A DNA stretch of 64,000 bases from Mytilus californianus (taxonomy: Eukaryota): NCBI RefSeq assembly GCF_021869535.1, contig NW_026262668.1, forward strand, positions 109,678,001 through 109,742,000, read 5' to 3'. How positions within the stretch are numbered: position 1 is the stretch's first letter; each line of letters starts with the position of its first letter. Both the position numbers and the translations under genes were made by a program. A model generated the notes under the pieces. It was not told where the DNA came from. It made no database searches and worked only from the letters and a program-made list of their open reading frames with translations. Positions 1 to 64,000 of this stretch are shown here, in pieces.

Positions 1-11
1 TTATTTTCTAG

Positions 12-94
12 GGGTTACGTGAGGGATGCATGTTACTTGTAGAGGATAAAAAGGCCACTCTGCTGGGAAAAACAGATGCCAAACTCTTTGTCAG
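12..94 (+). CDS. pepE: Penultimate coding exon of alpha-aspartyl dipeptidase (dipeptidase E, peptidase S51)
   Basis: Acceptor ttttctag at 4-11 and donor GT at 95-96. Translates GLREGCMLLVEDKKATLLGKTDAKLFV-R, matching the family's C-terminal GLREG motif as I recall it. Phase 2 fits the next exon. Not in the ORF track. Confidence 0.8.
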
Positions 95-429
95 GTACTA
101 GTACATAATAAAATAGGTTTTTGTATATAAGATACATTGTTTCAGTGAAGAATGTAACATGTCCACTTAATCAATATTTTAAATAGATTGGTTTGATTGT
201 TGACCTAAAGTTGTTACCAAAGTAATATGTAGATTTCTTTGTTAGCTTTATCGAACAAGAAAAAAATGACCCCACTGACAGAATACATGCTTCTTTGCTA
301 GTTACCCTTTTCCTCTGACTTAAGAGTTCACATTTCTTTAAAAATATAAATAATTTATTACTTTTTAATGCCAGTATTATAGGAGAAATATGTGACCAAT
401 CAAATCTCAAATTAATATTATATAGAAAT

Positions 430-760
430 AAGAAGATGTGGTATAATTTCCAATGAGACAACTCTCCACCAGAGACCAAATGATAATAGAAGTTAACAAC
501 TACAGGTCACCGTACGGCCTTCAACAATGAGCAAAACCCATACCGCATAGTCAGCTATAAAAGGCCCTGAAATGACAAATGTAAAACAATTCAAACAAGA
601 AAAACTAACGGCCTGATTTATGTAAAAAAACAATGAACGAAATTCAAATATGATATACAGCAACAAATGACAACAACTGAATTACAGGCTACTGACTTGG
701 GACAGGCATATACTAAATTTGGCTGGGTTAAACATGTTAGTGGGTGCCCAACCCTCCCCC
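430..760 (-). repeat. High-copy dispersed repeat (3' tail similar to the Penelope-like elements in this window), inside the pepE intron
   Basis: aagaagatgtggtat...caatgagacaactctcc...gacttgggacagg...gggttaaacatgtt is the reverse complement of motifs at 54900-55295 and 45260-45310. Partial copies near 1536, 12290, 16120, 22260, 35535, 36180, 39480, 42110 and 49440. Confidence 0.75.
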
Positions 761-861
761 TGAATTTACCGGTTAAAGATATTTATTTCTACAGGAGTTC
801 TAAATTTATTTAACCATAAGCTGTTACAAATAATAATAGTCTGTGATATATTTTTTTTCAG

Positions 862-928
862 AGGAAAAGATCCAGTGGAGTATAAAGTTGGATCAGATAT
901 GTCATTTCTGTTACAGTCCCAATTGTGA
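862..928 (+). CDS. pepE: Terminal coding exon of alpha-aspartyl dipeptidase
   Basis: Acceptor ttttttttcag ends at 861. Phase-2 join gives R-GKDPVEYKVGSDMSFLLQSQL*, like the RGKxPxEx(4)DxSFLL C-terminus of animal dipeptidase E. Confidence 0.8.
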
Positions 929-2473
929 TGTTATACAATACGACTCTGTTAAATTAGGTTCAGAAAATCAAATCGTGTTCGTTTTATTAAAAAAATATGG
1001 TATTGGCTAGATTTATTTCTTACTGTCATATTACTCAATACTGTTCCTTTTAAAGGAGGGGGTATGATAAGAGCCATAATTTGGCACCTGAATTCAAGGG
1101 CCAAAAATATCCTAATCATACCTTCTCCCTTCCAAATATATCTCTAAAAAAGTGGAATGATAGTGATATCTATCAAAACTTATTCAAATTAAGTCTTTTG
1201 GAACCTAAATTTTCAAACCTCTCAATGACTTTGTATTTGATGGGTGTCGGTGATAATGAAGGAAAAGTCATATAAGTTGCCTTTATAGACTCTGCATTAT
1301 AGAGTTATTAGCGAAAAGTAATCTTTTAGAAAAATGACTAATGCAAATGATTTAGAAAAACTTCAATACAGCTTGTGAACACTGGCTTTTAAAAATGAAG
1401 ATGACCTAAATATCTTATTTAACATTACAGGGGACAAACATGTATGAGCCAATGAAAGAAATCTTAGATTGGACTAGGCGTTCTTTTTCTCAAAGTATGA
1501 AAACAATAAAAATATTTATACTATATATATAAAAATAAGAAGATGTGGTATGATTGCTATGAGAATACTCTCTACAAGAGACCAAATGACATAGAAGTTA
1601 ACAACTATGTTATATACATATACATATACTTGTAAATGTCCAGAGATTGTGTAGTTTTGCTTGTCACACACTATTTGCATTAATTTCCATTTTCAACTAT
1701 TTATCATCTTGATGAATTTAATCCATTTAATCTATGTAAGCTAAATGATGAATAAATGCACATGCACATTTTATGTGTATTGTTTGAATAATAATGAATT
1801 AGAAGAAAGTTGCTAAAATCATGTTTGACCAACATTTAAAAGTAAAAAATCCAGAGATTTCACAAAAAGTTCTCTACCAAGTCAATAAGATTGTGTTTTA
1901 TATATATGGATGCAGATTTCAGTTCTCAGGTCAAAATTGCAGAATAATTTATTTGGTATACCGAGTGCCAAATTCATAGAATTATAGGGAGGCTCTAAAA
2001 ATTACTTGAACAAAAATGTGAAATGTCTAGATCGAGTTTGGAAGAGGGGTTTTCAACTTGCTTAATTTCATCACATTCTCTCATGTCCTGAAAGTTAAGA
2101 GGCTTTATAGTTCTGAAAATATTAGATCAAAACCTCAAAAGATCTATGCCGAATACATGTAATTATAAAAAGAACAGACTAAGGTTTAACTTAAACAATT
2201 AAACAAGAAAACCAAAATTGGCTAAGGTCAACTATTTATACGAAGGACACCCAAAAACATAGAAATTTTAAAAGGCATTTTGTGAGTAAGCTTTTTAATT
2301 CTAACTGAAGTGACTTTTACTAAGTACTTTTATGAACTGCATCACCACACCATTTGTACATTATTTCACTTGCGTAGCTGTACATTTTATCCTGATTTTT
2401 AACGTATAATTTTTACTTGTGTGTTGTATTTTTACCATTGCTAGTATTGAACATTGTTTGTTATTGAGCCATC

Positions 2474-4041
2474 ATGGAACTGTCAAGGCGCAGTAGGCGT
2501 TCCAGAGTGACTAAGGTGCCGTTTACACCTTCTAAATTAAAATCTAAAGGTGCGAAAGTTAACACTGTAAATCTCACTGTACTCCCCGTAGATTATGAAC
2601 TCGATAGGAGTAAAGCAATCAAGAATAAAATTGAGGCTGCTTCTAGACCCCATTCAGTAATATTAACTAAGGCACATGGAAACATTGTGATAACTTTCTC
2701 AGCAGCTGCTTATGAGGAATTTAAAAGTGTAACATTAAACTATTTACATAGCAAAGGGCTTACCTTAAACACCACAGAGACAACCGAGAAGAGGGGGGCA
2801 GTGGTTTCTGAGTCAACAGCTGTTTTTGAAGGAAATAAAAAACTCTTTGTGTTAAATTTCTATAATTCAAAATCAAAGATTCTGCTAAATGGTAATCAAG
2901 GTCATATTATAACCTTTGTTGAGAAATATTTGATACACATTTTAGACATTCTAGATAGAAATGACTCCTTTAGTGACGTAAATAAACAGATACGTGAATA
3001 CTGTGAGCAATACCTTAATAAGTCAGTTCAGTCAGCAGAAAATGGGCAAGAGATTGAAATGACATCTACTGAAAATAAACTGTCCTCATTAAATGTAAAT
3101 AAAGTTTTGTCTCTGCCAGCTATTGACTATACAGCGTGTGCAAATGAACTACTCATAGGTCCCCAGTTCCCACTGTGTCTGGTATGTAATAGACAATGTG
3201 ATGAAAAACCCACATCTGTAGCCTGTGACATTTGTAATCAGTGGATACACTTCAAATGTGAGGGTCTAACACCTGAAAAAGTATCAGAGATAGAGCTTAA
3301 AGACGAAACATCCATATGTAGATTGTGTACCAATCAGCGGGTCATTATAAACTCAGACATGGAAACAAATACTTACCATGATAATAGTGTTATAAATTCT
3401 AGTGTTAGCCAAGCAAATCTTAATAGCAACACAGCAAGTGTAGGTCAAACGCCCTTGACTTTATCTCCTAGAACATTTGATTTAAGAGAGAACTGTCAGC
3501 CAACTGGTTCGACTGAAGGTTTGCTTGATCATGTAAATACCTTACCATCTGGTTCAAATATGACTATTTCACCTGATAATACCGAGTTACTAAAGGCAGA
3601 GATTGCTCATCTACAAACTCAAACTGAAAAAAGAGATAAATTATTGAAAACTAAAGACAGTAAAATTCTGAAATATGAGGCTGAAATTGATCAACTTAAA
3701 AAGCAGTTATCTACTAACCGTGCATATTCTATAATCCTTGAAGATAAGAATAAAGATTTACAACATTCTTTACTAATTATGAACCAGAGAGTTGAACAAT
3801 TAGAAAATTACCCAACACAAGGTTCTACCAAATCGCATACTTGTACACAAAATGTACAGAGTACACCACAGTCTGAAATAGGAGAAATGAAAATCTGGTT
3901 TTTAGAGCAAAAGGTTAGGCAATTAGAACTTGATGTGCGTAAAAATGATACTGAATTATCTTTAATTAAGAGCTCACATGTGCCTAATGTAAAAACTTCT
4001 CGAGGAAAAAAACGTCGAAAGCCATATCTATCGAATAATAA
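2474..4041 (+). CDS. LINE ORF1 with PHD finger and coiled coil; C-terminus cut by an insertion
   Basis: C4HC3 pattern CLVC..CDIC..WIHFKC..CRLC at 3176-3328, then a heptad-rich segment (LKAEIAHLQTQ...LEQKVRQLE). The last residues (KGTTI) come from the inserted element. Confidence 0.8.
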
Positions 4042-5589
4042 GGGGACGACCATTTGATATTCTGGTGGGGGCCAGGAGGATTTGTTTTGGATCAGCTATT
4101 TATTTTTGTGAACTAGAAGAAGAGATTATCTATTTTCTGCACTGATGAAGCATGGTTTTTCATTTTCATTAAAACAAGGGACTGATTATTTATTTTCACA
4201 ATTATATTTATAATATTTGAAAACACACAATTTAAATTTTTTTTTTTATTCCTAAATAGATAATAAGTGTATAGTCAAATCATTATGTACCATTTAATCA
4301 GAATTTATCATCATCATGTGGATTCCCGAAGTGAATCTTCTGAATTCCCAACTGCAGGTATTGCATACGTACAAGGTATTACAGTGGGGCTGTAACTAAG
4401 CCTCTTTTTAAAGTAATGTCAAACATATTTTTGCCTCGCTCCGCTCGGCAAAAAAATTTGGCGATGGTTTTGGGAGCCGCTGAAGGCCACAAGAAGACAA
4501 TATGTTGGTCTCAAAGCAAAATATATAGATTCAGTGTAAGACTTTTAGTTTTTAGGGACAACATCAAAAGACCAATATGTAGGATAAAGCAACAAGTGCA
4601 ATTCAGAAACTTAAGTATGTGGCTGCTTTTTTTTTGTTTTTTTTTTTTCAGTGTTTTGGCTTGCAGAGAAATCTTTTTTATATACCTGTCAATTATGTGT
4701 TTTTGTTCTCAAATTAAGTTAAGAGGGGTTGATTATCATTGATATAACTATGTCAGGTAAGTTTTTATAACACATTTCAATTACAACTTGATGTAGTTCC
4801 TAACTGAGATACAATTTGAAATTCATGTATTGAAGACCTGTTGGTGACCTTCTGCTGTTGTCTGTTCTATGGTCGGGTTGTTGTCTTTTTGACACATTCC
4901 CCATTTCCATTCTCAATTTTATTTTTATGTAGTTTGTATAATTAGATAAAAAGTCCTTAAATAAAATTAAACTCAAGTTTAAAAAAATTACTAAATTACA
5001 AATGGAATGCAACACTAAGAGAATAAAGAAGGGCAATCAATGAACAAAAGACAAACCCTGGAACAGATAAAACACAACACTGAAAACTAAAATTAAATGT
5101 GAAACATGGATCACGAAAAACGGGCTGTATGCCAGAGGGTGAACAGAACTTGCTTCTTGCAAGGCATTCGAAGTAAAAACAATTTGATATGAAGACAAGC
5201 TTTTGTTTTTGAAATTTCCTACCTGAGGCATTTGCCTCAATTTAGTTACAGCCCTATGACTTATGAAAGTGATGTAAATGTTCCTGAGTTAATATACCTC
5301 TAGTTAAATGAAACCCATTTTCAGACACTTCAAGTACATTGATATTTATACATTGCATTATAAAAGATTTTGAAAGTTTTTCCCGAAAAAAATATGAAAA
5401 AAGTCGAATTTTGTAGGAATCTGGTGCCATTTCATACTTTTGAATAGCATTTATAAAATGGCTTAAAAGACCTGCCGAGTTATTTATTTTCAATACATTG
5501 TAGGTTAGGTTATTTATTTTCAAACTACCACAGAACAAACCATTCATTTTTGTTATTATCAAGGCTGAGTTATTTATTTTCAAAATCCT
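4042..5589. mobile_element. Non-autonomous DNA transposon inserted in the LINE; right TIR truncated
   Basis: Starts TAA|GGGGACGACCATTTGATATTCTGG..CCAGGAGGATTT, similar to the TIRs at 37825-38103. At the right end only AAAATCCT of the expected TIR remains before LINE coding sequence resumes. Contains a nested repeat at 4826-4922. Confidence 0.55.
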
Positions 5590-8500
5590 ATTCGGCAGAT
5601 CCAAACTGAGTCAGCAGACTCACCTATAGACAACCCTATTCTGACAGATTCGACTCCGTCTCCAGTACTTTCGTCTTTAGATTTATTAACATTTAATATT
5701 GAGGGATTCAATAGCAATAAGTTATATCTTGAAACTCTTTCAAAGCGTTCCGATATTTTGTTTTTACAAGAACATTGGCTTCATAGTTATGAAAAACATA
5801 AACTTGATGAATTTTTACAAGACTTTATATGTTATACAAAATGCTTTGATGATAAATCACTTTCTGATTCATATGAGCGCCGTAAGGGCCATGCTGGAGT
5901 AGCAATATGTATTCACAAGAAATTTGAAAAATTTGTTGAACTTTTACCAGATGGGGGCAATAGAATTGTTGGTATCACGTTTAATACTACACAGCCATTT
6001 ATATTTTTATCTACATATCTTCCTTGTCGTGGGAATGCATTATGCAAATAGCATAGACAATTATCAGGAAATCCTTGATGAGCTATCAGAAATTTACATA
6101 AAATATAGCAACGTATTTAGAATTGTGATAGCCTTAGGTGGTGACATGAATGCCTCTATTTATAGAGATTCTAAACAAGATAAAGTTGTTAGAGATTTTA
6201 TAAAGGAAAACAATCTTTTAATACTACTATCTTGTGGAAAGACTTTTACCTTTTATCATTACAATGGAAGGGACACCTCCCAGATTGATTATTTTTTAGA
6301 AAGTAAGTGTTATTAACAATTACTTGACTTTTATACGTGAGTCTACAAATACCTCTACTCATGATCCAATACTGACAACTATTCCATGTAATATGCAAGC
6401 GAATGAGGAAACTAATTTATTAATTGAGAACAAAAGAATAAATTGGAATAAGGTTGATAAAACTGCTTATCAGGAAGAGATTGAAAATAAACTGTCTCCG
6501 TGGACTGATGAAGTAAACCTCAATTTGACATTTGATAATATACCGGATAAGATTAATGAATTATGTACAATTATGGCAATATCAACTTCTAAATGTAGCC
6601 GCTCTAAACGTTCGAAATGTAGCAAAAGGTTAAAGAAAAAGCCCTGGACTCCAGAATTGGAAAATATAGCTAAGATAAATGGAGATCATTTTGCAAAGTG
6701 GAAAGCCGCTGGCCGACCCACCGATAAAAGTAACATTTTATTTCAAAATATTCAGTATTATAAAAAGAAACTTAGATCAATGCAAAGACAACTTGAGGCA
6801 AGCTTAAGAATTAATAAGTATCAGAAAATTATGGAACTTCACGAGGGAAATGATGCTGGTTTTTATTCTTTAGTAAGGAAACGAAGAGATTCAGCTAATA
6901 CCACAACTTCTACTCTTACTTTTAATGACATTTCTTTAAATAACGATAACTTGATTCGTGATGCATGGATGGAATACTTTCAAGATTTGGCGACTCCTAT
7001 GGACTCTGAAAATTGTGATAAAGAACACTTTAATCTGGTTGAAAATGATATAAAACATTTAACAAAAACATTTACTGAAAATAAAATAAAAAATATTTCA
7101 CCTGTAACAGAAGATGAAATGAAGGGTATTTTAGCATCTATGAAAAATAATAAATCTGCTGATGAAGAAAATATAGCAGCTGAACATTTGAAATATGGTG
7201 GACCTATTATGATAACTATAATGACTTTTTTTGTAAATGCTATTTTTAAACATTTACATATTCCAACTTTATTGAAAGGTGGCATTGCCTGTCCTGTTTT
7301 GAAAAATGGAAAACCAAAAATTGACCCGAACTCATATCGGAAAATTACTATCACAAGTACAGTAGGAAAAGTTGTTGAGAAAGCTCATTTATCTCAAAAT
7401 AAAAACTCTGTAACTAAAAATCAAAATAAACTACAGAAAGGATTTACTTCTGGAGAAATGCCTATTATTGCTGCTTTAATTTTAACTGAACTTATAATCC
7501 AAGCAATTAAGACAAAATCACCACTATATGTGGCTCTAATGGATACAAGGAAAGCCTTTGACATTGTTTGGCATCTTGGCCTGATGAGAGAAATGCATAA
7601 GTTTGGTTTAACCGGGGACAACTGGTTATTTTTTAAAAAAATGGTATGAAAATCTTAAATCAAAAATTAAATGGAAAGGGTTGCTTTCAAATCCAATAGA
7701 GGAACGACAAGGCGGTATTTGGTCACCGACTGCCTATAAGATTTTTATAAATTCACTTTTGCAAACTTTTGAAAGAAATCAATTAGGAGCATGTATAGGA
7801 CCCATTTATTGTGGTATTCCAACCGTAGCTGACGATGTTGCGTTAATTTCAACAGATCCTTATGAACTACAAACAATGCTAAATGTACAGGCAGATCATG
7901 CAAACAAACTGAGATATCTACTTAGTGAGCAAAAATCCACAATTTTAGTATATAATGACAAATTGCCAAAGTCTTGTTCATTGAATGGTAAATCAGTAGC
8001 ACTTTCCGAATCGGCAATTCATCTTGGAATAGATAGAAATATAACTAAAAATACTGGGGTGAAAGAAGTTGTAAACAAACGTACTATTACTGCAAGGAAA
8101 ACCGTTTACTCTCTCATGGGTGCTGGATTGCACGGTTTGAATGGAGTCAATCCAAAAGTTTCTGTGCACTTGATACAAATATATGTTATACCTAGACTTC
8201 TGTATGGTTTAGATGTCATATCTCTCTCAAATGCAGATATCCAAAAGATGGAATTATTCGTTAGACAATTATTAAAGCAAATTCAGCACTTGCCTAAACG
8301 CACATCAATACCTGCAACTTTATTATTATTAGGGCGTATCCCTATGGAAGGAGAAATTCATAATAAAATTTTGAAAACATTTGGAAATATAATTAGAAAT
8401 GATAAGTCCGTTGAAAGAGAAATTGCTTTTAGACAATTGGCTATGAAAGATGAAAAATCTGGAAGTTGGTTTACAAAACTACACAATTTAACTGAAATTT

Positions 8501-9104
8501 ATGGATTGCCGTCGCCTTATAATATCATTGAGAATCCACCATCAAAAATAAGCTGGAATAGACATGTGAATAACTGTATTAACAATTATTTTTTACAAAA
8601 TTTAAAGATGGAAGCTAAAGGAAAGTCATCCTTGAAATATATTAATTTTAATGATTCCAACATAGGAACTGTGCATAATATTTGGAAAAGCAGTGGGACT
8701 GACCCGTACTCCGTAAATATGGCTGCGATTAAAGTTAAAATTGACACTGGAATAATGATTCTTCAGTATCAGAGGTCTAGATTTTCAAAAAACTGTATTT
8801 CAGCAAATTGTCCATTATGTAACATTGAACCAGAAGATGTGACTCACTTTATACTTAAATGTGAAAAGCTGTCAAGCATAAGAAATCGCTTTATCAAAGA
8901 GCTGAAATATTTTCTCGTAGATAGTAATAAGCCGTTTTGCTAATACAAGAACTATTTGATGATGAAGAGAATCTTTTACATCTAATTATAGACTGTACAA
9001 CATACCATTTTCTTACCTTTAAGGAACAGGTCCGTATAGAGACATTAACCAGAGGCCTGTGTTACAAACTATACCATAAACGTTTACTTTTAATGTCAGA
9101 GTAA
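5587..9104 (+). pseudogene. LINE ORF2 (AP endonuclease, reverse transcriptase, C-terminal CCHC finger), frameshifted
   Basis: APE motifs LTFNIEG, FLQEHW, GDMNA, SQIDY; RT motifs YRKITITS, MDTRKAFD, QGGIWSP, PTVADD; C-terminal CPLC..EDVTHFILKC. Split over at least five ORF-track pieces. Confidence 0.9.
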
Positions 9105-9334
9105 ATTTATTCTCAGTATAGCGGTATATAGGAAACAAAATATATTCCATATCAGATAACATTTCGATATATACATTTGATCTGCATTTTACTGGATTTT
9201 GTCAGGATTTATATAGTGATTCTTATTCTACAATATTATGAGGTGGATAGTGCTTGAACTGTAAGATCGTATCCGATGCTTATAATATATCAACTGATCT
9301 TAGATTTTAAGTACTTCGTTTGCGTGCTATATAT

Positions 9335-9556
9335 ATAGAATAATTGCTTACCTAATGAACAGTAAAGCTTTTTTTTAGATTTTATGATAACAAGGATAGT
9401 GTTTAAACAGTAAACGCTAATACGAGGGCAGGAGTGTTATATATAAAATAATTGCTTACCTAATGAACAGTGGAAATATTTTTAGATTTTATGATAACAA
9501 CTAAACAAGGATAGTGTTTGAACAGTAAACGCTATTACGAGGGCAGGAGTGTTTAT
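9335..9556 (+). repeat. Tandem duplication of about 110 bp in the LINE 3' UTR
   Basis: aataattgcttacctaatgaacagt...aacagtaaacgcta.tacgagggcaggagtgtt occurs twice in tandem. Confidence 0.85.
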
Positions 9557-10899
9557 CCTGTTTAATATATAGATACATAAATAGTGAAATCTGGACAAGT
9601 GGATTGAGTATAAAATAGTTAACTTCGTTTACATGGTGATGGATTAGTCCGCATGCTGTATATATGTTACTGTTTCTAATAATTACGTTTATGAACATAT
9701 ACTATAACCAATTTTATGAGTGCCCCGTGCGTAAGGGTTAGGGTGCAAATAAAGAAGTACGCTGTAGAAGCGAAGCTCCTGATAGAGGAGGAAGATAAAG
9801 ACTAGGTAACAGGTAACAGGTACATACTAGCTTTTGACATATCAGTCAAAACAGACTAAGGTCGTCTATACAGAAAGGTCAATTAAAGGCTATATAAGGT
9901 CATCTTTTTTCAGCCGAAACAGAGTAATCAGGTAATGTCATCTATACATATAAAGGTAAGTAAAAAACAGGCTACCGTTCTTCAGAACAGCCAAATATGG
10001 CTAGCTTTCCAAAGAACGGCCAAAACTGGCTAGCTTTTTTACAAAACAGCCAAAACGGGTAATGTTAATCGATTCACATGAAGGACAACCAATACCGTCT
10101 GCTTTCTACAATACAGCAACAAAAAGGATATCAATATGTGGATTTACTTCATTATGAAATAAATTTAAAATGAAAATTCTGGAAATAATTCTTGTGACAA
10201 TTTATACCTTAATCTGCAATCAATAAGTCATAAGCTATGATAGTAACATCGGTGATGCTCAAGACCAAAATATTTGAAAGTTCAAAACCTATACAAACAT
10301 GCAAGGGTTAATAAAATCAAAAAGAATGAAAGTAAAACAAAAACCGGACAAGGAATCGGAGCTTAACGCTAGGGAGATACAATCCTTAATTCAAAATGAA
10401 TTCGAAATTTAATAACAGCAAATTTGAATAAAACACTATTTGCATATAACGAAGTCACTGGCTACTGGGCTAGTGAAACACTCCAGGATATACAGTCCAC
10501 CAGCAGAGGTATCTGCCCAATGGTAATATTAATGATATAGATGGAGCTCATTCATTTTGTTCCAAAAAAATTTCATTAGTGAATGTCTTAAGAAATGGAT
10601 GAGTTCAAGGAAATTTTATACCAAATTGCAAGTTTGCAAACAAAGTTGCCAAAAACAGAATAAAAGAGAGAAAATATTTTATCAATTGACTATTTTCAAA
10701 GTACACTGTCATGACTGTGTTTGGACACAGACAAGGGTGTTAAAATATATGAAGGAGCAGAATGGAAAACTGCTTCACATCAAGAATTTAAAAAAAAAGT
10801 GCTTAAAGACATCCCTTTCAAAGAAAAATATAACAATTTAACAAGTTTCTTACCATGAAAATTCTTTAAAAAAATCAATGGATGGTTTATAATTATTGT

Positions 10900-12230
10900 C
10901 TTGAGGATGATCTTGGTGATTCACACACAATCTTGTTTTTGTTGTTGTGTCGATTCCATTCACCTCTTATTTCTCTGAAATCTGAAATCCACCATATTCA
11001 AGCACTTGGAAAAACTAAAAACTTCGGTAGTGATTGTCAGTTAGTTTCTGTCTGCAACTGTGCAGGCAAATGTTCATTTTGTAAAGCCAAAAGTGTTATC
11101 TCAACTACATGTCATGAACAAAGTATTATCCAATGTTATAACTATGATTTCCCTTGCCCTTAATGTATTCAGATTGGTAGTAAAATTGCACAAAACTAGG
11201 CGCCCGTTGTTGGATTTTCTTGTTTGGATCGTTGAGTGCAAAATGCAGTGATTCGCCAAACCTTCCATCTCGATTGTCGACCATTTGCTTTGCTAAGAAT
11301 TGAGCTTTTTGGACAAGAAATGTAGATTGACAAATCCTCATCGTTATCAGTTTGTTGTGTCAGCAAGCTCCGATACAGTTTGTCACTGGCATTCGTGAAC
11401 AAATATCAAACGTAGTATAGGTTTAGATAATATCCTTGAATCACAAATATTTTTGATAAGCAAACATAGTCTTTTCTGTAATTTGACCTGCCAGTAATCA
11501 CTGTTTAAGTCCAAAGTAATAAAGCAAAAAGCCTTTACTACTTGTGCAATGATGTCACCAATCAAAAGTTAGATAAGGAAATCGATTGGGCAGTAGTTTT
11601 GTTGATATTCTCAGTTCCAAATCCCTTATGAACCGTTTTTTATCCATCATAAAAGAAAATCACCAACGTAACTCTAACCTTTGCATGACCTTAGCCTCAA
11701 ATATTTCTTCTATTGCCTTATCAATTACCTTGGCCTTTCCTTTAATGTCAGCTTCCTGTGTCAATTTTCATTTTCACTGCATCAGTTAACTTTATTTGAC
11801 CTTTTAAATGGTTTTATTCGAACATCACTGATGAGTCTTATGTCGACGCAACGCTCGTCTGACTTACAAAATTATAAGCCTGGTATGTTGGTGAGTTTTT
11901 TAACCGGAATCAAAGTCTTTCTTAGCAAAAACAGGTGTTCTTTCTTAGTAGTTTAAAGACGGTGAGGTTATATTTGTAGGATACCATCTCTTCTTGAAGT
12001 TTGGTGTATAATTGTCTGTTGCAGGTTCACTACAGTAACCGAGGAACTTCAAAGGTTTGAATATGCTTTCTTTTTCAATTACAAAGCCTCTCTTCAGGAT
12101 GTAGTATTTATATTCAGTGTTGAACGCATAACGCAAATCTTCTGTGACCCACAGATTATTTAGATTCATCAAATGTTTAACCTGGTTCACTAAGAAAACA
12201 TCTTCAGTTTCTTATCAGTAATTTCAACAA
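10900..12230 (-). pseudogene. Highly decayed Ty3/Gypsy RT-RNase H remnant
   Basis: Minus strand: ITLDLNSDYWQVKL (RT); FTNASD, HFLSKKLNS*QSKWSTIEMEG and EYIKGKGN (RNase H), in shifting frames with internal deletions. Confidence 0.7.
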
Positions 12231-12771
12231 GCCTCGAGGTAGGTGTTCGGAAGCCTTACATTACATATGGAAGTTGTTTGAGGTTTGAGCTGACTTGGGA
12301 CAGGCACATAAAGAATGTGGCGGGGTTAAACATGTTTATGAACACTCAACTATCCCCTAACCTGGGACAGTGGTGTTACAGCCCAAGATAAGAACAAACT
12401 ATAAAAATCAGTTGAAAAGGGCTTAACTCGTCAAATCGGTGCAAAGCAGAAGAACATCTTAACAAAAACACAGTCTTGACGTGGAAAGGTTACTTTTAAG
12501 GCTTGTGATGGATCAAGAAGAGAGGCGTTAAAGGATGGTACATTAACTTTTTTCTCGGATTTATTTTATTAAAACACGGGAAAAATCGTCATAAATTAGG
12601 TTTTTCTACCTCACCATTGACATCCGTCGTGTTTATCAAGTTAAAATAAGAATTCATAATCGGCGAAAATGCATCATTCAAAAGTGAACTCGTAGATATC
12701 TAATGTTTAACCAACCTAAGAACAGTACAAAAATTTATTAACAAAAGGTGTCATTAACGATAACTTTACTG

Positions 12772-12810
12772 CATCAGATGAGCATTTCGACAAATGTCTT
12801 TTTGATGATG
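12772..12810 (-). ncRNA. Decayed type I minimal hammerhead ribozyme
   Basis: catca-[tcaaaaa]-GAC attt GTC-GAAA-tgctca-TC-tgatg. Stems I and II and GAAA are present, but the CUGANGA strand is destroyed. Confidence 0.45.
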
Positions 12811-13540
12811 TTCAAGGTCAAAATATTTAAAACTCCAAAACCAAAACTAACCTAAAGTAAAGCCAACCACCGACAAGTAATCAGAATTATATTTCCTACT
12901 TTAAACTATGATTTTCAAATAATGTTACGACTGCAAATTTCATTAAAACATCATCCGTAATTTCACGCCAGTACCAAAGAACAGGCTACTGGTTTTGTGA
13001 TACTTTCGCGGACAAACAAATTAGCATCTCAGAGTTATCAACCCATTAGTGGTAATAACATCAACGGTAACATGCTATTCTGAATATTGGTAATATTTTA
13101 TTAGAAACCTTGTGAACTCTTGAATATCAGCACCAAAGGCTGAATACTGTATTTGCCTTGTCAATAAAGGTACCGAGAAATCTTTTCTAAACTCAGACGA
13201 GACATGTTATTTTTAGGAAACAATTAAGGAAGATTACTTTGAAATATTGACTTCACAAAGTATCTTTATTTCTAGGAAGGTTTCGTTCTGAAAATCAACT
13301 TGCGAAGTCTGTATCTCGAAAATTGCTACTGTTATCGCCTATGAGTGTCATTCATTTCTTAAATATTTTATGTCAGTTTTTGCTATTCTTTATATTTTTT
13401 ACCTATTATTCTCTATTCTTTATGTTTTAACACCCCATTATTCTCTATTCTTTTTTTTGGACCTATTATACTCTTTTCTATACTTTTTGACAATTTTTTT
13501 TGTAGATACAGTTAATTATTCTCTATTCGCCTATGTTGGT

Positions 13541-13596
13541 TGGTGGTGGTGGTGGTGGTGGTGTGTGTGTGTGTGTGTGTGGGGGGGGGGGGGGGG
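13541..13596 (+). repeat. Compound microsatellite (TGG)n(GT)n(G)n
   Basis: Seen directly in the sequence. Confidence 0.95.
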
Positions 13597-14110
13597 TAAT
13601 TGTATGCCACCGGCTACGATTACTCGCAAAAAGTAACAATAAGAAATAGTTACTTCCGAGACTATAATCACCAAAAGGTATTTCCGGTAGTTTATTTTCT
13701 AGTAACGAAGTAAAAGATGAAAACACAGTCACAGATAAACATTGCGTATAGACAGCACATAGCATTACATGTACTTCAATAATCATAGAACACATTATAA
13801 CTGTACAAAAGTCATCAGACACCATAACCACACGTGCACTCATAAACATCATTCTCATTCCGGAGGATTACATGCTTACTCTCAAAGCAACATTCAGAAT
13901 TAAACACTTGAATGAACAACAGTTTCATATTAATACTGCCATTCATACGTCACTGACCACATTACATATTACTGCTATCTCTAATTGTACCTAAAGCGCA
14001 TTAAATATGTAGTCATCTGTAAAAATTGAAATATAATTCTTTTAAATGGTTCAATGAATCCTATTTATATTTTCCCAGAACTTTTTTACTAGACAAAGTA
14101 ATAGTTTAAA

Positions 14111-14813
14111 GGCAGTGGCTATTTTGCCGGCGCCGCCAAAATTGAAAATATTCTATTTTGCCAACTCTCGGTAAGCGGAAGCCAGCATGTCAGTAAAAAA
14201 ATTTTGATTACAGATATGCAATTCAAAACTGACTATTATTTCAAAACTAAATTTAATTGAAACATTTTTATATTTTGAAGCTATGTGATTGATTTTTTTT
14301 AGACTGTATAGCGTTTTTATCAAATCGATATGCTATGAGATTTTGTCTTTCATTTTTTTTTACAGCATAGTTCAAAAATTTGAGATTTTATTCTTATGCA
14401 TACATGTAGCATTAGACTGATTTTAGAAGTAATTTCAACTACATGTTTTGATATGATTTCATTGCTACAAATGGATGCTCAATAGTTTTTATTTTAATTC
14501 CTTTTTACAAATTCTTATATTCACTTGGACTCATAGATATTTTAAACGATTATATGTATCTTAAATATTGTGACATTTATAATATTCAACTATATGACGA
14601 ATAATAATTTGATTCTTTTATGTTGACAATGCACATTTTCGTAGTCTTTTTCACAAGTAAATATTAAAATTCAGTCTCTACAAAGAACCGGCAAAATAAC
14701 AAATTCACTATACTGCCGGCGCTATTTTGCTTGTTTTAATTAAGATATTTTAAACAAAGACGACAAAATAGCATATTTTCTATTTTGCAGGCGGCGGCAA
14801 AATAGCCACTGCC
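14111..14813. mobile_element. 703-bp MITE with 9-bp TSD (Mutator-like)
   Basis: TIR GGCAGTGGCTATTTTGCCG / CGGCAAAATAGCCACTGCC; TAGTTTAAA duplicated at 14102-14110 and 14814-14822. Confidence 0.85.
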
Positions 14814-14990
14814 TAGTTTAAAAACCTCAAAAATTTGACAGAATACTCATTCTCAGTTGTCCATTGTGGACGATTTCATTTAGCGATTTAGCTATATTCA
14901 ATTAAATCTATCCGACTTTTGCATGTTTCTATCAATTACGTTTTAAAAAAACGAATACTTTTATTATTTTATGATTCGTGTTCTCGTTAA

Positions 14991-15685
14991 AGGGGCATTA
15001 GATACGAGATATAGGAAAAAAAAAGATTTTTTTTTTGTTCAATCATTAATGAAAGTGAAATAGTGAAATAATAATTCGCTTTTAACAGCCAGTTTGGTTG
15101 AGTTTTGTCAAAATAAGCAAAGAAATATCGCTAATGAGTTATTCACTTGCAAGTGGATAATTCGACCTCATTAAATCTGTATTCATGTGAAGTTCAATTT
15201 AACCCCTTAGCTAGAGATGGGTTACGCATGAACTAGGCGTGTTCAGGTATTAAAAGAAAAAGAATGTCAACAATGGAAGTGAAACAAGTGTAAACCATTT
15301 GGTTGACTGATTCGATATACAAAAACTCATTCTTATACACTTCAGGTAAAAACGATTATTAACATATTGATTTAACCTATAATATCAAATCAAACAGACC
15401 TAGAAAAATCCAATTGCACGAGTTTGCTATCTATTTATATATTTGTTTATGTTTATATCGGGTAAGATGACCGTCGGCAGTCTTCAGAAGGTCGCATCGA
15501 TGGTTGATTAGATGGCGTCTAGACTAAAATACACACGAAATGCTGATACATACTATCGAGTCTATGCATCATAAATTGTTTATTTTATTTTTTTTTTAAT
15601 TTGGATATACGTTGTAGTATGTTATAAGTCGAATATGAGAATTTGAGTCAAATCGGTAAACATGAATTTGACAGCTAATGTCCCT
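14991..15685. mobile_element. 695-bp MITE with TTAA TSD (Kolobok/T2-like)
   Basis: TTAA|AGGGGCATTAG ... CTAATGTCCCT|TTAA; the 11-bp TIR has one mismatch. Confidence 0.7.
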
Positions 15686-18185
15686 TTAAGTTTTAAACTG
15701 AAATTTTTTTTTAAGGTTTTCACAATTGTCAATTTATTCTTTATCTAGTAATCGTAACTAGTCTTGCTCGTGGTTAAAGTGTTCCGGTATTCTGTATACA
15801 ACTATCATTCTTATCTCGAAAAAAGCTCGAGTGTACTTTGTTATTATTTTTATTATCATTTGGTCAAATCAAACAGATTCATGCCTCAATCCGTATGAAA
15901 AAAAGAAGATGTGATATTATTGCAAAGAAGACAACTTTCAACCAGATACTGAATGACGTGCATGGATTCATTTTAAAACTAATAGAAATCCATGAATATC
16001 AGTTTTTTTATTTGGCGTTGATTGTAACGCTATAAGTGTATGTAAGCTGCGTCCATTTAAGTAATGTATTATCTATAACTATAATTAACATACAAGATCA
16101 ATTATTTTCGTCTATATATAATAAGAGATGTGGTATGATTGCCAATGAGACAACTCTCCACAATGTTTGCTTTCTTTAAAGTGAAATGAAATGTGAACTA
16201 TTTCTCATGGATATGTTATATTAACCTGTGAAAATGTTTTAAGAGTTTTCAAAAAGTTTGCTTAGTTGCAAAAAGTACGATATAAACATATAGGTTTCAA
16301 AAAGACGAGCAAGAGGAATACTGCAATAAACGTCAATGTGACAGCTACCTAACAATGATGAAATTAGTATTATATTCTTCAACTACACTCTGCTCACTGT
16401 CACTTTCGTCCATGGCATGTGAGATAAATGCTGCATCTTTAAGAGAAGCTCCTCAATTCTGGACTCCATGTGTGATGTCCAGATAATGTCTTGTATACCC
16501 TAGATACCAGAGTCTATAGGCAATGTGCGCAAATTAACATGTTTTCGTCCGGAATATGCATCTAACTTGCCACTGGACATTAAACAGTCATCCATCATCA
16601 TGAGACAAACAACTAGTAAAATGTTGTGTTTCTTTGATATTCATATTTTTTTTTCTTTTTTCCCAAAAAGTGAAATAATAGACGCGTAAATATCTTCTCT
16701 AAAGATTTTAATATCTTTAATCATTTATTTAATTATGTTTAAAGTCATTATTGTACTGTAACTTTGGAGAGATATGATTGAAAGTTGTTTGACGAACGTC
16801 CAGTGGCAAATACTTCGTTGCATTTTTATGACGGAGAGCAATTTAGAGAATCTTTTTCAAACAGGAATCAAGAAATTGCATGTGTTGTCATTGAACATAA
16901 GAGAAAATTCTCCAAAAAAGGGGGGGGGGATAAAGAATCATAAGACCAATAAAATCATACAACACCATGAACATATAGAGGCGACAAAAAAAAAACAGCA
17001 ATAAAAAAATATAAAAACAGGTAACTACAGATTGAACACGAACTTCGGGCTACCACAAGAAACGACAATCAGAAATATAAATATATCTCATAGATAATTT
17101 TTTCATAGTAAGCAGCCATTTTTGTTGGTCGCTTGTTACATAGTCTCACTTAAATTTAAAAGAGACCACCAAAAAGGGACCAAATAAACAATTGCTACTT
17201 GTATGCATTCTGATCAATTATGCACGCTATCCCGCGTGCATATCAGATATTTATTTGAATGTATCCAAGCTATATGATTGTGTCGGATAGTTTTGTTTCA
17301 TCTTTATTTCAGTTTTCATTGAAAACAAATATTTTTTCTGGTTGAATGTCACGGACAGTATACACCATGCCCTCTCATGGCGTCGTAATTTTTATTTTAA
17401 TTAAAGAAATAATAAAGAGCTTATTTAACCACTGTGCAATATGATATCAAAATTCTCACGTGGTTTCTTCTTATGTCCTACGATTTTCTATGTATGTTAT
17501 TGTTCATAGTTCTGTTACCTATTTACACCATCCGTAGCAATTATTTAAAATGTTAACTTGGCATGCCATATACATGATAGAAAATGCGGACGTGAAAGAA
17601 AGCACTTCATCAACATGAGATTACATTCCGTATAGGTTACATTACGACGATTTTGTCTTTAAAAAACAAAATACGTGTATCTAAAAGGAAATTTGTATTA
17701 ATTTTTATGTTGACACCCATATCGATCTGCTGGATGTAGAATTTTACGGAAAAAAAACTACGGCTCTATTTTGAAACTGTCATAATTTTGTTTGCATAGC
17801 ACAGACCGGGCGACCGGGCTAACTATTACAAAATAACGTTGAAATGAACTTTAAAATAATTTGCAAATTATTAATTTTTATTTCCAAAAAATTGTCTTGT
17901 TTTCTAATAAAAAAACAGTAATTAGGGCGTATCTATCCGTGTTTAAAAACCTCGCCGGATCGGCGGTTAACGATGCTTCGCTAAAAACAAATTTAAAGAC
18001 TTGTTTTTCCATTTTCTTCTTTTTTGTTTGTCATAAATAAGAAATTAATAAATCATAGAAATTATTCTATTTAAAGCAATTGTACAAGTTCTTGGTACAG
18101 TTATTTCGTCACAGAATCTATCGTACCTCGGAAATGGCGGCGTTGAATCAGGATTTGCTTCTTAGCAAAAGTTAAATTTTCGATG

Positions 18186-18286
18186 TGGCCACAGGCCTCG
18201 ACCACGCTAAATATTGTTGCAAACTGAGTCAAAGTGTCAAACAATCAAAATAAGAGTAAAATTACTTTGGTCGAGGCCTGTGGCCA
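18186..18286. repeat. Perfect 19-bp inverted repeat with 63-bp spacer
   Basis: TGGCCACAGGCCTCGACCA (18186-18204) and TGGTCGAGGCCTGTGGCCA (18268-18286). Confidence 0.95.
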
Positions 18287-18469
18287 ATGCGAAATTTAAC
18301 CAGGAAGTGTGAAATTCTTTAAGAATTTGGACATTTTGAGCGTTTCGGTTTGATTTCGGGTATTACGTCACATTAATGACGTCACAAAAATATGATTTTA
18401 TACTATGATAACAAATAACGATATACGTAGATATGTTTTAGCTATAAAGGATCCACCTTATTTCTCTTT

Positions 18470-21006
18470 CATTTTTTGTCACCCCACAGGGCCAATATCG
18501 GCACTTCGTGGCCATACTCCTTTGATTGTGACAATCTATCAAAAGTATCATATAAATGTGTTAAATGCTCTTCCCAGCTTTCACTACATACAATAAGATC
18601 ATCTATATAAGCATAACAGTAGTATAAATCTTTTATAACATTATTCATCATTCTTTGGAATGTAGCTGGAGCACTTTTCATACTAAACGGCATGACAGTA
18701 TACTGAAATAAGCCGTCTGGTGTTACAAAAGCTGATATTTCACTAGCTTTCTGTGTCTAAGGTGCCTGCCAGTAATCTTTTAATAAATCAAATTTGATCA
18801 CAAATTTTGCTTGCTCAATATTATCAATGCAATCGTCTATCCTTGGAATCGAATAGGAATCAGATTTTGAAACTGAATTTACTTTTCTGAAATCAGTCAC
18901 GAAACGAAAGGTTTTATCATCAGGCTTGGGCACACGGAGACAAGGCCGGAGAGCTCCATTCACTGTTACTCGGCTCAATGATATCATTGTCAAGCATATA
19001 TTTAATTTCTTGTCTCATAAATTCAAGTTTAAGTGAATTGAGCCGGTAAGGATGTTGCTTAATTGGAGATGCATCGCCTACATCGACATCATGACAAACA
19101 GCAGTGGTTTTGTTTGGCACAACTGGAAAAAGATTTTTAAAGGAAAATACCAAAGTTTTCAATCTAACTGTTTGCTCCATAGTCTTAGAATCAAAAGGTG
19201 GTTCAATTATATCTGGTTTGTCATGATCGTTCTCCAATTTAACCATGGCTAAAGTGGCAACTGTTTTGCTCTCATCTTCATAAGTACGCTCAAAATGTTG
19301 TTTTAACATATTAATGTGACACACTCTATTTTGTTTACGCCGACCTGGAGTTTTTACAATATAATTCAAATCATTGATTTTACTCTCTATTGTATAAGGA
19401 CCACAGTATTTAGCCTGTAAAGGATATCCAGTGACTGGCAAAAATATAAGTACCTTATCACTAGGCTCAAAAACTCTGTCCCTGGCATCTTTATCATACC
19501 ATATTTTCATCTTATTCTGAACAGGTTTCAATTTTTTCTGAACAATTTGACAAGCATTATGCAATTTTTCTTTAAATCTAGATACATAGTATAGAAGATT
19601 CAAGTCAGTGTGTTCAGTAGGCCATTTTTCCTTCACCAATTTCAAAGGTCCCCTTACAGTATGACCAAACACCAACTCAAAGGGACTAAAACTAAGGGAT
19701 TCTTGAACAGCCTCTCGGACCGCAAAAAGTAGAAAGCGAACACCATCATCCCTGTCCCTGTCAAAATGAACACACAAAATTATAATCATGTTCTTCAATT
19801 TTTGATGAAAACGTTCTAAGGCACCTTGAGATTCTGGATGATAAGCACTTGACCTATACTGAACAATCCCTAACTGGTAAACGACCTGTTGAAATAAACC
19901 TGACATAAAATTGGAACCCTGGTCGGACTGAATAGACTTCGGAAGTCCTACTAGCGTGAAGAATTTAATAAGAGCTTTGACAACAGTTGGTGTCTTGATA
20001 TTCCTTAACGTAATAGCCTCAGGAAAGCGAGTGGATGTACACATGATCGTCAATAAATACGCATTTCCAGCCTTGGTCTTCGGTAAAGGTCCAACGCACT
20101 CTGCTGAAAGGTTCTTCAAAGGCTGGAATTGGCAAAAGTGGTGCATGTGGTATTTTCTGGTTAGGCTTACCAACAACTTGGCATGTTTAGCATGATTTGC
20201 AGTATTCTGTGACATTATTTCTAAGTCTAGGCCAGTAGAAATGCTGCAAGATCTTAAATCAAGTCTTCCTTATACCTAAGTGTCCAGCCAAGGGGGTGTC
20301 ATGGGCTAGACCAATAATTTCTTGCCTATAGATTTTAGGCACCACCACTTGGTATACCACTCTCCATTCCTCCTCTGGGATAGCATCAGGTGGCCTCCAC
20401 TTCCTCATTAAAATGCCGTCTTGATGATAATAACATTCGGCCACGTTGTCTGCTTCCTCCTGTGGTTGAGCCCTCTTGCGGAGCTGAAGAACCTCATAAT
20501 CTTTATGTTGCTCTTCTGCAAACTTTCTTATGTCTAATGAATGGCTGTTCACGTCTGGCCATGGCATAATTACATGCTTGTTAGTATAAGGTGGTCTTAT
20601 TATGGCCTTTTTTGAGCCACAGGAACCGTCAATGTCGGCAAGGAAAGTGTCAGAAAGGTCCATGTAATCAAACTGGTCTTCTTGTAAATCCTCATTTTGT
20701 TGTTTTTCTAGCCATCGCCCTAGTAACAACACAATCTGGATACAGGTCAGCATCATCTTCAGGTGACTTAACATCCATCATTGGTTCACTGGTAACAATT
20801 GGTTCAGCCACCACTTTGTTTCTAGCTAGATCATTTCCTAGCAATAATGAAACACCCTCAACAGGGAGATTAGGACGAACACCCACAACAACTGGTCCAG
20901 TAATTAAATCTGACTTCAAATAAATACGATGGAGGGGAAAATCTATACAACTTAACTCCACACCTTGTAACAAAACGGAGGCACCAACGGAAGTCTCCTC
21001 GGACAA
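18470..21006 (-). mobile_element. Gmr1-like Ty3/Gypsy retrotransposon remnant (PR-IN-RT order), truncated at both ends
   Basis: Protease C-half LLLGNDL (20692-21006); IN zinc finger AHDTPLAGHLG; IN core VGPLP..SDQGSNF..ERFH..GPY; then the RT start PIKQHPYR..SEWSSP in the same 431-aa ORF; RT motifs FDLLKDYWQ, MPF..APATFQR, YIDD. Confidence 0.9.
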
Positions 21007-23689
21007 AATATATATGTCCGATCCTTTGTCTTTTCTTTATCCGGAATTCTTTTCTTAACTGTACGGAATATATCCAATTTAGTATGATGTAGTTAACGTA
21101 AATAAAACTGTCAATGTAACAACTCCAGAGAACTTCTGAGAATCCAAGTAAATTAATGTCTGATCCGTCCAATTTCGGTTTCGGTATATATAGCTATTAC
21201 GGAAACCTCTTGAATATTGTAGAAGGGAAACTCCTAGAAAACTCTAGAACAGAAACTTCTAGAATACAGTAGAAGTTAAAATTACACATCGTAGATTATG
21301 ATCATTCTGGAATCATTATGCAAGTCAAATAAAAAGTTCTAATCATTCCATCAGTATCTATGATTGTTCCAGTGATTTCTAAACTGCACAGTTATAACAT
21401 TATTTTGTAAACAACTATAAAGCCACACAAAACAAACAAATTAGATCAAGATAAATAAACATAATAATTACAATATCATAATACAATGTCATCTGGTAGT
21501 TTAATAATAGCTATTATTGTTAGTTTAATCAAGGATTTTTATAGTAATGTATCTTGGTGTAATAGTCCCAGATTATTGTCAATGTTTTACATCACAATTT
21601 AATTGTGTTGATTGCTCGCAAATCAAACAAGTTTTTGTTTTAGATCAATGCATGTCTGAATAAATTTTGCGGGTAACAATAAAAAATGAGATTATTGTTA
21701 CCTTTAATTCCCACATGAAATCGGGTCCCTGTTGGCAATTAGTCTCGGAAGTAACAAAAATTATTTATTATTGTTACCTTTTGCGGATAATCGTAGCCAG
21801 TATCTTATTGTATTTTGAAATCTGAGGAGCTAGCCAGGAAGGAAGTATTCTATTATTTTATTTTGCTCTTAATTGTTGCACTGACTGTTGCATGGTGTTT
21901 TATTTCTCATTTCAAGACTTGATAGATAAAATAAAAACAACACTTCATACAATTCATGAATTTCAAGCGCTTTTCTGGATTTGCTTTCATTGGGGACGCT
22001 CAAAGCCGAATATTTAAAACCAAAGATGTATGAATATCGAAACGGTTGACGAGCTATATGACCAAAAAGACCTAGAGTTAATAGCCAAATCCATCTATTT
22101 TTTTCCTTTCTTCTTCTTTTGTGCCACTAAATTTTTCTGTCCAATTTATACAGATGTTGACATAATATGTAATGTATGCATGCTCTATATTGCATTGTTG
22201 AATATGTTGAATGGAGAAGACTTCATAAGTCTGTTTGACTTGTTTCTCATCCAATTTGTGTTTATGCAAATAAAATACAGAATGTGGCGGGGTTAAACAT
22301 GTTTTCTGGCGTAACCCCACCCCTTAACCTGGATCAGTGATGTAACAGTACGGAATAACTACTGTAAAAATCAGTCGAAAAGGGCAAAACTGTACAGATC
22401 TATACAAATCACATATAAAACCTAACAAAAACACAAAAGACACAAAATACAGATCTGAGAGTACTCGCAGTTACTGGAAGCTAGTTCAAAGTCAATAACT
22501 ACTAATAAAGAATCATGTATCTGAAACTGAAATAGAGCCATAATATACAAATAATAGCAAAGATATGCTAATATCGGTCTGTCGTTTAAAGATTTATGTC
22601 ATTTGGTTCAAGTATTATGAAGATAATATTTGAAAAAAAAACGAAAAAAGACGACGAATGACATGTGATCTTACATAGTGAGGAAATACCAGTCAACCAA
22701 TTCGTCAGTAAGTTGAAATGGATACACCTCAATTGCAAAATATAACTTTAGACTAGGAACGAGGGATTCACGTCAACGTGATAAGGGTATGTAGACTATA
22801 TAAATATATATACTTTATATATTGTAAAATTTCAGTTAGATACAAGATCGATTTTTGTGGAGAAATAGTTGTATTTCTATATGATATTATTATCATTCTT
22901 TACGAGTCATGTGTTTGAATCTCACTTTGGTATCTCCCGCCACTCTTTTTAAGACCTCTTTTATCAGTTATTGCAAAAACTGAAGAATTGTATAATTATA
23001 ATCCTGTTTGTTTCTTTTTAATAAAGATATTGTCTTGTTTAGTTCAATAATGTAAACAAAAACTAATAAAATTAATTTTAAAGAGATAAACAATCAAAAT
23101 CAACGAATATAACAGAGTCACTTACAGTTCATACTGCAAACAAGTATGTGGCGGCATTTGTTGACTCACCTCGTTAATACGTGTTTTTAAGCCATTTTAA
23201 AAAAATCTCGGGGAATCCGAAATATTAGACGATACGAACTATAAAGAACTACCGTAGACAAAGTTTCCACCGTAACACTACTTTACAACACTTTAGACAC
23301 AAATCTGAACAGGAAATTTAAATCTGATGAATCGCTCTCACCCCATATGGAATTTACTGACCCCATGTATACCGTATTAGGTCACTAGCACACTATGTAA
23401 CTAATAATATTATGTCATGTTAATGTATAATTATATTCATTATAGAATACAAAATAGAATTTAAAAATTAACAATGCATCATTCATTTATGTTATTTTTA
23501 ATGAACATGGAAAAATTAACTACTTATCTTAAACAGTAAGATGTAAGGTAAGCCAGACGTGGGATGTGGGCTTGAATTTGCGGTGAACTGTTCCTTTGTT
23601 TCGGGTTTTATTAAGTGGCGACTGTAAGCATTTATGTCATCAAATTATACATCACACCAAAGTGTTACACGATTTTTAACATACTCTCG

Positions 23690-24235
23690 CAACTTGTCGG
23701 TTTATAAATTTATAAATTATTAAGAAATTAAGGTTCCAAATCCCTCGAGTGAAGTTGACCTAAGATGGATTTGGCTATCATTATTAGGTTCTATTTGGCC
23801 ATATGGGTCTTCACGTATTTCGGTACCTAAATATCCTTCGCTTTCAAATAATCAGTTTTGAGCGTTCCTGATGTAGAAAGATCCAGAAAAGTGTTATTTC
23901 CAATGTTTTTTATAACGCTGGGTTGATACCTCTGCTGGTGGACTTATAGTCCCCTAGGGTATCATCAGATCAGTAGTCAGTATGTTGGTACTTACATGAT
24001 TTATATCATTCCTTTCTTAAATGATCCTTTTCTAAATTTCTAAATGATTAAGAAACTATAGTAGGTTTCAACTCGCTCAGGCAAAGTTGCCCTTAGATGG
24101 ATTTGACTCTTATCTCTAGGTTTCTTTTGGTCATATAGCTCTTCGCATGTTTCGGTACTTAAACATCCTTGGCTATCAAATATTTGGCTGTGAGCGTTCC
24201 TGGTGTAGTTTTATTTAATAAAAGCGCTTCAAACA
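23690..24235 (+). mobile_element. Two tandem units (about 330 bp each) of a retrozyme-like repeat with decayed hammerheads
   Basis: Units repeat ttta/ctaaattt..attaagaaa..tagatggatttg..tttcggtac.taaa.atcctt..gagcgttcctg. Hammerhead remnants near 23865-23895 and 24192-24225. Related copies at 10230-10525 (-), 26430-26611 (+), 29880-30220 (-) and 49200-49402 (+). Confidence 0.6.
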
Positions 24236-25357
24236 CATAAAGTTTATCAAATGTCGCATTATTTCTTAATTTTATAGGTGTTTGCTCTGAAATGTTTGTA
24301 TGCTAAACATAGGGTATATTTACTTTAAAAATATTGTTTATGTTTCATATATCATTTAAGATAAAAATCGGTTTGTGATGAAATGTTGTTGAAGATATCA
24401 AATTGTCTATGATAATACCTGTATCACAATACGCTGCATCTAGGTTTACATTAACCAGACTCGTTAAAATTCAGTGATCGTTCTGTAGTGTTATTATTTC
24501 CAAACAAAGCACATTTTTTGTGTGTGTCTCTTTATGGTGTATCACGATATATATGAACACAATTGCTTATTTATCATGCTGTATCTGGTGTCAAGCTGTT
24601 ATAATAATTCATATTATACAACCAGCTCAAATTCTGTTAATCCGATACCATCTTTAAGAAAATAAACAGACCAAAACATACAAAATAAAAAAAAATATAA
24701 AAAAACAGCTTAAAAAATGATAACCAAATATATATTAATGATGTAAAAAGGGAAGATAATCTGCATACACATAAAAACCTAACACAACATAATAACCGAA
24801 TGAAAAAATAAAATAAATATTCTGGTGCAATCGTAATATTTAGTCCAAGATAAATTGTGATGGCCCTTCTTCCGTCCGTTAAACATTTGGTTTCCGGATG
24901 ATAATTATAGTAAGCGCCACATCACAAAATTATTTAAAATTTCGAAAGAATGTCATGATTTATAAGATACAGGTCAAGTTCGATTTTGACAGCTTTGGCA
25001 TTTACCGTTCGAGAGCTTTCCCCTTAACTATCTTATAAAAATCGCCGGAATATGACTCTAAAGTACGACTTTTCAGAATCATTTAAAAGATTTTAACACA
25101 ATGTCATGATCACTAAAATACAAGCTAATCTTCATTTTGACGGTTTCGACATTTTTTTTTGCCATTTTATATTTTTAAACAGAAGACATTTTTTTATCTT
25201 GATCCGATATGCTGAGTGTTGGGGTAACCGTCAGAGCAAGATCACATTATTCTAGTTTCGATGTTTGCACTTTGACCTAAAAGAAACTACACGAAAAGAT
25301 AAGATAAGATAATTAGTATTTTAGACTCAAAAGGTATATATATATATATCTACATAA

Positions 25358-26228
25358 AGTGCCTAGAAAATCAACCTAACAATGTTAGAGTAGATCTGAT
25401 TATTTACTTCCTCCCCAACTGGGGCTGGAACCTGTACTTTTCACTTCTCTCAATATATATATATATATATTATATAATTATTTCTGTGACTGCATCCTTC
25501 ATTAATTTGTAAGATTCTACGATAGATAATTCAGCTGATCTGTAATATTCCATCTTCATGCCTTATATATCATGTACTGTGTTACGACGCTAGATAAAAA
25601 CTGACGAGTAAAGGTAACACCAGGCCACTGAAAGCTTGAATTTTGTCGAGCCTAGGTGGTCGAGTGGTCTAGCGCGTCGGGCATAGTGCAAGGCGATTTG
25701 GTGCCACGATATCTCAGTAGCATGAGTTCGAATACCGGCCAGGGAAGAACAAAAAATTTGCGGATAATATTTTTGGGCTGTTAAACAATGTTGAAGAATA
25801 CAATAAATCACTTCTGAGAAACCAAATGATTTTCATATATTTTTAAAGAGATTTAAGAAACGAAAATACACAAAGAATCCTACAGAAGAAGAATTAGATG
25901 GAAAATCTTTAATTTTAAGATCCAAACATTCAAATAAACATAATGAAGGTAGTGAATTATAGTTAAACTAGTCTTCGTATTTGAATATAAAAGATAAGAC
26001 CATGCATGCCATTGTTAAAATTTGGTAGATTGAGTTATATCTAATTTTTAATTACAATTAATATTGTAAATATGTTAACAATGTATCCTGTTCATACAGA
26101 ACATTTTGTGTCATGCATATATATTTATATATAAGTGAGAAGTTAAAAGTACAGGTTGCAGACCCGGTCGGGAAGGAAGTAAATAACCAGATCTACTCTA
26201 ACATTGTTAGGTTGATATTCTAGGCACT
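25358..26228. repeat. Pair of ~90-bp inverted repeats (25358-25448 and 26137-26228) flanked by (TA)n runs
   Basis: agtgcctagaaaatcaacctaacaatgttagagtagatctg..aacctgtactttt.acttctc is the reverse complement of the second arm, with scattered mismatches. Confidence 0.85.
25650..25761 (+). mobile_element. tRNA-derived SINE head (truncated)
   Basis: Pol III A box TGGTCGAGTGG (25657-25667) and B box GAGTTCGAATACC (25724-25736). No intact cloverleaf. Confidence 0.7.
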
Positions 26229-26569
26229 GTTATCGGAAAATAAAAAGTCGTGCAGAGACCAATAAAAAGTAAGTGACAGACTTCTGCAACAACATACAGT
26301 GAATAAACTGAGAAAGCGAGAACAATAGAAACGTAACTCTTCTGATGATAAAGGTATCCAAATCATTAGCTTGTTTATGTCGGCAGCCATACTTATTAAA
26401 AAATTATTTAGAAACCACAATCGTACATTTTGGGTCGATACCTCTCAGTCCCCAAGGGTCTCATCAGGTCAGTAGTCAGTACTGCGGTATTGACATGATT
26501 TATAACAAACCTAGCTCTTTGACTGTTTCGATTCTTATACATTCTTGGCTTTCAAATATTCGGCTTTGA

Positions 26570-26611
26570 GTGTTCCTGATGAAGGTAAATCCAGAAGAGC
26601 GCTTCAGACGC
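26570..26611 (+). ncRNA. Hammerhead-like ribozyme (type I minimal variant) with mutated GAAA
   Basis: gtgttc-CTGATGA-aGGtaaatCCa-GAAG-aGCGCt-TC-agacgc. CUGAUGA is intact, loop III is palindromic and stem I pairs 5/6, but GAAA reads GAAG. Confidence 0.55.
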
Positions 26612-27611
26612 ATGATAGCATGTTGTTTACTTTTTTTAAATATTATCTGTGAAACTATATAATTTGAACTATACGTAAACGAACTCCTTTTGTTTGATTT
26701 TTTTTATTATGTGTTATGATAATTGAACTAGAAGCTCGTTATACTGATATTTTTCAAAATATTTATCTTTGCTGCATATTGAAGAAAAAATATTGGAAAA
26801 CATCACGAATATACAAAAGCTCTGTCAATTTCAGAGTTATTCTTTAGCATCGTGGAATTTCAAAAAAAATCTACATATAGTTACAATCGGTAAGTTTTTC
26901 GAATTTAACGGTATAAAATTTTTGTTTGTAAACAAAATCAAGGAAAACTATTTTTACAAGAATGATTATCCGTTGAATAATTTTATATTTTTCTAAGAAT
27001 TGTGAGAACAGGTCGCCTCAATTTTTGTACATACATGCGCTGTCTTCTTTATTTAAATGTTTATATCATGAGAATGTCCATTTGAGTATTCCTAGTGACT
27101 TAAATTAAAAAGCATTTTATATTTGCTGCATATCAAATAATTTTGTTGAAATTTTGTCCTGAACTTTTTTAAACTAGTTGCTAAAATATATAAACAGAAT
27201 TGCCATGTTCCATTAATTAAACAACCAGTTGAAAATAAAATAAAATAAGTTTGGTACATGTACGTGAGAAATTAATTTCCATAGCAGCATTGCATACCTA
27301 TTACACAAACATTCCATAGTATGTTGTCCTCATCGTGTGATACATTAAGAAGAAAATGATAGCAGTATATGGTATTTTTTTTCTTCTCTTAATTGCTACT
27401 ATTTACCTAAACGTTTTCTTGTGAACTAATGATAAAAAGCGTCATCAAGGGGAACGTTCAAAACATTAGAGTTTAATTTCTCAGTATTTGCAGGGGAGGT
27501 AACTTTAACTCCTAGATTTTCCTCGTAAGTATATATACTAATACAATAATTTTCACGTTTAGATAAAAGATAACATTGCTACTGTTTCCAGCAATTTGGT
27601 AAACATCAATC

Positions 27612-27687
27612 ATGCCTACAAAGTATTCGGTGCTGTTTTTCTTCTTGGTTCTGGTGAATGAGAATTACTTTGCTTTTAAACAGTACC
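27612..27687 (+). CDS. Probable first coding exon (signal peptide) of an unidentified secreted or membrane protein
   Basis: ATG CCT ACA AAG... = MPTKYSVLFFFLVLVNENYFAFKQY, followed by a strong donor C|GTAAGT (phase 1). Confidence 0.5.
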
Positions 27688-28895
27688 GTAAGTATAATTA
27701 TATAAATTTAAAGGTCATTAACAACGAGGTACTTTAATCTATGCCGTGGCGTAGGAGTTGACTGAAAAATTGGGAGGGGCAAACTTTTAAAATTATTCTA
27801 CAATTATACACACATCTTAGACTAGTGTGAAGCTAGGCGGCGTTAATATTCATAAACCAACCAGAGAAGAGGCCGCGTTCGATGAAGTAGTGTAGGTTAT
27901 TAAAAGATTATGAGTACAAATTAACTTTTATAAGTTATATTCTAGAAATAAGTCACTGTCGTCTTTGTTTTATTGTTTTATTTTTTATTGCCAGATCAGT
28001 ATATAAAATATTCAGCTTTTGTCACAACAAATTTTTGGCATTAGTTGTTTGTTAAAAAAACATAAAGTGCACTACAAGATATTATTAGCTACACTGACAC
28101 TTTAGATTAAACTATAAATGTTTTGATAATTACAACAGAGAGATGACTATTAACTTGTCATAAAATCTAGATACACCATCCATAAAAAAAACTCCAGTAG
28201 CAACTTGAACTGCAAGATCTTAAAAAATTGACTCAAAATTGATCTTTCAATGTATTCTACCAACAACTCAAAAGACTAAGAAGTTGAATTAGCTCATTTT
28301 TCTTCACTTATTGAATAATCATGAAATATTAGGATAATTATTTCAAGTTGTTACCTGTTCCTAGTTGTTTTCTTCTGAATTTGCAGGTTCAGATCATATT
28401 ACCAGTATGTTTTGTTTACCGTACTAAAACTATAGTTTGAAAGAAATCATTTTTGATAGGATAACGTATCCTAATGATCTTACATATGGTTAGGGTCACT
28501 TTATGTTTAGTTTGTCATGTTTGACCTTTCTTTTTGTTTTATGATATTTATTCAGGTCTTTCACTAAGACAAAGGCTAATTATACATTTTTATGATTATT
28601 CTTATTTTTTATATATTTATTAGGATAGCTACTTTTATTAATATATTTATGATTGATCATGTTACTTTTTATTTTTATTTTTAGAATGATTATTGTGGAA
28701 CTAAGGATAAGCATAATTGATGAATATTAGGTTTTTTTAGACGTACGAGTGTAAGAGTAACAGAAGTTCTACTTAATTCATATGTAATAAAAAACAATTT
28801 TCAAATTTGGTGCGTTCTATGCTACTATGCATTAACCCCATCATTATTTGATTTTTTAATACAAGTCATCAAATATTTATCCTACATTTTTACAG

Positions 28896-29137
28896 GAAGT
28901 TTGACAGATAAATCACATTGCTCAAACCCGTTGAAGGCGGTTTTTCTTCGAAATGAGTCAGACGAAGCCGTGATAACATGGCAAGGTGGTGTAATCCAAG
29001 GTTGCCGTATAAGTGTAAGGCCTTGGGAAGAAACAGCCAACAGCGACCAAATGTGTCTCAGTATTGTTACAAACAATATTCCATGCGACAAAAATGTGAC
29101 TCTATCATTTATAACCAAACAAGATCTCAAAACTACG
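28896..29137 (+). CDS. Probable second coding exon (Cys-containing extracellular domain)
   Basis: Acceptor catttttacag. Phase 1 joins exon 1 in frame (C|GA = Arg) into the open frame SLTDKSHC..VITW..GCRI..MCLS..IPCDK. Candidate donor GTATTT at 29138. Confidence 0.55.
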
Positions 29138-29902
29138 GTATTTATAAATTTAAACTATTATCAAAGTTTGCATTAGTAAATACGTTTCAAACCATTAATC
29201 TTTTAACCCCATTAAGAACATGTATTTTCTTTGTCTGCATACCTCGATTTGGAGATATGTGATCCTAATAAAAAAAAAGGCAATCAAAGTTTCCAAGAAG
29301 CTACAAATTTTAACAAATTCTTCTCTTTGATATCATATTTTTAGGACTCTTTTAATTCAAGATAAATAACAATAAAACGTGACCATGACACATCTGACGA
29401 CAGGAAATGTTGTTTGATAAAATTCTAAAACATACAGATAAATTCTGCAGACGAAGCTGCATTCATTAAAAAAAAAACCGTCGCGGTTAATGAATTATCA
29501 ATAGGACAGACAACGAATGGGTCAATATTTCTCTTATACATCCATTTTCTTTCTCTTCAACTAATACAAAAATGTGTATTACATCGTGACACAAATTTTT
29601 TTTTCTTTCGTTTATTCTGATAAAACTGATTTTTTCTAACTTCTTTTGTGCACTTTCCCCATTTTATATCAAACTTTTAAACAGATATAAAATTATTAAA
29701 AACCAGTTGTCCTAGAAGGTCTTTTACCTCAAAAGTTGATAATTAAGGTTTATAAGATAATTGTTCTTACACAGATTTCCAATATATATATTTTTTAGTT
29801 CTGTCTTTGAATAAGAGAGATGATCAGCTACTTACATTGTCAAAAAGTCATTTTGAATGGTAAAAAAAAACTCATCAAATATAAAAGGCTTATAGTTTTG
29901 AA

Positions 29903-29944
29903 CGTCAGACGCGCGTTTCGTTTACAAAAGACTCACCAATGACG
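29903..29944 (-). ncRNA. Type I minimal hammerhead ribozyme with decayed core
   Basis: cgtca-TTGGTGA-gtc ttttgta aac-GAAA-cGCGCg-TC-tgacg. Perfect 5-bp stem I, GAAA and GUC site present; CUGAUGA carries two substitutions. Confidence 0.65.
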
Positions 29945-30258
29945 ATTGAATCAAAAAAAAGTTAAAATGCCAAATCAAGTACGAATTTTAAGACCAATGA
30001 GGGACACAAAAATTCCGAAAAGTGTTCGCCAAATACAGCTAAGGTAATGCATTCCTGAGGATAGAAAATCCTTTTTTTTCGAACAGTTTTTGTAAAATTT
30101 TAATTTATAAGAATGACCATAGCAATGATATGTCATGTCAAAACAAAAGTGCTGACTACTGGACTGGTAACACCCTCGGGAAGGAAACCTCCACCAGCAG
30201 TGGTATTGACCAAGTGGTTGTAAAACATCTCATTAAATATACCATCAAATATTAATTA

Positions 30259-32747
30259 CTGTGACTTGACTATGGGTGTCACTGTATAACTTTACCTATA
30301 GCTCAAAAAGATTTTGAAATTGACAATACAATAGGGACATTTAAATTGACCAGTTGGTATTGTTAGATTTAAATCTACCTTGATTCTACCTGTACATTTT
30401 TTTATTTACCTATTCCAACCTTACAGCATGCTTTTTTCCTGAAGTTTTTCGTTACCTAGGATTATTCTTTTTAAAAATTGATAGGGAAGAAAATATATTT
30501 GGTTTTCATTGTTTTAAATCCCCAATATATATGATTTATCTAATTTTTACCTAAAATTCTAAATCAGTAAAAGATTTAATAAATATTTGTTGAAAACTTC
30601 TGATTTAATAAAATAAAAACACTTTCCCATGTTTTTTATTAGAGAATCCTTAAACAAGTAAAGGAAATAAACATTGTCACTACAATCGTTTTATCATTGA
30701 AATAAGTGTATTCCTAGAAGTAATTGGTCATACAATTGCCAAAGAAACAATATTTAGAAGGAAATAAAGAGATTTTTTTATTTTACTGTCATTTAAAATA
30801 TTAGGAGTGATCAAGCCAAAACAAGAATGAATATATGTTCTTTTCTTGCAGGGTATTTAATTGCATGGCCTATAATGCACTCCATTTCATCTTATGTTTT
30901 CATAGCCAAATACTAGGAGTGTTTGGTACCCCGAATAATCAAGTCCTTATATTTCACTCACTTCGATCGCTACATTATTTCATTTGTATTGTTGAAAAAA
31001 ACTATCTTTTTTTTTTATCTCTTTGCCCTTTTCTAATGGGAGATAACTCAATATAATTTGCTTTTGCTCTTGTGGAAAACTTAATAAATTTATTATTTCC
31101 ATAATTTGATGAATAATTATTGACATGTTCCTTGTACAAATTGTTTATGCATATTGAAATATCAAAATCATAGTTGAATAAACAATTTTATTTATTTATT
31201 GACACTGATATTTGACATCTCATCCAGAATTCCAAAGATTTTGAATTTTTTCTTAATTTCATTAACTTTTTGGATTTTTTTCTCACTTTTTTTCACTACG
31301 TCACTAGATTTTTTTCTATATCCATAGTATATCCTGTTTAATTTCCCATGGTATACATCCCAATTAAACAGGTGCAGAATCTTTATATAATTCAGAATCT
31401 TGTAATTTTTTTATCATTTCCATTATTATATTCAAAATAGTTATTCTCACTTTACAAATATTTTGTAATATCTTATTCATATTTTTACTATATCACTTGA
31501 TTTAACTATATCTACAGTATACATTTTTATTTCATTTCCTGTGATATATCTCGAAATTAAACAATATTTGATCCAGAATTTTATAATGATTATTTCCAAT
31601 TTCACATTCACTTAAAACATATCCTCACGTTAGGAATATTTTGGAATATTTTACTTTTATTTTGCACTTTATCACTAGATTAGACTATATCCACTGCATT
31701 AATTCAACATTTTATTTCATTTCCAAGATCCCATTTAAATGGTGAATCATCTTTTTAATAGATCCCAAAATTAATAATGCATGTTTTCAAAATCACATTT
31801 AAAGCCACAGAAACATGTTGGTTGAACTCACACTATATCTCCTACTTGAATTCCAGTTTTGAAACTTTTTAATCTTTAACATAACTAAAATCCCATCTTA
31901 TGAAAATTGAATTTCCTTGAGTGAACACAGCAGTTTATGCACAAAAGTCCTACTAATATTATAGTAGATTTCAAAGAAAAACAATGCAAGGTATACTCCA
32001 AAATTATTTCGAATTTTACATGTACATCATCATATGTAACCCCACAAAACAGTTTGAATGAATTATTTCCTCCTTGATACCTTCATGACAATACATTCTT
32101 GGAAAAAACAAGTCACATTTTAAGAAGCAAAATTACTATAAAAAGTCTGAGAAGTGAATTCAAATAAAATAAATCCAATATTGTATGCACAATGATACCA
32201 ATAGATTTCAAACATTGTAAAATAATAATCCAAAATAGAAATCTTGAAGGGTCATGTGAAGAAATGAACAGCATATCCATCTGAAAGCTTAAACTGTAAA
32301 CACCTGAACAGCTATTTCTTGTTTCACAGGCAGCTGGACAATACTATGTATAAGGGTTAAAATTTTAAAGAAGCATTTATTATGTAAAAACATTTTAAAT
32401 TTTCAAACATATTAACACGTAGTTAATTTAATCTTTTACTGATTTAGAATTTTAGGTATAAATTAGATAAATCATATATATTGGGGATTTAAAACAATGA
32501 AAACCAAATATATTTTCTTCTCTATCAATTTTTGAATAGAATAATCCTAGGTAAAGAAAAACTTCAGGAAAAAAGCATGCTGTAAGGTTAGAATAGGTAA
32601 ATAAAAAACTGTACAGGTAGCATCAAGGTAGGTTTAAATCTAAAAATACCAACTGGTCAATTTAAATGTCCCTATTGTGTTGTCAATTTTTAAATCTTTT
32701 TGAGCTATAGGTAAAGTTATACAGTAACACCCATCGTCAAGTCACTG
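30259..32747. mobile_element. 2.5-kb element with ~320-bp TIRs and TA TSD (Tc1/mariner-like termini), no intact ORF
   Basis: 30259-30577 is the reverse complement of 32430-32747. Ends read TA|CTGTGAC ... GTCACTG|TA (CAGTG-type terminus). Confidence 0.85.
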
Positions 32748-33227
32748 TAACAAGTACCCAATTCCGTACCATTTTATACTTTATAAACCATCTCAACGTT
32801 GATTCTGAGACTAATTAAAACCGTAGTCAAAACTTATCATTAACAAAAATGTAAAATTTGAAATAACTACTAACAGGACAATGGAAACACACTTGTTTTG
32901 TCCTCTGTTTCAGGTTAAGATTAGAAAAGGAAAGAAAAATTATTGGACATTAGTTTAATTTAATTATTTTCCAGGAGCCTTTTTTTTTATTATTTTTCCA
33001 AAAACATACAATTACCTGCAGGGGTCTGTTGTTCAACTTGTCGTTAAATTAAACGAGTCGTTAAATTTTACTAATCACTGCGTTAAAAATTTAATCAGTC
33101 CATTATCATGTTGTTCAACTTGTCGTTAAATTTAACGAGTCGTTTAAAATTGTCAAAGTGTCGTTATATTTAATCGACCTCATTGAGGTTGATTAAATTT
33201 TAATCAGTTGATTAACCTCAATCTAAG

Positions 33228-36200
33228 ATGGCTGTCAATGTATTGTTTCAACCACCTATTGTAAGGAGAGAGCGACATTTTCGTGGATTTGACCCTCTTG
33301 AAAGGAAATTTTCTGATGAGGAGCTAAGGCAGAGGTATAGATTTGGCAGAGAGACCATTGAGTACTTGTCTGATTTAATGAGAGGGGATCTGGAGCGTGG
33401 GACAAATAAGGAGACAGCCCTTTCAGTGGAACAACAGGTTATGATTGCCTTGAGGTTTTATGGCAGTGGATCTCATTTGCAAGTTGTTGGGGACACAATG
33501 GGATTTGACAAATCAACTGTGTCTCGGGTGATCGACCGTGTGACGGAGTTATTAGTTGCCAGGAAGGACGAGTTCATATTGTGGCCAGATAACCAGAGGA
33601 AGAACGTAATAAGGGCTGGGTTTTATGAAAAGGCTGGGTTTCCAAACGTGGTTGGATGCATTGATGGGACCCACATAAAGATTACTGGGCCTAGCATTGA
33701 TGAACCAGCATTTGTTAACAGAAAGGGGTTCCACAGCATCAACGTACAAGCCATTTGTGACCATGAAGGTAATTTAAAACACTATATTCTACCTATTTTA
33801 TGTTTACAACATGCATTGTGTGCGTCCTTTTTCTTGACATATTCAATCGGCAGATTCCATATAAGAATTTCTGACATAAGATTTGACAGACTTTATTTTT
33901 TCTGACATAAGATTTGACAGACTTTATTTTTTCTGACATAAGATTTTGACAGACTTTATTATTTCTGATATAAGATTTGACAGACTTTATTTTTTCTGAC
34001 ATAAGATTTGACAGACTTTATTATTTCTGACATAAGATTTGACAGACAAATTGAGTTTCTGACATAAGATTTTGACAGACTTGATTCTGACATAAGATTT
34101 TTCATACATAAGATATTTTGACAGACAATATATATTTGTTTTTTTTTGACTGACATTGGAAATCAAATCCTAGTTGAAAGTCATCTTTAAAACTCCTGGA
34201 AAATACTGTAGCCTAACATCTAACAAGATTTCACTACAGGTCAAAGAACTTTAACTGTTAGCACATTCAAATGTTTCAGACATAAGAAAACAAGTTTGAC
34301 AGATCTTATGTAGGAAACATATAAGTTAAAACTATTGCTTGAATAAAGTTAAATGAAAGAATCAACATGTGTTTTTTCTTATGCACTTACAGTTTTAACT
34401 GGCATATATTGGAACCTACAATGATTTTGAAAGTTTTTACAGCGATATTCCTGACATAAGATTTATTGACAGACACTGAGCTATAAAGCAAAATATTTGA
34501 AAGTGAAAAAAAATATATATCACAGATGTTTTTGACTAAAAAAAGTAACAAATTTGGGAACAGGGATGTTTGAATAACCAGACTACACTAGTAAATACCA
34601 GTATACAAGTGTCAACATAAAGCATTGCAACACATAAACATTGTTTAAAAAAATTGGAGTTAATTCTGTCAAAATGTTTGCATTTTTTCAACTTGTTTTA
34701 ATCATTTCTACTTTAAACGGAAACAATCATATCCAAAAATTATTTTTATAATTTCTTTTAACATCATTATTCCTCAAAACATTCACAGATTATCTTTAAA
34801 ATAACAGTAATTATTATTTTTATTTATTTATTCATTTTGACAGACATTTCAATTTCTTATATGGAATCTGCCAATCGTCCTTGACCATATACAATATTGG
34901 CTGGTTTTCTGTTGAACTGGTTTTCAGCTAATTTGAAAATTGATGGAAAAAGATAGACAACTCAATCATGTCATATACTTTTTATTGGATCCGTAAAATC
35001 AATGCGTTTACCGTTTCACTTTCAAATATGATGGATCGAGTGAACTGCTAAGTGTTTATGATCGTTTATGCTTAATACATAAATTTATTGATCAAAATAG
35101 TTTTAAAGATGTGCCCATCCACCCCTATCTGCTTCAGGTAGAATTTGGTCAGGCTTAAACTTTGAAACGACAACGTAAATAGTGTGCCTCACGTAGATTG
35201 CAGAAATTCTGGAATCTACCTCTAAATGTTTCTGTGTCAGAGGAGACAGAAATCACTCCCCCCCCCCAAAAAAAAAAAACACCACCAAACATAATAATTG
35301 TCCAATCATCAAAATATTTCGCCCCCCCCCCCCCCATTCCTTCCGGTTGGGAAATAGTGACCAATCCCCAAGCCAGTCATTGTTCAATACATTTAAAAAA
35401 AAAGGGAGCATAACTTCTGTGCAATGTATTGTTTATCTGAATTGTTACTATACATATTTTGTTTTCACCACATTGCAAATTCGGCCAATATTTTAATGAC
35501 TGGAACTATAATGGACAAACTATGCATGCATAAAAAAGAAGATGTGGTATTATTGCTAATGAGACAACTCTCCACCAGAGATTAAATGACACAGAAATAA
35601 ACAGCTATGGGTCACCATACTTTATTCACAATCACTGCCTTGCTTTGCATTGACAAATGAATTATCACGGAACCTACTTTTTCCCCTTTTTTAATTATCA
35701 TAATTTTGTTTAAAGGTAGATTCACCAACATCAGCGCTAGGTGGCCAGGATCAGCACATGATTCTCATGTTTTCAGAACCTCAGCCATAGGACAACATCT
35801 TGAGAATGGATATCAAGGAATTGGACAAGGTGTATTGTTAGGAGACAGTGGCTATCCCTGCAGACAGTTTTTGCTGACACCATACAGACAACCAGCTGCT
35901 GGTAGAGGTCAAGCAAGGTTTAACAGAAGACATTGCTCAACAAGGTCAACAATAGAAAGGACATTTGGAATATGGAAGAAGCGCTTTCACATTCTAGGAT
36001 CAGAGGTAAAATTAATTCTTTACAAATAATCATAGTAGTAATATGAATATTTGACATAGTGTTTGCCCTTATATTTTAAAAGTTATGTTGTTTTTTTCTT
36101 GTGAGAGCTGTCTACTTAATCTTTCATTAGTACATTTTTTCTATTTCTCTAAATTTTGGTTTAGGTATTCATAATTGTCCCCTTCTATGTCAGGGCCTTT

Positions 36201-37153
36201 TATAGCCTACTATAAGGTATTTTTTTTATTGCTGACGGCCCGGCGTACGGTTGCCTATAATTGCTTACATCCACTTAATTCATTTTAACTTTGTAGGATA
36301 TATACATTTTAGTTATAAAATTGACAATCATACCAAATCTCCTTATTTTTATATGTAAAAAAAACCGAGGAAACTGAAAAATCTGCGACTCTTTTCACAC
36401 AAAATCTTAAGAGTAAAAATACTCGTAAGTCATACACATTTCAGTATAACTTACGATCAATTTTAATCGTAAGATATTTTGTGAAAAGAGTTGCAGTTGT
36501 ATATTAAAGGGCCGATAAAGCTGACCTCAGAAACACGTAAAATGTCAAGCCCTGACAAAAACACAATTCATCACACAGATCAAAACCCTAAAATTATACG
36601 GAGAACAGGAATCGAGTTGGAAAATTGGTAATGTTGGTTCGGTAAACTCAGGTAGTCCTGTTGGGGTAGATGCTCCAAGTTAGTCATTACTGTAACTATA
36701 ATAAATAGTGAATGAAACAGTACATCATCAGTTGGACTTTTTGCTCAGCTTCATACCTGATTTTGTCCTTTTTTCATTAATAGTGTTTTCAAATATGCAC
36801 ATGTCACATTGTGTTTCTGTTACTGAAAGTAATTTTTTTCGTAATAGATTTATTTAATCTCAGCCTTATTCATGAACAACGTTGCATCATGCTACTTACA
36901 AATAGTATTTCTGTCACACTTTAAAATTAGAAATAAATGTTTTTAAATTGTATTCCAGATCCGAATGAAACCAGATAAAGCTTGCCGTATCATCATTGCT
37001 TGTGGTGTTCTGCACAATATTGCCATCATAAGGAATGAACCTGACGTTGCAGAAGAACAATTAATTGACAATCAACCTCAGATGCCACCCTATAAAGGTC
37101 CACAGGACGGAAAAGGCATACGGGACCATTTTGCTACCACTTTTTTTGCCTAA
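33228..37153 (+). CDS. Harbinger DDE transposase (HARBI1-like), 3 exons: 33228-33768, 35716-36005, 36959-37153; 341 aa, intact
   Basis: GT-AG introns with matching phases (1, 0); total 1026 nt. Motifs [42 protein letters not shown]. Confidence 0.92.
33849..34872. mobile_element. 1024-bp MITE in transposase intron 1, with 4-bp TSD and an internal ~31-bp minisatellite
   Basis: TIR GGCAGATTCCATATAAGAA / TTCTTATATGGAATCTGCC; AATC on both flanks. TCTGACATAAGATTTGACAGACTTTATT units run over about 33870-34125. Confidence 0.8.
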
Positions 37154-37824
37154 TAAATTGCATGTTTTTATTTTTTCATATTTTGATACATTGTCATTCA
37201 TTAAAAAAATGAGGAAATTTGAAAATAGCAGCAAATCTTTATATGATCACTTTGACAATCTGTCGACAGAGGAAGTGTGCATTTTCGGCTTAAAAATCGG
37301 TATAGTAAATGGTGAGCAGTTAGTCGCCTATTAAATCAAAAACCCAGTAGCCATGCAACTGTACTGCAGTATAAAAATAAGAATATGTGGTAGGATTGCC
37401 AATTGATTATATCAATGACCATATGGTAAAATTTAAATTATTTAAATGCCCGAAAAGGCGCAAGCCAGGTCTAACAGTGCAAGGGCTATATATAGCCAGT
37501 CAAGTTCATTTAAAACTTCCATCATCCTGATTGCCAATGAGACGATGGGGTATCCTAAAACAACAATTTACCCAAGACCAAATGTCCTCAATATCAGCAA
37601 TTATAGGTTCCATTGCAACAATTGTAAAACAATTCAGATAAGTTAAACCAATTGCCAGAATTATATAATAAATAAACAAAACAAAAAAAACAAATATGAA
37701 ATACATTAACAACAGACAACCATTAAAATTACAGGCTCCTGATTTTGGGAAGGTACATGTAGAATAATTGCAGCGAGGATCTAAAGACATTTCATTCCTT
37801 GCAAGAAGTCAAAAACGAAACATC

Positions 37825-38103
37825 GGAGCTAGCTACCATTTGATTTTTTTTTGGGGGGGGGGGGGGGGGTGCTAGGATGAAAAATTTTGTCTTGCATTTT
37901 TTGTTAAGTGTAATCTCTGTCCTGCCTTTTTTTATTAGATTATCCTGACTTTTTTTACATAAATTGTCATCCTGCCTTTTATTTGCCAAGTTGCTCATCC
38001 TGCCTTTTTTTTTCTCTCAAAACTCTTGTCCTGACTTTTTTTTCAAATTTCATCATAGCCACCCCCCCCCCCCCCCCCCATAAAAATTAAATGGTAGCTC
38101 CCT
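37825..38103. mobile_element. MITE between the two Harbinger genes, with poly-G/poly-C subterminal tracts
   Basis: AGCTACCATTTGATTTT..(G)n at left and (C)n..AAAATTAAATGGTAGCT at right. Confidence 0.7.
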
Positions 38104-38255
38104 TATGATTCTTTGAATGATGGAGGTGCATTGGGTGTTGCTAAATTGTAATTACTATTTTCTTTTACATAGGAGTGTGTACACAAAATGAATTTGGTGG
38201 CCTCATAATAATTTCTAAAATAAAAATAAACAATATAACAATGAATTTAATACGT

Positions 38256-41156
38256 TCAAAACATAGAGGCAAGTGCCTTGGAGAGTGTGACCGGTTCTGA
38301 ATTGCCACCCACTAACTTCTGCAAAAGCTCAATTTGGAGTTCCAGTTTTTTCTTTTGTAGGTCCATTTGAATGTTCTTCTTCTCTTGTATCACTAATTTA
38401 CCCTGCAGTGCACGATACTGTGTGTCATGTATGTCCTGCACTGTTATCTTTTTTGAGGGTGTTCTCACTATCCTACAAATAAAAAAAACATAATGATTTT
38501 TTTTTAAAAGATTGAATAATTTTACAACTCTTTTTATTGATCGATACCCAGGCATAATTCCACCAAATAGCTACTTACAACTCGGGGGGCCACTTTCTAT
38601 ATACAAAGTGATTGAACGACGTGCCGTTGGAATATGTCATGTTTTCCGGCTTGAAATATGTGAATAGGTGGGGAAAACTATCAGAAATATATGAAAAGGT
38701 AAAAAAAGTTCCAATTACTTGTATACTAAAAAGCCCTGTTTGAGACTGTCATTTTTCACATCCTAAAAAGTCTCGCCGTAAGTTGAATTAACATTACATA
38801 CAGAATCTTAGCCCTTATTTCATTGGCGGATCCAGAAATTTTCACAAGAGGGGGCCCACTCCAGTCATGCTTCAGTGATTCTCTATATAATCAACCAAAT
38901 TTTTCCCACAAAAGGGGGAAGGGGTGGGGGCGCTAGCCCCCTGGGCCCACCCACTAAATCTGCCTCTGAAATAACCACACGAAACACAACAAATATGAGA
39001 AAAGGTTACATTATTAACTACGCAATATAGGAAAAGGACTATACATTTTTAATATCTTAATTGTATTAATAGGGTGGGGTCACACTAGAACCCCAGCGGC
39101 ACCCCTATCAATCAAGTATTGATCCCACCACCACCACCACCATACCCGATGCTTACTTAGGTGCTGAAATGACTAAAACTTGAATACATTTAAAGTTATT
39201 ATAAGGAAATATATCACTATACCATAAAGTTCTATCCTTAGCAGAATTTGTCAATAATTTTTAGGTTTAGGTTTGAAAGATTGTCACGTTTAGTGATATT
39301 AATGACTGCATTGTCATGAAGAACCGATAGCAAAATCTCACTTTGAGGTTCATTGTTGGAAATATAAACATGCATTGACAAATTTAATTTTATACATTGT
39401 ATCAAGAAAAAAGTGTTGACCAAATAAACTAACGGAACCTGTTTACACAACACATTTTTAAAGAGTTCTTGTTGCAGGCAAGGATTTGTATAGTAGCATA
39501 TCTTACTATACAAATCCTTGTTGAAGGCCTTACTTTTAATTTCAGTGTCATTTTGGTCTCTTGTGGAGAGTTGTCTCATTGGCAATCATAACATATCTTC
39601 TTTTTTATATTTATTTTAAACTTACTTCCACTTTTCTGTAATACTTGTTTGTACTGGAACAACTGTTTGTGTTAGGATAGGGTCATATCCAGTCAGCAGA
39701 GATGGACTCTGTGGACTGAGAGGGGGTGGACTGTCACTGATAAGTGATGCTGCCGACTCATAGAGATCCTGGCTGGCATCTTCTTCTGGTAATGTGGCAG
39801 TGATAGTTAGTGGATCTGTAATAAATGAGAGAAAATTGACTTGTTGATACTGTGTTTGGGTATTTTATCTATCTGTTTATAGGGGGTCGGGACAATGGAA
39901 ACATATCATCATACATTAAATTCAGATACAATGTACTTTAAATTGCAAGTAAAAAAAAATTGCACAAGACTAAATAAGACCCTATTTCAACCCTTTAAAT
40001 ATTATTATGGGTCTCAGCTATAAACTATGTGTTCCTGTCTAGGTTCAGACTGCAACAACAAATAGATAAACTTTATTCCGGATTTAAGATAACCAGTCCG
40101 TATGTGTTTTAGTATTATAAATCATAACTGGTTTTTGCTCCAAATTATCTACTGTGGTTCCTTTTAATCTAACAACAGATACCAGTTTGGAGACGACTTG
40201 GCGGGCACCTGCCACTTGTGAACAAATGTTGAAAATAACACTTTAAAACCGTTATCAGTTTAAACAAATGCAATCTTGCAATAGTAAAACAAGAGCAGAA
40301 CCTTCAAACCAACAAGAAACACGTTGGCAATCATTTAAGTAATAGAAAATTGGTCAAAACAAATTGTTTTCAGTCACGTGATATCAGTTGGGAATTCCCC
40401 TACTTGTTGTGACGGCGGAGCAGACGAAACTTTTACAAAAATTGAATAAGGGAAACTATGTATCCCGGGATTAAAAAGGCTACGAATATGTGTGTTATTT
40501 TCATCGAATTTCATTAAAAATTAACAATAACAATAAAAAAAAACACCTTCAAAACAAAATTTTGCCAAAAATTGTTTGTTTATGAAAATTAAAAACATTT
40601 AGTTGATTGAAACTGTTAAAGTTCACTTTTTTACAAGGTGCAATAAAAAGGGTAGAGCCCTGAGAAGTTCTAATTAAGGGAAAAAAAACATTTGGGGATA
40701 TATTCTTATGTGCTAAAAATTATTTACATACTTGTCTGGAATGACCCTGTTTCAAGTCCACCCTGAATCCCTGTGAAGCTGGTGGTGTCCTTCATCAGGT
40801 GGATAACCCTCTCCACTGCTGTGCTGGGTTGCTTTGGAGCTGGTCCTCCCCCAGTTTTGAGTATTTCATTCCTGTGTTTTGAATAAACGGCCTTGGCCAC
40901 TCTTGTGGTGTTCCTCCATTTGTTTCGTACTTCTGTTGAAGTACGAAGAGCAACTCCAAGAGAATTTACCTTGATGGTAATCTCATCCGAAATGTCTTTT
41001 CTTTAACTTATTTGTTACTGTGTTTGTTAATTTTCCATTTATGATGTTGGAGTTTTTTTCCACAAGCTGTGGTATCAAGTCTTCTTCTGCCACAGTAAAA
41101 TTGGTCTTCTTTAGCCTTTTCAGTTTGCTTGGGGTTTGTTCAACTGGTTCAGCCAT
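38256..41156 (-). pseudogene. Harbinger Myb/SANT-like partner gene, 3 exons (41156-40732, 39815-39626, 38472-38256), with one +1 frameshift
   Basis: KKTNFT..E..L..LV..VTNKLKK / EI..VNSLGVA.RT..EVRNKWRN..KTGGG. Phases 1 and 2 match. Exon 1 is 425 nt where 424 is needed (extra A near 40997-41000); 276 aa if repaired. C-terminal coiled coil. Confidence 0.85.
38821..38967. mobile_element. Short decayed MITE (GGCGGATCCAG-type TIR) in a Myb-gene intron
   Basis: GGCGGATCCAG ... CTAAATCTGCC, imperfect inverted ends. Confidence 0.45.
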
Positions 41157-42367
41157 TTTTTTTACAGACAGGAAGCTCATAAACAATGAATGGTGGGTAG
41201 GTTTTATTTAATCACTTGATTAATCAGTTGATTAAATTTTAACGCATTGATTAATCAGTTGATTAAATTTTAATTCATTGATTATTTAATCAACGCGTTA
41301 AATATTGTTGAACAACAGAAAATAAACGACTCGTTAAAAAATTTAACGACTCGTTAAATTTAATCAATCGTTAAAATAACGACAAGATGAACAACAGAGC
41401 CCAGTTGTTTACAATTTGGACATTGTTGAATAATTATCTCATTGGAAAGTCATTCCACATTTCTTTTTTTTCATATAATATCAAATTAGTTTATAGTTTA
41501 TCTGTCGACATTTATTTCTGATAGACGAGTTGGTATATTAAAAGTTATATTTTTGCACAATGTTTATCGTATACGTTGTACGGATGATTATGATGTAACG
41601 TCAAATATCGTTTAGCCTAAGTTGAGGCATTCACCGGTATTTGGTAGGCATGATACGTTTCCACAATGTACATACAGAGATTTTAAATGTTGACACTCAG
41701 ATTTAAAAAAAAAGAAAACACTCACCGACAGACTAAGATCCCCCCCCCCAAAAAAAAAAAATAAATACATAGACCTCAATATAGAAGATCACTTCGTTAA
41801 CTCAGAAGACGACAATAACCTTCTACCTTATAAATACTCTTCCACATGATCTGGTATAATATAAACTGAAAAGTAATTGAAAAAGTAAAATAACAAAAAT
41901 ACCAAACTCCAAGGGAAATTCAAATTCTCAAACACATTAAACGAATGGAAAACAACTGCCATATTCCTGACTTGGTATAGGCATTTCCTTATGTAGAAAA
42001 TGGTGGATTAAACCTGGTTTTATAGCTAGCTAAATCTCTCACTTGTATGACATTCGCATATAATTCCATTATATTGACAACAATGTATGAGCAAAACAAA
42101 CAGACTTGATTTTGGGGCCCTTTATAGCTTGCTGTACGGTGTGAGCCAAGGCTCCGTGTTGAAGGCCGTCATTTGACCTATAATTGTTAACTTTTTATAC
42201 ATTGTGGCTTGGATTGAGAGTTGTCTCTTTGGCACTCATACCACATCTTATTTATAATAAAAGGTAAAAATGTCAAAAATTGGGGTATAGCAGTCAACAT
42301 AGTAATATAATCTTAATCACTATAAAACAAATGAATGGGCGTTAAAAGTTGAACTTCATCTTTGAAG

Positions 42368-42495
42368 TCAATTAACCCAACGGAACCATAATTGGATGTT
42401 CAATTAACCCAACGGAACCATAATTGGTTGTTCAATTAACCCATGAGAAACAAGATTGGATGTTCAATCAACCCATTGGAACCAAAATTGGATGT
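42368..42495 (+). repeat. 4 x 32-bp tandem repeat
   Basis: TCAATTAACCCAACGGAACCATAATTGGATGT units start at 42368, 42400, 42432 and 42464. Confidence 0.95.
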
Positions 42496-43713
42496 AATGT
42501 TAATTGAAAGGTCCATTGCATATCATGTGATTTTGTTGTAAATTTTACATTCATATAACCACCAGCATCAATAATGTAGTCGATTTTGCCATGACCAAAA
42601 CGATTCCCCATTTTTGTAGAAACATCACATTTTAAAGAAGATGTTGTCGGTCTTTCAATCGAGCATAGGGCATCAAAGTTTTAATATTAGTGAAAACTTG
42701 TAAATATTGTAAAAACAATGAACCTTATTTGGAAGAGAAATAATCTAAGAGCAATTAAGTTGATCCTTTACTATAACTGCAAATTTCCCATTTGCTTTAG
42801 GAAAACTTATCTAACTGGTCGATAGAAATATTTTTACTTTATTACCCTTAAACAAAACAATTTATCTGCAACGAGCTCAAGAGACTGGAAAACAACCAAA
42901 AATAAACAATGTTGCATTGGAATATAGTGCTATCTGAAAACATAATTGAAGTTAAATGATAATTTCTGTGCCCTTTGCGACTTGAAAATAATTACAGTAA
43001 AGAAGCCCATCGTCTCAAATTACAATATCATTATCTAATGAAGGATGTGTATCACTTAAAGTAGAAGATAAGATAGGAGCCATTTCCACAAACTTAAAGA
43101 AAATGTGCTACATTTTGCACATGTGCATTCAGGCAACAATAATTTACCGATGTACAAATCTCAAAATTCGAGTAAGAAGACGAATTAAGTTTAGCAAATA
43201 AAAACTGAGGAAATCGCACGAACTCCAGAAGGTGCGAGACCGGATGCGTCTCCTGTCATGACTGCAGCACCCACCCACCATGAGAATTCATACTCAGTTA
43301 AAATTTCACAATCGGGTCTAAGACACAATCGCTTAAATTTCAGACCAGACGACCACTCGATCTAGTACCTAAATATCTAAGACTGCGAAAACATTTGGCT
43401 AATGAGTTGATACACAGATATATCATACAGGTCAACCAATTCGTGATGGTGACCGTAAAATTTATGAAGCGTCGATTTAAGTCGTTCTTCCTTTTAATAA
43501 ATATTAGTATTATATCAGTAATTTAGTGTTCTACTTACCTAGAACCTAGATTTGGAGGATGTGCCAGATATGTTCCAATTGTTGTAACTACAATCCCGTC
43601 CCCTTTTTCGTGTTGCTCGTAGTTTTCTTGGTTGTGTTTTGTGTACTGTTGTTTGTCTGTTTGTTTTTTTCTTTATAGCCATGGTATTGTCAATTTATTT
43701 TCGTCCATCCAAA

Positions 43714-43802
43714 GACTCCTGAATTAGCCAAAGTCGCTAGCATAGAGTCTGATATGGATCGAGAGTAATAAGGAGCTAGCGACTTTGGCTAATACAGGAG
43801 TC
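43714..43802. repeat. 89-bp hairpin (28-bp arms, one mismatch)
   Basis: GACTCCTGAATTAGCCAAAGTCGCTAGC / GCTAGCGACTTTGGCTAATACAGGAGTC. Confidence 0.9.
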
Positions 43803-44483
43803 AGTATTTGACCTACAATGGCTATTTCAGTCATAGTTTTTGAGAAAATAGATATGAGCCTAGGCCTTACCAAAAAGAAGATTTTACACATATTACTATC
43901 TTTGTACAATATATCTTGTACTTAAATATATTTTTAACCATGGCTCCTATGTAAATATTAATGACGATCTCAAAATAAATTATTACAGTTTTGTACTAAA
44001 TGCAAGAAGTTTGAAGCCTTAATGCAAATATGCAAGACGAAATTCAAAATTGTCGTTATCTTATTTTCATGCTTTCTACTTTCAAATAAAAATACAATAA
44101 TAAGTTTTTGTAATGCGCAAAATTCTGTTTATTTCATATCTAATGTGTAAAAGCGATGAACTTTTCAGATTACTCTTTTTTTATTTTTTTTTTTTTCAGA
44201 TTGTACATGTGTTATAGATACATAAATTACCGGTATCTTATCCCGGTCTCTTAAACTTTAGTATTATATACAGATCATTTTCATGGTTATAACATGATTG
44301 TACACAATATACAATTTACACAATAGTTAGGTTGATAAATATCCTATTCTAGTTTTCTTACAATTTATAGAAAGGAACATTTATGTTTTGTATATTTTGA
44401 GTCAGTTTGTTAAAATGAAAAAAATAAAGAAAATAAAAAAAAATTAATTAATTAAAAACCATAGATTTAATGAATTCTGTATA

Positions 44484-45556
44484 ATGAACATTCCCTTGTC
44501 ACCATCTTACGGTGTTTATATATCTCAACTTGTACGATTCGCTCGTGTATGTAACAATGTTTTAGATTTTAAAGAGAGAAATTTATGTATTACTGAAAAA
44601 TTATTACACCAGGGTTTTCGATATCACAAACTAGTCAAAACATTTACTAAATTTTATCATCGGTATAAGGACATCATTCGTAAATATAGCTCAACATGCA
44701 GACTTCTTATACGTTCAGGTATTTCACATCCAATTTTTTATGGAAATATTCTTTATAAAGCACAAAAATGTCAGTATTCACCTCTGAAACTAACAAAACC
44801 TTTAAATAGACTTATTAAGAAGGGATATAGTTACGATACTGTTGTCAGGTCATTAAAGATTGCATATTTTGGCGTTAATATTGATTCACTTATAGGGTCT
44901 TTGCATCGGCACTAAACACATTTATTTAAAAACCAGTTGTTGGCATGACACGGGTTATGTTCTTCTCATATATGTTATGATGGTATGATACTAAACCCCT
45001 AACGGGAAGGATTGTGCCTGTTATTCATATGATGAAGACATAATCTTTCAATCAGTTTAATTGAAGTCTGGAGCTGGCATGTCAGTTAACTGCTAGTAGT
45101 CTGTTGTTATTTATGTATTATTGTCATTTTGTTTATTTTCTTTGGTTACATCTTCTGACATCAGACTCGGACTTCTCTTGAACTGAATTTTAATGTGCGT
45201 ATTGTTATGCGTTTACTTTTCTACATTGGCTAGAGGTATAGGGGGAGGGTTGAGATCTCATAAACATGTTTAACCCCGCCGCATTTTTGCGCCTGTCCCA
45301 AGTCAGGAGCCTCTAGCCTTTGTTAGTCTTGTATTATTTTTAATTTTAGTTTCTTGTGTACAATTTGGAGTTTAGTATGGCGTTCATTATCACTGAACTA
45401 GTATATATATTTGTTTAGGGGCCAGTTGAAGGACGCCTCCGGGTGCGGGAATTTCTCGCTGCATTGAAGACCTGTTGGTGACCTTCTGCTGTTGTCTGTT
45501 CTATGGTCGGGTTGTTGTCTCTTTGACACATTCCCCATTCCCATTCTCAATTTTAT
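44484..45556 (+). mobile_element. 5'-truncated Naiad-type Penelope-like element (RT C-terminus plus 3' UTR)
   Basis: PSYGVYISQLVRFAR..ITEKLLHQGFRYHKLVKTFTKFYHRY is clearly homologous to 53768-54187. Followed by a SECIS-like hairpin and a tail ending ...ccattctcaattttatt. Confidence 0.85.
44955..45043 (+). promoter_or_regulatory. SECIS-like element (type II), 3' core strand mutated
   Basis: A-TGAT (44977-44981); helix II GGTATGAT / ATTGTGCC; unpaired TAAA; mini-helix CCC/GGG; helix I ttatgttcttctcatat / atatgatgaagacataa. The 3' core reads TGTT, not TGAT. Confidence 0.7.
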
Positions 45557-45789
45557 TCATATGAATGTCCAAAGAATATCTATATTTGATTCAAATTTTG
45601 GAGAATGAATTATATTTTTCTGCAACCAGTTTAGTAATGTTGTCGCATTTGCGTTGTTTATATTCAATTATTTTATCATGCAGACAAAGCTAGTTTTTTA
45701 GCATTTCAAATACGTCGATTTGCTTTTTTTTCTGTTTAGACATATACTATACTTTGTACACACTAAAGTAAAATAGTCAGAACATCATT

Positions 45790-48700
45790 AAAACAATACT
45801 AATCTTTATTATTTGGCTTGTACCCATATGAAAGAGTATTTATTGATAAAATATGATGTCCAATTCTAATTTCATCAAGTAACAGTTTTAATTTCAGATA
45901 TTTGCATGTTAAAAAGTAATGTTCATAATCTACAATAACATTACATATATGACATAAAGGAATTTTCGCTATTTTCCAGGAGAAAAGTAGTTGTTTAGAT
46001 GGTAATATGTAATGTAAAAATTTCAACCTTACCTTTTTCAACTTGTTTTCTTGTAAACGATTGAAAATGAAAAGTAAAATAACAAACATACCGAGATCGA
46101 ATGAAAATTCAAAACGGAAAGTCCCGTATCAAATGGCAAAATCAAAAGCTCAAACACATCAAACGAATGGAAAACAACTGTCAACCTCCTGACTTAGTAC
46201 AGGCATTTCCTTATGTAGAAAATGGTGGATTAAACCTGGTTTTATAGCTAGCATTTACATGTACTCTTTTTTTTTTGGTTGGAGTAATCTGTCTCTCCTG
46301 ATTTTCAAGTCCTATTGCTTTCTCGCAATCTCTTTATGTTTCTGCATCAATTCAAAAATGTTTTAAATAAAGGAACCATGAGAGCCCCATAGGTCAGTGT
46401 TAATTCTGGAACACCACGATTAAACTGTTTGCAAATAAGAATCTGTTACTGTATTTCGAGTATAAATTCCAGAGTCAACACATAAGTAATATAGCAATCT
46501 GAAACCATTAACTTATCAACTGTTGATATATAAAAGATGCAAGCCCATGAAATCCTCCTAGTCTTATGATGTGGGAGTAAAAAACTTCTGTCATAGATTA
46601 TTTTTCTTTTGGGCAACAAGAGACAATTGCTGGTCAAACGTTCGAACAGCATTTTGCTGAACATACCTAAACATTATTTCACAGTGGTATATAAAATAAA
46701 CGGTTGTCATGTTGCTAGGTTTGATGTCTATGATCGGAGCATAGCCTAGAAATGTATCTTTAAATTTGAATTATGATAGCCTTTTGTAAAAGCCGGTAGG
46801 AATTGGGACAATTTTTTAAGTATTTTCTGCAGAAATGGGAATTGGATCTTAGTTTTGTCTTGAAATAAATCGGAAAAATATCCAAAACATGTCAGATGTA
46901 TCTATTTTTTCCCTTGAAACAAAACTTAATATTAGCGTTAGCATAGGAAAAACAAGGTCAATATAGTTTTTTTAGCTTGTCGATTGGTAAGCATGCAATA
47001 AGTTTGATATTAGAATCATCAAGCGTGAAAGAACTTTATAGGTCAAGTTTAACCTCACAGGAACTTATGATATCGTTTGGTGTGTCTTTTTTTATTCTGA
47101 AGGATAGCCATAGGTATGGAGTGAAAGGTTTTTTTTACCATGAATTGTCTCAGGATTGGTGTCAATATTATAAGCTCCCTCCCGATTTTATGACCACCTT
47201 CTTCAAACCCAGCAATACCGTTAGATTTTTTGTTTGGATTCTGCCTATTTCCAAATTTTCTAAGCTAGTGAGATGTCTTCTTACTTCCGAGTATGATGCA
47301 AAAAGCTATTGGAATTAAGATTGTCAATCATATTTTTTCACACAAGCTCATGCTGTAGTTCTAATGCCAACTCAAGATGAAATGGGTAAAAAAAATAGTT
47401 GTTTAATGTAAATATACATTCTGCTATTACCAATCTTTTCACATCTTGTCGGCAGGAAGTTCAGAAGCATTACCCTTACCATTGAAACTTTAAGCATCAA
47501 TTATACACAACAAAAACTTCGTAAGTAATCAAGGAATGTGTTGCGTAGTGTATGACATATAGTTTGGTAAGTCCAATTTGATATATCTAAGAACTGCATT
47601 TAACTAGAAACTGTCGAAGCGGCTGCTAGCAATGTTTGGTCTTCATTTATAGTTATTGTCTCAATTTCGATTTCAATTTCTGACAGTATTTATCCAGATA
47701 TATTTTAAATGGCTAGCTGCTTGAATGACTTCAGAAATTGAGATTGAACTAATGAACCCTACATTTGATTCTCCCCGTTCTTACTGTTTCCTTTTAACGA
47801 CTGATTTTCTATATTTTTTTTCTTACCTTTACTGTATTTTGGCTTAAGTGTACGTTGTTTTCAATTCGTGAAGTAGGAAGCAGCAGTATTTTTTTCAAAA
47901 GAAAAGACAAAACAAATGCATTTTTATGAACAAGCAAGTCTTCATGGATGTCACCCATCAGGCAATGAGAAGCCTTCTCGTAAAACATCCAACTCATCGT
48001 TTAATTCTTCTTTCTTTGGAATGCTAGCATATAAAGTAAAAACAAAACCAAACAATCCATGTAGTGAAGGGCATCAGTTTAAAATTCTTGTGAAAAAGGA
48101 GTGATTTTAATTCTAAATCTGGTTTTTGACCATTTATTCTATTCTTGAAGTCCTTCGTCAGCTTCAGTTTAACGCAGATGTTTGTCATGTTAGTATTAGT
48201 ACTATTTGCGCTTGCAGAAAATACAAGCAGTCCAGTCAAAAAGCGTGGACATTATTCTGGTCAGATTAGACAAGAAACAAAATGATTGAGCAACGGCATA
48301 GAAAGTATCTGTATGATCATTTAAAATATCAGGCTGTGTTAAATTTTTTAAATTTACAATACTAGTGTATGCATTATTACAAGATTTGTGATAATGATAC
48401 CTTTTATATCAACATCTTCAAGCAAACTATACAAACTTCGTGAAGTCGGTGGCACACACACTCTTTTTCTTGTATTCACATTATTATAATGTCTCAAAAA
48501 ATATGTAAAAAACGTGAATTCAAAACTTTACAAAATGAAGTTGTATGATTTTTTATCTCAAAACAATTGGAAGATATCGATATAACGTATTTACAAATGT
48601 CGTAACCACTCCGTGGATAAAAAACAGATTGCATATTTTTAAAAGTGAGTGAAAACGAATATAACAAGGCTAAATTGGGAGAATTATAGTTTTATGGGAT

Positions 48701-50480
48701 GAATTAGCGCTTTAACTCTTCATAAGAAGCCAAATCAAGTGTTTGATGACGAAAAAAAAGAAACGAAAAAATGTTATCAAGTAAATTTTGAATGAAAAAA
48801 TCCACATGTCTTTTTCTTTCATTTTATGAAAAATTGCACCGCGGGATATGGATTCGATCTGGCAAAAAAGTATGATTAAGGTATTGGCTTTGCAAAAAGA
48901 TAATGTTTAGCCTGCAGTTATGCCGGTCTATTAAAGTCGTAAAGTAAGAACCTTTTTTCTTGATTTGTCACTCCACTAAAGAGGGAAAGATAAATGTCTT
49001 TATAAGATAATTTTGTATTGTATCTTTTTACCATTCCAAATTTGAAATTCAAACTCAGAATTAGTAGCAACTTTCGTTTTAATTGATTCTTCTTTCGGTA
49101 GCATATGCAACCACTTTTTTGGTATTGTTTTCCTTTTTATTCTGTAGTTAGTCCCAACTTCGGTTTTATCATGTATATCTATTATATATTCATTTTATAA
49201 AATTTACTGTTTGCAAAATTATAAATTATTCTAATAATAAGGATGTTCTTGTCCCAGGCAGAAAACCCTGGTCGTGTTAGGCGCAACTTTTTGGAAGTTT
49301 TGGTCCTCGGTGCTCTTTAGCTTTGTACTTGTTTTGGCTTTTAAACTTTTTTCATCTGAGCGTCACTGGTTGGTCTTGTGTGGACGAGACGCACGTCTGG
49401 CGTATCGAATTTTAAGCCCAATACATTTTGTTAGCCATTATTCGTGTGTTTCTTTGTCCTATATGTTCTCCCATTTATTTGTATTGTGGTCCTGTCATGT
49501 GATGTTGTCGTTTTGGTGTTGTGTTTGACGTTGCCATAAAAGCGGGAGGTTTGGCATGCCACAAAACAAGGTTCAACCCACCATTTTTTTCTTAAAATGT
49601 CCTGTACCAAGTCAGGAAAATGGCCATTGTTATATTATAGTTCGTTTCTGTGTGTGTTACATTTTAATGTTGTGTTTTTGTTGTGTCGTTGTTCTCCTCT
49701 TATATTTGATGCGTTTCCCTCAGTTTTGGTTTGTAACCCGGATTTGTTTTTATCTCTATAGATTTATGAGTTTCGAACAGCGGTATACTACTGTTGCCTT
49801 TATTTTTCCCTAATTAAGAGAATTCCGAAAACCAAATGGCATGCAAAGATAGTTTATTTGATATCATGTTTTGATTAATTTTCCCTAATTATATCATTGA
49901 AAAATAGAACATAACTTTATATCCAATTTTGGAAGATAAGACATTATCCATTTATTTTGATATATTTTAAAATCTTCAATCTTTTAATTTATCAATTAAA
50001 TTTAAATTGTCAAAACTCATTCTGGATATAAGAAATTCTTGTCTATATTCATAAAAGTAGAATATTGGTATGACTTTCTAATTATGTGATGAGTCGTCAT
50101 TATGAATGAGTCTTCCTACCCAAATAATATTATTAATGATTTGACAACCGTTATCTTTTCTACTATTGTTAAGGTCTTTTCTTATTCCATTCGTTATTTA
50201 TTTTTTCTGATTTCTCGTACTGTCGTTGCAGATTTAATTTTTTACATTCATTTTTATTAAGTCCAAAATATATGCATTGGGCCTTAAAGTTTATGGTTCC
50301 GTATGTCCATCTAATATTTTCAACCTTTTCTCTACACAAATTCCCATGCCATATTCCATCTGTTTTATTCCTAATTAGCTTAAGGCCAAAGAGTGATCCC
50401 AAAATTTCGATTATATTCAATGTAATTGAAACTTGTTTTGAATTTACAAATATAGTACATTACTTGTAGGAAATAAACCT
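45790..50480 (-). pseudogene. Fragmented L1/Tx1-like LINE ORF2 remnants, interrupted by other repeats
   Basis: 50169-50420: LFGLKLIRNKTDGIW..IYFG..ECKKLN (post-RT). About 47200: GGL..D-like motif. 45799-46050: FLHYILP..CHIC..DYEHYFLTC (zf-RVT/CCHC). Confidence 0.55.
49361..49402 (+). ncRNA. Decayed type I minimal hammerhead ribozyme
   Basis: cgtca-CTGGTTG-GTC ttgtgtg GAC-GAGA-cgcacg-TC-tggcg. Same architecture as 29903-29944, with both core strands mutated. Confidence 0.55.
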
Positions 50481-51294
50481 GAATGTTCTGGATTACGACA
50501 ATGTTTTAATACCTCGAAAAAAACACATTATACCAAAATTGATAATACATTCAAAGGATCATTTTACTTTTACTCTCCTTTACTTTGCTACGGACACCAC
50601 GTCAAATATATCTTAATTAAAAACCGTGTATTTGCATGTATTGGTTTGGTTCGTCGTTGGTTTTGATAAAAAAAAAATTGACCCACATGAAATTTTCCGA
50701 TATACGACACTCATAGTTTTTTTTAAATTTCGAGTTGAATCAACCTGTGAGTCATTAGCAAACTATAAAAAATAACGCATGCTGAAAAATATTCGTTCCA
50801 GTATGAAATGAAGACTAACATATTAAAGATTTCTAAACTTTCATTTGTGCTTTTCAGATTTATCTGGTAGGGTGTAATGTAAAGCCAGTGAAGTGTATGA
50901 TTTTCAAGACAGTGGTAATGATTAAAGTTAGTGCACCTTACGAGAATGCAACGCGTAAAGATACTTTTCAATTGAGGCTGAAAATAGTAGTCTCTTTAAT
51001 TCCTACAATTACGGAAAAAGACGTTTCCCCAAAAGACGTGACAACTGAACATCTTGACGAAATTAATGGAGTCTGCCAAATACCAGTGAACACACCTAAT
51101 ATATTATTGTTGTCATTAAAATACTGTTTGACTTATAGATGTTCCACATTAGTTGATTGTATATCTGCTTTTATATGGGATGTCACGAATGACTTCGACC
51201 CTGCAACGCCAAGACGTAAACATCATGAAGCGCATAAAGAGTCCAAGCTAGGTATTTATTTATAGGATTGCTAGAATTGATTAAATTTTTGTTG

Positions 51295-54187
51295 ATGGCG
51301 AAAGGTGATCTTTAACATTGTTTAGATAAGTGACTAACCTGTTTCAGATTAACTTCACAAAATACTGTAAGGTCAACAGTGAACGGGAGAGCTTTTTCGC
51401 TCTCCTTTTTCTGTGACATTACCTGAAAAACTCAAAACCTTTTATATGTGGTAGCTTGAACCCAACCTTAGTGTGGTATTCAATATGTGGGACAGACGGG
51501 ACGAGAGTATTACAGAAGAAATCAAGAACACCTTTACCGCTTTCGGAGACATCAAAAATTCAAATGTTTGATATATCAACATTTAGATAAGCATAATCAC
51601 AATCTAAAATTTATAAAATTCCAACCACTTGAAACCGTTCAGAAACAAACAGGAGAATCACACAAGCACAAGCAATTGAAAAATCACGTAAAGTTCGCGA
51701 ATTATTTTGGATAAAAAGACTTCAAACAGCTTATCCTCTCGGTCTTTATGACAAAATATTAGGACAGGGGAACATAACTAAAACTTCAATCGATGTCATT
51801 AATATTGTCGATAAACGACTTAGAAATAAAAGGTCTCATGGCAAACGCAAGAACCGTAATCAACGTATTAAACATCGTATAAATTATACACTTGCTGATC
51901 TGTTATCTATAATAAAAAATAATTGCAGACATCAAGTATTATGCAAACTGGGTCAGATACCAATAAGTAAATTATATGCTATTTTTCTGGAGTGTGATAA
52001 AATTTCTTTTTTTATCATAATGTATGAATACACCCGTATTATTACAGCCTTTTATCATCATAGGCTATTTCCTAGTATCGATAAACCTGAAAATCATAAA
52101 CCGCATTTTTCTTAAATTAAAATATATAAATAGAGGTATTGATTTTATTAACTTATCTAGTATATTCAATGACTCGACCATCCAAAGACAAATACCTCCA
52201 TATTTTGATAATATAGAACCACCTATTATTTCGTATTCTTTAAAAAAAATCCAGCAGAGGTTTGATTTTTAATTATACGTCAGTTACATCATTCGTCAAT
52301 ATAGAAAATAATGTTCCTTCCACTTGAGACTGTGAAACAGCTAGTTTTAGATATGTTTCCTATGGTCATGTCCTTACAGGAGACCTCAACATTGACCGTA
52401 AGGTCATAACTTTTCTTAAGAAAGGACCGAAATATCGTCCTCCATCTAAAATAGATTGGAAACAGTGTCGTCAGGTCATTAAAGACGCCCTGTCTGTCTA
52501 CTGTAAAAATTGGTGTAAACGTGAAAAATCTGATTAAAAAATTTCTAGACAGTTAATTGAATAAAATTATGAATAATGTTAATATTCGTATATCTCATTT
52601 TGAAAACAATTCTGAAATTAGTAATAGGGTCAATGATATTCCCATTTCTAAAATAAAAAATAAACTCTAAGTACTCGCAAAGCGGTTTGTGTTCGTACCG
52701 GCAGACAAATCAGCAAATAATGTAGTGGTGGTGTGACGCATATACTACACGGAAGTTCTTCAAAACGAAATTACAAATTCTTCTACATTCAGGTCCGTAC
52801 GCTCCACAGAGAGTCAAATTGTAAACAAGCATATCACTGCCACTACCCAGCTTACAGCCTCTCCCGAACATTTGAAAGTCCCTACTATATACTGGTTACT
52901 TAAATTGCACAAAAACCCATTTAAATTCCGTTTCATCTCCGCATCTAGTAAGTGTTCTACTACCAATCTATCAGTGCTTCTAACTACCTCCCTTACTACT
53001 ATCAAAGAACTTGCTATTAACTTTTGTAATAGAGCTTATGAAAATAATGGTATTAATTATTTTTGGAGTGTTAAAAATTCTTTAGAGGTTTTAGATAAAA
53101 TACATGCTTTTGGTGGTCCTTTTAGTTCTGTTGACTGTTATGATTTTTCTACTCTCTAAACTACACTTTCACACAATCTTATCAAGAAAAAGTTTTCATA
53201 TTTAATTAAATGGTCTTTTGAAAAATCTCATTACAAATTTATTTACTGTAACTCGTTTAAAGCCTTTTTCTGTAACGAAAAAGGAAAGTATGCTAGATAC
53301 ACTTACTGGAAATGTGAAGATATGACTGAAGCTTTAAATTTTCTCCTGGACAACATATATGTACGTTTCAGCGATAAAGTGTATCGACAAGTAGGAGGTA
53401 TTCCTATGGGAACTAACTGCGCCCCTTTAATAGCAGATTTATTCCTGTATTGCTATGAATCTCAGTTTATGACCAAACTCAGTCAAGACACGTCATTGTT
53501 ACATTTGGTAGATACATTTAACAATACCTTCCGTTATCTGGATGATATTTTTTCGTTAAATAATCCAGAGTTCTCTAAATATACTACCGAAATTTACCCA
53601 AAAGAACTTACTTTAACTAAATCAAACATAAAACAGCAGTGGTTATCCTTTTCTAGATTTGGATATTTCAATCTCTAAAGGAAAACTTCATACTAAAATT
53701 TACGACAAAAGAGACGACTTTTCATTCCCTATCGTTAATTTTCCCTTTTTTAGACGGCGATGTTCCTTTGGCTCCATCATACGGTGTTTATATATCCCAA
53801 CTCGTTCGTTATGCCCGTGAGTGTAGTGATGTCATAGATTTTAACGAACGTAATCAATGCATCACTGGTAAATTATTAAGTCAGGGATTTCGTTACCATA
53901 AATTACGTAAAACTTTTACTAAATTCTTTCATAGATACAAAGATTTGATTAGTAAATTTGGCTGTACCTGTAGAAAACTGATTAAAAACGGTATTTCACA
54001 TCCTAAATTTTACGGTAATATTGTACTTAAAGCGCGGAAATCACTATGTGATCCGTGTAAACTCATCGAACCTTTAAACAAACTTATTAGTAAAGGTTAT
54101 CTTACCAATGTTGTAATAAGATCTTTGAATATAGTTTACATTGGCACTAATATCGATTTTGTCATCAGCAAATTAAAACATAACTAA
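51295..54187 (+). pseudogene. GIY-YIG + reverse transcriptase polyprotein with five in-frame TGA (predicted Sec) codons; this copy also has TAA/TAG stops and frameshifts
   Basis: MAKGDL*HCLDK(U)LTC; IT(U)KTQNLLYVVA(U)TQP*CGIQYVGQTGR; RELFWIKRLQTAYPLGL; RSHGKR; PST(U)DC..GHVLTGDL..KGPKYR; ADKSANNVVVV(U)RIYY; YWLLKLHKNP; DFSTL; GIPMGTNCAP; FRYLDD. Confidence 0.9.
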
Positions 54188-54310
54188 ATTTGTATCCTTT
54201 TTAAACGGGATGTATAAAGACACACCCTCGTTCATTTTGATCTATAAAGAGGTTAACCCCTAACTATCCTACTGCCTGTCGATACATTTATTTTTGGCAT
54301 TGCAAAAGTC

Positions 54311-54387
54311 GTGTCTTCTTTGACAATCCATGACGTTAAAATACTAAATCCCTGGGATGTGTTTTAGTTGATTTTAGTCTCTGATGC
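54311..54387 (+). promoter_or_regulatory. SECIS element (type II) in the Naiad 3' UTR
   Basis: A-TGAC (54330-54334) / TGAT (54369-54372) non-canonical quartet; 10-bp helix II GTTAAAATAC / GTGTTTTAGT; unpaired AAA; mini-helix TCC-CTG-GGA. Core lies about 140 nt after the stop codon. Confidence 0.88.
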
Positions 54388-57349
54388 ATGATTTTTTTTA
54401 TTATTAATTGTTTTTGGCTTTTAACTAGCTGTCAGTAAATGCGAGTACTCTCAAATCGTACTTTCTTGTTTATTTGACCTGTTGATATACTAATTGTAAT
54501 GTTTTTTTGTGATTTAATGTTTACTTATTCAGGATTTTATCTGGTCTATATACCAGCTTTGATAAGTGTTTGGTATTACTATAAATTTTCACTTCTTCGT
54601 ACTATGAACATCAAAATTATTTATTTTGTAAAAATATTTCCTTTCTCCATTTGAACTGTACACGTATACCTAACAACAAAATTATTTTCATTTACCTGTG
54701 TTTAAAGTATTTGCAAATGGCTGATATTTTTGTTTTTCTTGAAATTATTTAACATTTCACAGCGGTATAACATGTTACTTTAATTATTCTTCCCTTAGTT
54801 TATTTATTTTGTATTTACATTGTATCATAGATCAAATTTATTTGTTCAGTGTAAGTTCACTGGTGTTAATATGTCTTTTGATTGAGTTAAGCCATTTCAA
54901 TTGATATTCTATAGTGTCTCTTTCTATGTTGTGATGTTACATTATAGTTTCAGATAAGGGTGAATGTTTGGTACCATTAAAACGTTTAAACCCGCTGCAA
55001 TTGTTTGCACCTGTCCTAAGTCAGGAATCTGATGTTCAGTAGTTATCGTTTGTTGATGTGGTTCATAAGTGTTTCTCGTTTCTCGTTTTTTATATAGATT
55101 AGACCGTTGGTTTTCCCGTTTGAATGGTTTTACACTAGTAATTTTTGGGGCCCTTTATAGCTTGCTGTTCGGTGTAAGCCAAGGCTCCGTGTTGAAGACC
55201 GTACTTTGACCTCTAATGGTTTACACTTATAAATTTTGACTTGGATGGAGAGTTGTCTCATTGGCACTCATACCACATCTTCTTATATCTATATTCTATT
55301 TGTTAGTTGTATTGGCCTTAAAATGGTATTCAGTTACTGCGATTACTCGAAGATCGGTGCTTGGCGTCTCTTATCTTTTTGTTATTTTTTTTTTTTTTTG
55401 TGTTTTATGCCGAACTGATGAGTCAAACCCTTTTCAAGTGATTTATACAGTTTGGTCTTATTATTAGTTCTGTTACACCACTGTCCGGGGTTAGGGGGGA
55501 TACTTAAACACTCGCAGACATGTTTAAACTCGACACATTCTGTATGTGCTTGTCCCAAGTCAGGAGCCATTTATTCAGTGATTAATGTTGATTGCTGTCT
55601 GTCATTTTTGTTGGTGTTTTTCGTTTATTGTTTTATCCTAAATCAAGTCGGTCGTTAGTTTTCTCGTTTTTGTTTGTTACACGGATTTGTCTCTTCTAAA
55701 TCGATGTACAAGATTTAAAAGTCGCCTTAATTTACAATTTTTCATTTAGTCCTCTAACCAAGTATAAAGTTGTTTCTTTGGTGCGCACGTATTTTCCCAA
55801 ATTAAATTATATTTGAAAATTAATGTAAAACAAGGAAAATCAAGTAATCTAAAAAATATACAAAAATCGTCATGTTGTTGTCATAGTAATTCGTTAAACG
55901 TGAAATTTATTTTTATTTTCTGAACACCTTGTACCTAAGTGTAGTTAGGACAAATTTAAGAATAATATTTGAGCCATCATAAGGGCCTTATTGTCGCTAC
56001 TCCTTTAATGACAAGTTTATTGACACATTGACAGGATCAATAAGTCAGCTAAACCATGTGATCATTATTACCTTAATGCTACCAATGAGGATCAAACCGG
56101 TATATAACTAGAGTAAATGATAATGATAAAGAAAAGACCAAACAAACTTTTCACCATCGAATGACTAGTTCCTTAATGGACCCATACCTTTACCATGGTA
56201 ATAATGATTTCAAAGTTTAGCCAACAGCTTATTCAACCCAATTTTAAAAAGTAAGGACATTCTAAGTTGAATATAATTCTAAAGGTAAACAATGATTTGA
56301 TACAGACGGATCTTCTCAGCTGTGTGTTGAACGCACAAATGCGTGCTCACAATATATAATCAAAAAGGGAGTCTGAAATATGCAGCAAAAATTGCAGGAT
56401 TGCAGTTTGCCTTTTAGTTTCCCCCTTCCGCCAAAATTTTCAAATCAAATGGATGCCGACTTAGCGATTAAAGATATTTCTAATCGACCTTTTTATGAGC
56501 CGATAGGAGCCGGCCCATCATATGATATGAGTTTGAATGGTGTACAGGATTTACTGCGATCTTAAAGTGAGTGCGTTTTTAGAGAAGTTTCTATTGCTGA
56601 AAGAAAACTGATTTGGATTTAGAAAAGTAATTCTACTACTGATAGCATTTTTGTATTTCATTTATCATTTGAACTGTTAAAAAATAAAAATAAAAAACTT
56701 TACTGTGCCTTTATTGATTTTGTAAAGGCCTTTCACACTGTTTGGCATGTTAAGACTTTGGTAAGATAATCAGTGAATGGTAAAATGTATGATACTATTA
56801 CAAATATGTATAAAATAATGTATAGAAATGAATTTTCAGATTTCCCCCCATGTAATGTTGGTAGTAGACAATGGGGAAAATTTATCTCCTATACTTTTTT
56901 CTCTATATATAAATGATTTAGAAGATTTACTAACAGACAAACATATATATGGTTTGAAAACTTTCGAATGATAAGGTTAGTAAGTAAGTAGATTATTTAT
57001 GACAGTGATTTGTGTAATTACAATAATGTGTCAATTAACATAATTTAAAATAATATATACATATACACATCCGACCCAATGGGTCTATAAGTCACCTAGA
57101 TATTAAAGTTCATATTCGATTTGTGTCACGGATTTGATAAAAAGCATCAATAATCGATTAATATAATGAATAAATAAGTTTTAGATAATAAATTATTAAA
57201 CTTGTCCAAATACAACTTGACGTCGTTTCTTTATGGCGTACACCATATATTTAGCAGTTTTTCGTGGAAAATTGATTAACACATGGTAAATTTTTTCGTC
57301 ATTGCTCATTTCAAGTAGTCGACATCTGATATAAAATCTTCGAAATGTT

Positions 57350-57945
57350 TACTTCTAAGTTCAGTTTAAAACGAACAGTCAAGAAAAAAGTGTGATTCGT
57401 CTTCAATGCTGTTTTCGCTACAAAATCTACAAAATGCGTTCCTCTCGTTGTTCACCAATGTACCTTCCCGTCACTATTCTTTGCGGTAGAATCCCACACC
57501 GTAATTGTGCTAGGCACGATCGCTGAGATTTGCTGAGATTCGGTTAAACGTATGATTCTGGTTCAACCATTGTTTTCAGTTTAACGTACGTACTGAGTTT
57601 GAAAACGTTAATAATGTCCCTTTTCCACATAGAAAGGTAGTGGTTATGTAAACGTGAATCAAAATAACGACATATTGATGATTTCTTTACGTTCGAAATG
57701 ACTGACTAAATCTAGTTTCTTAAGAATGTCTTTAAAATCAAAGCACCAGTTGTTTCGGCATCGCTCATAAACATAATCGAAAGCTAGTTTAGCGATCCGA
57801 TCTTCGTCGAACGATATAAGTCTATTCCAAAGACAAACCATATCAATGTAATGTCGGTAGAGAAAAGGTAGACATCCGATATCGCCATAAATCGCCAACA
57901 AGAGTGCGAAGTTTTGAATATTCTCAAAAGCATTGGAACTCACGG
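57350..57945 (-). pseudogene. LINE ORF2 C-terminal remnant (CR1/RTE-like)
   Basis: AIYGDIGCLP..WNRL; downstream a GRY..ER.C.FC..IEDE.HF-like zinc finger near 57380-57480. Confidence 0.6.
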
Positions 57946-57959
57946 CATCACCAAACTCC

Positions 57960-59330
57960 TGATCTTTTCTGTTTTAATTTTTTTATTGATGTTTTTGGTG
58001 TTCAAACTACAGTGCATACATACATTGTTAATAAGACATAAATGAATGACATTTATGTCATTGTTATATTATATTATTATGCGAATAAGAAATAGTAAAA
58101 ATTTACAAGTCTACGATGTGAATACACAGTATATGATACATCTTAAGAATACTTTGAAGTTCATTAAATATATAATCATATTCAAAATAAATTAAATAAA
58201 TTCCATAAATCCCCCCAATCTGTCGACAAATGACTCGTGTTTGTCTTTCAAAAGATACAAATATTCTAAAATTTCCAGACGTCTTTTCAAAAATTTAAGA
58301 AAAACTTGCACAGATATTAACAGTCTGTAAAATTGTGTGATCTTTGCATAATTAATGTAATACTTTGCCTGTAGAATACAATAATTTAAAACTAAGTTAT
58401 CAGAATTCAAAACACCAAAAATGACACTGCCTTTATTCAAAAATATACATACTCCAAAAACAAAATACCGCCAATTAGAAAATTCTCTCCAAAATTGTTT
58501 TATTTCTGTACATTCAAAAACATTATGCTCTATAGTTTCTATCTCTTTACATCTGGCACATTCATTAGTTTCGAAAAGTTTATATTTTCAATAAGATGAG
58601 AGACTATTCTGTGTAAAATTTTATATTGAAAAGCTTGTAGTTTGCTTTCTATAGTACATTTAAAAGCAAGTGAATAAATACTTTTCCATTTTTCATCACT
58701 AATTTCTGTATTAAAACTTTCTTCCCACCTTTGTCGTGAAATAGGTGAAACATTTCCCTGATCGATAAAAAGTGAATAAACATCTTTAGCAAATAATTTA
58801 CTGATAGGCATTTTTTTATTATCATGCTCCAAAACGAATCCAAATGAGTTGCTGTTAGGTGACATGTGTTGCTGTAGTAACAAATCTTTCCAGTCACGTG
58901 GTATAGCAAGTTTAATGGATAGAATGTCTACAAAAGTAACATTCAGGTTATATTTTTAGTTAATAGCGTCATGAGACAAAAATTCGCCATTGTCATCTAC
59001 AATATCATTGATGAACCTTATGCCTTTCATGTACCAAGATCTGTTAAAAAATACTCGTTCTATCAACTTTGATAACAGGATTGAACCAACTAAACTCTTT
59101 TCTCACATGAAATGCATCTAACGGAATGAAACTCCTGATCCATAGTCTAATAAAGGCACTACACAGGCATAAAACAGTTTTTCGTAAAACAGTTTATCGT
59201 TTAGCTCTAGATTTTCTAAAATGGACGCATTTCGATTTATATGTTTATAAAAACTCTCCATCGTTTGCACCAGTCCTGAAGTTTGTCTAATATTTGTTGT
59301 AAATCCTTCTCATTTTTTGCCAAAAGTGCA
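57960..59330 (-). pseudogene. L1/Tx1-like LINE 3' remnant
   Basis: RWEESF..KWKSIY..KLQAFQYKILHRIV (zf-RVT) and FGV..NYCILQAKYYI (Tx1-type C-terminus). Confidence 0.7.
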
Positions 59331-59811
59331 ATATCGTCAGCATAAAGCAATATGGAGAGACTGCTGGATGAATTAGAAACTGCACTTGATTATTATCTTA
59401 AACTTTTTGTAATATTGTATGCAGATTATACAGTTTTGTTATCAGAGTCGCACGTTGTAGATAGGGTACATATGAAATTCTGCAAACTTTTGCTTCAGGT
59501 TAAAAAGTCTACACCTGTTTTTATGATATATGGAGAATTAGGCAGATATCCTTTGGAAATCGATATAAAACGCCGTATAATTAACTACTGGACAAAATTA
59601 TTGTTTAGAAAACAGGAAAAACTTCCAGCAATTCCTAATAAGTACTAATTGTATAAAAATAAAAATGATATAACTTTGTTGAAAAATGTAACATCAATTC
59701 TTGTTGAAGCTGGTTTGTCCTTTGTGTGGGATACCTAGTATTTTGTAAGTAAGTAAATCATTTATTAAAGTGACATGTGTAAATATGTACAAATGTTAAC
59801 GATATAACATA

Positions 59812-60496
59812 AATTCCCTCCACTCCCATTTCGATGTGGGTAAAACAAAACTCAACACATAAGTAATGATAATCATATTTTGGCATAAATAAACATTTAC
59901 AATCATACATATGTCATAAATAATTTTTCATTTAAAGTCCATATTAATTATAAATATTAACTTCCAAAATATATAAATGCACCAGTCACATCCCATAAAG
60001 ACATCAAATTCAGCAATCTGCATTATCTGAAAAAGACTAACATCTTCGATTTAATAAGGTATAACGCATGTACAAAAATGTTCAAGTAATACAAAAAAAA
60101 AATGGGCGGTAGGGTGGGTAAATTAAACGTGTTGAATTGACCAGTAAACTAATTCAAATGACAAGGGAATATGAAATTTGCCAGAAGTGAACAGATATTT
60201 CTATCAACCAATTAGAGGAGATTAAAATACGAACGATAAATTATGCATACAAACAGGTAACGAATTATGTCGAAAGTATCCGAGATGGAATTAAGCGTTT
60301 TTAATTAATTAAAAATTTACCAATTCCCTCCACTCCCATTTCGATGTAAGTAAAACAAAACTCAACACATAAGTAATGATAATCATATTTTGGCATAAAT
60401 AAACATTTACAATCATACATATGTCATTAATAATTTTTCATTTAAAGTCCATATTAATTATAAATATTAACTTCCAAAATATATATAAATGCACCA
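59812..60496 (-). repeat. Split direct repeats B1 (60322-60496) - A2 (59985-60321) - B2 (59812-59984)
   Basis: aattccctccactcccatttcgatgt...aaatgcacca is present twice, nearly identical. The A2 label is inferred from Ngaro architecture. Confidence 0.75.
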
Positions 60497-60699
60497 AACC
60501 AACGGCCACTATAAAGTGTCCAGTGTTAAATAAAAACTACACTATAATATAAACATACCTGATAATACAAAACAACAAATACTGGAATCCTGCAAACTAA
60601 TAGAGGTTCACAGGTAAACCAGATGTAGAAGTAATGGTCTAGCCCAGCTTTCTTGACCATCATCTTCTGAAAAATAAAGTTAAAAACCACAAAGTATCT

Positions 60700-61206
60700 T
60701 GACCAAAAAAGTACACGTATAACAGAAACGCCAAAATAACTTAAATGTAATCTATCTTTACAAAAACATTTTCTTTTATAAATAGATCCTGGTTGCTGAA
60801 CAAATTGCTTGTAAGTTTAAACAAATAAAATATTTCTCTTCAACGTTAACTTCGCCAATGCTTTATTAAAATCTATAACAGTTTGTTTTGTGTCATCAAA
60901 ATCTATTGGTCTTGGCAAAATTGCTGAAACTATTATCTTTAAAGACGGTAAAGTGTTGCAAATAAAATCGATTAAATTATTGTAATATTGAATAATCAAT
61001 TTACTGGATAAACCATTCCCAACATCGTTTGTGCCTACATGCAATAACAAATGTGTGTATCTTCTCAACAGTGCTTTATTGTCTTTCACAAATTGATGAA
61101 GTGTGTATATATTAGCACCAGATATAGCATTGCATTCCAGCCAGTTAATGTTATTAACGTATTTGCAAGTAGAATCTGACAACAACAAAACCTTATTTAT
61201 TGACAC
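60700..61206 (-). pseudogene. SGNH/GDSL hydrolase ORF of the Ngaro element (one in-frame TAA)
   Basis: Block I LLSDS, block II SGA, block III HVGTND, SAILPR; block V DRLH at 60756-60745 is in frame after the TAA at 60817-60819. Confidence 0.8.
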
Positions 61207-61236
61207 ATTGTCTACAAAAATATAACAAACAAAAAA

Positions 61237-62200
61237 TTAAATGGGAATTTCCTCAGCCATAGCTCGTGATATAGACAATTTGTCATGTAAATCAAATTCT
61301 AAATAAATTTTATAAGCATCACTACGCCAAACCCCGTGAAATTGTATTAACTCAGAAGGAACTTTACTGTGAAAATCCCATGTAGCCCCTCCTCTGAGTT
61401 TTTTTTTCTGAAAAAATGAATAACATAAAATTTTATTGCCTTTAGTTTGTGGAATCAAAAAGGCGGGGTCATCAGCATTGGCTGGTACTAGAGTGCACAT
61501 ACGATTGTAAGCATTATACGGACAAAGCGGGGAATCCTTTATCTTAACCAATGGTAACTCAAGTTTCCTATCACCATATTGAATGGTTTTTGACCATTCC
61601 ATTTTAACCAACAAGTAATCACTATAAACAACGACGTTATTTCTGCATAATTGTTTGCGTGGATCAAAATTCTTTGCCGAAGTTGGAACTAGATTATACT
61701 TTCTAACCATGAGAGAAAAGGCAAACAAAAAACAGCACCAGAAAGTTACATCAGACGGATTAGACATACATTTTCAAAAGAATATGTGGAGTAATAGGCA
61801 AAGCTCTGTGAGGCATATGAGGATTTTGACGAGACAAAGCTCTAAACAATAATTTTATGGAAAACCAATCTTCCGTTGGAAACTCAAATCCTAATAGCAA
61901 ATGTAAAGTCTTGACACCACTAATATAATTCTGAATAGAAGCTACCCTCTTAAAACTTCTACTTAAAAAATTTCCATATAGACAAAGAGTATTTACAGAA
62001 GTAGGTAAAGGTGACATATTGAAATATGTGCAAAATAAAAAATAAGAAACAAATTGCACTTTCAAATTCTTGTAAGTTCCTTCTGCAAAGGCAGATTTCT
62101 TACACAACTCTGTGTCTTTCTGTAACTTATGTAGTTGAGTATCTACAATAAACAATAAAAAAAAATCACCAAGGTGAAGTAAAATGAAAGAGATCATCAT
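61237..62200 (-). pseudogene. Tyrosine recombinase, frameshifted; the HxxR box is apparently deleted
   Basis: SIQNYISGVKTLH, ALPITP, FAFSLMVRKYNL (catalytic Arg region), RGGATW, HGVWRSDAYKIY (catalytic Tyr region). No HSF precedes RGGAT. Confidence 0.85.
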
Positions 62201-63733
62201 TCAATTCAATTTCTGTCCAAGAATTGACACGAGCCTGCTTCAAAAACTCAGTGCTAATACCGGGATCCATATCCCACCTTGAAAGCATGTCAGCAACTCT
62301 GTTCGCTTCACCACTCAAATGCCGTCCTTTGACTTAAAACTCATGACTAGCTGTCAGAAAACCGATTTCTCTGAGACAAGATTGCATGAAAGTATTTCTG
62401 CAAGCACCAGAATTTAGAACAGTGACAGATGAGGAATTATCACAATAAATAACAATCTTAGAACCCTTGAGTACACTCGCCCATACTTTCAGACACACCA
62501 TAACACAAAGAAGTTCCAGAGCATTAATATGCAACTGTTTCCTGCGAATAAATGCCGGAAAGACAGTATGAAAATACCTCCCATTACAAATACCTCCACA
62601 ACCAACCAAGGTTGAATCACAAGAAAGCACACAATCTGGGCTAGACCAATCAATAAGAAACATCATAGAAACCCCATTGTATATATTTAGAAACTTACTC
62701 CACCAAACTAAATCCAACTTAATATACTTGGGTACACGTTTTGTAATGTTTTGACCACCAAAAGTCCGCAACCAAACTAACAACCTCGAAACAAAAAGTC
62801 GCCCTGAGCGAACACATGAACTCACGAAATGAAGTTTACCGAGCAAAGATTGTAAATCTCTTAAAGAACATTTATCCTTTTGCAACCAACTTTTAACCAA
62901 ACCAAGTATTTCCTCTAACCTATCCTTAGTAATAGATAGAGTACAACTTACTGTATCAAAGAGTATACCAAGAAAAACCATAGAAGTAGAAGGAGGAGCG
63001 GCCTTTTCTACAGACTCCTCCAAACCACAGTTGTCCAATACTTCATCCAAAATAGCATAAGCGTCAAAAGCTTTTTCTTGTACGTCACAGCCCGCTAGAT
63101 CATCAAGATAGTTAACAATTTGTAAATCATAGTGAGCGTCCAATATAAAACTAACCGCGTTAGTCACCCTTTGACAAATATACGCAGCTGACCTTAAGCC
63201 CATGGACAATACCCGATCAAAAAAGATATGATTTTCCTATGAAAATCCAACCAAATGCCAATCACCAGGACAAATTGGAATCTGTCTATAAGCCCGCTTT
63301 AAATCCCGCTTAAAGCACAAAGTACCAGAACGTTTTTTCCTTAACAACTCCACCAAAGAGTCAACTGAAGGATAAGAAACCTTGATAGGATTACCCAAAT
63401 ACAAGTCCTTACATATATGACTGTTTCCCGAGTCCTCACCATCAACACCAAAACTCAAATCTAAAATCACCCTACGATCTAAAGTATCCTTCTTCGGCAC
63501 AGAATTTAATGGAGAAATAACCATGTCAGTCTCAAAGGGATTACTAAAAAAGGGCCCAAAAATGCTACCGTAAGTGCACTCTTTTTCAAATATTTCCTCA
63601 TATCATCTGGATGGCTTCTTGCTCCAGCATGATTTTTCTCTACAGACAAACCTGAACAAGAACATTCGCAACTCAATGGGAACCCATATTTTAAAAAGTT
63701 AACTACATCTGAATCATGATACATAGATAACAT
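62180..63733 (-). pseudogene. DIRS/Ngaro reverse transcriptase-RNase H, frameshifted
   Basis: SPLNSVPKK..RRVILDLSF; KRDLKRAYRQIP; MGLRSAAYICQR; YLDD; FLGI; SLLGKL; CDST..GG; HINALEL; CDNSS. Confidence 0.9.
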
Positions 63734-64000
63734 AGATCTAAAATAAATTGATATTCAGTTTTGAGTATACAGGAATTTTACAACCAAATTCATTTGGCAT
63801 GCCTGAGCTCTTAACCTGATTATGAAAACGCACAAGATTTTCAATACCATGTTCACCAAAAATATGTTTTAAACATGTTGAACCCTCACATATATTGCAA
63901 CATTCTAGTGCACAAACATTCTCAATGTTACTGCCATGTAGTCATAACTCATGATGAGGACACGATGGATCTAACTCGGCATGGGGCAATTGCTTGTTAT

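What the first reader, a model, noticed from the sequence alone, without database searches (positions are those of the whole stretch)
51295..52736. Retrotransposon polyprotein whose five in-frame TGA codons all sit on cysteine-motif positions (selenoprotein retroelement)
Seen: in the reconstructed frame, TGA occurs at 51331 (C-L-D-K-U-L-T-C), 51424 (T-U-K-T-Q-N) and 51457 (V-A-U-T-Q-P-x-C-G-I-Q-Y-V-G) in the GIY-YIG region, at 52325 (U-D-C before GHVLTGDL), and at 52734 (DKSANNVVVV-U). I found no other in-frame TGA; the decay stops (TAA/TAG) fall at non-motif positions. Established: Naiad/Chlamys Penelope-like elements have an N-terminal GIY-YIG, and Sec-encoding Naiads with SECIS were reported by Craig et al. 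2021 (Mol Biol Evol), so the class is known. Inference: this family makes a multi-Sec endonuclease/RT with Sec in metal-binding motifs, so its mobility could depend on host selenium. The ORF track hides it by chopping it at each TGA.
Basis: partly seen in the sequence, partly recalled or inferred. Interest (0 to 1): 0.92.

Follow-up and report, generated by a model that had tools for sequence, protein, structure and literature searches.

The report
Dead copy of selenocysteine-coding Naiad retrotransposon
This is a broken, 5'-truncated copy of a high-copy mollusc Penelope-like (Naiad) retrotransposon whose five in-frame UGA codons were inherited from its source element, replace conserved cysteines and are very probably read as selenocysteine; the class was published in 2021, but five such codons, two at new positions, exceeds the three or four reported.

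Summary
Window 51328-55291 (+) is a decayed copy, 5'-truncated by about 586 nt, of a roughly 4.55 kb Naiad-type Penelope-like element (N-terminal GIY-YIG endonuclease plus reverse transcriptase).

- **The TGAs are inherited.** All five are shared by sibling copies: 13/13, 13/14, 12/13, 29/29 and 29/29. The window's four TAA/TAG stops and five of its six frameshifting insertions are private; the sixth lies in a variable A-run.
- **No other family-wide stops.** No in-frame TAA/TAG is shared across the family ORF.
- **They replace conserved cysteines.** Against 45 full-length Cys-type Naiad proteins, the five TGAs fall on 5 of only 8 conserved-Cys columns among 893.
- **Supporting features.** A SECIS_1 match lies 133 nt after the stop codon and recurs at the same place in siblings. 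The RT downstream of all the TGAs has dN/dS of 0.10-0.20. The genome has tRNA-Sec. Strand-biased RNA reads cover the ORF.

The class is known (Craig et al. 2021, clams and spiders, 3-4 UGA). This family has five and adds the second Cys of CX2-5CxxC and the first Cys of CxC. Its SECIS position fits neither published clam family.

The parts
51328..55291 (+). 5'-truncated, decayed copy of a ~4.55 kb Naiad-type Penelope-like element; about 586 nt of the 5' end is missing
   Evidence: Siblings are 91-96% identical from 51328 to ~55292. Longer siblings share a further ~586 nt upstream. Flanks differ in every copy after the 3' terminus.
51331..51333 (+). TGA 1: second Cys position of the CX2-5CxxC motif (family reads C-x4-U-x2-C)
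   Evidence: TGA in 13/13 copies that reach it. Cys in 23/25 homologs. Family context.
51424..51426 (+). TGA 2: the Cys preceding the GIY-YIG motif
   Evidence: TGA in 13/14 copies. Cys in 30/30 homologs. A published Sec site.
51457..51459 (+). TGA 3: first Cys of the CCHH motif inside the GIY-YIG core (U-x4-C-GIQ-YVG)
   Evidence: TGA in 12 of 13 copies with bases there. Cys in 32/33 homologs. The published clam Sec site.
51433..51760 (+). GIY-YIG endonuclease core (LIY...YVGQT...R...EH...ELFWI...GLN), broken in this copy by TAG 51469 and a 5-nt insertion at 51669-51673
   Evidence: The sibling EN piece aligns to the PF01541-positive N-terminus of P0023 at E 1e-26. Defects.
51810..51878 (+). 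KR-rich linker (putative nuclear localisation block)
   Evidence: Translation. The feature is described for Naiads.
52240..52252 (+). Variable A/C homopolymer run; the 9-nt form keeps EN and RT in one frame, the 10-nt form (this copy and 17/30 copies) puts RT in the +1 frame
52325..52333 (+). TGA 4 = first Cys of the diagnostic CxC motif (U-D-C)
   Evidence: TGA in 29/29 copies and in the 89% relative L032. Cys in 41/42 homologs. Not among the published Sec sites.
52704..52736 (+). DKA-type motif (here D-K-S) followed 8 residues later by TGA 5 (52734-52736)
   Evidence: TGA in 29/29 copies, in L032 and in the 54%-identity family L036. Cys in 43/44 homologs. A published Sec site.
52737..54187 (+). 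Reverse transcriptase part of the ORF (YLDD at 53535-53546) ending at TAA 54185. In this copy it is broken by TAA 53157 and 1-nt insertions at 53630 and 53743
   Evidence: phmmer found 25,975 homologs, the best at E 1e-138. The 482-codon segment is open in 6 of ~30 siblings. dN/dS is 0.10-0.20.
54320..54381 (+). SECIS element in the 3' UTR, 133 nt after the stop (AUGA core, ~10-bp helix, unpaired AAA, mini-stem, UGAU); two private substitutions at 54325-54326 weaken helix I in this copy
   Evidence: Rfam SECIS_1 scores 32 bits, E 0.0016. The same place in siblings scores 29.8-33.6 bits, and 37.8 in one, against a gathering score of 35. Folds are; private substitutions.
54188..55291 (+). 3' UTR and 3' terminal region; the last ~350 nt are vastly over-represented in the genome

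Best explanation
The window holds a dead copy of a selenoprotein-encoding Naiad retrotransposon family. The source element carries one long ORF: CX4UxxC knuckle, GIY-YIG endonuclease, KR-rich linker, UxC motif, DKS motif, then reverse transcriptase. In that ORF, five conserved cysteine codons have become UGA. A SECIS hairpin in the 3' UTR of the same transcript recruits the host's Sec machinery (tRNA-Sec, SBP2, eEFSec). The ribosome then inserts selenocysteine at each UGA and reaches the RT. Copies such as this one inherit the five TGAs and the SECIS on insertion and afterwards decay neutrally. Shown here: inheritance of the TGAs, their alignment to Cys, the SECIS-like hairpin, purifying selection downstream of the TGAs, host tRNA-Sec and transcription. 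Inferred: actual Sec insertion, any catalytic or metal-binding benefit, and selenium dependence of mobility.
For: The five TGAs are fixed in siblings (13/13, 13/14, 12/13, 29/29, 29/29). All four TAA/TAG stops in the window are private (0 of 15-29 copies). In family coordinates, no TAA/TAG is held by a majority of copies in frame from the 5' region to TAA 54185, whereas the off-frames carry dozens. The five TGAs occupy 5 of the 8 conserved-Cys columns among 893. SECIS_1 scores 32 bits, E 0.0016, on the coding strand in the 3' UTR, and recurs at the same place in 10 of 11 siblings scanned at the E-value threshold (L012 gave no hit) and, at 37.8 bits, in L018. Over the 482 codons downstream of all TGAs, dN/dS is 0.10-0.13 against an 89% relative that keeps TGA 4, TGA 5 and the SECIS, and 0.15-0.20 against a 91% sibling. 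The genome has two tRNA-Sec genes at 79.6 and 77 bits, against a cut-off of 47. Raw RNA reads cover the whole ORF and SECIS at 18-60x, with up to ~100-fold strand bias over most of the ORF. A 54%-identity family (L036) also has TGA at DKA+8 and its own SECIS.
Against: There is no direct evidence of Sec insertion. The SECIS scores below Rfam's gathering threshold in the window and in most siblings (30-34 against 35), and its folding energy is no better than shuffles in the window copy (z = -0.11). None of the 13 long siblings is fully open. About half of the copies, including the one that dominates the RNA reads, carry the 10-nt A/C run, which puts the RT out of frame with the EN. The RNA reads carry variants absent from the DNA contigs, so they may come from one locus, possibly read-through from a host gene. 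Their strand convention was not calibrated.
Confidence: 0.88

Rival explanations
1. The UGAs are read through, but not as selenocysteine. Near-cognate or Cys insertion, or general leaky termination, would produce the full protein, and the SECIS-like hairpin would be incidental.
For: The SECIS is below Rfam's curated threshold in most copies and thermodynamically unremarkable. No chemical evidence for Se exists.
Against: The TGAs are exclusively at conserved Cys columns, which is what Cys-to-Sec replacement predicts and leaky termination does not. A SECIS is present at the same place in 10 of 11 scanned siblings and in L018, and a sequence-unrelated one is present in a second family with the same UGA site. 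The host has tRNA-Sec. Five consecutive leaky stops would yield almost no RT, yet the RT is under strong constraint.
Confidence: 0.05
2. The TGAs are true stops. The family would be a non-autonomous or dead lineage that amplified using RT/EN supplied in trans by the Cys-type Naiads that coexist in the genome.
For: Intact ~1000-aa Cys-type Naiad ORFs exist in the same genome. No sampled copy of this family is fully open.
Against: A lineage not needing its own protein would accumulate TAA/TAG and frameshifts at the family level. None is shared apart from the homopolymer run. dN/dS of 0.10-0.20 downstream of all five TGAs shows selection on the encoded RT. All five stops being TGA, and all at Cys columns, is unexplained by this model.
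Confidence: 0.05
3. Chance or artefact: the TGAs are private mutations or assembly errors of this copy.
For: None found.
Against: The TGAs are shared by up to 29 independent insertions on many contigs and by a contig from another data set.
Confidence: 0.01

Closest known systems
[quoted passage not shown] 2021, PMC8557442)
   Same: Both are Naiad PLEs of a bivalve-type host. UGA occurs at the Cys before GIY-YIG, at the first Cys of CCHH and at the Cys 8 aa after DKA. A SECIS lies 3' of the ORF.
   Different: This family has five UGAs, not three or four. The extra UGAs are at the second Cys of CX2-5CxxC and the first Cys of CxC. There is no UGA in RT6(D). The SECIS lies 133 nt after the stop, rather than 1-21 nt after it or overlapping it. 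By its MFE fold the hairpin has a mini-stem (form-2-like), whereas the paper calls its SECIS elements type I. Sequence identity could not be measured because the supplement is not held.
Naiad_Sdum (spider Stegodyphus dumicola; four UGA)
   Same: Has UGA at the second Cys of the CX2-5CxxC motif, as here, plus the pre-GIY-YIG and DKA+8 sites.
   Different: The host is an arthropod and the origin is judged independent. The first Cys of CX2-5CxxC is also UGA there but is Cys here. There is no CCHH or CxC UGA.
Cys-type Naiads (e.g. Penelope-2_CGi; P0003, P0023; intact ~1000-aa copies in this genome)
   Same: Same domain order and motifs. The RT is 35-45% identical, and the EN aligns at E 1e-24 to 1e-26.
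   Different: They have Cys at all five columns, no in-frame UGA, and no SECIS was detected in L033.
Selenoprotein P (multi-UGA host selenoprotein, up to 132 UGA in molluscs; Baclaocos et al. 2019, as cited)
   Same: One mRNA with several UGAs decoded processively through a 3' UTR SECIS. It shows that mollusc ribosomes can do this.
   Different: It is an unrelated host gene, with Sec used for selenium transport, and it typically has two SECIS elements. Here one SECIS was found.

Membership tests
Naiad clade of Penelope-like elements | N-terminal GIY-YIG endonuclease upstream of the RT in one ORF | tested here: met
   The EN piece matches the PF01541-positive N-terminus of P0023 at E 1e-26. The RT lies downstream. 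One frame is kept in the 9-nt A/C-run class.
Naiad clade of Penelope-like elements | CX2-5CxxC motif upstream of GIY-YIG, and CCHH motif inside the core | tested here: met
   C-NAKK-U-LT-C, and U-x4-C followed by His residues, with U at conserved Cys columns.
Naiad clade of Penelope-like elements | KR-rich linker, CxC motif, DKA-type motif with Cys 8 aa downstream | tested here: met
   KR block at 51810-51878. U-D-C at 52325. D-K-S (a variant of DKA) plus U at +8.
Naiad clade of Penelope-like elements | IFD insertion between RT3(A) and RT4(B) | tested here: inconclusive
   About 90 residues separate DFSTLY and GIPMG by eye. They were not compared quantitatively with canonical PLEs.
Naiad clade of Penelope-like elements | No canonical hammerhead ribozyme; 5' truncation, head-to-tail partial tandems (pLTR) and a 30-40 nt tail | tested here: met
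   Rfam finds no hammerhead inside the element. 5' ends are staggered. The 3' end abuts the 5' end in L004, L012 and L014, and L005 has a ~32-nt tail.
Eukaryotic selenoprotein gene | In-frame UGA aligned to Cys (or Sec) in homologs | tested here: met
   Five of five: 23/25, 30/30, 32/33, 41/42 and 43/44 Cys.
Eukaryotic selenoprotein gene | SECIS element in the 3' UTR on the coding strand | tested here: met
   SECIS_1 at 54320-54381 scores 32 bits, E 0.0016. It scores 37.8 bits (over the gathering score of 35) in one sibling and 29.8-33.6 in ten others. AUGA, AAA and GA cores are present. The score is borderline. SECISearch3 was not available.
Eukaryotic selenoprotein gene | Coding constraint continues downstream of the UGA | tested here: met
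   dN/dS is 0.10-0.20 over 482 codons after the last UGA, and 0.19-0.46 between UGAs.
Eukaryotic selenoprotein gene | Host has Sec decoding machinery | tested here: met
   Two tRNA-Sec hits at 79.6 and 77 bits, cut-off 47. SBP2 and eEFSec were not searched.
Eukaryotic selenoprotein gene | Selenocysteine is actually incorporated | not testable with these tools
   Needs 75Se labelling, mass spectrometry or ribosome profiling.
Published clam families Naiad_Mmer / Naiad_Scon | Three or four in-frame UGAs at the published positions | tested here: not met
   Five family-fixed UGAs. Three are at the published clam positions and two are additional. None is in RT6(D).
Published clam families Naiad_Mmer / Naiad_Scon | SECIS 1-21 nt after the stop (Scon) or overlapping it (Mmer) | tested here: not met
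   The SECIS starts 133 nt after TAA 54185.
Published clam families Naiad_Mmer / Naiad_Scon | Sequence identity to the published consensus | not testable with these tools
   The supplementary sequences are not held, and organism names are coded.

The most novel reading that the evidence does not exclude
This is a Naiad lineage distinct from the four published Sec families. It carries five selenocysteine codons, the most reported for a transposon protein. In each of the three Cys-pair motifs the N-terminal partner has become Sec (U-x2-C, U-x4-C, U-x-C), and so have two single conserved Cys. That pattern would point to stepwise Cys-to-Sec conversion once a transposon owns a SECIS. It may also extend Sec-Naiads to a bivalve group beyond the two clams; an unverified lead from another reader says mussel. 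Thousands of 5'-truncated copies would scatter SECIS elements through the genome.
Probability: 0.6. Interest if true: 0.55.

Novelty: new member of a known kind. Interest (0 to 1): 0.45.

Why it matters
Selenoprotein-encoding transposons are known from a single paper and four families. A fifth family would strengthen that picture in three ways. It has more Sec codons, two of them at positions not reported before in bivalves (one not reported at all). It shows clear purifying selection downstream of the UGAs. It is also transcribed. Together these suggest that the switch to Sec is adaptive and progressive in these elements.

There is also a practical point for annotation. ORF-based transposon and gene callers chop these elements at every TGA: all database relatives above about 46% identity are fragments whose homologous part begins after the last UGA. 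The thousands of dispersed SECIS copies are a plausible source of new host selenoproteins.

For this window itself the copy is dead and has no function of its own.

Tried and rejected
- **Pfam on the window's own ORF pieces** gave only sub-threshold hits (RVT_1 at E 0.023). Domain identity was taken from homolog alignments instead.
- **Apparent EN-to-RT frameshift.** The first family-column analysis suggested a fixed +1 frame change between EN and RT. It traces to a hypervariable A/C run where 9-nt (in-frame) and 10-nt forms are about equally common. Programmed frameshifting or transcriptional slippage there is not excluded, but it is not needed.
- **Size of the 5' truncation.** My first estimate (307 nt) was wrong because the comparison copy was itself truncated. 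It is corrected to about 586 nt.
- **SECIS folding energy** is not better than shuffles in the window copy, so it is not used as support.
- **Published consensus sequences** could not be compared because no supplement is held.
- **Organism names** are coded, so the host is given only as a mollusc, probably a bivalve.
- **A sixth Sec codon** was looked for upstream of 51328 in longer copies; none is shared.
Per-column tallies and real-copy translations with X at TGA were used instead.

Full report
**What is in the window.** Three-frame translation of 51150-54300 shows a Penelope-like element with a Naiad layout. A cysteine knuckle and a GIY-YIG core (LLY...CGIQYVGQTGR...EH...ELFWI...GL) come first. 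They are followed by a KR-rich block, a U-D-C motif, D-K-S-ANNVVVV-U, and a reverse transcriptase with YLDD that ends at TAA 54185.

**Boundaries and copy number.**
- A search of the window's own 1.65 Gb genome gave 7,862 first-look candidates; the 40 scored were mostly 91-96% identical.
- All long alignments start exactly at 51328 and end at about 55292, with unrelated flanks beyond the 3' end.
- Comparing siblings with each other shows the family continues about 586 nt upstream of 51328. 5' ends are staggered across copies at about -590, -496, -307, -252, -142, -96, -77, -53, 0 and +10.
- In three copies the 5' end abuts the 3' end of an upstream partial copy, and a fourth carries only a ~32-nt tail. 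These are the pLTR and tail structures described for PLEs.
- The window therefore holds a copy truncated by about 586 nt from a ~4.55 kb unit.

**Are the TGAs inherited or private?**
- In a 30-copy alignment, the five columns are TGA in 13/13, 13/14, 12/13, 29/29 and 29/29 copies that have bases there.
- In the family's frame, the window's other in-frame stops (TAG 51469; TAA 52554, 52668, 53157) are shared by no other copy.
- Its insertions at 51669-51673, 52106, 52534, 53630 and 53743 and a 6-nt deletion after 52393 are likewise private. Raw reads confirm the insertions independently.
- Across family columns, no TAA or TAG is held by a majority of copies in the coding frame from the 5' region to TAA 54185. 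The two other frames carry dozens.
- The only family-level irregularity is an A/C homopolymer run at 52240-52252. It is 9 nt in about 13 copies (one continuous ORF) and 10 nt in 17 copies including the window (RT in the +1 frame). The paper notes that this adenine-rich region is prone to frameshift mutations in Naiads.

**Do they sit on cysteines?**
- An exhaustive phmmer search with an intact 482-aa RT segment of a sibling found 25,975 homologs.
- I aligned 45 full-length hits with two real-copy translations carrying X at TGA. Several of these hits have a Pfam GIY-YIG domain N-terminal to the RT.
- The five columns are Cys in 23/25, 30/30, 32/33, 41/42 and 43/44 homologs.
- Only 8 of 893 well-populated columns are conserved Cys. 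Five are TGA here and the other three remain Cys.

**Recoding apparatus.**
- Rfam finds SECIS_1 at 54320-54381 on the coding strand (32 bits, E 0.0016), 133 nt after the stop.
- The same hit recurs at the same place in 10 of 11 siblings scanned at the E-value threshold, at 29.8-33.6 bits. In a separate scan of 20 siblings at the gathering threshold of 35, only L018 passed, at 37.8 bits.
- The fold shows helix I, the AUGA/UGAU quartet, a ~10-bp helix II, unpaired AAA and a mini-stem. The window copy has two private changes that weaken helix I.
- The genome has two tRNA-Sec genes well above the cut-off.

**Is the protein downstream of the UGAs needed?** Over the 482 RT codons after the last TGA, dN/dS is 0.10-0.13 against an 89%-identical contig from another data set. 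That contig keeps TGA 4, TGA 5 and the SECIS. Against a 91% sibling the value is 0.15-0.20. Between the TGAs it is 0.19-0.46. These values include neutral post-insertion decay, so they are conservative.

**Expression.** Raw RNA reads of a run labelled with the same organism as the best DNA holders cover the ORF and SECIS at 18-60x. The strand bias reaches about 100-fold over most of the ORF and weakens to 2- to 7-fold around 53057-53189 and beyond 53855. It corresponds to sense RNA under the usual dUTP convention, which I did not calibrate. The reads carry variants that the DNA contigs lack, so one or a few loci dominate. RNA runs labelled "mollusc metagenome" also hold the element.

**Relatives.**
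- A 54%-identity family on a metagenome contig has D-K-A-SNNVIFV-U. It has its own GC-rich SECIS overlapping the end of the ORF.
- Every database representative more than about 46% identical to this RT is a fragment whose homologous part begins after the DKA+8 position. That is what chopping at a TGA would produce.
- Cys-type Naiads with intact ~1000-aa ORFs coexist in the same genome.

**Comparison with the literature.** Craig et al. 2021 described Sec-encoding Naiads in two clams and two spiders, with three or four UGAs. The sites were the Cys before GIY-YIG, DKA+8, the first CCHH Cys (clams), the first or second CX2-5CxxC Cys (spiders) and one RT6(D) site. The SECIS lay 1-21 nt after the stop or overlapped it. 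This family shares the three clam sites. It adds the second CX2-5CxxC Cys and the first Cys of CxC, lacks the RT6(D) site, and has its SECIS 133 nt downstream. No later paper on Sec-encoding PLEs was found. I therefore file it as a new member of a known kind.

**Context within this scan.** Other readers and one follow-up agent had already flagged Sec-type Naiads elsewhere in this genome, including a four-UGA family.

**Age.** Mean pairwise K2P distance in the RT region is 0.032, and 0.042 for the window copy against the others. None of the 13 long siblings is fully open.

Noticed in passing
window 54900-55291; also 414-761, 1527-1572, 16113-16160, 35536-35574, 39564-39616, 42110-42252: The last ~100-350 nt of the element are enormously over-represented: DNA word depth is up to 5.6 million, against about 12,000 at the 5' end, and RNA covers both strands. 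Short fragments recur six times in this window. The cause is either extreme 5' truncation or a SINE-like parasite sharing the Naiad 3' tail.
   Followed up: partly
window 44475-44900 (+): A heavily 5'-truncated fragment of a second, divergent Naiad family (RT C-terminus only; 44-46% aa identity to database relatives, ~70% nt identity to this element). It does not reach any Sec column.
   Followed up: partly
window 52240-52252 and the same place in L002-L030: The A/C homopolymer between EN and RT splits copies about evenly into in-frame (9 nt) and +1 (10 nt) forms. The locus that dominates the raw RNA reads has the 10-nt form, while one RNA-library contig has the 9-nt form. Transcriptional slippage or ribosomal frameshifting on the A-run is not excluded.
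   Followed up: partly
L036:1700-1765 and L036:2-232: A 54%-identity Sec-type Naiad on a metagenome contig has a GC-rich SECIS (29 bits) of unrelated sequence. The TGA inside the SECIS AUGA core is itself in frame at the end of the ORF, which recalls the published description of Naiad_Mmer.
   Followed up: partly
G000:C154:27755505-27807263: At least 50 identical tRNA-like sequences, mostly spaced 728 bp apart in tandem, each hitting the tRNA-Sec model at 42.8 bits (below the cut-off). This is probably a tandem array of a long-variable-arm tRNA gene.
   Followed up: no
window 51385, 51433, 51622, 51628, 52022: All raw RNA reads of run X23 differ from the window at these places, with letters absent or nearly absent from the DNA contigs of the same organism label. 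Expression seems to come from one or a few particular loci.
   Followed up: no
window 50888-51265 (+): A 125-aa ORF lies immediately upstream of the truncated 5' junction, in the flank. It was not examined.
   Followed up: no
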